From: Candidatus Delongbacteria bacterium
Lineage (GTDB): Bacteria > UBA4055
Length of the DNA: 35,782 nucleotides
Assembly (NCBI GenBank): GCA_028702975.1
Contig: JAQVNT010000001.1
Coordinates: forward strand, 1 to 35,782
Reading direction: 5' to 3'
Shown here: in pieces, positions 1 through 35,782 of the stretch
How the letters are laid out: every line of letters starts with the position of its first letter
How positions within the stretch are numbered: the first letter of the stretch is position 1
Program-made: the position numbers and the translations under genes
Notes under the pieces: model-generated
The model's input: the letters and a program-made list of their open reading frames with translations, nothing else
Told to the model about the DNA's origin: nothing
Databases searched by the model: none

Positions 1-153
1 TTTTTGTTGAATAATAACGATTTTATCAGATGCGTTCCCGTCTTTTCTGACGAACGGACATATCAGTGGGATAAAATACGAATAATCAGGTTAAATTGAA
101 AGAGTAAAAATGAATTTATTAAAAATAGAATTCAAATCGTAATCCTATTGATT

Positions 154-1308
154 TTAAAAAGATAAAAGAACTGACAATAGCGCACAGACGGCGACATAAA
201 ATCCAACTATGTACCTTTTAATAAAACCTGCTTTATAATTTGACATAAAATACATCCCCATACTCATAAATCCCAGACCGCCTACTGTTACGAACAGCGG
301 AAAGCTGACAAATAAGTATAGAAGAGCCATTCCGGAGTTCATGGTAATTCTATTTATGATAAAAGTACCCCAGAAAGTGAACGATCCGAAAGCCAGCACA
401 TAGATCATGTAGATCGCTTTGCCTTTGTTCTTCTCCTGCTCGTCTATATTTGAGATCACCGCATATACAGCTTTACTTACGAGTTCCGGGATTATGAAAA
501 ACACGGTATAAATGAAAGCTGAGAACCTGTCGCCAGCATCATTATTCTTCTGTTCTTCCATTTCTGATTCGAGATCATCATTATTATCGGTTAGATCCGG
601 TTTGTCTGAACTGTGGGCAAGATATATAATTTCATCTTTATTGAACGACATTTCCGGTAATCGCTCGAACCCTCCTCTGAACCTGAGCCTGGATAAGTTC
701 AGCCCGTATGACTTTATTACTTCAGGGTAATCTTTTCCGTACCTTCTAAGATTCCCGGGAATTCCGTAAAGCCTTAGCCTGTCATTGTAGTTCATGTGCG
801 AATATTCCGAGGTCTTTTCCCTTTCCGGATCGACATTTGCCTGAAGTATCATTATTCCATCCGGTTTGAGTATCTTTTTGAGGTCGCTGATGAGCAGATT
901 AGGTCTGGGGTGTTTCTCAAGTATATAATTACAAATGATGATATCGGCTGAACCGGCTGCGTAATCACTTTTCTTGATCTCGTCCCTCATTCTGAAATCC
1001 GGCCGCGACGAGTAAATGTTGACATCGGAGTTCGGGTACTTTCTGAAAAAATCAGCCGCGACCCCTTCTTCTCCGACATAGAGTATTTTTAGCTCCCCTG
1101 ACAGCATCTGTGTCTTTGACAGCAGGAAAAGAAGCACAGTTCTCTCTTCAGCCGTTGATCCGCAAACGGGGCATATTTGACTCAGTTGTTTGGTAAGCTT
1201 GTATTTCGTCGCTATATAGAATCCCGAACAGAACGGGCAGTAGATGACATCGCCGCGGAAATACTGCTTTTTGTAGAACTCGTAATTATTTCTGATCGTT
1301 GAGAACAT
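154..1308 (-). CDS. Zn-ribbon + class I SAM-dependent methyltransferase fused to a C-terminal polytopic membrane domain (possible RiPP tailoring enzyme)
   Basis: 384-aa ORF. N-terminal CPFC...CPVC four-Cys pair. Rossmann-type MTase-like core (KILYVGEEG, ADIIICNYILEKH, LKPDGIMIL). An acidic linker is followed by about 4 hydrophobic helices in the last ~130 aa. AGGA lies upstream of the ATG. Same strand as the exporter and just downstream of it. Confidence 0.6.
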   Translation of the reverse strand: MFSTIRNNYEFYKKQYFRGDVIYCPFCSGFYIATKYKLTKQLSQICPVCGSTAEERTVLLFLLSKTQMLSGELKILYVGEEGVAADFFRKYPNSDVNIYSSRPDFRMRDEIKKSDYAAGSADIIICNYILEKHPRPNLLISDLKKILKPDGIMILQANVDPEREKTSEYSHMNYNDRLRLYGIPGNLRRYGKDYPEVIKSYGLNLSRLRFRGGFERLPEMSFNKDEIIYLAHSSDKPDLTDNNDDLESEMEEQKNNDAGDRFSAFIYTVFFIIPELVSKAVYAVISNIDEQEKNKGKAIYMIYVLAFGSFTFWGTFIINRITMNSGMALLYLFVSFPLFVTVGGLGFMSMGMYFMSNYKAGFIKRYIVGFYVAVCALLSVLLSF

Positions 1309-1375
1309 TCGTTGATCCTATTCAAACTATGTTAGAAATAATAATAACAATTCAAAATAATTGCAAGGTTATTTT

Positions 1376-1579
1376 CTACCTCACTTTCTCAAATATTATA
1401 TCATAAACTGTTTTGCCGTCCTTATACTCAATGAACTTAGCTGAAAGTATCAACCCGATGATCAGAAGTGTTATGACCGTGATGCCGACCCTTACCGCCC
1501 AGTGAGGCCGATAGGTAAGTATTTCCTGTGTTTTCTCGCTTCTGTCTATTATATTATTTATTTTGCTCTCTTCAGGCAT
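1376..1579 (-). CDS. Small single-pass membrane protein resembling only the N-terminal anchor of a HlyD-family bacteriocin-secretion accessory protein (truncated remnant?)
   Basis: The ATG at 1579 lies 1 nt after the PCAT stop codon (TAATATG). The ORF track starts it at a TTG at 1597. The sequence RSEKTQEILTYRPHWAVRVGITVITLLIIGLILSAKFIEY looks like the cytoplasmic-tail plus TM start of HlyD-like proteins, but the ORF stops after ~67 aa. Confidence 0.4.
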   Translation of the reverse strand: MPEESKINNIIDRSEKTQEILTYRPHWAVRVGITVITLLIIGLILSAKFIEYKDGKTVYDIIFEKVR

Positions 1580-1580
1580 A

Positions 1581-3779
1581 TTAATTCCCCAGTTCAAGCT
1601 GATTTTTCACAAGATTGTAATAAGCGCCTTTAAGCTCTGCAAGTTCTTTGTGCGTACCTCTTTCAATTAACCTGCCTTTCTCAAGCACTACGATCTGATC
1701 GGCATTTTTTACTGTGCTGAGTCTGTGCGCGACTACAACAACGGTTTTTCCTTTGAAGAACTGATCAAGATTTTCCATTATGACCTTTTCATTATTGGCG
1801 TCAAGCGCATTGGTGGCTTCGTCAAAGAAAATGAATTCCGGATCTTTATAAACCGATCTCGCGATAAGCATTCTCTGTTTTTGACCCTGACTGAGTCCGT
1901 GCCCATCGCCCCCGATCTTTGTATTGTATCCCAAAGGTAGAGTTTCAATAAATTCTTCTATATTCGCAACATGAACCGCATGCTTAAGTTTATCCTTATC
2001 AGGCTTTTCGTCGCTGACGGAAATATTGTTCGCTATCGTATCGGAGAAGATAAAGCCCTCCTGCATGACAACACCGCATTTTTTTCGCCATTCATTGCTG
2101 TTTATGATCTCAAGATCATTCCTGCCTACCTCGATTTTTCCTTTTTGAGGTTTGTAAAATCCAAGAAGAAGTTTGATCAGCGTAGTCTTTCCGCTTCCGC
2201 TTGTGCCCACGATAGCCGTTATCTTCCCTTCAGGTATGGTTAGGTCGATATCCTTCAGCACCCATTCCGATTCAGGTCCTTCATACTGAAACGATACATC
2301 TTTTACCGTCAAAGTTTTATTATCGCCTATATCTTTGATCCTGTCTTCGTTGGTATTCTCCTCATCCTCCTTGTTGTGGATCTCACCGAGCCTTTCTAGA
2401 CTGATCTTTGCGTCCTGCATGGAGTGCATAAAATAAATCAGCTGAGAGACCGGGCTGTTGAGCTGACCGATTATATACTGAACGGATATCATCATACCGA
2501 GCGTCATATCTCCTTTGATAACCGCATAAGCCGAGAGGAAAGTAATAATAATATTCTTGCCCTCATTTATCAGCATACCACCGGAATTCTGGTACTGGTC
2601 GAGGCTAAGACTTTTTACATTGAGCTTGAACAGCTTAGCCTGAATATTCTCCCAGTCCCACCTTTTCTGCTTTTCGCAGGTGTTGAGCTTGATCTCCTGC
2701 ATACCCGTTATCATCTGGATAAGGTTGCTGTTGTTATCGGACATCACCTCGAACTTCTTAATGTCTATCGCTTTTCTTTTCTTTAAAAAAGCTTTTATCC
2801 ATAATACATAGAGAATGCTGCCTATCAGAAATACGAAGAAAATTTTCACGTTATAAATTATCAGGACTATGCTGAAAATCACAAAATTCACTGCCGAAAA
2901 AAGTATGCTCAAAGTCTGATTTGTCAGGAATGATTCGATCCTGTGATGGTCATTGATCCTCTGAAGCAGATCTCCTGTCATCTTTACATCAAAGAAACTG
3001 ATCGGAAGCTTCATCAGCTTGATTAGAAAGTCCGATATGATCGAAATATTGACCCTTGTGCTCAAATGAAGCAGTATCCAGCTCCGAATAAACTCAATAC
3101 CCGCCCTGCCGAAGAAAAGTGCAAGCTGAGCGATAAGGATGATCATTATAAAATTGACATCTTTTGTGTTAATACCCACATCTACGATCGCCTGCGTCAG
3201 GAAAGGGAAAACAAGCTGAATCAAACTCCCGGCCGCCATACCGATAATGAGCTGGACTATCAGTTTTTTGTACGGTTTTACATAATGGATCAGGAATTTG
3301 AAGCTGGTCTTATCAACTTTCTTCTTTTCGTCCTCGATATTATAAAAATCAGGCGAAGGTTCAAGCAGGAGAGCAACTCCGACAGGAACATCGTCAAGCT
3401 TATCCGAAGCCCAGCGCTTCATAAAATCTTCTCTTGAGTGCTTAAGAAGTCCGTGCGCAGGATCAGAAATCCAAACGAATTTATCTGTGATCTTGTAAAC
3501 AACAACGAAATGGTTTTGATTCCAGTGAACAATGCACGGCAGCTGAGAACTGACCATAAGAGAATCATAGCTTATCTTGACCCCTCTAGTTCTGAATCCC
3601 AGCTGTTCGGCTGCGTTACTGATGCTCAAAAGAGATACACCCTCACGGGTCGCGAAAGCCTTTTCCCGCAGTGTCTCCAATGAGTAAGTCTTACCGTAAT
3701 ATTGAGCTACTATGCGCAGAGCTGTAGGACCGCAGTCCATAGCGTCAAGCTGTTTAAAGGTGGGGAAAGACTTCAGCAA
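1581..3779 (-). CDS. Peptidase C39 domain-containing ABC transporter (PCAT; double-glycine leader cleavage and export)
   Basis: 732 aa. N-terminal C39 motif QLDAMDCGPTAL with downstream HWNQNHFVVVY and SDP (Cys/His/Asp). Six-TM ABC membrane domain. Walker A GTSGSGKTT, signature LSQGQKQR, Walker B IFFDEATNALD. TTG start. Confidence 0.93.
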   Translation of the reverse strand: MLKSFPTFKQLDAMDCGPTALRIVAQYYGKTYSLETLREKAFATREGVSLLSISNAAEQLGFRTRGVKISYDSLMVSSQLPCIVHWNQNHFVVVYKITDKFVWISDPAHGLLKHSREDFMKRWASDKLDDVPVGVALLLEPSPDFYNIEDEKKKVDKTSFKFLIHYVKPYKKLIVQLIIGMAAGSLIQLVFPFLTQAIVDVGINTKDVNFIMIILIAQLALFFGRAGIEFIRSWILLHLSTRVNISIISDFLIKLMKLPISFFDVKMTGDLLQRINDHHRIESFLTNQTLSILFSAVNFVIFSIVLIIYNVKIFFVFLIGSILYVLWIKAFLKKRKAIDIKKFEVMSDNNSNLIQMITGMQEIKLNTCEKQKRWDWENIQAKLFKLNVKSLSLDQYQNSGGMLINEGKNIIITFLSAYAVIKGDMTLGMMISVQYIIGQLNSPVSQLIYFMHSMQDAKISLERLGEIHNKEDEENTNEDRIKDIGDNKTLTVKDVSFQYEGPESEWVLKDIDLTIPEGKITAIVGTSGSGKTTLIKLLLGFYKPQKGKIEVGRNDLEIINSNEWRKKCGVVMQEGFIFSDTIANNISVSDEKPDKDKLKHAVHVANIEEFIETLPLGYNTKIGGDGHGLSQGQKQRMLIARSVYKDPEFIFFDEATNALDANNEKVIMENLDQFFKGKTVVVVAHRLSTVKNADQIVVLEKGRLIERGTHKELAELKGAYYNLVKNQLELGN

Positions 3780-3795
3780 TTTACAATCATAATAA

Positions 3796-4968
3796 TTATT
3801 TAATTAAATATTCAAATACTTTTATAACTTTCCCTTTTTCGTCATCGTAATCATCATAGTTATGATAATAGAGCCTATTGTTTACAAAAACAATTTTAAA
3901 TATACTGAAAGCTCCTGAAAAATCATGGTATTCAATTTCGTTAAAACTTACTGTGTTTTGAAAAACTCCATCAGTGTAAATATCTGCAATTAGAATATTA
4001 CTTTTATTTTCATTTCTTTCTTTCGTTGCTAACACCCATAAGTTTTCGTTATTGTCACAATAAATTGTATTAATAACTTTCTTCTTTAATTTCCCAAAGA
4101 GTTTACGCATATCTACATTATTAATTTGGCTCATCCAATCTAATTCAATTTCTGAATAGTATTTTACTCTGGATGAATTCTTTATAGTGTATTTATAATC
4201 GCCCGTGATAATATCATAAACCAATATTTCATAATCGTTTTCCGAGAGCCATGAAATAAATATCTCCCTGCTATTATTACAAATATATGGATAATATTTT
4301 GATCTGGCATCTAATATGCCTTCATGACTGACCTTCTTTTCTGAAATAGTTTTAGTTCTTTTAAAATAATTGTTTAATAAAACAATCTCCATATGGATTT
4401 CATATTTATTATCACCAATTATTTCCTCATCCCATGCAAAAGCTATAAAACTACTCTCGGTTAATTTATTTAATTCATAATAAAACCTGTCTAAAATTGT
4501 TGAATTCAAATAATTACCATCAAGATCAAATTTATTTATTTTGTAATCCCTTAGCGTAACGGCTAATAATGTATCCTGAATAATAATTAGTTTATCGTAA
4601 CCAGACGATTCACCTGGCCCTTTTCCCATTCTAGAAAATGTATTAATATATTCGCCTGCATTGTCATATTTGTATATTAAATTATTATTATCGTATGTTG
4701 AAATGAAGATATTGTCGTTTGAATCTGCAGTTAGTCCAAAAAAGTATTTGGGATTCAAATCATGGATTATTATACTACTATCATACTGATATATCTCAAA
4801 TAAATTGTTCAATTTTATATTCAGATCAGGATTAGCTGGAATATTTTTATTCAAATAAATTAAACCATTCTTATTAGATATTGTTTCATATGTATTATCC
4901 TTATCAGAGCATGAATATAGTAATGTGAAAATCAAAATAACATATATTTGTATAATTCTAACAATCAT
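3796..4968 (-). CDS. 6-bladed beta-propeller (NHL/TolB-like, BF3164/DUF5128-like) lipoprotein, paralogue A
   Basis: Signal peptide plus lipobox LLYSC. GKGPGE motif typical of this propeller family. Aligns over its full length with ORF 6788..7951. The ORF track extends to a TTG at 4992 that overlaps the rSAM stop. I prefer the ATG at 4968. Confidence 0.72.
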   Translation of the reverse strand: MIVRIIQIYVILIFTLLYSCSDKDNTYETISNKNGLIYLNKNIPANPDLNIKLNNLFEIYQYDSSIIIHDLNPKYFFGLTADSNDNIFISTYDNNNLIYKYDNAGEYINTFSRMGKGPGESSGYDKLIIIQDTLLAVTLRDYKINKFDLDGNYLNSTILDRFYYELNKLTESSFIAFAWDEEIIGDNKYEIHMEIVLLNNYFKRTKTISEKKVSHEGILDARSKYYPYICNNSREIFISWLSENDYEILVYDIITGDYKYTIKNSSRVKYYSEIELDWMSQINNVDMRKLFGKLKKKVINTIYCDNNENLWVLATKERNENKSNILIADIYTDGVFQNTVSFNEIEYHDFSGAFSIFKIVFVNNRLYYHNYDDYDDEKGKVIKVFEYLIK

Positions 4969-4988
4969 TTTTATCTCAAAAATTAAAA

Positions 4989-6407
4989 TCAATAATCATA
5001 TTCAAGGAATGCTTTTATTTGATTACTATTTAGCTTCTCCATCAAGTAACACGCTGCTTTAAAAATGGCTATTTTATAATTACAAATTGTAGAGTAATAT
5101 GTATATGTTTCATTGTAATCATTATTGATTCTTACATGTTGTGACAGGCATAAACCCGCGCAAATATTTCTTATTAAACAGTTCTTGCAATCAATTAATT
5201 CATTTGTGTTCTTCATTTTTTTCATATATAAATTAATTTTATTAAAATTAAAACCTGTTTTAATACAACCAATTTTGAATTTACTTGAAGAACATTTGAA
5301 ATCAGTACAAGGATAAAAATCACCTTGACTATCAATAAACACACTTGAGCCGAAAACTGCCATACAAACCGGGCAATTTTCGTTATTAATATTGAGTATT
5401 TTTCTTACAAAAATATGTAATTCTTCATATTTTACGAATTTCTCATTATTCTTTAATTTCTGAATTATAATTTTGGTCAATTCTTTCAGATGATACTCAA
5501 GTATTTCAAATTGACTATTGTATCTTAGTGGGGAAATATTAATACCTGAAGAATGATAAAATGGATTTGAAGATATTGATTTTACACCTAGCGAATCAAA
5601 GTATTTAATATTCTCAGAAAAATATCTGACAGAATACGGTGTCAAAATCATTAAAGCCTTTACAGGAATTTTATTTCTTAACAAAGAAATAAGATTTTTA
5701 TTAATAGTCTCAAAAGAACCATTTCCATTTTTATATTTTCTGTTTTGATCATTACAAATCTTAACACCATCGGATGATACAAGTACATAAAAATTGTATC
5801 TTCTAAAAAATTCAATTATTTCATCGTTAAGAATAGTTCCGTTTGTCGTAATTCCATATTGAATTGCAATATCATTCTTTTTCTCCTCGATATAATCAAC
5901 AATATCTGCTATCAAATTAAATTTTAATAACGGTTCACCGCCGAAAAAATTAATTCTCAAATTCTTGGACAATTTTGGATATTCAAAGATGCAATCTACA
6001 ATTTGCTTTGCAATATTCTCCTCCAGTGTTTTAGACCTTGTATTACCGAAAGATCCATAACAATAACTGCAACGTAGATTACAGTCTTCTGTAATTTCGA
6101 TTGTGATGTCTTTTAATATGTTCATCTCTTTCAAATTGAGTTTAGCACTTAGTTTCTCTGCAATTATAATTTGACTTGAAATCAAATTGTCTTTTAAAAT
6201 AATTAAATCCTCTATTTCTTTAATCGACATTTTGCTAATTCCATCATTGTTGAGCTTTATCTTATATAATGTGTTATACATTGCTTTTTTTATTGGAATA
6301 ACAATTGTAAAATCTAATAAAACGATATAGAAATTTCCATAATAACTAAACACATTCCACTTTTCATCTTCGAAATATGAATGCAATTCTTTTAATTCCT
6401 TTAACAT
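4989..6407 (-). CDS. Radical SAM/SPASM peptide maturase, paralogue A
   Basis: 472 aa. CNLRCSYC (CxxxCxxC), GGEPLL, and a complete SPASM Cys pattern (CMAVFGSSVFIDSQGDFYPC ... CKNCLIRNICAGLC). A ~100-aa N-terminal extension precedes the rSAM core. AAGGAG lies upstream of the ATG. Confidence 0.9.
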   Translation of the reverse strand: MLKELKELHSYFEDEKWNVFSYYGNFYIVLLDFTIVIPIKKAMYNTLYKIKLNNDGISKMSIKEIEDLIILKDNLISSQIIIAEKLSAKLNLKEMNILKDITIEITEDCNLRCSYCYGSFGNTRSKTLEENIAKQIVDCIFEYPKLSKNLRINFFGGEPLLKFNLIADIVDYIEEKKNDIAIQYGITTNGTILNDEIIEFFRRYNFYVLVSSDGVKICNDQNRKYKNGNGSFETINKNLISLLRNKIPVKALMILTPYSVRYFSENIKYFDSLGVKSISSNPFYHSSGINISPLRYNSQFEILEYHLKELTKIIIQKLKNNEKFVKYEELHIFVRKILNINNENCPVCMAVFGSSVFIDSQGDFYPCTDFKCSSSKFKIGCIKTGFNFNKINLYMKKMKNTNELIDCKNCLIRNICAGLCLSQHVRINNDYNETYTYYSTICNYKIAIFKAACYLMEKLNSNQIKAFLEYDY

Positions 6408-6423
6408 ATATTCTCCTTAATAT

Positions 6424-6455
6424 TGTTTAAAGAGGGGTTTGACCCTCTTTAAACA
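6424..6455 (-). terminator. Perfect 13-bp-stem hairpin between precursor A and maturase A (attenuator or mRNA-stabilising element)
   Basis: tgtttaaagaggg (6424-6436) / loop gtttga / ccctctttaaaca (6443-6455). It lies 22 nt after the precursor stop and about 16 nt before the maturase ATG. There is no clean U-tract. Confidence 0.5.
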
Positions 6456-6477
6456 AAAACATGCTACATGTGACAAA

Positions 6478-6627
6478 TCAATTCCAAACTGGTTTTGGTT
6501 TACTCATTACAGTATCGCATGCAGGCGTTATAGTTCCAGGAGTACCATCGTCTACTCCGCCCTTAATCTTTAACCCATCATTTTTTTTTAGGTTAAGAAT
6601 CACATATTTTTTCTTTGCCGTTTTCAT
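6478..6627 (-). CDS. RiPP precursor peptide A, 49 aa, double-glycine leader: MKTAKKKYVILNLKKNDGLKIKGG|VDDGTPGTITPACDTVMSKPKPVWN
   Basis: Hand-translated and absent from the ORF track (under 60 aa). AAGGAG SD lies upstream of the ATG, with an in-frame stop upstream. LKIKGG matches a PCAT cleavage site. A paralogue at 9468..9623 has the same architecture. The + strand ORF 6461..6649 is its antisense shadow. Confidence 0.8.
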   Translation of the reverse strand: MKTAKKKYVILNLKKNDGLKIKGGVDDGTPGTITPACDTVMSKPKPVWN

Positions 6628-6787
6628 TTTTTTTCTCCTTTTTTCTTAGTTAAACTCTTTTTAACCCGCGTCCGGATTTTTTCAAACTGCGCAATCTGCT
6701 AATTATTAATCTGTGTATCGAAGGTTTGTTAGGGTATTTCAAAAAATCTTATTTTTCTTAATCTACTCCTGATTCAACACATTAAAA

Positions 6788-7951
6788 TCATTGCCAGTTG
6801 TAATCAAATACTTTTATCACCCCTCCTTTCTCATCATCATATTTACCAAAATTATGATAATAAATTCTATTATTTTCAAAAACTAATTTAAATATTCTGA
6901 ACGCAGCAGAGAAGTCATGGTATTCAATTTCTTTAACATGTACAGTATTTTGAAATACACCTTTATAGAAAATGTCTGCTTTCAGAACATTTTTCTCACT
7001 ATCCTCTCTATCTTTTGTTGCTAATACCCAAAGATTGCCGTTTTTGTCACAACAAATTGTATTTATGGCTTTTTTCTTCAATTTACTTCCAAACAATTTT
7101 TGCATGTCTATATTATTAAATTTACTCAACCAGTCCATTTCGGAATTGGAATAATATTTGGATCTGAAATTGTTTTTTATCGTGAATTTATACTCACCCG
7201 TAAAAATATCATAAACTAAAATATCATAATCGTTTTCGGATAGCCATGAAATGAATATTTCGCTATTATTATTGCAAATGTATGGATAATATTTTGAAGT
7301 GACCGCAGTAATCCCTTCATGCTTAATCTCTCTGGATAAAATCAATTTCGTTTGTTTGAAATTATTATCTAACAAAACGATCTCCATAGTCACTTCATAA
7401 TTATTTTCTCCGACTATTTTCTCATTCCAAGAAAAACCAAGGAATTTATCATCAGCCAATTTTATGATTGATTCATAGAAACGATCTAAATTTAGAGCAG
7501 CGATGAAATTTCCGTTAAGGTTAAATTTATTTACTTTAAAATCTCTTGTACTTATAGCCAGCAAAATGTCTTTCGAGATAATAAGTTTTTCGTAACCGGA
7601 TGATTCTCCGGGGCCGTTACCTGTTTTAGAAAATGAACTTAAGAAGTTACCTCTGTTGTCGTACCTGTATATCAATCCTTTATTATCTTTTGTTATAACA
7701 AATAAAAACTTTTCATTCGCAGTAAACCCAAAAAAAGACTTAGGATTCAGACCAAGCTCTTGAAGATTACTGTCGAGCTGAGTAATCTCAAATAATTCAT
7801 TCAATTTTACATCTAGAGAAGGATTAGCAGGTATATTTTTGTTCAGGTAAACTATTTCTTCATCATTAGTAATGATTTGGTAAACATTCTGTTTTTCAGA
7901 ACACGATATTAAGGCAATCAATAACGCAAAAAAAACAATCCAAACTTTCAT
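6788..7951 (-). CDS. 6-bladed beta-propeller (NHL/TolB-like, BF3164/DUF5128-like) lipoprotein, paralogue B
   Basis: 387 aa. Signal peptide plus lipobox LISC. GNGPGE motif. Co-linear similarity to 3796..4968 along the whole length. Confidence 0.75.
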   Translation of the reverse strand: MKVWIVFFALLIALISCSEKQNVYQIITNDEEIVYLNKNIPANPSLDVKLNELFEITQLDSNLQELGLNPKSFFGFTANEKFLFVITKDNKGLIYRYDNRGNFLSSFSKTGNGPGESSGYEKLIISKDILLAISTRDFKVNKFNLNGNFIAALNLDRFYESIIKLADDKFLGFSWNEKIVGENNYEVTMEIVLLDNNFKQTKLILSREIKHEGITAVTSKYYPYICNNNSEIFISWLSENDYDILVYDIFTGEYKFTIKNNFRSKYYSNSEMDWLSKFNNIDMQKLFGSKLKKKAINTICCDKNGNLWVLATKDREDSEKNVLKADIFYKGVFQNTVHVKEIEYHDFSAAFRIFKLVFENNRIYYHNFGKYDDEKGGVIKVFDYNWQ

Positions 7952-7968
7952 TCATTTCCCATTTTATG

Positions 7969-13438: not shown

Positions 13439-15085
13439 ATGAAATATTGTGCAATTATACTCATGATATCCTCTTTACTTAATGCCGGAATGATAATTAC
13501 CGAGGTCATGTTCAACACGGCGGCGGATGAAAATCAGGATGAATTTATTGAGATCTACAACAATTCGGACATCACGATCGACCTGAGTGGATGGGCGATA
13601 GCGGATAATGCCGAGACCGACCTTCTGATAAAATATCACGGTTTTTCAGATATGCTTTTAAAACCCTATTCTTACTGCGTGGTCATGGATTCTTCCTATT
13701 ACCTTAACAGCACAGAGTACGAGGACCTGATACCGGATTCCGTTCTGAGATTAATGATCAACGACGGCTCGATGGGTCAGTACGGGCTGAGCAATTCATA
13801 CAACGAGACGATAAAACTTTTCGATCCGGACTCGACCCTTACTGATTCAGTGACTTACGACTATACTCAGGCTGAAGGATATACCTACGAAAGAGCTTCA
13901 CATATTTTACCGGTATGGGCAAAATCGACCGTAACGCGCGGAACTCCCGGCTTCAGGAACTCTGTTATGCCTTTTGAGAACGACATTATGCTCAAGCTGA
14001 CCGAAATACCTTCTCCGATCGACCCTGAAGCAGGCAATACTTTTAAACTGACCGTGACCAATACGGGACTCAGCACGGCCGGAAGTTTCAGGCTGAGCTG
14101 GTCGGTTGACGGTGCGGCTGCCGGTGATATTGAGAATTTAACTTCCCTTGCTCCGGGAGATTCGCTTGAAACAGCTGCTGAAATATTCTTTCAGAGATCG
14201 GGAACAACTGAAATTGTCTTTGAGGCTGAAACAGACTTCGAGTCCAATCTGACGGACAATGTTGTGACCCTGAGCGTTTTTGTTCCCTACCCGGAGCCTC
14301 CGCTGACGATAAACGAGTTCATGAAAAATCCCGCGGCCGGGCAGTGCGAATACATCGAGATCTGCAATATTTCCGGCGGGGAGATCGATCTTGGAGATTT
14401 TGCGCTGTCGGACGAGAACAAGGCCAATGCCGTTTTCTTCCCCGATTCTGTCTGCCTGCCCGGAGATCTTATTGTCATGGCAAAAGATGAACAGATATAC
14501 AATTTCAGCGGAGTTCTCAATTCCCGCGTGTTCATCGCGCCCGGTCTGGCGGCTATCAACAACACTGACGACACGATATTTCTTATAGCTGCGGACGGAC
14601 TGGCTTCAGACAGCGTAAGCTATGAAGGATTTGACGACGACGCGGGCAGAAGCATCGAGAAGATCAACCCGGAATTCGCCTCGGACGACCCCGGCAGCTG
14701 GATTTACTGCGTAACTGACGGCACTCCGACAATTGAGAATTCTGTATATCAGGCCCCAGAAGATATAGGCTCGTCCGCCAACTTCAGCATCAGTCCCAAA
14801 ACAGCCACACCCAACGAAGACGGGGAAGACGACAATCTGCTCATAAGCTATGAATTCGATTCCGCCTATGTTTACCTTACGATGAAAATATTCAACATTA
14901 AAGGCCAGCTGATCTCCATGCCCAAAAACGGCGACTACTGTTCGTCTTCGGGGAGCATAGTGTGGAACTGCCGGTCAGAAAGCGGAAAAGTGATCGATAC
15001 GGGCGCGTACATCTGCATGCTTAAAGCAAGGGACGACAAAAGCAGAACGACCGAGCTCAAAGAAGTATTTTATATCGCAAAATAA
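13439..15085 (+). CDS. Secreted protein with two lamin-tail domains (LTD), a CARDB-like middle domain and a FlgD-Ig/T9SS-like C-terminal domain
   Basis: 548 aa with a signal peptide. LTD motifs ITEVMFNTAADENQDEFIEIYNNSDITIDLSGWAI and INEFMKNPAAGQCEYIEICNISGGEIDLGDFAL. C-terminal end ...GAYICMLKARDDKSRTTELKEVFYIAK. Confidence 0.72.
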   Translation: MKYCAIILMISSLLNAGMIITEVMFNTAADENQDEFIEIYNNSDITIDLSGWAIADNAETDLLIKYHGFSDMLLKPYSYCVVMDSSYYLNSTEYEDLIPDSVLRLMINDGSMGQYGLSNSYNETIKLFDPDSTLTDSVTYDYTQAEGYTYERASHILPVWAKSTVTRGTPGFRNSVMPFENDIMLKLTEIPSPIDPEAGNTFKLTVTNTGLSTAGSFRLSWSVDGAAAGDIENLTSLAPGDSLETAAEIFFQRSGTTEIVFEAETDFESNLTDNVVTLSVFVPYPEPPLTINEFMKNPAAGQCEYIEICNISGGEIDLGDFALSDENKANAVFFPDSVCLPGDLIVMAKDEQIYNFSGVLNSRVFIAPGLAAINNTDDTIFLIAADGLASDSVSYEGFDDDAGRSIEKINPEFASDDPGSWIYCVTDGTPTIENSVYQAPEDIGSSANFSISPKTATPNEDGEDDNLLISYEFDSAYVYLTMKIFNIKGQLISMPKNGDYCSSSGSIVWNCRSESGKVIDTGAYICMLKARDDKSRTTELKEVFYIAK

Positions 15086-15174
15086 TTCTACTTGACAAAA
15101 GAATGCCTTTGAAGTAATTTATAAGCACTTTACAATATTTTGTTCCATTTGACAGTAAATTGATCGGAGGTTTT

Positions 15175-17577
15175 ATGTTGTTTTCCAAAAGTCTTTGTTC
15201 AGTATGTGTGATAGTGCTTATTCTGTTAACCGACAGTTTCACTTTCGCGAATGATATCAGTCCAAAGTCAATAACAGAATTTCATGATGATTTTGAGAGT
15301 GGCGAGTCTAAATGGACGCTAAAATACTTCTGGGGTATAGACCCTCAGTATAAGTATTCAGGTAGCTATTCTCTTTCAGAGAGCCCGTATGTAAATTATT
15401 ATCCCGGATCGGACACAGCTCCGGAAGGAGGAGCTCCTGCGGAAATTACCGACGCTTTTGATTTTTCATCCGTACCTGATGTCGAAATGTCTTTCTGGTT
15501 AAGGTATGAAATTGAACCGAATTTTGATTTTCTTCATCTGCAGTCTTGTACCGACGGTATCAACTGGTTCACATTAAAATCATGGAGCTCTGATACAGAA
15601 GGCTTAATATGGTACCAGGAAAACATTCCACTAGGATGCCTTGCTGGATTTTCAGATGTTCACATCCGCTTTCTTTTTTGTTCTGACGGAGCCGTAGAAA
15701 TGAGCGGATCGAATATTGATGACATCGATATTGTTCCTAATTACAATGATGTTACCCCTCCTTACATATATTATACTAAGCTAGAAGATTATTATGATAA
15801 CAATCCTGATGGATTTGAAATACAAACTCAAATAACAGATTTCTCAGGAATAAACTATGCAAATGTGCTTTATAAAGTCGACGGAGGCACAGAAATATCT
15901 CTGCCGCCTTCAAGCGTGAACGGAGATGTATATTCATTTACGATCCCCGCACAGTATGCCGGATCATATGTTGAATTCCGTTTCGACTGTGAAGACATGT
16001 CCGCCAATTCCAATCAGAGTTACATCGGGCCATTTTTTTATCGCGCCGGACTTCATCAAATATATGATACGGAAGACATCGTTCGACTGGTTGAAGTAAT
16101 GAATAATCCCGATGTCGGAGAATATAAAGAGATCTCTGTCAGGCACACAGTTTTCAGAGATGATATTGTCGGAGCCGTCATCAGAGGATATTTCAACGGC
16201 GGGACTGTAAACGGCACTATGCTTATACAGGTCTATACAGACGACAACGGCTTACCGGGCACACCGCTACTGCCGGCTCCGGTCCCTTTCACAAATCCCG
16301 CCACTTTCTCGGATCCAGAAGGCTGGGGTTATCTTGATCTCAGCTCTTACCCACAACTTAAGAATCTTGAAGGTGAATATCATCTCGGAATAGCGTGCGA
16401 TTCAGACGGATCATACGGTTCCACTGCTACTCTATTAAGTTATAATCTAGGATCTGACAGATCATGTAATAAGTATATCCCATCGGAAGGATCAGAACCT
16501 GTATGGGAAATAACTAATGACTACGTTTACTATATAAGAGCAGTGACCACGAATAATGACCTTATACCACCGACTATTTCTCCTGATCCGACCGAAGTAA
16601 CTGTATTATTACCTTCTGATTTTATTTCCAACGCTATCTTGGCGATAAATAATCCCGGAGAAGCAACATTGAATTTCACTGGAATTTTCGAATACGATGG
16701 CTATTTTAAAACTGATTCAACATTCTATGATGAAAATTTTGATTCGGATCTTGACTGGATACCAACTGGGGAACTAGCATGGTACATGGATAATGGAACA
16801 TCAAGTCTTGATGGAACTCCATTCTCCAGAATCGATGCTCTTACCTCAGGAGGTAGTACAACAAAATACGGAATTTTGACTTCAGGATACATAAATACAT
16901 CAGGTTATGAAAACCTTAAGCTGGATTTTGATTATTACAGATCCTTGTCGACCGGTTCATACGAAATCGAAATAAGCACGGATGGTATTAACTGGAATTA
17001 TTTATGGGGTGGAACCGGAGCAGCTGGGGCATGGGATTCACCATATCATAGGAGTGTAAACATACCTGAACAATACTGCGTTCCTGAGCTACAGATCAGA
17101 TTAAATGTCGGATTACCTAAAAACGGCGGATTGTTCGCTATAGACAATATTACCTTGAAAGGTACTGTCCCTTATTCATGGCTTACTTTGGACGGAAGTA
17201 ACACGATTTCAGGGTCAATTCCTGTTTCGGGATCAGATAATTTTACTGTAGGGTTCGACACATCTGGACTGACCCAAGGTGATTACACGGCATCAATATA
17301 TTTGAATTCAATCTACAGCAATGTTATCGTTCCAGTTACTTTATCTGTTGGAGCTCAGCAGGATATACCGTCAGTTCCTTCAAATATAACTTTCACAATC
17401 TCAGGCTCTGACCTTACTATTGATTGGGATATATCACCCAGTGCGACAAGTTATGATGTATATTCTTCTGATGATCCTTACGGAACTTTTTCTTTGGAAC
17501 AGAATGTTACAATAAATCAGATAACATTGCCTGCGGTTATGTCAAAGAAATTTTATTATATTATCGCAAAGAACTAA
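15175..17577 (+). CDS. Large secreted multidomain surface protein (paralogue of the C-terminal two thirds of 31214..34939), FN3-like C-terminal end
   Basis: GGAGG-TTTT-ATG start at 15175 (the ORF track starts at a TTG at 15160). Signal peptide present. Shares co-linear blocks with the 1253-aa ORF (ITEFHDDFESG..W, QYKYSGSYSLSESP, DPYGTFSL...KKFYYIIAKN). Confidence 0.6.
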   Translation: MLFSKSLCSVCVIVLILLTDSFTFANDISPKSITEFHDDFESGESKWTLKYFWGIDPQYKYSGSYSLSESPYVNYYPGSDTAPEGGAPAEITDAFDFSSVPDVEMSFWLRYEIEPNFDFLHLQSCTDGINWFTLKSWSSDTEGLIWYQENIPLGCLAGFSDVHIRFLFCSDGAVEMSGSNIDDIDIVPNYNDVTPPYIYYTKLEDYYDNNPDGFEIQTQITDFSGINYANVLYKVDGGTEISLPPSSVNGDVYSFTIPAQYAGSYVEFRFDCEDMSANSNQSYIGPFFYRAGLHQIYDTEDIVRLVEVMNNPDVGEYKEISVRHTVFRDDIVGAVIRGYFNGGTVNGTMLIQVYTDDNGLPGTPLLPAPVPFTNPATFSDPEGWGYLDLSSYPQLKNLEGEYHLGIACDSDGSYGSTATLLSYNLGSDRSCNKYIPSEGSEPVWEITNDYVYYIRAVTTNNDLIPPTISPDPTEVTVLLPSDFISNAILAINNPGEATLNFTGIFEYDGYFKTDSTFYDENFDSDLDWIPTGELAWYMDNGTSSLDGTPFSRIDALTSGGSTTKYGILTSGYINTSGYENLKLDFDYYRSLSTGSYEIEISTDGINWNYLWGGTGAAGAWDSPYHRSVNIPEQYCVPELQIRLNVGLPKNGGLFAIDNITLKGTVPYSWLTLDGSNTISGSIPVSGSDNFTVGFDTSGLTQGDYTASIYLNSIYSNVIVPVTLSVGAQQDIPSVPSNITFTISGSDLTIDWDISPSATSYDVYSSDDPYGTFSLEQNVTINQITLPAVMSKKFYYIIAKN

Positions 17578-17635
17578 TTTTATTTAAAATTTCAAAGGGT
17601 GAAAATTGTTTTTAGTATTTTATATCGCAAAATAA

Positions 17636-18706
17636 TTATTGTTCTTTCACGAACACAAGTCCCTGCGGCCCGTTCCCCGTTGTAAGAGTTGTCTTTACGG
17701 AGTCATTTTCGAGTATGACCAGCTTGTTCTCATCAAATAGCGGAGCATAGACCCTGTCATAGCCGTCGATACATACACCGAGAATTCCGCTCGAAGCCGA
17801 AGAATAAAGCATATCGTCCGCTCCGTTCAGCACCTGATTGTCGATCGAGTTATATTTCATGATGCCGCCGAAACCCGTCCAGTCTAAATTGAATCCCGAT
17901 ACGGCCGCATAGACCATCCCTTCGCTGTTGATCGCGAACGAACCGGGCTGCGAACCGAGGGATACGGTAGAATAAGTATTAAAATTTATTGCTGTCAGGT
18001 CGAACACCCTCACAAAACCTCCGATATCGTCCCTGTTCCCGGTTGAGAGCACATGAAGCTCATTCTCTTCATTGATCAGCATTCCGGCAATGTTGATCCC
18101 GGCCTCGAAAGCAGTATAAACGCTGTCGCCGTACGCGTCTATCATCACGATATATTCATTTCCGAAGATACCGTTTCCAAAATCGTCGTATTTCACATTT
18201 CTGACCCCGACGAACACTTTTGTTCCGTTGGAAAGTATGACATCGGTTCCTCCGTTCTTACAGCTGTCGGGCACTCCGGTTATCGGAATAGTATATAGCG
18301 AGTCCTCATCGAAGTCATAAACATCTACACCTGTTCCGTAGGAATTCGTAGCATAAAGTTTCCTGTTCGATACAGCGGCTCTCATGGGATTGGAGAGCGG
18401 GCTCAATTCGACCGATCCTGTGTTCTGAAGTGTGGAAGCATTGATCATCTGCACATTATTGTTGCCGGAGTTCGTTACATAAATTATCCCGCCTTGCTCG
18501 AATATATGATTCGGCCATTTTCCAAGGCTCACCACATCGTTCTCGATAACGCACTGATCATTTATTACCGACATCGTTCCTACATCGCCAAGACCGTTTA
18601 TCAGGCACACGCTCCCGAAGGCGTCAACAGGATCAGTCGTTCCTTCATAATCCGTACATCCCCACATCATCGCCAAAGCTGCTGCGGCTGCTAAAAATCT
18701 TTTCAT
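17636..18706 (-). CDS. Beta-propeller (YVTN/YncE-like) surface lipoprotein, BtuG-like candidate
   Basis: 356 aa. Signal plus lipobox-like MMWGC. Repeats such as IYVTNSGNNNVQMI and KLYATNSYGTGVDVYDF. Lies 16 nt downstream of the TonB-dependent receptor under a B12-riboswitch-like leader. Confidence 0.55.
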   Translation of the reverse strand: MKRFLAAAAALAMMWGCTDYEGTTDPVDAFGSVCLINGLGDVGTMSVINDQCVIENDVVSLGKWPNHIFEQGGIIYVTNSGNNNVQMINASTLQNTGSVELSPLSNPMRAAVSNRKLYATNSYGTGVDVYDFDEDSLYTIPITGVPDSCKNGGTDVILSNGTKVFVGVRNVKYDDFGNGIFGNEYIVMIDAYGDSVYTAFEAGINIAGMLINEENELHVLSTGNRDDIGGFVRVFDLTAINFNTYSTVSLGSQPGSFAINSEGMVYAAVSGFNLDWTGFGGIMKYNSIDNQVLNGADDMLYSSASSGILGVCIDGYDRVYAPLFDENKLVILENDSVKTTLTTGNGPQGLVFVKEQ

Positions 18707-18721
18707 CTTTTTCTCCTTATT

Positions 18722-20959
18722 TTAAAATTTAAATCTGACCGTTGTCCCGATCTTCCTTCCCGGCATCGGATAGCCGTATATCACCTGATACTGCTCATCA
18801 GTAATGTTCTGCCCGCTCAGAGTGACCGTATATGTGCCTTTTCCTGTCTTAAATTCCCTTGAGATCACCGCGCCATAAAGCCGGTACGGATAAATATCGA
18901 TCGAGTTAGTTTCGTTTAAAAACATCCGACCTGTATAGTCCGCGCTTAACTCAGCATGCCAACCGCTCCCGTCGAAACCGGCTTTAAGCGAAACAGTCTG
19001 CTCAGGTTTGTAAATGACCTTTTTCCCGTCTGTCACAGGATCATCAGTAAACTGCCGCGCGTCCATAAAATTATGATCTGCCGTGATATGGAAATTGTCC
19101 GAAATGTCGGCTCCTAAAGATATTTCATGCCCCGTTATCCTTCCTTCCTTCATATTCTCCGGTGTGTATCTTCCGTCCGTTCTTTTTATCCAGACGATCA
19201 AGTCCTCCAGATATTTTTCATAATATGTATAATTCAGCCTTAAAGTTGCAAAGTCCAGATCGAGAGAGTTCTTTACTGAAGCCTCGTACTGATCGCAGTA
19301 TTCAGCCTCGAGGTCCGGGTTGCCTGAGCTGAAGAGATTTTCCGCCCAGAAGAGATCGGAGAAAGTAGGTAAAGTATAGCTTTGGAAGTAACCGAATGAA
19401 ACATTAACGGTCAGGTTGTCTTTAATGTATTCTCCCGAGCATGAAGCCGAGAACATAGGTCTGTCAAAATTCTGACCGGAGATAATATCCTTTCTGACCG
19501 AGCCCGAAATCTTCCCCTTAACAGAATTTGTAATATTTTGAGTATATTCACCTTTCAGGTACGACGAAATGATCCGCCTCTCATGCTCATCATCCTGCAG
19601 ATATTCCGATCCTGCCGTCTCGTAAAAATATCCTGCTCCCGGTCTGAATGTCAGCCTGAAGTATTTAAGTACTCCCGAGAGGTTTACATCGAAGGTTTGA
19701 AATATATCTTCAGAGTCAATATGGAAGATCGAGTCCGTCTCGGCGATCTTTGTTCTTGAATTCAGTTTGCTGTATGAGGCTTTTAACGATGATGATATAC
19801 TTTCGGTAAATGATAATTTAGTTCCTGCGCTCAGGATAAGGTTCTTAGATTCTTTAAAAGCCTCATAATACGGCTGATCGTACCAGCCGGGAAGCCCGTA
19901 CCGCTTTTCAGAGTAGCCCGCACCCGCATTTATCTCTCCTTTTTCGAGAGTGTAATTATATGATGCGTAGAGATCGTCCGAATCGGACCCGGAGTTCGAC
20001 TGCTCCCTCGGGGTGTTCGGGTGGTTGATGTAGCGGTACTCGTCGGCTTTCGCGGCGTTGATGAACGACCACTCGTTGGCGTTACGCCGCGCAGTGTAGG
20101 AGAAAAACACCCCGTGTTTTTCTCCGTAGCCGCGCTTCAGGCTTAACCCGAAACCGTGGTTGTTAAGCCTGCCGGTGCTGAAATCGTCCCTGTCGCTCTG
20201 ATAGAGCCCGTTCGTATAGAATATTTCAGCACCGTTCGTGCCGGCGGCCTTTTTGGTCGTGATGCTTATCACGCCCCCGGCCGACCGGCCCGTCAGCGCG
20301 GCGTCGCCAGTTTTGAAGATCTCGATCTTCTCTATCATTCCGGCGGGGATCGCGGAAAGATCGCACGAGCCGTCCATGGCGGAATTTATCATGACCCCGT
20401 CGAGCAGTACCGCGGTGTGCCTTGTGTCGGTGCCGCGGACGGAGATCTTTGAACTTGAGCCGTCAATCCTTTCCACCCTTATTCCCGGCAGGCTTTTTAC
20501 AGCCGCCTCAGCGTCCGCCGCCCCGGAAGACGAGATGTCTCTTCCGCTCAATACAAGATCGGGCTTTGTTTCCCGGCCGGTCACTGCGACTACAGGCTCA
20601 AGGTCTATCACTCTGCTCTTCATGACCACATTCAGAACAATCTCTTCTTTTGAGCCCGATATGATAAATTCCGAGGCGGAGTTACAGCAGATGTGCTCAA
20701 AAATGATCTTTCTGCTCCCGTCCGGAATGCCGCTCAAAAAAAACCTGCCACCGCTGTCGGATACCGTGCCGTAAACCGTGCCCTCTACCGTGATATTGAC
20801 ATCCTGAACGGGCCTGCCCTTCTCATCGGTCACGGTTCCTGTTATCCGCGAAGCGGAGAACACCAGCGCCGCCGAGCCCAGTAATATTACCAGTATAGCC
20901 CTTAAATTAAAATTCCTGCCGGGTAGGACAGGAATGTATTCGAAAAACTTGTTTTTCAA
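18722..20959 (-). CDS. TonB-dependent outer-membrane receptor with N-terminal carboxypeptidase-regulatory-like domain (probable cobalamin/corrinoid receptor)
   Basis: 745 aa. ITGTVTDEKGRPVQDVNITVEG (CarbopepD_reg-like), a plug domain, and a beta-barrel ending in RFKF. TTG start with GGGGAG upstream. A cobalamin-riboswitch-like leader lies upstream. Confidence 0.88.
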   Translation of the reverse strand: MKNKFFEYIPVLPGRNFNLRAILVILLGSAALVFSASRITGTVTDEKGRPVQDVNITVEGTVYGTVSDSGGRFFLSGIPDGSRKIIFEHICCNSASEFIISGSKEEIVLNVVMKSRVIDLEPVVAVTGRETKPDLVLSGRDISSSGAADAEAAVKSLPGIRVERIDGSSSKISVRGTDTRHTAVLLDGVMINSAMDGSCDLSAIPAGMIEKIEIFKTGDAALTGRSAGGVISITTKKAAGTNGAEIFYTNGLYQSDRDDFSTGRLNNHGFGLSLKRGYGEKHGVFFSYTARRNANEWSFINAAKADEYRYINHPNTPREQSNSGSDSDDLYASYNYTLEKGEINAGAGYSEKRYGLPGWYDQPYYEAFKESKNLILSAGTKLSFTESISSSLKASYSKLNSRTKIAETDSIFHIDSEDIFQTFDVNLSGVLKYFRLTFRPGAGYFYETAGSEYLQDDEHERRIISSYLKGEYTQNITNSVKGKISGSVRKDIISGQNFDRPMFSASCSGEYIKDNLTVNVSFGYFQSYTLPTFSDLFWAENLFSSGNPDLEAEYCDQYEASVKNSLDLDFATLRLNYTYYEKYLEDLIVWIKRTDGRYTPENMKEGRITGHEISLGADISDNFHITADHNFMDARQFTDDPVTDGKKVIYKPEQTVSLKAGFDGSGWHAELSADYTGRMFLNETNSIDIYPYRLYGAVISREFKTGKGTYTVTLSGQNITDEQYQVIYGYPMPGRKIGTTVRFKF

Positions 20960-20984
20960 CTACATCTCCCCTCGAAGAGTCCGC

Positions 20985-21075
20985 GTTATTGCGGCGGCGG
21001 TTCGGTAAAGATCCGACTGTACGGTTGCGGGGCAGTTTCTGAGTTTCACAGAATTCCATGACCAAAGGCCGATAT
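20985..21075 (-). promoter_or_regulatory. Cobalamin (B12) riboswitch-like 5' leader
   Basis: The minus strand reads GGCCTTTGGTCATGGAATTCTGTGAAACTCAGAAACTGCCCCGCAACCGTACAGTCGGATCTTTACCGAACCGCC. It contains the conserved GGAA...GTGAAA.TC...CTGCCCCGCAAC.GTA core and an AGTCGGA...ACC B12-box-like segment. Boundaries are approximate. Confidence 0.55.
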
Positions 21076-21213
21076 TTCAGACAGAAATTTACAACACCCG
21101 CAGAAATATTGCAATAAGTAAATGAAAAAATATCTATAATTTTTCTTGATTTGTTAAAGAAAGATTAGGATATTGAGTATTTTGCGGACCATCAAAATTG
21201 AGGGCTTTTAGAC

Positions 21214-21942
21214 TTGGGGGATAAGATCAGGATAATTCAGCTGAGCGACATGCACATAAGTTCCGCTGATATAGTAAGGAACGGCGCTAACATACGCAGG
21301 AATTTCCTTAAGGCTCTTGAAAAGGTCAGAGACATGGAACATGATTTTATTGTTCTGAGCGGCGATCTTGCACACGATGTTGACGATAATGACTACAACT
21401 GGCTTAAAAAGAAAATGCAGGGCCTAAAATATTACGTGATCCCGGGCAACCACGACATAACGGAGATCATGGCTAAAAGTTTCGGTCTGGAGAATGACAT
21501 TATAAGAGGCAGGATATTCTATAAAATATCTTTTAAGGGAAGGGATTTCATATTTGCCGACACTTCGATAGAGTGGCTTGACATTAGATCTTTAGACGGT
21601 CTTGTGGACAAAAAATCACCGGAGGGAGGTACTTTTGTTTTTATGCATCATCCTCCTTCACTTTGTAACTCCAGGCACATGGATACATACTATCCGCTTT
21701 CTAATCATATTGAAGCTACGGAATATTTCAACTCATGCAGACAGATCGAACATGTCTTCTGCGCCCATTACCATATCGCCCACCATGTAAATAAAGAGAA
21801 TTTCAATATTCATATCTGCCCTTCGACCTGGTATCAGATTGGAAGAAAACCCAAGAAATTCAATATTCTGCATTCAAAACCCGGCTATACAGTCATAGAG
21901 ATCGACGATTCTGTCAGCGTAAAAAATCATTTCATAAAATAA
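21214..21942 (+). CDS. Calcineurin-like metallophosphoesterase (CpdA-like phosphodiesterase)
   Basis: 242 aa. Motifs LSDMH, SGDLAHD, IPGNHD, FMHHPP, CAHYH. TTG start. Confidence 0.8.
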   Translation: MGDKIRIIQLSDMHISSADIVRNGANIRRNFLKALEKVRDMEHDFIVLSGDLAHDVDDNDYNWLKKKMQGLKYYVIPGNHDITEIMAKSFGLENDIIRGRIFYKISFKGRDFIFADTSIEWLDIRSLDGLVDKKSPEGGTFVFMHHPPSLCNSRHMDTYYPLSNHIEATEYFNSCRQIEHVFCAHYHIAHHVNKENFNIHICPSTWYQIGRKPKKFNILHSKPGYTVIEIDDSVSVKNHFIK

Positions 21943-21952
21943 AAAAGGGACA

Positions 21953-22483
21953 TCAATAGTCCCTTTTTCTCTCTTTCAAAGCTTTCAGTCTCCGTTTGAG
22001 CAGATCCTGCTTCAGTTTTGGAAGCCTCGATACGAAAAGTATCCCGTCAAGATGATCGTATTCATGCTGGATCACTCTTGCCATCAGACCGTCATATCTC
22101 TCTTTATGCCTGTTCCCGTCAATGTCGGTGTATTCGACTTCAATATTCTCGGGTCTTTCGACTATCTCCCATATTCCGGGGACAGAAAGACAACCCTCTT
22201 CATATTTCCATTTACCGGCCGGATCTTTAATTACGGGATTGATGAATACCTGTTTGAACGCATGAGTTCTGATCTCCGCGTCCTCGGGGCTTTCGGGGAC
22301 TACCACAACGAAAAAACGCTTTGAGACTCCCACCTGCGGCGCGGCCAGACCGATCCCGTTAGATTCGGGACATTTTACGAACATCGCCTCAATCAGCTCC
22401 CTTATCTCCGGAGTGATCTCTTCAACTTCGTCGGCTCTTTTGTTCAGAACCTCGTCCCCGTATATCCTGATGTCCAATTTCAA
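21953..22483 (-). CDS. def: Peptide deformylase
   Basis: 176 aa. GIGLAAPQVG, EGCLSVPG and QHEYDHLDG motifs. Confidence 0.95.
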   Translation of the reverse strand: MKLDIRIYGDEVLNKRADEVEEITPEIRELIEAMFVKCPESNGIGLAAPQVGVSKRFFVVVVPESPEDAEIRTHAFKQVFINPVIKDPAGKWKYEEGCLSVPGIWEIVERPENIEVEYTDIDGNRHKERYDGLMARVIQHEYDHLDGILFVSRLPKLKQDLLKRRLKALKERKRDY

Positions 22484-22485
22484 TC

Positions 22486-22812
22486 CTATTTATTCTCGAT
22501 CTCTTTAACATCTGAAAATTTCTCAGCTACGCTGGATTTTAAGAATTCCATATCCGTATTGTTCGATACTTTTACCAGAAATGTTTTTTCTCTCACTTCC
22601 AGAATTACGCCGAATACGCCTCCGATAGTTACGATCTTATCGCCTTTTTTCAATTCTGCGAGCATCTGTGAATGCTGTTTTGCTTTTTTGCTCTGAGGCC
22701 TGATCATCATGAAATAGATTATGAAAATGATGAGTACGAAAGGTATCATTGACGCCAGGCTGCTTCCACCTTCACCTGACTGAGACATTGCTGTCAAATT
22801 CGCGAAATTCAT
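22486..22812 (-). CDS. yajC: Preprotein translocase subunit YajC
   Basis: 108 aa. One TM helix, then KKGDKIVTIGGVFGVILEV, typical of YajC. Confidence 0.85.
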   Translation of the reverse strand: MNFANLTAMSQSGEGGSSLASMIPFVLIIFIIYFMMIRPQSKKAKQHSQMLAELKKGDKIVTIGGVFGVILEVREKTFLVKVSNNTDMEFLKSSVAEKFSDVKEIENK

Positions 22813-22870
22813 TTTATCTCCTTTTTATTACAGTAAATATAACATATTTCTTCTCTTTCTGCAAATTTAC

Positions 22871-22902
22871 AGAAAAGAAAAAAGGCGCTTTGAGGGCGCC
22901 TT
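22871..22902 (-). terminator. Rho-independent terminator after the tRNA-Val/tRNA-Asp pair
   Basis: On the minus strand: GGCGC-CCTCAAA-GCGCC followed by TTTTTTCTTTTCT. Confidence 0.65.
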
Positions 22903-22979
22903 TGGCGGTCCGGACGAGACTCGAACTCGCAACTTCTTGCGTGACAGGCAAGTGCTCTAACCAATTGAACTACCAGACC
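22903..22979 (-). tRNA. tRNA-Asp (GTC), CCA encoded
   Basis: GGTCTGGTAGTTCAATTGGTTAGAGCACTTGCCTGTCACGCAAGAAGTTGCGAGTTCGAGTCTCGTCCGGACCGCCA folds as a canonical cloverleaf. Anticodon loop CTGTCAC. Confidence 0.92.
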
Positions 22980-22996
22980 GAACTTTCTATTTCATG

Positions 22997-23071
22997 TGGG
23001 AACTACTAGGCTCGAACTAGTGACCCCCTGCTTGTAAGGCAGGTGCTCTAAACCAACTGAGCTAAGCTCCC
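22997..23071 (-). tRNA. tRNA-Val (TAC)
   Basis: GGGAGCTTAGCTCAGTTGGTTTAGAGCACCTGCCTTACAAGCAGGGGGTCACTAGTTCGAGCCTAGTAGTTCCCA has four well-paired stems (one G-U pair in the acceptor). Anticodon loop CTTACAA. Confidence 0.92.
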
Positions 23072-23092
23072 GAACAACGCGCAAATATACAA

Positions 23093-23335
23093 TTAAAAAT
23101 TTTTGTTGTCAAGTCTTTTTTCCGTAGATTTTGAAGCTTCGTTCTTGAAATTCTTCATTATACCGTAGGGGAACACCACAGCAAGACTGAAAAGTACTAG
23201 CAACGGGGAAAGTGTCAGAGACCAAAAAGAGTCATAAGGCCCTACGGACATCAGATAGAAACCTAGCGTCAGAACTCCCAGTCCTATGGCGAAAATAATG
23301 TAATTTCTTCCGGTAAAATATAATTTTCTGCTCAT
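23093..23335 (-). CDS. Small two-TM membrane protein (DUF3098-like)
   Basis: 80 aa. The F.GRNY..FAIGLGVLTLGFYLMS ... LSPLLVLFSLAVVFPYGIM pattern resembles the DUF3098 family of Bacteroidota. Confidence 0.5.
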   Translation of the reverse strand: MSRKLYFTGRNYIIFAIGLGVLTLGFYLMSVGPYDSFWSLTLSPLLVLFSLAVVFPYGIMKNFKNEASKSTEKRLDNKNF

Positions 23336-23336
23336 T

Positions 23337-25157
23337 TTATCTGTACATCCCTCTGTAATCGACCAGTTCAGCGTTCTCTACAAGACCGTTTATCCATTCT
23401 TCGATCATCTGTCTCTGAAGGTAAGATTCGTGTCTCTGCCTGAAAGCTTCTTTCTCTTCGTCATATTTTTTCTGATCGAACTCATCTTTGTCAAGAAGAC
23501 AGACCATATAGGCGCCCTGAACTCCCTTGAACGGGCTGCTTATCTTTCCTTTCTCAAGATTCAGCGCGGTCTCATACATTATCCTGTCGACACCGACATT
23601 ATCAACATATCCGTCAACTGCGAATTTTCCTGACACGCCCGTCTTGAAATTCTTTTCGGCCGCAACAGCGTTCATTGAAAGAGTGTCTGTAACAGATCCT
23701 GAAACTTCTAACATCTTCTGATATGCGATCTCAAGACCTTTATCCTGTCTGATCCTGTAAAGTATGGATTTTCTGACTTCGTCAAGAGTTTTTGCCCTTT
23801 CAGGCTTTATCTCTTTTACTTTCATTATAATATATCCTGCATCCGACACCAGGATGGAACTGACAGATCCGGCTTCGTTATTAAAAAGGAAATCTCCCAT
23901 ACCGGGAACGATGCCAAGTTCTGTAGTGCGGTCGGTTTTCTGCATGAATGGAGCTTCTGCGGTCTTAAGACCCAGCTTTTCGGCGGATGTTTTGAAAGCT
24001 TCGGGACCGCTGCTTCTGTACATTTCATCCCTGAAATTCACCGCTGAATACTGCGCGTCTTCATATGTAGAAGGATATGTTTTAAACTTTACAAGTATAT
24101 GACTTGCTTTAACTTCCTTGACGACTTTTTTCTCGGTCTTTTTGTCTGTGATCTTGATAATATGGTAGCCGAATTTTGTCTTTACGGGGCCTACAACCTC
24201 TCCGATATCGCCGTTGAAAGCCGCCTCTTCAAATTCCGGGACCATCTTTCCTCTCTCAAAGTATCCCAGATCTCCTCCGTTCTGCGCCGAAGGATCTTCC
24301 GAATAGTTTTTAGCCACTTCTTCAAAAGCTATTCCGTTATCGATCTGATTCATGGCATAATTTATATCATCGAGAGCCAGCGCAGAATCTTTTGCAGTCG
24401 GAGCCGTGCTGAAAAGAACATATTCAAAATTCCTCTGCTCAGCTGTTTTGGGGTATTCATTAGGATTGTTCGTGAAATAAGTTTGGATCTCTTCATCGGT
24501 TATCACAGAATCCGCCGGCATAAAATCGTTGATCGGCGCTTTGAGCCATTTCACCTGCACTTTCACATTGGACTGTCTGTATATTTCCTGAAGCTCAAAT
24601 TCCGACAGATAAACAGAATTACCCACTCTGCTCTGAAGAAGTTCCGCCGGCAGCCTTCCTTCGTAAGCGTTCTCGATCATCTTATAAAATTGCTGCATCT
24701 GAGGATTGGGGTTTTTTATGAACTGCTCCCATTTCTTCTGATCGAATACACCGTCCGTCATAAACTCCTGCTGATTCCGAAGTTCGGGAAGCGGATTGTT
24801 CAGTATCTGGTCGTAAACCTGTTCTTTTGACACAGTGATCTTCTGATTCTCGAGTTCCTGTCTGATGACTATCATTTTGACAAAATCATCCCAGGCTTTC
24901 TGCCTTTGCTCAGCGGCTTTTACCCCTGAATAATCTTTATCGCTCAGGCTCTTAACATAACTCTCTTCAAGCTGTTTCAGCTCTGCGTATTTTACATCCT
25001 GACCGTTAATTTTGGCTATAAGCCCCTGCGCCCTGACATCGTTAGAACCGCCTTTAAGCCCGCCCATACCCCAGTCGAATATGATCGTTATTATAAACGC
25101 CGCTACCACGATCCACATCACGATCGCCAGTTTTTCTCTAATCAGTCTGATCATCAT
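23337..25157 (-). CDS. ppiD: Periplasmic chaperone / peptidyl-prolyl isomerase, PpiD-like
   Basis: 606 aa. N-terminal TM anchor, SurA-N-like region, and a parvulin domain (ASHILVKF ... GGDLGYFERGKMVPEFEEAAF ... FGYHIIKI). Confidence 0.78.
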   Translation of the reverse strand: MMIRLIREKLAIVMWIVVAAFIITIIFDWGMGGLKGGSNDVRAQGLIAKINGQDVKYAELKQLEESYVKSLSDKDYSGVKAAEQRQKAWDDFVKMIVIRQELENQKITVSKEQVYDQILNNPLPELRNQQEFMTDGVFDQKKWEQFIKNPNPQMQQFYKMIENAYEGRLPAELLQSRVGNSVYLSEFELQEIYRQSNVKVQVKWLKAPINDFMPADSVITDEEIQTYFTNNPNEYPKTAEQRNFEYVLFSTAPTAKDSALALDDINYAMNQIDNGIAFEEVAKNYSEDPSAQNGGDLGYFERGKMVPEFEEAAFNGDIGEVVGPVKTKFGYHIIKITDKKTEKKVVKEVKASHILVKFKTYPSTYEDAQYSAVNFRDEMYRSSGPEAFKTSAEKLGLKTAEAPFMQKTDRTTELGIVPGMGDFLFNNEAGSVSSILVSDAGYIIMKVKEIKPERAKTLDEVRKSILYRIRQDKGLEIAYQKMLEVSGSVTDTLSMNAVAAEKNFKTGVSGKFAVDGYVDNVGVDRIMYETALNLEKGKISSPFKGVQGAYMVCLLDKDEFDQKKYDEEKEAFRQRHESYLQRQMIEEWINGLVENAELVDYRGMYR

Positions 25158-25275
25158 AAAAAATGCTCCGAAGTTTTTATTTCAACAAAGAAACAACATG
25201 CCTGTTTCCAAAGGACATAGAATATAGCTCTATCATTATAAAATGTCAATCAAAAAATAGTGGAAAATAAGCATT

Positions 25276-27267
25276 TTAATTTCTGACCCGCCCCTCGTCC
25301 GGTTCTTCCGCGAATACGACCTCATAACCCTGTTCAGTGTCGTTTTGCTCCAAAATGTAAGAGTATCCTGCGCAAACTATGGCGTATGAGCTGCCCCGGG
25401 GTCTGATCTCTATCCCGCCTGTTCTGAGAATACCTCCGAGGCTTTCGAAATCCAGGCATTCGTGATCGCCTGATATATACTCACCGTGTCCGCTTCCGAC
25501 AATATACCTCACCGGCATCTGCAGACTGTTTATTATCTTTTCGGTTTCATACCATTTATCGGTCGTAACAAAATAATCTATACCTCTCACATTTGTACGC
25601 ATAAGGTAAGGTTCTATCACGCGGGCAGCCTCGCTTCCTTTGATCCCCGACGCGAACAGAATATTCTCTCCCCGGTTCCTGAGAACGGCGCTTTGACCCG
25701 AAGATGTTTTGAATACATACAGTACCGGGCCGCTCCTGATCAAAAATATCGAGATCACGATCATTATTGTGGAGGCAAAGACAGTCGCGGTTTTGTACCT
25801 GTAATCTTTCAAATAAAATTCAGCTGACAGAACTATGATAAGAGATGCCGTCACTAAAGCGTCAGTATTACCGTGAAGTGTGAAAGTCTCGATACCAGCA
25901 GTATTTTCTTTTATATACATGACGGTTTTCACGATTAATTCTGTGAGATCCGAAAAAAATTCAGCCGCAAGGTCAATTTTATCCGATAAGATGATCAATA
26001 TCCCTGACATAAATGCGGCCGCTGTGAGAGGGATGAGCACAAGGTTTGAAACGATCGAAATAAAGTTATATCTTCCGAAAAGATACAGAACGAAAGGTAA
26101 AAGCCCTATCGTAACCGATGTCGAAAGCAGAAGTCCCTCATAAATTTTCCTCAACAACCGGTTCTCTGTCTTTAAATACCTGTTCAGCCTGACCGACAGG
26201 GGCTGATGAATTAGAACTATGGACAGCACTGAAGTAAAGGAAAGTATAAATCCGGGCATGAATATCTGATTCGGATCGTAAGACAGACTTATCAGGCCCG
26301 CAGTTCCGATAACATCCGTCGTCCGGAGCTTCCTTTTCAGCGGTTTGCTCAGCATCAGTATTATCGTCATCAGAACTGCTCTTATCACCGACGGACTGCC
26401 TCCGGTGAAAACAGCGTAAAATATGAGCGCGGATGAATTCAGGATCACATAAGGCCATTTCTTTAGATTGATAAGTGAATTAAGAATGCCGAGAAGAAGG
26501 ACAACAAAACCCACATGAAGCCCCGATACTGCGAGAAGATGTATTGTTCCGCTGTCGGCGAATTCTTTTATTCTGCCGGTTTCGAGCCTGCCTTTATCGC
26601 CCGTCATTATGGCCGTAAGAAACCCGCCTGCAGTATAGCTCAGCCTGCGGTCAAAGATATCCTCAGCTTTTGACTGAAGTCCGTTAATGAAATGTGCCGT
26701 CCCAGCTTCATTTTTTCTGACATACTTCGGAAATGCGTTGTTTATTTCAGATACCGTGTACCTTATAATGGAGAATGTCTGCCTGTTCGTCTCATACTGA
26801 TTTACGGGTTTTTTAAAAGGCATCAGCCTTCCTGAAACCGCTAAAGTATCGCCGATGCTTAATCCCGTCCTGTTAAGATAAGCTGAGAATTTCGATTTTA
26901 TAGGCATTATCCGTTCCGAAGTTTCCACAGAATCAGAATCTATAACGACAGATGAGGATAAAAGATATTCGTTCAGTCCGGATATCCTGCCGTAAACCGT
27001 CGCATCTTTCTCTTCAAGACCTTTCATCATTTCTCTGATCCTGAACTGGCTGTGGTTATGGAGAGCAAAAATGACCGAACCTGCAAAAAAGACCGTTACA
27101 AAAAGTCTTGATCTTTTAAAAACAAAAAATATGACCGGCGCAAAAAAATATAATATGCCGAACACAGGCGATCTGTACGAACATAATGCCGCCGCAATTC
27201 CTGCCGAAAAGAAAAACAGCAGAGCTATATTATCGGGTCTTTTTGTCATTCCTTTGAATATTATCAA
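25276..27267 (-). CDS. comEC: ComEC/Rec2 family DNA internalisation-related competence protein
   Basis: 663 aa. Polytopic membrane protein with the typical GTIHLLAVSGLHVG competence-domain motif and an N-terminal DUF4131-like OB region. Confidence 0.85.
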   Translation of the reverse strand: MIIFKGMTKRPDNIALLFFFSAGIAAALCSYRSPVFGILYFFAPVIFFVFKRSRLFVTVFFAGSVIFALHNHSQFRIREMMKGLEEKDATVYGRISGLNEYLLSSSVVIDSDSVETSERIMPIKSKFSAYLNRTGLSIGDTLAVSGRLMPFKKPVNQYETNRQTFSIIRYTVSEINNAFPKYVRKNEAGTAHFINGLQSKAEDIFDRRLSYTAGGFLTAIMTGDKGRLETGRIKEFADSGTIHLLAVSGLHVGFVVLLLGILNSLINLKKWPYVILNSSALIFYAVFTGGSPSVIRAVLMTIILMLSKPLKRKLRTTDVIGTAGLISLSYDPNQIFMPGFILSFTSVLSIVLIHQPLSVRLNRYLKTENRLLRKIYEGLLLSTSVTIGLLPFVLYLFGRYNFISIVSNLVLIPLTAAAFMSGILIILSDKIDLAAEFFSDLTELIVKTVMYIKENTAGIETFTLHGNTDALVTASLIIVLSAEFYLKDYRYKTATVFASTIMIVISIFLIRSGPVLYVFKTSSGQSAVLRNRGENILFASGIKGSEAARVIEPYLMRTNVRGIDYFVTTDKWYETEKIINSLQMPVRYIVGSGHGEYISGDHECLDFESLGGILRTGGIEIRPRGSSYAIVCAGYSYILEQNDTEQGYEVVFAEEPDEGRVRN

Positions 27268-27378
27268 ATAAAATTCGGGATTTCAACAGTAAAAAAATAT
27301 CATTTTTTGCATTGAATTAAACCTGAAAAAATCATATAATTAAGGGTCTGAATTATACAGCATTAAAAAAGGAATGAA

Positions 27379-29220
27379 ATGAACAGTACTGCAGGAGCCG
27401 TTAAATACGATGAGAGTAAGATACAGACGCTTTCGTCTTTAGAGCATATAAGGCTGAGAACAGGGATGTATATCGGAAGGCTGGGTGACGGAAGCACCTA
27501 TGAAGACGGCATCTATATTTTGCTCAAAGAGATCGTTGACAACTCAATTGACGAATATATCGAAGGTTACGGCAAAAGGATAGATATAAATATTTCGGAA
27601 AGCAAAGTTTCGGTAAGGGACTACGGAAGAGGAATTCCTCTGGGCAAACTGATCGACTGCGTGTCTGTCATAAACACCGGGGGAAAGTTCAATAGCGATG
27701 TTTTCCAGTACAGCGTGGGGCTCAACGGGGTAGGTACGAAAGCCGTCAACGCTCTCAGCGATCCTTATATCGTCAGAAGCGTCAGGGACGGTAAATTCAG
27801 GGAGCTGACCTTCTGCAGGGGCAAACTCACATCAGACACGAACGGTGAAACAAAAGAGTCTGACGGAACATACACCGAATTCGTGCCGGATCTGGAGATA
27901 TTCAGGGAATATCAGTTTAATTTCGATTATATAAAAAAGAGACTCTATTTCTACGCATACCTGAACAAAGGCCTCAAGATATACTTCAACGGGGATAAGA
28001 TCGTTTCCACGGGCGGACTTCTTGACCTTCTTACCGAGCAGGTGGAATACCCTCTTTACGAACCGATATATTACTGCTCAGATTCGCTTGAATTCGCTTT
28101 TACGCACATCGATTCCTACGGGGAAAGCTATTATTCTTTCGTGAACGGCCAGTACACAAATGACGGAGGAACTCATCAGTCGGCTTTTAAGGAAGCTATT
28201 CTAAAATCAATTAATGAATTCTCGAAAAAGAATTTTGAGGCCAAAGATGTTAGGGACGGAATAGTAGGTGCCGTGGCTGTTAAGGTAAAACAGCCTGTAT
28301 TTGAATCTCAAACTAAGAACAAGCTGGGAAATACCGAGATCAAATTCAAGATCGTATCCGAAATAAAAGATTTTCTTATCGATTACTTTTATAAGCATCA
28401 GGACATCGCAGAACAGATATATCTCAAGATCGCCCTTAACGAAAAGATCCGAAAAGAACTCAAAGCCGTTCAGCAGGAGGCAAAGGAACTTTCGAAGAAA
28501 ACATCCATCAGGATACCCAAGCTCAAGGACTGCAAATATCATTTCAACGAAATTCCGACAGGCAGAAAAAAGGAACTCTGGAGGGGCGACGAGTCCGTAA
28601 TTTTCCTTACCGAGGGTGACAGCGCCGCGGGAAGCATGATATCGAGCAGGGATGTCGAAACTCAGGCTATTTTCGCTCTCAAGGGTAAACTTCTGAACGT
28701 TCACGGTCTAAAACGCGATTATATTTATAAGAATGAAGAGATCTACAACATAATAAAGACGATGAACATTGAGGACGGTATAGACAACCTGAGATATTCC
28801 AAGATAATCATAGCGACTGACTCCGACCCTGACGGTCTTCATATCAGAAATCTGCTTCTGACTTTCTTTCTGCACTTTTACGAGAGCCTCATACTGAAAG
28901 GCCATATATACATTCTGGAAACCCCTCTTTTCAGGGTAAGGAATAAAAAAGAGACCGTTTACTGTTACAGCGACATTGAAAAAAGCGCCGCGATCAAAAA
29001 ACTCGGAGCAGATCCCGAAGTAACCAGGTTTAAAGGACTTGGAGAGATATCGCCAAATGAATTCGGAAGGTTCATAGGTCCGGACATGAGGCTTATCCAG
29101 GTGAGCGTGGAGCATTTGAAGGACATACCCGACGCACTTGAATTCTATATGGGGAAAAACACTCCGGAACGAAGAGCTTACATCATGGAGAATCTGCACA
29201 GGTTTGAAGAAACCGTCTGA
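27379..29220 (+). CDS. parE: Type IIA DNA topoisomerase subunit B (topoisomerase IV ParE-like, short form)
   Basis: 613 aa. LEHIRLRTGMYIG, EIVDNSIDE, GLNGVGTKAVNALS, Toprim LTEGDSAAGS, PDGLHIRNLLLTFF, FKGLGE. The length fits ParE-type better than GyrB. Confidence 0.8.
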   Translation: MNSTAGAVKYDESKIQTLSSLEHIRLRTGMYIGRLGDGSTYEDGIYILLKEIVDNSIDEYIEGYGKRIDINISESKVSVRDYGRGIPLGKLIDCVSVINTGGKFNSDVFQYSVGLNGVGTKAVNALSDPYIVRSVRDGKFRELTFCRGKLTSDTNGETKESDGTYTEFVPDLEIFREYQFNFDYIKKRLYFYAYLNKGLKIYFNGDKIVSTGGLLDLLTEQVEYPLYEPIYYCSDSLEFAFTHIDSYGESYYSFVNGQYTNDGGTHQSAFKEAILKSINEFSKKNFEAKDVRDGIVGAVAVKVKQPVFESQTKNKLGNTEIKFKIVSEIKDFLIDYFYKHQDIAEQIYLKIALNEKIRKELKAVQQEAKELSKKTSIRIPKLKDCKYHFNEIPTGRKKELWRGDESVIFLTEGDSAAGSMISSRDVETQAIFALKGKLLNVHGLKRDYIYKNEEIYNIIKTMNIEDGIDNLRYSKIIIATDSDPDGLHIRNLLLTFFLHFYESLILKGHIYILETPLFRVRNKKETVYCYSDIEKSAAIKKLGADPEVTRFKGLGEISPNEFGRFIGPDMRLIQVSVEHLKDIPDALEFYMGKNTPERRAYIMENLHRFEETV

Positions 29221-29231
29221 TCCGGCTTTAC

Positions 29232-30134
29232 CTAACCTTTATTTTCTATCTGAAGATAGTCCCTTATCTCGCGTTCATTTATTATATTATCCCAGTTGAA
29301 GAACATTAAAGTCGCATCCTTTGCCGACCATGTATAACGAACATAATCCACCGGCACTTTATCATCCGTAGCGAACTCCTGGACCGCCTTCTGCAAAAAG
29401 CCGCAGTATTCTATCTCGTCAACTATCAGCCCGAAGAAAAGATCTGAACTGGTGTGACCGTACAAAATATGCCCTAAGTTTAATATTATCAGCCTGGATT
29501 CTTTCCCCGGCTTTATCTTTTCCTTCATCTCCGAATGCAGGTTGATAACCGGCATCTTTATTCCGCGGACGACCACATGGTGCCTCATTTTTCCTGAACC
29601 GAATGGATAGTCCTTCAGAGTGTCATCTGTAATAATAACGGCTTCCATCACCGAGTTCATGCTCTCAGCCCAATAAGTTCCGCCGATCTTGAATACAACA
29701 TACGGCAGAGGCTCGGGGAAAGTCCTGTCGGGATTAAGCATAGAAAGATTCTTCCTGTCTTTTGATATCTCCAGTATATTCTGAACCGATTCGCCGATCT
29801 TCCTTAACTCATCGCACAATATATAGGCTTTGGAATGATTGAGCCTTTTAGCTTCCAGAAGCGCGTTCATTGAAAGCAGCCTGAGCATTGAACCGAGCTC
29901 AGCCATTCTTTCCTCCACACCGGAGAAAGGTACATTTTCGAACTTGAGCCTGTTGAAAACATCCCTTTCGAACACGAGCATGAATTTCTTGATCTCGACC
30001 GCCACTGAGCCTATCCCCCTGCCCAGCTGCTTGACTTCAGATGCGGCAATATTGAGCTCGATAGACAGGTATGAAAGCACATTTATTATATTTTCAAGAC
30101 GCCACAATTTTCTTTCTTCGATAGTATCCATCAT
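29232..30134 (-). CDS. Hypothetical protein with a CheW-like C-terminal domain and an MCP-signalling-tip-like N-terminal region
   Basis: 300 aa. YVVFKIGGTYWAESMNSVMEAV ... VVVRGIKMPVINLHSEM ... FGLIVDEIEY resembles CheW. The N-terminal LSIELNIAASEVKQLGRGIGSVAVEIKKF resembles the MCP hairpin tip. Weak, by eye. Confidence 0.4.
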   Translation of the reverse strand: MMDTIEERKLWRLENIINVLSYLSIELNIAASEVKQLGRGIGSVAVEIKKFMLVFERDVFNRLKFENVPFSGVEERMAELGSMLRLLSMNALLEAKRLNHSKAYILCDELRKIGESVQNILEISKDRKNLSMLNPDRTFPEPLPYVVFKIGGTYWAESMNSVMEAVIITDDTLKDYPFGSGKMRHHVVVRGIKMPVINLHSEMKEKIKPGKESRLIILNLGHILYGHTSSDLFFGLIVDEIEYCGFLQKAVQEFATDDKVPVDYVRYTWSAKDATLMFFNWDNIINEREIRDYLQIENKG

Positions 30135-30156
30135 TTCTCCTTTTAAATCAAAAAAA

Positions 30157-30184
30157 AGACCCGAACTTGCCGGGTCTTTTTTTT
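30157..30184 (-). terminator. Rho-independent terminator
   Basis: agacccg / aacttgc / cgggtct, flanked by A-runs and T-runs on both sides. It follows the stop of 30183..31052. Confidence 0.7.
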
Positions 30185-31052
30185 AACTTTCTTTTTTTTC
30201 TATTTCTTTCCCGTTTTCAAAATACTTTTCCTCTATTACTTTGCCTTCTTTATCCCATTTGATAAAACGTCCGTGTTTAACATCTTCTTTATAATTTTCT
30301 TCTAATTTTAACTTCCCGTCAGAGTACCAGTTTACAAACTTTCCGTCCTTCTTGCCATGATTGTATTTGGCTTCATACTGCATATTCCCGTTTTCCCACC
30401 AGCCATAGACAGTACCGTGGACTATATCTTCAATGAATTCTCCTTTCTCTTTCATCTGTCCGTTTTCGTACCATGCTATCCTGAAACCGTGCTTTTTATC
30501 GTTTTTGTATGTTTCTTCACCCTTTTTCTGTCCGTTCTCGTACCATAATTCCAATTTGTTGAATCTGATCCCCATAACATAAGTCCCAACTGACTGCTTC
30601 TGTCCGTTTCCCCACCATGTTTCAACAATGCCGTCAATTATACCGTTAACCCAGTGTTCTGATGTGATCAACGTGCCTTCCTGATTCCATTCAAGCAACA
30701 TGCCGTGTTTTTTCCCGTTCCTGAAATCAATTTCAAATTGCTTTGAACCATCTCCAAATCTGTGAATCAGTTTACCGTTGAGAAAGCCGTTTTTGTATTG
30801 TTTTATTACAGTAATTACGCTGTCAGAATTATAATAAATTGCTTTACCCGTGAAAGGATATGGTTTTCCTTTCTCATAACTTACACTATTTTTTTCTTTT
30901 AATTCAGAGATGAGAATTGTTCTTTGATTATTTTCTTCAATATTAAGATCTTTCCCATTTTTTTCAGTTTCATTTTTTTTGGAACAACTGATAAAAAGTA
31001 ATAATACTGATATAACTATCAAGATCATTTTTAAAGTGTTTTTCTTAGGCAT
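30183..31052 (-). CDS. MORN-repeat-variant (YwqK-like) lipoprotein
   Basis: Repeated G.K.G....WYENGQ-type units (WWGNGQK, WYENGQKKG, WYENGQMKEKG, WWENGNMQ, WYSDGKLK). Signal plus lipobox LFISC. I prefer the ATG at 31052 (MPKKNTLK..., GGAAAG upstream). The ORF track starts at a GTG at 31097. Confidence 0.7.
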   Translation of the reverse strand: MPKKNTLKMILIVISVLLLFISCSKKNETEKNGKDLNIEENNQRTILISELKEKNSVSYEKGKPYPFTGKAIYYNSDSVITVIKQYKNGFLNGKLIHRFGDGSKQFEIDFRNGKKHGMLLEWNQEGTLITSEHWVNGIIDGIVETWWGNGQKQSVGTYVMGIRFNKLELWYENGQKKGEETYKNDKKHGFRIAWYENGQMKEKGEFIEDIVHGTVYGWWENGNMQYEAKYNHGKKDGKFVNWYSDGKLKLEENYKEDVKHGRFIKWDKEGKVIEEKYFENGKEIEKKES

Positions 31053-31131
31053 AGACTTTCCTTTTAATTTAATCATTCTACATCGTAAAATATACACAAC
31101 TTTTGGTTTAAAGGCAACAGTTATAAAAAAA

Positions 31132-31160
31132 AGAGACCCGAATTCGGGTCTCTTTTTTTT
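31132..31160 (-). terminator. Rho-independent terminator
   Basis: agagacccg / aatt / cgggtctct followed by T7 (with an A8 run on the other side). It lies downstream of the 1253-aa ORF. Confidence 0.72.
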
Positions 31161-31213
31161 AAAGATTAGAAGTGTTAGTTACCTGCTTCTTTCTGAATCT
31201 CAATTCTTTTTTG

Positions 31214-34200
31214 TTATTTTGCTTTCTTTACTACTAAAGTTTTCGGTGATTCTTTAGTTGAATTCTTTGCAATAACATAGAAGAACATTTTCGATACTGA
31301 TGGAGTGTAAGTGAACTCGCTAACGGCAATGTTATCTTCAAACAAAGTGAATGTGCCGTAAGGATCAGCAGATGAATATACAGCATATGCTGTAGCCGCA
31401 GCTGAATCATCCCAGTTGATATAAACATCCCCGCCGACAATGGATGTTACAATATTTGCGGGAACTGCAGGTATAACAGGTCCTGTTCCGCCAACGGTCA
31501 TGTTTACATAAACATTTTTGTTACTGTAATCTGAAGTTAGCTTAATGGTAGCAGAATAATCTCCTTCAGCTAAGCCAGTAGCGTCAAGACCATAGTTCAA
31601 TGCAGCAGATTCAGATGGGTTAAGGCTTCCCGATGTAGTAATTCCACCATCAATAGTCAACCAATCGCCTATCACTTCTGTACCAGAAACAACAATGTTG
31701 TCTACTTTCCAGTAACCTGTTGATGGTCCTGATTTTGTTATTACAGCTGTAAATCTAAGCTTCATATTGTTTGAAACATTCGGGATTGCAATGTGCTGAT
31801 GCACAGCAGTTGTTGTAGCCGCATTGTTGTAAATAGTAGTCCAGCTAGTTCCACCGTCTATTGAATAATCAACTTTGGAAGAACTGCCTGTTTTGTAGAG
31901 GAATGTCTGGTCAAAATCAAGATATAAATCAACCGCATCTGTTCCGTCAAATACATTAGATGTTAATACTGATGATGAAGTTTGAACGGTTACTTGAGCA
32001 CATTGAGTTCCGTCATTCCAAGTACTACCAGCCCCAGTTACCCATGAACCTGCTACTGTGTAAGGTGATATTCCGGCATTGAAATTATTTGAATGTACAT
32101 CTATACTCCCTGATCCCGGCCAGCTAGTATATTCTATGCTGCCGTTATAATCAAGAGCATAATCACCCACATTACTAATCTGGAAACTTCCGGAATCTGT
32201 ACCATCAACTGGTACGGTTTCGTTTATTATTGCAGCACTAGTTTCAATAATTCCCGGTGTATATCCATAATCAGTAGTCACGATCCTTGTATGCTGATTT
32301 ACATCAGGCATTGGATACCATGTGGACTGAGTTTCGCCGCCCATAATATACCCTTTCCAGCAGGTTGCGCCATAAGGATACATCTGTGATTCTGAAGCCT
32401 GAGTATAATTGATGATCGTTGTACCCGTAGCTGATGAAACAGCTGCGTGGAATGTGCCTGTAAGATCCTGTAACTGAGTATAGGAACTCAAATCAACATA
32501 AGCCCATTTTTGTGTTTCTCCAAGTGTAGCCGGATTTGCAAAAGAAACCGGACTTGGAAGCAAAGGATTACCGGGAATACCGTTATTGTCATCATAAATC
32601 TGAATCAGCATATTAGCGTTTGCAGGCTGGCCCTGATCGGTATAACCCCTTACAACAAGACCTTCTACATCATCATGGAAAGAGGTAAATTTAACAGAGA
32701 CAGCTTCCAGATAATCATATTGAGTATCAGCAGGCGGATTTGTAAGTGTACCTATATAAGTCACAAAACCGTTGTCAAATACACGATGCCACCCGGCTTG
32801 GTAATAATACGGTCCCGGAATGTACCTGTATGTTCCGTAAGTTCCGGTATTGTGAGTCGGAGCATTATCCTGGCATTCGAAGTCATACTCTACATAAGCA
32901 CCAACTGCCTGTGGTGGAATAACAAATGTATATTCGATACCGTTCACGCTAGTAGGGTTGAGTACCTGGTTAGCACCACCATCAACACTATATATTACAT
33001 GAGCGTAGTTAACTCCTGATACATCAATAATATCTGTTACTATTGTGTATCCGTCCTGGTTGTTGTTGTCATAATAGTCTCTTGGTACACTCCACATGAC
33101 AAACGGAGGTGTCAAATCTGATGTGTTGTTAGGAACAATATTTATGTTATCCACATTTGTTCCGGCAGCATTATAACCTTGGTCCGATTGCATAAGGAAT
33201 CTGAATCTGACATTTGACTCTCCTGCAAAAACACCCAGACTGAATGACTTCTGTGCCCATGTCAGTCCTAAAGTTTCAGAACTCCATGTTTGAAGCGTAA
33301 CCCAATTAACACCGTCTTTACAACTTTGGAAATGAAGGTAGTCGAAAGATTCCTCTATCACATATCTCAGGTAGAAATCACAAGTAGCATCAAGCGCGCT
33401 TGTAAAATTCATACCGGGTGCGATTTCACCGATAGATCCGCCTTCAGGTAAAAATTCAAGATCGTCTGCATAGTTTACGCCAGGGCTGTCAGAAAGTGAA
33501 TATGCCCCAGCATATTTATACTGAGTATCAAGACCCCATCCGTTATAAAGTAACCACTGTCCGCTTCCGCTTTCAAAATCATCGTGGAATTCTGTAACAG
33601 AGATCGATACATATACAAAGCTGTAGTTAGATGGATAGGATTCAAGATCAGGGTCAGGATCAGTATAAACAGCTTTTACCATATAGCTGTGAACACCGTC
33701 AGCTGCTGTGTTGTCTACATAACCAGCTGTTGCTGTGTTCGCCAGGAAAACATCATCTCTGTAAACATTATAAGTCAGGTTTTTTGTTCCTTCTGAAGGA
33801 TCCGACCAAGTAACGGTTACCGATCTGTTGAAGTTCAGAGCGAAAACATCATCCGGAGCAGAATAGTAAGATTTTGGAGAAAGTATTACTTCCGACATAG
33901 CGTAGTGGTATAAACCCTGAAGCTCGTCTCCTCCGAAAGTCATAGTTTCCGCACCCGGAACAGCATAACTCGCTGAGTTGTACCAGGTACTTCTTACATA
34001 CATTATCTCTGCGCCACCCGTATTGTCATATCCGTAACCGAGGACTGAATGATTATCAAGACCCAAAATAACAGGCCGTCCAGAATCGATCGCATTCATA
34101 TAGTCTTGGAATGTGTACCCACCAATAACAGTATCGTCTTCTGTTGTTGTAGGATCATCAAATCCATCGATCAGCTGAGTATAATTCAAATCCACATCGT

Positions 34201-34939
34201 ATCCAATGGATTCGAAGAAAAGTCTCATTCCGTGAATTCCGTCTCTTGAAGGCGGATTTAACTCGTCTGCTTTATCATAAAGCTTTGATCCGCTCGGTGC
34301 AAGGTAAGACCATAAAGAAGTACTTCCGTCAATGTTTTCCCAATTGTTAAATTGGTTCGTACCCATAAAGTCACCGGTACATCTCTGTCCGTCATTATAG
34401 TTGTGCTCCGTCCAGCTTCCGAAATACGGGTCGCCTTCGCTGTCGGGCTGTACCCAGTAGTCGTCACCGTGTCCATAAGCAGATCTTCCATCGACTCCCA
34501 TTTTTGTTGCTGCTACGGGAACCTGAGATGTACCGCTCTGAGATGCCTGAGTGTTCCATACAGCATTCGACATAGGCTGGAGTCCGCCGTTTTCCGGTCC
34601 GATATAGATGTTGTCGGCACCGTAATTGTCATAATACCCAGCAAACATAGAGGTTGCCGTTGCTGTACAGCCATAAGACCAATCATAGCACGGAACATTA
34701 GTTAGGTAATTAATTTCTTTAGAATCCGCTTTGTCCACTTTCGGATAATTCGGCTTGAAAGGAGACAAACTTGGATCTGACGGTGGTTTTCCGATCATGG
34801 TACGCATAACCATTTTGTTTCCGTCTTTATCAACAGCATACCTGATGTGTTTCATCCCTTCACCCTTATACTGTGCGCTAAGGATGATCGGAAAAATGAT
34901 TAGTGCAGCAAGCACTATCATTTTTATTTTGTTTTGCAT
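31214..34939 (-). CDS. Very large secreted protein: N-terminal papain-fold cysteine peptidase (C10/streptopain-like motif) + repeated beta-rich domains + FN3-like C-terminal end
   Basis: GGAGGAG-TTTT-ATG start at 34939 (the ORF track starts at 34975). Signal peptide present. WSYGCTATATSMFAGYY resembles the streptopain catalytic GCVATATAQIM, and DNHSVLGYGYD is a candidate His. The central and C-terminal regions are co-linear with 15175..17577. Confidence 0.6.
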   Translation of the reverse strand: MQNKIKMIVLAALIIFPIILSAQYKGEGMKHIRYAVDKDGNKMVMRTMIGKPPSDPSLSPFKPNYPKVDKADSKEINYLTNVPCYDWSYGCTATATSMFAGYYDNYGADNIYIGPENGGLQPMSNAVWNTQASQSGTSQVPVAATKMGVDGRSAYGHGDDYWVQPDSEGDPYFGSWTEHNYNDGQRCTGDFMGTNQFNNWENIDGSTSLWSYLAPSGSKLYDKADELNPPSRDGIHGMRLFFESIGYDVDLNYTQLIDGFDDPTTTEDDTVIGGYTFQDYMNAIDSGRPVILGLDNHSVLGYGYDNTGGAEIMYVRSTWYNSASYAVPGAETMTFGGDELQGLYHYAMSEVILSPKSYYSAPDDVFALNFNRSVTVTWSDPSEGTKNLTYNVYRDDVFLANTATAGYVDNTAADGVHSYMVKAVYTDPDPDLESYPSNYSFVYVSISVTEFHDDFESGSGQWLLYNGWGLDTQYKYAGAYSLSDSPGVNYADDLEFLPEGGSIGEIAPGMNFTSALDATCDFYLRYVIEESFDYLHFQSCKDGVNWVTLQTWSSETLGLTWAQKSFSLGVFAGESNVRFRFLMQSDQGYNAAGTNVDNINIVPNNTSDLTPPFVMWSVPRDYYDNNNQDGYTIVTDIIDVSGVNYAHVIYSVDGGANQVLNPTSVNGIEYTFVIPPQAVGAYVEYDFECQDNAPTHNTGTYGTYRYIPGPYYYQAGWHRVFDNGFVTYIGTLTNPPADTQYDYLEAVSVKFTSFHDDVEGLVVRGYTDQGQPANANMLIQIYDDNNGIPGNPLLPSPVSFANPATLGETQKWAYVDLSSYTQLQDLTGTFHAAVSSATGTTIINYTQASESQMYPYGATCWKGYIMGGETQSTWYPMPDVNQHTRIVTTDYGYTPGIIETSAAIINETVPVDGTDSGSFQISNVGDYALDYNGSIEYTSWPGSGSIDVHSNNFNAGISPYTVAGSWVTGAGSTWNDGTQCAQVTVQTSSSVLTSNVFDGTDAVDLYLDFDQTFLYKTGSSSKVDYSIDGGTSWTTIYNNAATTTAVHQHIAIPNVSNNMKLRFTAVITKSGPSTGYWKVDNIVVSGTEVIGDWLTIDGGITTSGSLNPSESAALNYGLDATGLAEGDYSATIKLTSDYSNKNVYVNMTVGGTGPVIPAVPANIVTSIVGGDVYINWDDSAAATAYAVYSSADPYGTFTLFEDNIAVSEFTYTPSVSKMFFYVIAKNSTKESPKTLVVKKAK

Positions 34940-35064
34940 AAAACTCCTCCATTTTGTTTTGGTTTTTAACTTCATATTGAGTTTGGCATTATAAACATTT
35001 TTTCTCTTCGCTTGACTTTAATCATTACTCGCTCTTCGCAACATTAAACAAAATATAGAAATTA

Positions 35065-35102
35065 TCCGGTATTGTCAACAACTTTATTTGAAAACAATAC
35101 CG
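35065..35102 (-). terminator. Possible terminator hairpin (10-bp stem, 18-nt loop)
   Basis: ccggtattgt (35065-35074) pairs with acacataccgg-type arm acaataccgg (35093-35102). It lies downstream of the T9SS-CTD gene. The trailing sequence is only moderately U-rich. Confidence 0.35.
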
Positions 35103-35113
35103 GGTCTTTTCCT

Positions 35114-35782
35114 CTACTTTATCAGAACCATCTTTTTGGTCAGTGTTTTCTCCGGCGTTTTGAGAGTGTAATAATATACACCGCTGTTTAAACCTGATGC
35201 ATTGAAGTTAACCTTCCTGAAGCCCTCGTTAATCTTTTCGTTAACCAGAGAAGCAACTTTCTCACCCTTTACATTATATACAGACAGTTCGACGTCACCC
35301 GCTATCCTGTTGTAGAAACTGATGCTTGTTTCAGGATTGAAAGGATTCGGATAGTTCTGGCATAACTCTGTAGTTGATGATACGAATTCGTTCTCTATTC
35401 CGTTAGGTATCTGAGAGACATACATTCTTATATAGAATGCTCCCCAAAGATTTGTAGTCCACTTAGTAACTGAATTCCACTGCCATGCATGACTTTTGTC
35501 ACCGTTTTCATCAAGCATGATCTCATTATAAACAGGGGTCTGAAAAACAAGTGCTACATGTCCGTAAATCGGAGTGTTCTTACCGTTCTCAATATGAAGC
35601 GTATCTGCTCCTGCGGCAAAATTATGAACCCCCTGCAGGTCACCGATCACGTTGTCTGTAGGTGCTCCAATAGGATTGTCAAATTCATCAAGGTTTCCTA
35701 TATTGGGATCAAATTGAACGAGTTTCCACGAAATATTGTTTGCTGTGTATTCCCAACCTATCTCGATCTTATTTAAATATAG
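35114..35782 (-). CDS. Secreted protein with T9SS (Por) C-terminal sorting domain; 5' end truncated by the window edge
   Basis: The frame stays open from 35650 to 35782, so the GTG start in the ORF track is an artefact. The C-terminal end LCQNYPNPFNPETSISFY...VELSVYNVKGEKVASL...SGVYYYTLKT...KKMVLIK is a classic TIGR04183-type CTD. Confidence 0.75.
   Translation of the reverse strand, partial: LYLNKIEIGWEYTANNISWKLVQFDPNIGNLDEFDNPIGAPTDNVIGDLQGVHNFAAGADTLHIENGKNTPIYGHVALVFQTPVYNEIMLDENGDKSHAWQWNSVTKWTTNLWGAFYIRMYVSQIPNGIENEFVSSTTELCQNYPNPFNPETSISFYNRIAGDVELSVYNVKGEKVASLVNEKINEGFRKVNFNASGLNSGVYYYTLKTPEKTLTKKMVLIK

What the first reader, a model, noticed from the sequence alone, without database searches (positions are those of the whole stretch)
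3796..7951. Each precursor/maturase pair carries its own exported 6-bladed propeller lipoprotein (3796..4968 and 6788..7951): immunity protein, receptor, or peptide-binding partner?
Seen: both propellers have Sec signal peptides with lipoboxes (LLYSC, LISC), so they act outside the cytoplasm. That is after rSAM modification and PCAT export. They diverged in parallel with their precursors. Established analogies: (i) bacteriocin immunity lipoproteins; (ii) quinohemoprotein amine dehydrogenase, where a small peptide subunit is crosslinked through Cys-to-Asp/Glu thioethers by the rSAM/SPASM enzyme QhpD, is exported, and then assembles with partners that include a beta-propeller subunit; (iii) peptidyl-alpha-hydroxyglycine alpha-amidating lyase, a 6-bladed propeller that processes peptide C-termini. 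Inference: the modified peptide may be a tightly bound ligand or subunit of its cognate propeller, or a substrate of it, rather than a free bacteriocin. The Cys plus acidic core fits analogy (ii).
Basis: inference. Interest (0 to 1): 0.75.

Follow-up and report, generated by a model that had tools for sequence, protein, structure and literature searches.

The report
Propeller lipoprotein in each peptide cassette
A small, horizontally moving gene island in an uncultured anaerobic-digester bacterium holds two copies of a three-gene unit (precursor peptide, radical-SAM modifying enzyme, lipid-anchored six-bladed propeller protein); the propeller clearly belongs to the unit and is most likely its peptide-binding self-protection protein, but this is untested.

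Summary
ORFs 3796-4968 and 6788-7951 (minus strand) are 60% identical paralogues. Each has a signal peptide ending in a lipobox Cys and an AlphaFold2 six-bladed NHL-type propeller (pLDDT 87, pTM 0.83-0.86). They are distant, orphan relatives of Pfam PF17170/DUF5128; the nearest structure is 4RAA.

Each lies 17-20 nt downstream of its own rSAM/SPASM maturase and GG-leader precursor, in a 2,995-nt tandem duplication. The segment 3742-9645 (26-30% GC) is 99.2% identical between two lineages whose flanks, including the adjacent PCAT exporter, are only 65-88% identical. So precursor, maturase and propeller travel as one module.

The QHNDH and PAL analogies fail their defining features. In 160 loci of relatives, only two independent cases (both Cloacimonadota) sit in rSAM-peptide operons, so the family is not RiPP-specific. 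Paralogue divergence is not focused on the putative binding face.

The best reading, at confidence 0.4, is a cassette-specific peptide-binding immunity lipoprotein, as in variable bacteriocin/immunity regions next to a conserved exporter. Rivals are a periplasmic tailoring enzyme, a receptor, a holo-protein subunit, or a passenger. I found no paper on such a pairing in six searches of the held library.

The parts
9468..9623 (-). Precursor B (51 aa): leader MKQSKKKYLILNLKKEGLKIRGG, core VEEGTPGTTARKCDFGQDLNTGFTPIQY
   Evidence: ORF. It is 68% identical to precursor A over the leader plus the first 14 core residues. It is intact in 5 other contigs, with one core change (F38P) in L003.
7969..9396 (-). 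rSAM/SPASM maturase B (475 aa)
   Evidence: Pfam Radical_SAM and Fer4_12. Best NCBIfam hit is PapB at 185 bits (cut-off 340); QhpD scores 129 bits (cut-off 453). It is 54% identical to maturase A.
6788..7951 (-). Propeller lipoprotein B (387 aa, lipobox LISC, Cys17)
   Evidence: AlphaFold2 model: pLDDT 87.6, pTM 0.86, six blades. Foldseek top hit 4RAA, then NHL domains. Its start is 17 nt after the rSAM-B stop codon.
6478..6627 (-). Precursor A (49 aa): leader MKTAKKKYVILNLKKNDGLKIKGG, core VDDGTPGTITPACDTVMSKPKPVWN
   Evidence: The protein is identical in all 8 other contigs that carry it.
4989..6407 (-). rSAM/SPASM maturase A (472 aa)
   Evidence: Pfam Radical_SAM and Fer4_12. PapB 205.6 bits, CcpM 180 bits and QhpD 159 bits, all below their cut-offs. 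Beyond maturase B, the next relatives are about 32% identical.
3796..4968 (-). Propeller lipoprotein A (390 aa from the ATG; 398 aa from the TTG at 4992; lipobox LYSC, Cys20)
   Evidence: AlphaFold2 model: pLDDT 86.6, pTM 0.83, same six-blade layout.
3742..9645 (.). Low-GC island (26-30% GC, against about 40% in the flanks) made of two 2,995-nt tandem cassettes. It is 99.2% identical to contig L003, whose flanks are 65-88% identical to the window.
   Evidence: GC profile; per-gene and sliding-window identity; mismatch positions that set the borders; direct repeats spaced 2,974-2,998 nt apart.
9624..9678 (-). Conserved 5' leader region of cassette B (RBS-like AAGGAG and a CCGGACGCGG element). 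Its paralogous copy is at 6628-6680, upstream of precursor A.
   Evidence: Repeat families D14 and D18 are 89-91% identical, higher than the coding repeats at 71-78%.
6628..6680 (-). Conserved 5' leader region of cassette A
   Evidence: families D14, D18. It is 100% identical in all strain contigs.
1581..3779 (-). PCAT exporter (C39 peptidase + ABC, 732 aa, TTG start). It is resident in the host and is not part of the island.
   Evidence: Pfam Peptidase_C39, ABC_membrane and ABC_tran. It is only 86% identical to its L003 counterpart, against 98-100% for the island. GC is about 41%.
1376..1597 (-). 73-aa single-TM ORF after the PCAT. It may be a remnant of an HlyD-type membrane fusion protein; no full MFP is present.
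   Evidence: It is conserved in L003 and L017. The match to the N-terminus of an HlyD_3 protein of L093 is weak (E=0.015; Pfam for that protein).

Best explanation
Each propeller is a lipid-anchored, extracytoplasmic binding protein dedicated to the peptide made by its own cassette. Its most likely role is producer self-protection (immunity), by sequestering or blocking the mature peptide in the cell envelope.

Proposed sequence of events:
1. The precursor is bound through its leader and modified by its own rSAM/SPASM enzyme. The chemistry is probably one thioether from the single Cys13 to a conserved Asp, Glu or Thr in the shared V[DE][DE]GTPGT...CD motif. This step is inferred.
2. The resident PCAT cleaves after the Gly-Gly and exports the core. 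This is inferred from the domains and the GG motif.
3. The Sec/Lol-exported propeller lipoprotein meets the peptide outside the cytoplasm and neutralises it for the producer. This is inferred from gene architecture alone.

What is shown: the two propellers are real exported six-bladed NHL-type lipoproteins. They belong to a two-cassette module that was duplicated as a unit and moves between lineages as a unit.
For: - One propeller per precursor/maturase pair. The gaps from maturase stop to propeller start are 17-20 nt, on the same strand with no terminator-like site inside the island.
- The duplication unit of 2,995 nt contains the 5' leader, precursor, rSAM and propeller.
- Both copies are intact at 60% identity, and intact in 9 further contigs from other samples.
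- The island 3742-9645 is 99.2% identical between two lineages whose PCAT is 86% identical and whose other flank is 65-78% identical. This is the architecture of variable bacteriocin/immunity regions placed next to a conserved exporter (established knowledge, e.g. the pneumococcal blp locus).
- The island has no other immunity candidate: no ABC-2 transporter and no small membrane protein.
- The family shows no conserved catalytic-looking residues. Its invariant positions are the lipobox Cys, the NHL motif GxGPGE, a few Gly and one Asp, which fits a binding scaffold.
- Two further, non-orthologous rSAM-peptide operons in Cloacimonadota also contain such lipoproteins. L008 has rSAM, a 97-aa ORF, a Cys-rich 54-aa peptide, an ABC exporter and a propeller. 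L075 has an rSAM nested among five paralogous propeller lipoproteins, which resembles an array of orphan immunity genes.
- There is a precedent for a periplasmic immunity protein with a partial propeller fold: Tsi1 (PMC3391265).
Against:
- Relatives of the propeller are mostly unrelated to RiPPs. Outside the window lineage, only L008 (which is the same contig as L094) and L075 among 160 loci are tightly linked to an rSAM. Immediate neighbours are mostly other paralogues, FGE-sulfatase-like lipoproteins and methyltransferases.
- Divergence between propA and propB is not concentrated in the putative top-face loops: DA loops are 66% identical and strands 64%. A specificity-determining surface matched to the divergent peptide tails is therefore not visible.
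- No full beta-propeller immunity protein is known. A 2012 survey noted that propellers were absent among immunity proteins of polymorphic toxin systems (PMC3482391).
- It is not shown that the peptides are antibacterial at all.
Confidence: 0.4

Rival explanations
1. The propeller is a periplasmic tailoring enzyme or maturation chaperone. It would perform or assist a late step on the exported peptide, such as cleavage, elimination, cyclisation or oxidation, in the way NHL or propeller proteins act in other pathways.
For: - It is tightly coupled to the maturase and belongs to the mobile module.
- The putative top-face DA loops are as conserved between the paralogues as the strands are, and the two cores share a 14-residue motif. 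This would suit a common reaction on the conserved part of the peptide.
- Three His (B: 211, 345, 366) and two Cys are conserved in both paralogues.
- The family profile weakly matches PAL (3fvz, E=1.5e-4), and NCBIfam gives weak hits to ScyF, a scytonemin-cluster NHL protein.
- From general knowledge: virginiamycin B lyase is a propeller that inactivates a cyclic peptide antibiotic.
Against: - The His and Cys are not conserved in P0003, the L008 propeller or the wider family.
- The PAL and ScyF matches cover only the generic NHL blades.
- The peptide C-termini (Asn, Tyr) are not PAL substrates, and there is no PHM partner.
- If the reaction targeted the shared motif, one copy would be enough, yet both are kept.
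Confidence: 0.22
2. The propeller is a receptor or capture lipoprotein, surface-exposed or periplasmic. It would bind the exported peptide for signalling or re-uptake, with the peptide acting as a pheromone or metal carrier, like the BtuG and XusB propeller lipoproteins of Bacteroides.
For: - Foldseek finds BtuG1/2, BT2095 and XusB among the matches (E about 5e-7).
- The organism is a diderm of the FCB type: the window encodes a TonB-dependent receptor, a SurA-like protein and a T9SS C-terminal domain.
- Two AraC-type HTH genes lie directly upstream of the island.
- The core, with one Cys and several acidic residues, could bind a metal (inference).
Against: - TM-scores to BtuG and XusB are low (0.33-0.47), which is generic propeller similarity.
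- No TonB-dependent transporter or sensor kinase is adjacent; the nearest TonB-dependent receptor is about 9 kb from the island's edge and outside it.
- TonB-dependent receptors are not among the 25 commonest neighbour families of the relatives.
Confidence: 0.13
3. The modified peptide is a stably bound subunit or cofactor of the propeller. Together they would form a periplasmic holo-protein, by analogy with the QhpC-QhpB subunits of quinohemoprotein amine dehydrogenase.
For: - An rSAM/SPASM enzyme distantly related to QhpD is present (159 and 129 bits).
- The core combines Cys with acidic residues.
- The peptide is exported and the propeller partner is also exported.
- No full membrane fusion protein is present, so the peptide may stay in the periplasm.
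Against: - QhpD scores are far below the 453-bit cut-off, and PapB and CcpM score higher.
- There is one Cys per core, and no Trp shared by both cores from which a quinone cofactor could form.
- No heme-c subunit, QhpE or QhpG was found among the ORFs scanned.
- The fold has six NHL-type blades, not seven.
- The module behaves like a mobile, duplicated, diversifying cassette, which is unusual for a metabolic enzyme.
Confidence: 0.08
4. The propellers are passengers. They would be members of a large paralogous lipoprotein family with an unrelated envelope function that happen to lie in the cassettes.
For: - The family is large: 50,583 library hits at E<=0.001, many of them generic NHL repeat proteins.
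- It forms tandem arrays of up to 7 copies per 20 kb.
- It occurs in heterogeneous contexts without an rSAM in about 98% of the sampled loci.
- Homologues of the window's methyltransferase (154-1308) neighbour propeller homologues in L011 and L031 without any rSAM.
Against: - The propeller has been retained in both cassettes since a duplication old enough to reach 60% identity, with 17-20 nt spacing from the maturase.
- It shares the island's low GC and its 99% inter-lineage identity.
- The tight rSAM-propeller linkage recurs independently in L008 and L075.
Confidence: 0.1

Closest known systems
Pfam PF17170 (DUF5128) '6-bladed beta-propeller' lipoproteins, NHL clan; solved example 4RAA (BF0058, Bacteroides fragilis)
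   Same: - N-terminal lipoprotein signal with a conserved Cys.
- About 370-400 aa, with six four-stranded blades.
- The NHL-type F-[SG]-x-x-G-x-G-P-G-E motif in blade 2.
- The nearest homologues carry PF17170, and 4RAA is the best structural match.
   Different: - The window proteins do not reach the Pfam model at E<=0.01.
- They are at most 30% identical to any relative outside their own lineage.
- The family has no assigned function and is usually not next to rSAM or peptide genes.
Ranthipeptide / Cys-rich-peptide rSAM RiPP clusters with a GG leader and PCAT export (PapB, CcpM, QhpD-like SPASM maturases)
   Same: - An rSAM/SPASM maturase whose best matches are PapB, CcpM, nif11-type, SCIFF and QhpD.
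- A short precursor with a Gly-Gly leader end and a Cys/Asp/Glu/Thr core.
- A C39-ABC exporter next door.
- PCAT plus GG-motif precursors are a recurrent theme in Bacteroidales RiPP clusters (PMC10352776).
   Different: - Every curated NCBIfam model scores below its cut-off.
- There is only one Cys per core.
- Each precursor has its own maturase and its own propeller lipoprotein.
- The term 'propeller' does not occur in PMC10352776, and the nearest rSAM relatives (L092, L093) have no propeller.
Bacteriocin immunity lipoproteins (LanI-type such as NisI and SpaI) and variable bacteriocin/immunity regions beside a conserved exporter
   Same: - A lipid-anchored extracytoplasmic protein encoded one-to-one with a peptide.
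- A cassette that is duplicated, diversified and horizontally exchanged, while the transporter is resident.
- The comparison itself rests on general knowledge of these systems.
   Different: - No sequence or family relationship was detected.
- The fold is a full six-bladed propeller, which has not been described for an immunity protein; PMC3482391 notes its absence, and Tsi1 is only a partial propeller.
- The host is a diderm.
- The function is untested.
Quinohemoprotein amine dehydrogenase (QhpABC with QhpD, QhpE, QhpF, QhpG)
   Same: An rSAM/SPASM enzyme acts on a small Cys- and acid-containing peptide, which is exported by an ABC transporter and meets an exported propeller protein.
   Different: - The maturases are not QhpD orthologues (159 and 129 bits against a 453-bit cut-off).
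- The core has a single Cys.
- No heme subunit, protease or flavoprotein partner is present.
- The fold has 6 blades, not 7.
- The locus is a mobile, duplicated cassette.
Peptidyl-alpha-hydroxyglycine alpha-amidating lyase (PAL; 3FVZ)
   Same: Six-bladed NHL-type propeller that acts on peptides; there is a weak profile match (E=1.5e-4).
   Different: - The match covers about two blades only.
- There is no family-conserved His triad.
- The precursors do not end in Gly.
- There is no hydroxylating monooxygenase partner.
BtuG / XusB surface-exposed propeller lipoproteins of Bacteroides
   Same: Lipid-anchored propellers of FCB-group bacteria that capture a small ligand with high affinity; they appear among the Foldseek matches.
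   Different: - TM-scores are low (0.33-0.47).
- Those proteins work with an adjacent TonB-dependent transporter, and none is adjacent here or among the 25 commonest neighbour families of the relatives.

Membership tests
PF17170 / DUF5128 6-bladed beta-propeller (NHL clan) | Match to the Pfam model above its gathering score | tested here: not met
   propA and propB give no PF17170 hit at E<=0.01. The link is indirect: P0003 (29% identical, full length) and P0004 carry PF17170, and a 4-sequence profile retrieves 117 proteins, nearly all PF17170.
PF17170 / DUF5128 6-bladed beta-propeller (NHL clan) | Six four-stranded blades; structural similarity to solved members | tested here: met
   AlphaFold2 models have pLDDT 87.6 and 86.6, with 24 main strands in 6 blades. 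The Foldseek top hit is 4RAA (E=1.4e-10, TM 0.51/0.55), followed by NHL domains.
PF17170 / DUF5128 6-bladed beta-propeller (NHL clan) | N-terminal lipoprotein signal and the NHL G-x-G-P-G-E motif | tested here: met
   Cys17 is conserved in at least 90% of 91 homologues, and G111, G113, P114 and E116 are invariant.
Quinohemoprotein amine dehydrogenase system | QhpD-type maturase (TIGR03906, cut-off 453 bits) | tested here: not met
   Scores are 159.4 and 128.8 bits. PapB, CcpM and nif11-type models score higher.
Quinohemoprotein amine dehydrogenase system | Gamma subunit with several Cys-to-Asp/Glu crosslinks and a Trp-derived quinone | tested here: not met
   Each core has one Cys. Trp is present only in core A (sequences).
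Quinohemoprotein amine dehydrogenase system | Heme-c alpha subunit, 7-bladed beta subunit, QhpE protease, QhpG flavoprotein | tested here: not met
   None appears among the ORFs scanned in the window. The propeller has six blades of NHL type.
Peptidylglycine amidating lyase (PAL) | Conserved Zn-binding His triad and catalytic Tyr/Arg in the central cavity | tested here: inconclusive
   No His is conserved across the family. Three His are shared by propA and propB only.
Peptidylglycine amidating lyase (PAL) | Substrate with C-terminal (hydroxy)glycine and a PHM partner | tested here: not met
   The cores end in ...PVWN and ...TPIQY. No copper monooxygenase domain was found.
PapB-family ranthipeptide maturase (NF047865) | Score at or above the 340-bit cut-off | tested here: not met
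   Scores are 205.6 and 185.0 bits. PapB is the best-scoring family but remains below its cut-off.
PapB-family ranthipeptide maturase (NF047865) | Cys to non-alpha carbon thioether in the product | not testable with these tools
   This needs mass spectrometry and NMR of the product. The cores do contain the required Cys together with Asp, Glu and Thr.
GG-leader / PCAT export | C39 peptidase + ABC transporter, and precursors with a Gly-Gly cleavage motif | tested here: met
   Peptidase_C39 (E=7.6e-35), ABC_membrane and ABC_tran are present. The catalytic-type QLDAMDCGP motif is present. The leaders end in KIKGG and KIRGG. The precursors match no curated leader model.
GG-leader / PCAT export | Membrane fusion protein and outer-membrane partner for secretion across two membranes | tested here: not met
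   Only a 73-aa single-TM ORF follows the PCAT. No HlyD or TolC domain was detected in the ORFs scanned.
LanI-type bacteriocin immunity lipoproteins | Sequence or fold relationship to NisI/SpaI | tested here: not met
   Pfam and NCBIfam give no such hit. The fold is a propeller.
LanI-type bacteriocin immunity lipoproteins | Confers protection against the cognate peptide | not testable with these tools
   This requires genetics or bioassays.
BtuG/XusB ligand-capturing surface lipoproteins | Genetic pairing with a TonB-dependent transporter | tested here: not met
   The nearest TonB-dependent receptor is at 18722-20959, outside the island. TonB-dependent receptors are not among the 25 commonest families in the neighbour census.

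The most novel reading that the evidence does not exclude
The modified peptides are not free bacteriocins. Each would be a tightly bound, rSAM-crosslinked ligand or subunit of its own six-bladed NHL lipoprotein, forming a new kind of periplasmic or surface holo-protein. PF17170-type propellers would then be a so far unrecognised class of RiPP partner proteins in Delongbacteria and Cloacimonadota. The two other rSAM-propeller operons (L008, L075) would be further members.
Probability: 0.1. Interest if true: 0.85.

Novelty: new variant of a known kind. Interest (0 to 1): 0.5.

Why it matters
rSAM-modified peptides with GG leaders and PCAT export are a known kind of system. A dedicated propeller lipoprotein in every cassette is not described in the papers I could search.

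If the propeller is the immunity protein, it would be the first full beta-propeller immunity protein. It would also give a first function to part of the large DUF5128 family of FCB-group and related bacteria.

If instead it is an enzyme or a holo-protein partner, it would show that RiPP maturation or function continues in the periplasm of diderm bacteria.

The finding that the two-cassette module is almost identical in lineages whose flanks differ by 12-35% gives a clean, small (5.9 kb) unit for heterologous expression.

Tried and rejected
- Direct Pfam and NCBIfam assignment of the propellers gave only sub-threshold Reg_prop and ScyF-NHL hits.
No binding prediction exists.
- I tested whether propA/propB divergence is concentrated on the putative top face. 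Identities were DA 66%, BC 57%, AB 37%, CD 60% and strands 64%. Top against bottom gave Fisher p=0.14, so there is no signal for a diverged binding face.
- The promoter and terminator scan found nothing above the shuffled expectation, and no terminator-like site lies inside the island.
- I looked for propellers next to the nearest rSAM relatives (L092, L093) and found none.
- I looked for rSAMs within 10 kb of 160 propeller relatives. Only L008 (= L094) and L075 are tightly linked. The rSAM in L055 lies 8 kb away on the other strand and is probably unrelated, and L014 gave only a weak hit.
- Literature searches for DUF5128, PF17170 and NVEALA returned no paper. Searches for radical SAM with propeller lipoprotein, for propeller immunity lipoproteins, and for the TIGR0413x/0414x accessions returned only papers that do not describe such a pairing.
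- Strain-level co-variation is too sparse to interpret: preB F38P alongside propB E31K and K220R.

Full report
**What is there.** On the minus strand the window carries, in order of transcription:
- precursor B (9468-9623, 51 aa);
- rSAM-B (7969-9396);
- propeller B (6788-7951, 387 aa);
- precursor A (6478-6627, 49 aa);
- rSAM-A (4989-6407);
- propeller A (3796-4968, 390 aa; an alternative TTG at 4992 gives 398 aa);
- a C39-ABC exporter, or PCAT (1581-3779);
- a 73-aa single-TM ORF (1376-1597);
- a methyltransferase with a C-terminal membrane domain (154-1308).

The propellers are 60% identical (E=3e-171) and the rSAMs 54%. The precursors are 68% identical over the leader and the first 14 core residues, after which the tails are unrelated.

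**Are they exported six-bladed propeller lipoproteins?** Both N-termini have a short positive n-region, a hydrophobic stretch and a lipobox. The lipobox is LISC in B (canonical) and LYSC in A (Tyr at -2 is unusual). The Cys is conserved in at least 90% of 91 homologues. I had no signal-peptide predictor, so this rests on the sequence and on family conservation.

AlphaFold2 with an 87-91-sequence alignment gives confident models: B has pLDDT 87.6 and pTM 0.86, A has 86.6 and 0.83. Each has 24 main strands that form six four-stranded blades, an N-terminal strand that closes the ring, and a two-helix insertion between blades 4 and 5. Foldseek's best PDB match is 4RAA, an exported protein of Bacteroides fragilis, followed by NHL domains such as Brat, TRIM2/3 and TRIM71.

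By sequence the two proteins are orphans. Among 5.8 billion clustered proteins, only their own lineage and two distant proteins (29% and 28% identical) are within single-sequence reach, and both of those carry PF17170/DUF5128. The propellers themselves do not reach the Pfam model. A profile search links them to 117 mostly PF17170 proteins and, through the NHL blades, to tens of thousands of NHL repeat proteins. The invariant G-x-G-P-G-E is the ordinary NHL repeat signature, not a catalytic motif.

**The propellers belong to the cassette.**
- Gaps are 71 and 70 nt from precursor to rSAM, 17 and 20 nt from rSAM to propeller, and 16 nt from propeller A to the PCAT. No terminator-like site lies inside the island.
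- Direct repeats spaced 2,974-2,998 nt apart show a tandem duplication of the whole unit: 5' leader, precursor, rSAM and propeller. The 5' leader regions (89-91% identical) are better conserved than the coding parts (71-78%).
- The island has 26-30% GC against about 40% around it.
- The most informative result comes from comparing the window with L003, a contig from another metagenome. The segment 3742-9645 has 49 mismatches in 5.9 kb (99.2% identity). The PCAT immediately next to it is 86% identical, and the other flank is 65-78% identical.
- So precursors, maturases and propellers moved, or swept, between two diverged lineages as one module. The exporter is resident in the host.
- The same module is seen intact in nine other contigs, including the NCBI MAG GCA_028690285.1, labelled Candidatus Delongbacteria.

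**Is the pairing general?** It is not general at family level.
- In 80 genome loci and 80 metagenome loci that encode relatives (19-29% identical overall in the better matches), an rSAM lies within 10 kb in very few cases.
- L008 and L094 are the same Cloacimonadota contig. L075 is a Cloacimonadales chromosome. L055 has an rSAM 8 kb away on the other strand, probably unrelated.
- Immediate neighbours of the relatives are mostly further paralogues (14 of 117), FGE-sulfatase-like lipoproteins (3) and methyltransferases (3), and are otherwise heterogeneous.
- The nearest rSAM relatives (30-32% identical) have no propeller nearby.
- The two positive cases are nevertheless striking in their arrangement. 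L008 reads rSAM/SPASM, a 97-aa ORF, a Cys-rich 54-aa peptide, an ABC exporter, then a propeller lipoprotein after a 22-nt gap. This propeller is the closest genomic relative of the window proteins. L075 has a CcpM-like rSAM nested among five paralogous GPGE lipoproteins, next to an ABC exporter.
But the relatives are too distant to be orthologues, and recruitment into rSAM operons has happened at least three times.

**Testing the three analogies.**

(ii) QHNDH.
- The rSAMs score 159 and 129 bits on the QhpD model, whose cut-off is 453 bits. They score higher on PapB, CcpM and nif11-type models, all below their cut-offs.
- Each core has one Cys, and the two cores share no Trp.
- No heme, protease or flavoprotein partner is present.
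- The fold has six NHL blades rather than seven.
- Membership fails on every tested feature. Only the abstract idea of an exported crosslinked peptide meeting an exported propeller survives.

(iii) PAL.
- The profile match is E=1.5e-4 over two blades.
- The cores end in Asn and Tyr.
- No His is conserved in the family. Three His and two Cys are shared by the two paralogues only. I could not inspect their geometry.

(i) Immunity.
- There is no homology to known immunity lipoproteins, but the architecture fits best. There is one lipoprotein per peptide. The cassette is duplicated, diversified and horizontally exchanged next to a conserved exporter. The island has no other immunity candidate.
- Against it: divergence between the paralogues is not concentrated on the putative ligand face. 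Full propellers are not known as immunity proteins (PMC3482391), and Tsi1 is only a partial propeller (PMC3391265). Antibacterial activity of the peptides is only assumed.

**Mechanism proposed, with shown and inferred steps kept apart.**
- Shown: the gene content, the fold, the lipoprotein signal, the duplication unit, and the co-transfer of the module.
- Inferred: the rSAM installs one crosslink from Cys13 within the conserved V[DE][DE]GTPGT...CD segment. The PCAT cleaves after Gly-Gly and exports the core. Because only a 73-aa remnant-like ORF stands where a membrane fusion protein is expected, the peptide may first reach the periplasm. There the lipid-anchored propeller binds it.
- I rate immunity by binding at 0.40, a periplasmic tailoring enzyme or chaperone at 0.22, a receptor or capture protein at 0.13, an unrelated passenger at 0.10, and a holo-protein subunit at 0.08.

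**Novelty and score.** The RiPP part is a new member of a known kind: an rSAM/SPASM maturase, a GG leader and a PCAT. This theme is already noted in Bacteroidales (PMC10352776). The per-cassette propeller lipoprotein is a variant I could not find described. Its function is unresolved, and its family is mostly unrelated to RiPPs, so I score interest at 0.5. The small mobile module makes the question directly testable.

Noticed in passing
window 3742-9645, compared with L003 (JGI 3300010350 contig): The low-GC two-cassette island is 99.2% identical between two lineages whose flanking genes are 65-88% identical (the PCAT is 86%). The borders fall about 38 nt inside the PCAT start and about 22 nt upstream of the precursor B start codon. 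This suggests recent horizontal exchange, or a gene-specific sweep, by homologous recombination at a fixed site.
   Followed up: yes
window 154-1308 (-); L011 18172-19380, L031 1283-2434, L017 1688-2851: A 384-aa protein with an N-terminal Cys4 zinc-ribbon-like motif, a class I methyltransferase domain and a C-terminal multi-TM region lies downstream of the PCAT. Its homologues sit directly next to propeller homologues in L011 and L031 without any rSAM. In L003 the same position holds a different 976-aa gene. The role of this protein is unknown.
   Followed up: partly
window 1376-1597 (-): A 73-aa single-TM ORF follows the PCAT where an HlyD-type membrane fusion protein would be expected. It is conserved as a short ORF in L003 and L017, and it matches the N-terminus of an HlyD_3 protein only weakly (E=0.015). 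Either it is a conserved remnant or a small protein with its own role. No full MFP is present.
   Followed up: partly
L011 9986-15200 and L012 3-3164: Propeller lipoprotein paralogues alternate with about 300-aa FGE-sulfatase-domain (SUMF1-like) lipoproteins in repeated pairs. This is another recurrent one-to-one pairing of this propeller family with an exported partner.
   Followed up: partly
L075 5300-12700 (Cloacimonadales chromosome contig CALODV010000013.1): A CcpM-like rSAM/SPASM gene (464 aa) is nested among five paralogous lipoproteins of about 305-325 aa that carry the GPGE motif (PF17170/TolB_like hits). An ABC exporter and a 58-aa ORF are nearby. The ORF's two Cys lie before its GG, so its status as a precursor is doubtful.
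   Followed up: partly
L008 6454-10943 (Cloacimonadota MAG PDON01000025.1; same contig as L094): This is a compact operon: a small rSAM/SPASM (352 aa), a 97-aa ORF that may be an RRE-like partner with no family hit, a 54-aa Cys-rich peptide, an ABC exporter without a C39 domain, and the closest genomic relative of the window propellers.
   Followed up: partly
window 9795-10148 and 10126-10479 (-): Two tandem 117-aa paralogues carry only an AraC-type HTH_18 domain. They lie directly upstream of the island, outside the high-identity segment, and are candidate regulators of the locus.
   Followed up: no
window 10739-10900 (-): A 53-aa ORF has a signal-peptide-like N-terminus and a Trp/Pro-rich tail (…ETVCPDWVWINGTWVYTGTDPNPQPPPPVKG). 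It is also called as a gene in L003 and L088. It is unannotated.
   Followed up: no
window 1581-3779 (-), compared with gene calls in L003 and L088: The PCAT starts at a TTG. The JGI gene call (640 aa) omits the C39 peptidase domain, while the NCBI call keeps it. Two assemblies (L088, L017) break inside this gene, which suggests strain heterogeneity downstream of the island.
   Followed up: partly

What the first reader, a model, noticed from the sequence alone, without database searches (positions are those of the whole stretch)
6478..6627. Unannotated 49-aa double-glycine precursor peptide (module A)
Seen: the ATG at 6627 is preceded by AAGGAG, with an in-frame stop upstream. The translation is MKTAKKKYVILNLKKNDGLKIKGG|VDDGTPGTITPACDTVMSKPKPVWN. 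The Lys-rich 24-aa leader ends in IKGG, with Ile at -4 and Leu/Ile at -12 and -15. That is the pattern cleaved by C39 peptidase domains (established). The gene is below the 60-aa ORF cutoff, and the ORF track shows only its antisense shadow (6461..6649). The 25-aa core has one Cys, two N-terminal Asp and a KPKPVW tail. Inference: if the maturase forms a thioether, the single Cys allows only one bridge (to an Asp or Thr). The Lys/Trp tail alternatively allows streptide- or darobactin-like C-C chemistry.
Basis: partly seen in the sequence, partly recalled or inferred. Interest (0 to 1): 0.8.

Follow-up and report, generated by a model that had tools for sequence, protein, structure and literature searches.

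The report
Genuine double-glycine RiPP precursor peptide gene
The 49-codon ORF is a real gene for a small leader-bearing peptide that the adjacent radical-SAM enzyme most likely cross-links and a protease-transporter trims and exports; it is an orphan member of a well-known kind of peptide natural-product cluster, found in an uncultured Delongbacteria genome.

Summary
On the minus strand, 6478-6627 encodes MKTAKKKYVILNLKKNDGLKIKGG|VDDGTPGTITPACDTVMSKPKPVWN, with AAGGAG 7 nt upstream and an in-frame TAA.

It is coding. A paralogue, pepB (9468-9623), has the same Shine-Dalgarno site and start position. Its differences fall mainly on third codon positions (8/5/21; pN/pS 0.25). Total length differs by two codons.

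Each peptide gene precedes its own radical-SAM (rSAM) enzyme of RRE-rSAM-SPASM architecture, closest to CteB and PapB, and its own six-bladed propeller lipoprotein. One C39-ABC transporter with an intact catalytic triad closes the operon.

"Unannotated" is wrong: GenBank lists both peptides as hypothetical proteins.

The leader is only partly canonical. Position -4 is Ile, but -7 is Gly, and -12 is Asn in pepB.

The family is an orphan. Outside this Delongbacteria lineage I found no peptide homologue among 1.84 billion representative proteins or in DNA-motif scans. Apart from a 98%-identical strain variant and the paralogue (54%), no rSAM relative exceeds 32% identity.

The most likely chemistry is one thioether from the conserved Cys13, perhaps to the adjacent conserved Asp14. 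This is inferred, not shown. Lys/Trp chemistry is not conserved in pepB.

Verdict: a real, new member of a known kind, and a moderately interesting genome-mining lead.

The parts
6478..6627 (-). pepA: 49-aa precursor peptide gene (24-aa Lys-rich leader ending IKGG, 25-aa core VDDGTPGTITPACDTVMSKPKPVWN, TGA stop)
6635..6640 (-). Shine-Dalgarno AAGGAG, 7 nt upstream of the pepA ATG. The in-frame TAA is at 6646-6648.
6641..6695 (-). Conserved upstream element shared with pepB (ATTGCGCA..AAAATCCGGACGCGG..AAAAGAG..AACTAAGAAAAA). It contains two short palindromes. Probably a 5' UTR or operator.
6423..6456 (-). 14-bp stem-loop between pepA and rSAM A (70-nt spacer folds at -21.4 kcal/mol, z -4.8). 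There is no U-tract, and the rSAM Shine-Dalgarno site follows directly.
4989..6407 (-). rSAM A: 472-aa peptide maturase with RRE-rSAM-SPASM architecture (CX3CX2C at residue 109, CX2CX5CX3C at residue 407)
3796..4992 (-). Propeller lipoprotein A (lipobox LLYSC). The start is either TTG 4992, which overlaps the rSAM A stop, or ATG 4968. It is 60% identical to propeller B.
1581..3779 (-). C39 peptidase-ABC transporter (PCAT), 732 aa, with catalytic Cys/His/Asp present
9468..9623 (-). pepB: paralogous 51-aa precursor (leader MKQSKKKYLILNLKKEGLKIRGG, core VEEGTPGTTARKCDFGQDLNTGFTPIQY, TAA stop)
9420..9450 (-). Stem-loop after pepB (71-nt spacer MFE -19.8 kcal/mol, z -4.1; these coordinates are the -18.6 kcal/mol centroid stem). 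It is homologous to the one after pepA.
7969..9396 (-). rSAM B: 475-aa paralogue, 54% identical to rSAM A
6788..7951 (-). Propeller lipoprotein B (lipobox LISC). The AlphaFold2 model is a six-bladed NHL-like beta-propeller.
9795..10479 (-). Two overlapping 117-aa AraC-type HTH-only proteins upstream of pepB (10126-10479 and 9795-10148). Candidate regulators.
11031..13190 (-). 719-aa HTH + TPR protein at the head of the gene row. Candidate regulator.

Best explanation

Shown by sequence:
- It is the first gene of one of two old tandem modules, each made of a peptide gene, an rSAM maturase and a propeller lipoprotein.
- The two modules share one downstream C39-ABC exporter.

Inferred mechanism:
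1. The Lys-rich leader, probably its YVILNL stretch, docks as a beta-strand on the N-terminal RRE (RiPP recognition element) of rSAM A.
2. rSAM A generates a 5'-deoxyadenosyl radical and makes one cross-link. Most likely this is a thioether from the only Cys, which sits at core position 13 in both paralogues, to a nearby acceptor.
3. The only acceptor conserved C-terminal to that Cys is the adjacent Asp14. PapB forms this C-X0-D link in vitro. Asp/Glu2-3 and Thr5/8 are alternative acceptors.
4. The C39 domain cuts after IKGG, and the ABC transporter moves the 25-residue product across the inner membrane.
5. The module-specific lipoprotein propeller probably binds its cognate peptide in the periplasm or at the surface, as an immunity protein or a receptor. 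This step is the least certain.
6. The stem-loop between pepA and the rSAM gene probably lets peptide mRNA accumulate in excess over maturase mRNA.
For: Coding:
- Shine-Dalgarno site and ATG sit at homologous positions in A and B.
- In the alignable 37 codons there are 34 nucleotide differences, split 8/5/21 by codon position. pS is 0.74 and pN 0.185. Amino-acid identity is 26/37, against 0 of 20,000 random placements reaching that level.
- Replacements are conservative (mean BLOSUM62 +0.45).
- Total gene length differs by 6 nt, two codons (150 vs 156 nt).
- Public gene callers and GenBank call both genes.

Context:
- The rSAM has CX3CX2C and the SPASM motif CX2CX5CX3C.
- Its best NCBIfam hits form thioethers (PapB, SCIFF maturase, QhpD) or belong to Cys-rich-peptide maturases (CcpM): PapB 206 bits, CcpM 180, SCIFF maturase 161, QhpD 159. 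DynA scores 117.
- Its best PDB match is CteB, at E 9e-33 by sequence.
- The AlphaFold2 model (pLDDT 86) aligns to CteB over 460 of 472 columns with TM 0.73-0.82. Its N-terminus has three beta-strands flanked by helices (H2-14, E17-39, H41-51, H62-77), consistent with an RRE.
- The C39 domain aligns to LahT150 and PCAT1 with Cys, His and Asp in place.
- Cores share V[DE][DE]GTPGT....CD and then diverge completely, the usual RiPP pattern.
- PapB cross-links C-Xn-D for n = 0-6 (PMC9413430).
- The propeller model (pLDDT 76) matches B. fragilis BF0058, NHL domains and the Bacteroides ligand-binding lipoproteins BT2095 and XusB.
- The hairpins fold far better than shuffled sequence.
Against: - There is no expression, mass-spectrometry or cleavage data.
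- There are no homologues outside one Delongbacteria lineage, so the only comparative evidence is the A/B paralogue pair.
- The two sampled strains are 98-100% identical across the cassette, so they add no information.
- The pN/pS test cannot tell the strand. The antisense frame with coincident third positions scores 0.23. The strand call rests on the Shine-Dalgarno site, the start positions, the operon direction and the nature of the replacements.
- Every rSAM family hit is below its curated cut-off. rSAM chemistry is poorly predicted at 30% identity or less.
- The leader lacks the hydrophobic residue at -7, and in pepB also at -12.
- C-X0-D was processed incompletely by PapB (PMC9413430).
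- No membrane-fusion or outer-membrane component is nearby, so the final location of the peptide is unknown.
Confidence: 0.8

Rival explanations
1. The gene is the same precursor, but the rSAM enzymes install a non-thioether link. This could be C-C or C-O chemistry on aromatic, Lys or other side chains (streptide, darobactin/dynobactin or cyclophane type), or an epimerisation. The conserved Cys would then have another role.
For: - pepA has K19/K21 and W24. pepB has F15, F23 and Y28.
- DynA (117 bits) and cyclophane-forming maturases (GrrM 87, AmcB 84) also score.
- All hits are below their cut-offs, and the nearest non-paralogous relatives are at most 32% identical.
Against: - Aromatic and Lys residues are not conserved between the two cores, whereas Cys13-Asp14 is.
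- Thioether formers score highest.
- The structural match is much better to CteB (TM 0.75) than to SuiB (TM 0.55, rmsd above 15 Å).
Confidence: 0.17
2. The modified peptide is not a free bacteriocin or signal. It is a dedicated partner of its module's propeller lipoprotein, either a tightly bound ligand or a cross-linked small subunit. The analogy is the QhpC gamma subunit, which the rSAM enzyme QhpD cross-links, an ABC transporter exports, and which then assembles with a propeller subunit.
For: - One propeller lipoprotein is co-duplicated with each peptide/rSAM pair.
- QhpD is among the better rSAM hits at 159 bits.
- AraC-type regulators are present, as in qhp operons.
- There are no outer-membrane export components in the cluster.
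- The propeller resembles ligand-binding Bacteroides lipoproteins.
Against: - The QhpD score is far below its cut-off of 453.
- There is no haem subunit or QhpG/QhpE-like gene.
- The propeller is a six-bladed NHL type.
- pepB has no Trp for a quinone cofactor.
- Distant propeller homologues are not in RiPP contexts.
Confidence: 0.1
3. pepA is an unmodified double-glycine peptide (a class II bacteriocin or pheromone) that is only cleaved and exported. The rSAM enzymes act on a different substrate.
For: Unmodified GG-leader peptides exported by PCATs are common (PMC10885120).
Against: - Each peptide gene sits 70 nt upstream of its own rSAM enzyme, which has an RRE-like N-terminal domain, and the pairing was kept through duplication.
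- No other candidate substrate ORF was found.
Confidence: 0.04
4. There is no gene on the minus strand. The conserved sequence is non-coding, or the plus-strand ORF 6461..6649 is the real gene.
For: The antisense frame has no stops and shows pN/pS 0.23.
Against: - The antisense ORF has no Shine-Dalgarno site.
- Its starts are not homologous between modules, and its length varies: 62 aa in A, 111 aa in B, and 67 aa for B in the other strain.
- It runs opposite to the operon.
- Its replacements are less conservative (mean BLOSUM62 -0.36 against +0.45).
- Equal pN/pS is the expected artefact of coincident third codon positions.
Confidence: 0.02

Closest known systems
Ranthipeptides made by PapB (freyrasin, PapA) and CteB (thermocellin, a SCIFF peptide)
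   Same: The maturase has the same RRE-rSAM-SPASM architecture. PapB is the best NCBIfam hit (206 bits). CteB is the best PDB hit by sequence and by fold. A Cys followed by Asp is conserved in the core, and PapB accepts C-Xn-D with n = 0-6 (PMC9413430).
   Different: - The score is below the PapB cut-off of 340, and identity to the nearest non-paralogous homologues in the protein search is at most 32%.
- There is one Cys instead of six.
- There is no CX3D repeat and no SCIFF motif.
- The cluster has a GG leader, a PCAT and a propeller lipoprotein.
GG-Bacteroidales system (TIGR04148 maturase with TIGR04149 precursor)
   Same: A short Lys-rich leader ends in ..IKGG. The host is in the FCB-group lineage (from memory; taxonomy not confirmed). 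An rSAM/SPASM maturase and a C39 processing/export protein are present.
   Different: The TIGR04149 model does not hit either peptide even at E up to 1. TIGR04148 matches only the rSAM core (99 bits against a cut-off of 300).
Nif11/NHLP and other double-glycine RiPP precursors exported by PCATs (LahT, PCAT1, ComA)
   Same: The leader has a GG cleavage motif with Ile at -4. The C39-ABC transporter has its catalytic triad aligned to LahT150 (E 4e-22) and PCAT1.
   Different: The leader is only 23-24 aa. Position -7 is Gly. Position -12 is not conserved between the paralogues (PMC10885120).
QhpC/QhpD (quinohemoprotein amine dehydrogenase gamma-subunit maturation)
   Same: An rSAM/SPASM enzyme makes Cys-to-Asp/Glu thioethers in a small leader-bearing polypeptide. 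That polypeptide is exported by an ABC transporter to meet a propeller protein. An AraC-type regulator is present (background from memory).
   Different: The score is 159 bits against a cut-off of 453. There are no haem, QhpG or QhpE genes. The propeller is a six-bladed NHL-like lipoprotein.
Single-Cys rSAM RiPPs such as KgrA (enteropeptin)
   Same: The core has a single Cys and is processed by an rSAM enzyme. The literature notes such cases are too few to train predictors (PMC10288494). From memory, the enteropeptin link joins adjacent residues.
   Different: There is no sequence relationship. KgrC is a different rSAM lineage, and that system uses neither a GG leader nor a PCAT.

Membership tests
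Double-glycine leader peptide / PCAT substrate | Leader of about 15-30 aa ending in GG, GA or GS | tested here: met
   The leader is 24 aa ending IKGG in pepA and 23 aa ending IRGG in pepB.
Double-glycine leader peptide / PCAT substrate | Hydrophobic residues at -4, -7 and -12 (and -15) (PMC10885120) | tested here: inconclusive
   Position -4 is Ile in both. Position -7 is Gly in both. Position -12 is Leu in A but Asn in B. Position -15 is Ile/Leu.
Double-glycine leader peptide / PCAT substrate | Cognate ABC transporter with a catalytically competent N-terminal C39 domain in the same cluster | tested here: met
   PF03412 hits at 7.6e-35. Cys16, the His of HWNQNHF and the Asp of SDPA align to LahT150 and PCAT1. 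The domain is also intact in the second strain.
Double-glycine leader peptide / PCAT substrate | Cleavage after GG concomitant with export | not testable with these tools
   This needs an in-vitro C39 assay or peptidomics.
TIGR04149 / TIGR04148 GG-Bacteroidales system | Precursor and maturase reach the curated HMM cut-offs | tested here: not met
   The peptides have no NCBIfam hit at E up to 1. TIGR04148 scores 99 bits against a cut-off of 300 and covers only residues 92-248.
PapB-family ranthipeptide maturase (NF047865) | Score at or above the curated cut-off of 340 bits | tested here: not met
   rSAM A scores 205.6 bits and rSAM B 185 bits. PapB is the best hit for both, but both fall below the cut-off.
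Ranthipeptide (class) | RRE-rSAM-SPASM maturase with two auxiliary-cluster Cys motifs | tested here: met
   CX3CX2C at residue 109 and CX2CX5CX3C at residue 407. The model aligns full-length to CteB at TM 0.73-0.82.
Ranthipeptide (class) | Thioether from Cys S to a non-alpha carbon of Asp, Glu, Thr or similar | not testable with these tools
   Only the prerequisite is present: a conserved Cys13 followed by a conserved Asp14.
SCIFF (six Cys in forty-five) | Cys-rich C-terminal core motif | tested here: not met
   The core has a single Cys. The SCIFF maturase model scores 161 bits against a cut-off of 425.
Streptide / darobactin-type C-C or C-O cross-linked RiPPs | Conserved Lys/Trp (or aromatic) cross-link motif in the core, with a matching maturase model | tested here: not met
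   KPKPVW occurs only in pepA. pepB has no Trp in its core and no Lys after Cys13. DynA scores 117 against 450 and DarW 68 against 650. SuiB fold TM is 0.55.
PF17170 (DUF5128) six-bladed beta-propeller lipoproteins | Pfam model hit, six-bladed propeller fold and a lipoprotein signal | tested here: inconclusive
   There is no direct PF17170 hit at E up to 1. The homologue P0125 (29% identical, E 2e-27) does carry PF17170. The model's top PDB match is BF0058 (4raa), followed by NHL propellers. Lipoboxes LISC and LYSC are present.

The most novel reading that the evidence does not exclude
pepA and pepB would found a new RiPP family with two unusual features.
1. A deeply divergent RRE-rSAM-SPASM enzyme makes a single, minimal cross-link from the conserved Cys13. 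The link would be either a 7-membered ring to the adjacent Asp14 or an 11-12-residue macrocycle back to Asp/Glu2-3.
2. The product is made for a dedicated, co-duplicated six-bladed propeller lipoprotein. That protein would act as a cognate periplasmic or surface receptor, or as a holo-protein partner, rather than the peptide acting only as a free bacteriocin.

The 6-kb two-module cassette is also nearly identical in strains whose flanks differ by 10-35%. That would suggest recent horizontal exchange of the whole peptide/enzyme/binder unit.
Probability: 0.15. Interest if true: 0.7.

Novelty: new member of a known kind. Interest (0 to 1): 0.45.

Why it matters
- It adds a verified-by-sequence precursor to an orphan radical-SAM RiPP cluster from a candidate phylum (Delongbacteria) for which I found no published work on radical-SAM chemistry.
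- Single-Cys cores are rare among rSAM thioether peptides and are poorly handled by current predictors (PMC10288494).
- The conserved adjacent Cys-Asp pair gives a concrete, cheap experiment: co-expression followed by high-resolution mass spectrometry.
- The module-specific propeller lipoprotein is a testable candidate for a peptide-binding immunity or receptor protein.
- Otherwise this is an ordinary example of GG-leader / rSAM / PCAT logic.

Tried and rejected
Searches for relatives that found nothing useful:
1. Word-indexed search of 5.8 billion proteins with pepA returned only itself.
2. A full HMMER profile search (pepA + pepB) of 1.84 billion representatives returned only pepA and pepB.
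3. DNA-pattern scans for GGV[DE][DE]GTPGT in 596 Gb of genomes and in the metagenome collection returned only Delongbacteria loci and hits that were not followed up or were chance matches. For example, L018 lies in another frame of a larger, unrelated ORF.
5. An orthologue-level dN/dS test failed. The only other strain is 98-100% identical across the modules, with 1 synonymous change in pepA.
6. The nearest non-paralogous rSAM relatives (at most 32% identity) have unrelated Cys-rich precursors or other contexts.
7. Distant propeller homologues P0125 and P0126 sit on short contigs with no RiPP genes. The methyltransferase next to P0125 is unrelated to the one in the window.
8. Rfam finds nothing credible in the pepA flanks and no SECIS-type match.
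9. The 5' conserved element does not fold better than shuffled sequence (z -0.8 and -0.4), so I reject a structured-RNA reading in favour of an operator or plain UTR.

Readings rejected:
- Selenocysteine read-through of the pepA TGA. pepB has the same downstream hairpin but stops at TAA.
- The antisense ORF as the real gene (see rival explanations).

Full report
**1. What is there**

The minus-strand ORF 6478-6627 reads MKTAKKKYVILNLKKNDGLKIKGGVDDGTPGTITPACDTVMSKPKPVWN*, exactly as reported. AAGGAG lies at 6635-6640, 7 nt before the ATG. An in-frame TAA lies at 6646-6648. The plus-strand 'shadow' ORF 6461..6649 is also present.

The window is contig JAQVBO010000003.1 of a Candidatus Delongbacteria metagenome-assembled genome, GCA_028690285.1. 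L002 is 100% identical to it.

The gene is not unannotated in public data. It is MDD3043990.1, 'hypothetical protein PHF33_00835', and was called on 11 contigs. Its paralogue is MDD3043993.1.

**2. Is it more than chance?**

An ORF of this size means nothing in this AT-rich DNA: there are 127 ORFs of at least 30 aa in 16 kb. Other features do carry weight.

- Only six ATG-ORFs of 25-90 aa in the whole window have a Shine-Dalgarno-like motif. Two of them are this ORF and a second one at 9468-9623, pepB: MKQSKKKYLILNLKKEGLKIRGGVEEGTPGTTARKCDFGQDLNTGFTPIQY.
- The two modules are old duplicates, about 67% identical at the nucleotide level over 2.9 kb.
- Over the alignable 37 codons (Met1 to the conserved Cys-Asp) there are 34 nucleotide differences, distributed 8/5/21 over codon positions. 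pS is 0.74 and pN 0.185. Amino-acid identity is 26/37. Random placement of the same number of changes never reached that identity (0 of 20,000).
- The Shine-Dalgarno site and ATG are at homologous positions. Total gene length differs by 6 nt, two codons (150 vs 156 nt).

One caveat applies. The antisense frame whose third positions coincide with the sense frame scores the same pN/pS (0.23), so this test does not identify the strand. The strand is settled by other evidence:

- The antisense ORF has no Shine-Dalgarno site.
- Its starts are not homologous, and its length varies: 62 aa in A, 111 aa in B, and 67 aa for B in the other strain.
- It runs against the operon.
- Its replacements are less conservative, with mean BLOSUM62 of -0.36 against +0.45 for the sense frame.

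**3. Surroundings**

All genes below are on the minus strand, in order:

| Gene | Coordinates |
|---|---|
| HTH-TPR protein | 11031-13190 |
| Small ORF (53 aa) | 10739-10900 |
| Small ORF (77 aa) | 10480-10713 |
| Two AraC-type HTH proteins | 9795-10479 |
| pepB | 9468-9623 |
| rSAM B | 7969-9396 |
| Propeller lipoprotein B | 6788-7951 |
| pepA | 6478-6627 |
| rSAM A | 4989-6407 |
| Propeller lipoprotein A | 3796-4992 |
| C39-ABC transporter | 1581-3779 |

*The rSAM enzymes.*
- They carry CX3CX2C and the SPASM motif CX2CX5CX3C.
- Their best family models are PapB (206 bits), CcpM (180), the Nif11-peptide maturase (172), the SCIFF maturase (161) and QhpD (159). All are below their curated cut-offs.
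- The best solved structure is CteB, at E 9e-33.
- An AlphaFold2 model (pLDDT 86, pTM 0.88) aligns to CteB over 460 of 472 columns with TM 0.73-0.82. Its N-terminus has three beta-strands flanked by helices (H2-14, E17-39, H41-51, H62-77), consistent with an RRE.

*The C39 domain.* It aligns to LahT150 (E 4e-22) and PCAT1 with the catalytic Cys, His and Asp in place. It is also intact in the second strain, where the gene caller had merely chosen a late start.

*The propellers.*
- They have lipoboxes.
- They have almost no relatives: the paralogue at 60%, and then two proteins at or below 29% identity that carry PF17170.
- The model (pLDDT 76) is a six-bladed NHL-like propeller. Its best matches are B. 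fragilis BF0058, NHL domains, and the Bacteroides ligand-binding lipoproteins BT2095 and XusB.

**4. Regulatory and RNA features**

About 55 nt upstream of both peptide genes is conserved. A 15-mer within it, AAAATCCGGACGCGG, occurs only at these two places in the window. The region does not fold better than shuffled sequence, so I read it as an operator or plain UTR rather than a structured RNA.

Each peptide gene is followed by a strong stem-loop: the A spacer folds at -21.4 kcal/mol (z -4.8) and the B spacer at -19.8 kcal/mol (z -4.1). Neither has a U-tract, and the rSAM Shine-Dalgarno site follows directly. From general knowledge of lantibiotic operons, such hairpins between the structural gene and the biosynthetic genes give an excess of precursor mRNA. 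That is an inference here.

**5. The leader**

Positions -1 and -2 are GG, and -4 is Ile. Position -7 is Gly in both peptides. A one-codon indel shifts the YxILNL block, so -12 is Leu in A but Asn in B.

LahT-type C39 domains need hydrophobic residues at -4, -7 and -12 (PMC10885120). The leader is therefore double-glycine type, but not canonical. The upstream hydrophobic block may serve the RRE rather than the protease. That is an inference.

**6. The chemistry (inferred)**

The two cores share V-[DE]-[DE]-G-T-P-G-T, then Cys13-Asp14, and are unalignable afterwards. The following points favour one thioether from Cys13:

- It is the only Cys.
- It sits at the same core position in both paralogues.
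- The closest enzyme models form thioethers or belong to Cys-rich-peptide maturases.

In characterised ranthipeptides the Cys lies N-terminal to its acceptor. The only conserved acceptor downstream of Cys13 is the adjacent Asp14. PapB does form C-X0-D links, although incompletely (PMC9413430). Links back to Asp/Glu2-3 or Thr5/8 would give an 11-12-residue ring.

pepB has no Trp in its core and no Lys after Cys13. DynA, DarW and SuiB match less well.

**7. Distribution**

- No peptide homologue exists among 5.8 billion clustered proteins or 1.84 billion representatives.
- DNA-motif scans of genomes and metagenomes found none beyond this Delongbacteria lineage.
- Apart from a 98%-identical strain variant, the rSAM's nearest relative after its paralogue (54%) is at most 32% identical.
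- Neighbours of those distant relatives have different, Cys-rich precursors. One is a Salinivirgaceae GG-leader peptide.

Both keep the ORF.

**8. Verdict**

This is a real precursor gene in an orphan cluster of known logic: GG leader, RRE-rSAM-SPASM maturase and a PCAT exporter. It is a new member of a known kind.

Three aspects are unusual. The core has a single Cys with a conserved adjacent Asp. Each module has its own propeller lipoprotein. The cassette is almost identical between otherwise diverged strains.

Interest is 0.45. It is a good genome-mining lead with a cheap decisive experiment, but a specialist would not find it surprising.

Noticed in passing
window 3650-9650 versus L001 (JGI 3300010350 contig): The identity between strains is sharply mosaic. 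The two RiPP modules (pepB 5' UTR through propeller A) are 98-100% identical at the nucleotide level. The upstream regulators are only 64-83% identical and the C39-ABC gene 80-92%. This suggests recent exchange or a sweep of the 6-kb cassette.
   Followed up: partly
window 13242-13337 (-): Rfam calls a tRNA-Sec (56 bits, gathering score 47) directly upstream of the HTH-TPR gene. ARAGORN did not call it. In L001 a 2.6-kb segment carrying a 797-aa Spermine_synth-domain gene lies between the tRNA and the regulator. This looks like a possible integration hot spot.
   Followed up: partly
window 6427-6480 (-): pepA stops at TGA, next to hairpins, in a genome that has a tRNA-Sec. Read-through would add U-FVTCSMFLFKEGQTPL. 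I judge this a coincidence: pepB has the same hairpin but a TAA stop, and no Rfam SECIS-type match was found.
   Followed up: partly
window 6641-6695 and 9638-9691 (-): A conserved upstream element has two short palindromes (AATTGCGCAATT in B, and AATCCG-GACG-CGGATT). A 15-mer within it is unique to these two sites. It is a candidate operator for the adjacent AraC-type or HTH-TPR proteins. A sigma-70-like TTGACA-17-TAAATT lies at 9728-9700, just upstream in module B only.
   Followed up: partly
window 6478-6627, antisense frame: The antisense frame with coincident third codon positions gives the same pN/pS (0.23) as the true frame (0.25). Paralogue dN/dS alone therefore cannot assign the strand of a small ORF.
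   Followed up: yes
window 9795-10148 and 10126-10479 (-): Two tandem, overlapping 117-aa proteins consist of little more than an AraC-type HTH_18 domain. In the other strain the first is 111 aa.
   Followed up: no
window 10739-10900 (-): A 53-aa secreted peptide has a signal sequence, a WXXGXW-repeat hit and a Pro-rich tail. It is only 65% identical at the nucleotide level between strains, which makes it the most diverged gene of the row.
   Followed up: no
window 154-1308 (-): A 384-aa protein with weak methyltransferase-domain hits and a hydrophobic C-terminal half follows the ABC gene. It is absent from the related strain, where homology ends near 1368. It is probably not part of the cluster.
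   Followed up: partly
pepB variants P0122, P0128, P0129 (L001/L017/L020 and short contigs): Natural variants of pepB exist: core F15P (the residue right after Cys-Asp), leader Y8N, and leader L18F. The Cys-Asp pair and the GG motif are invariant.
   Followed up: partly
window 4968-4992 (-): The start of propeller A is ambiguous. TTG at 4992 overlaps the rSAM A stop by 4 nt, which would suggest translational coupling. ATG at 4968 gives a normal lipoprotein signal peptide. Public gene callers disagree, giving 398 or 390 aa.
   Followed up: no
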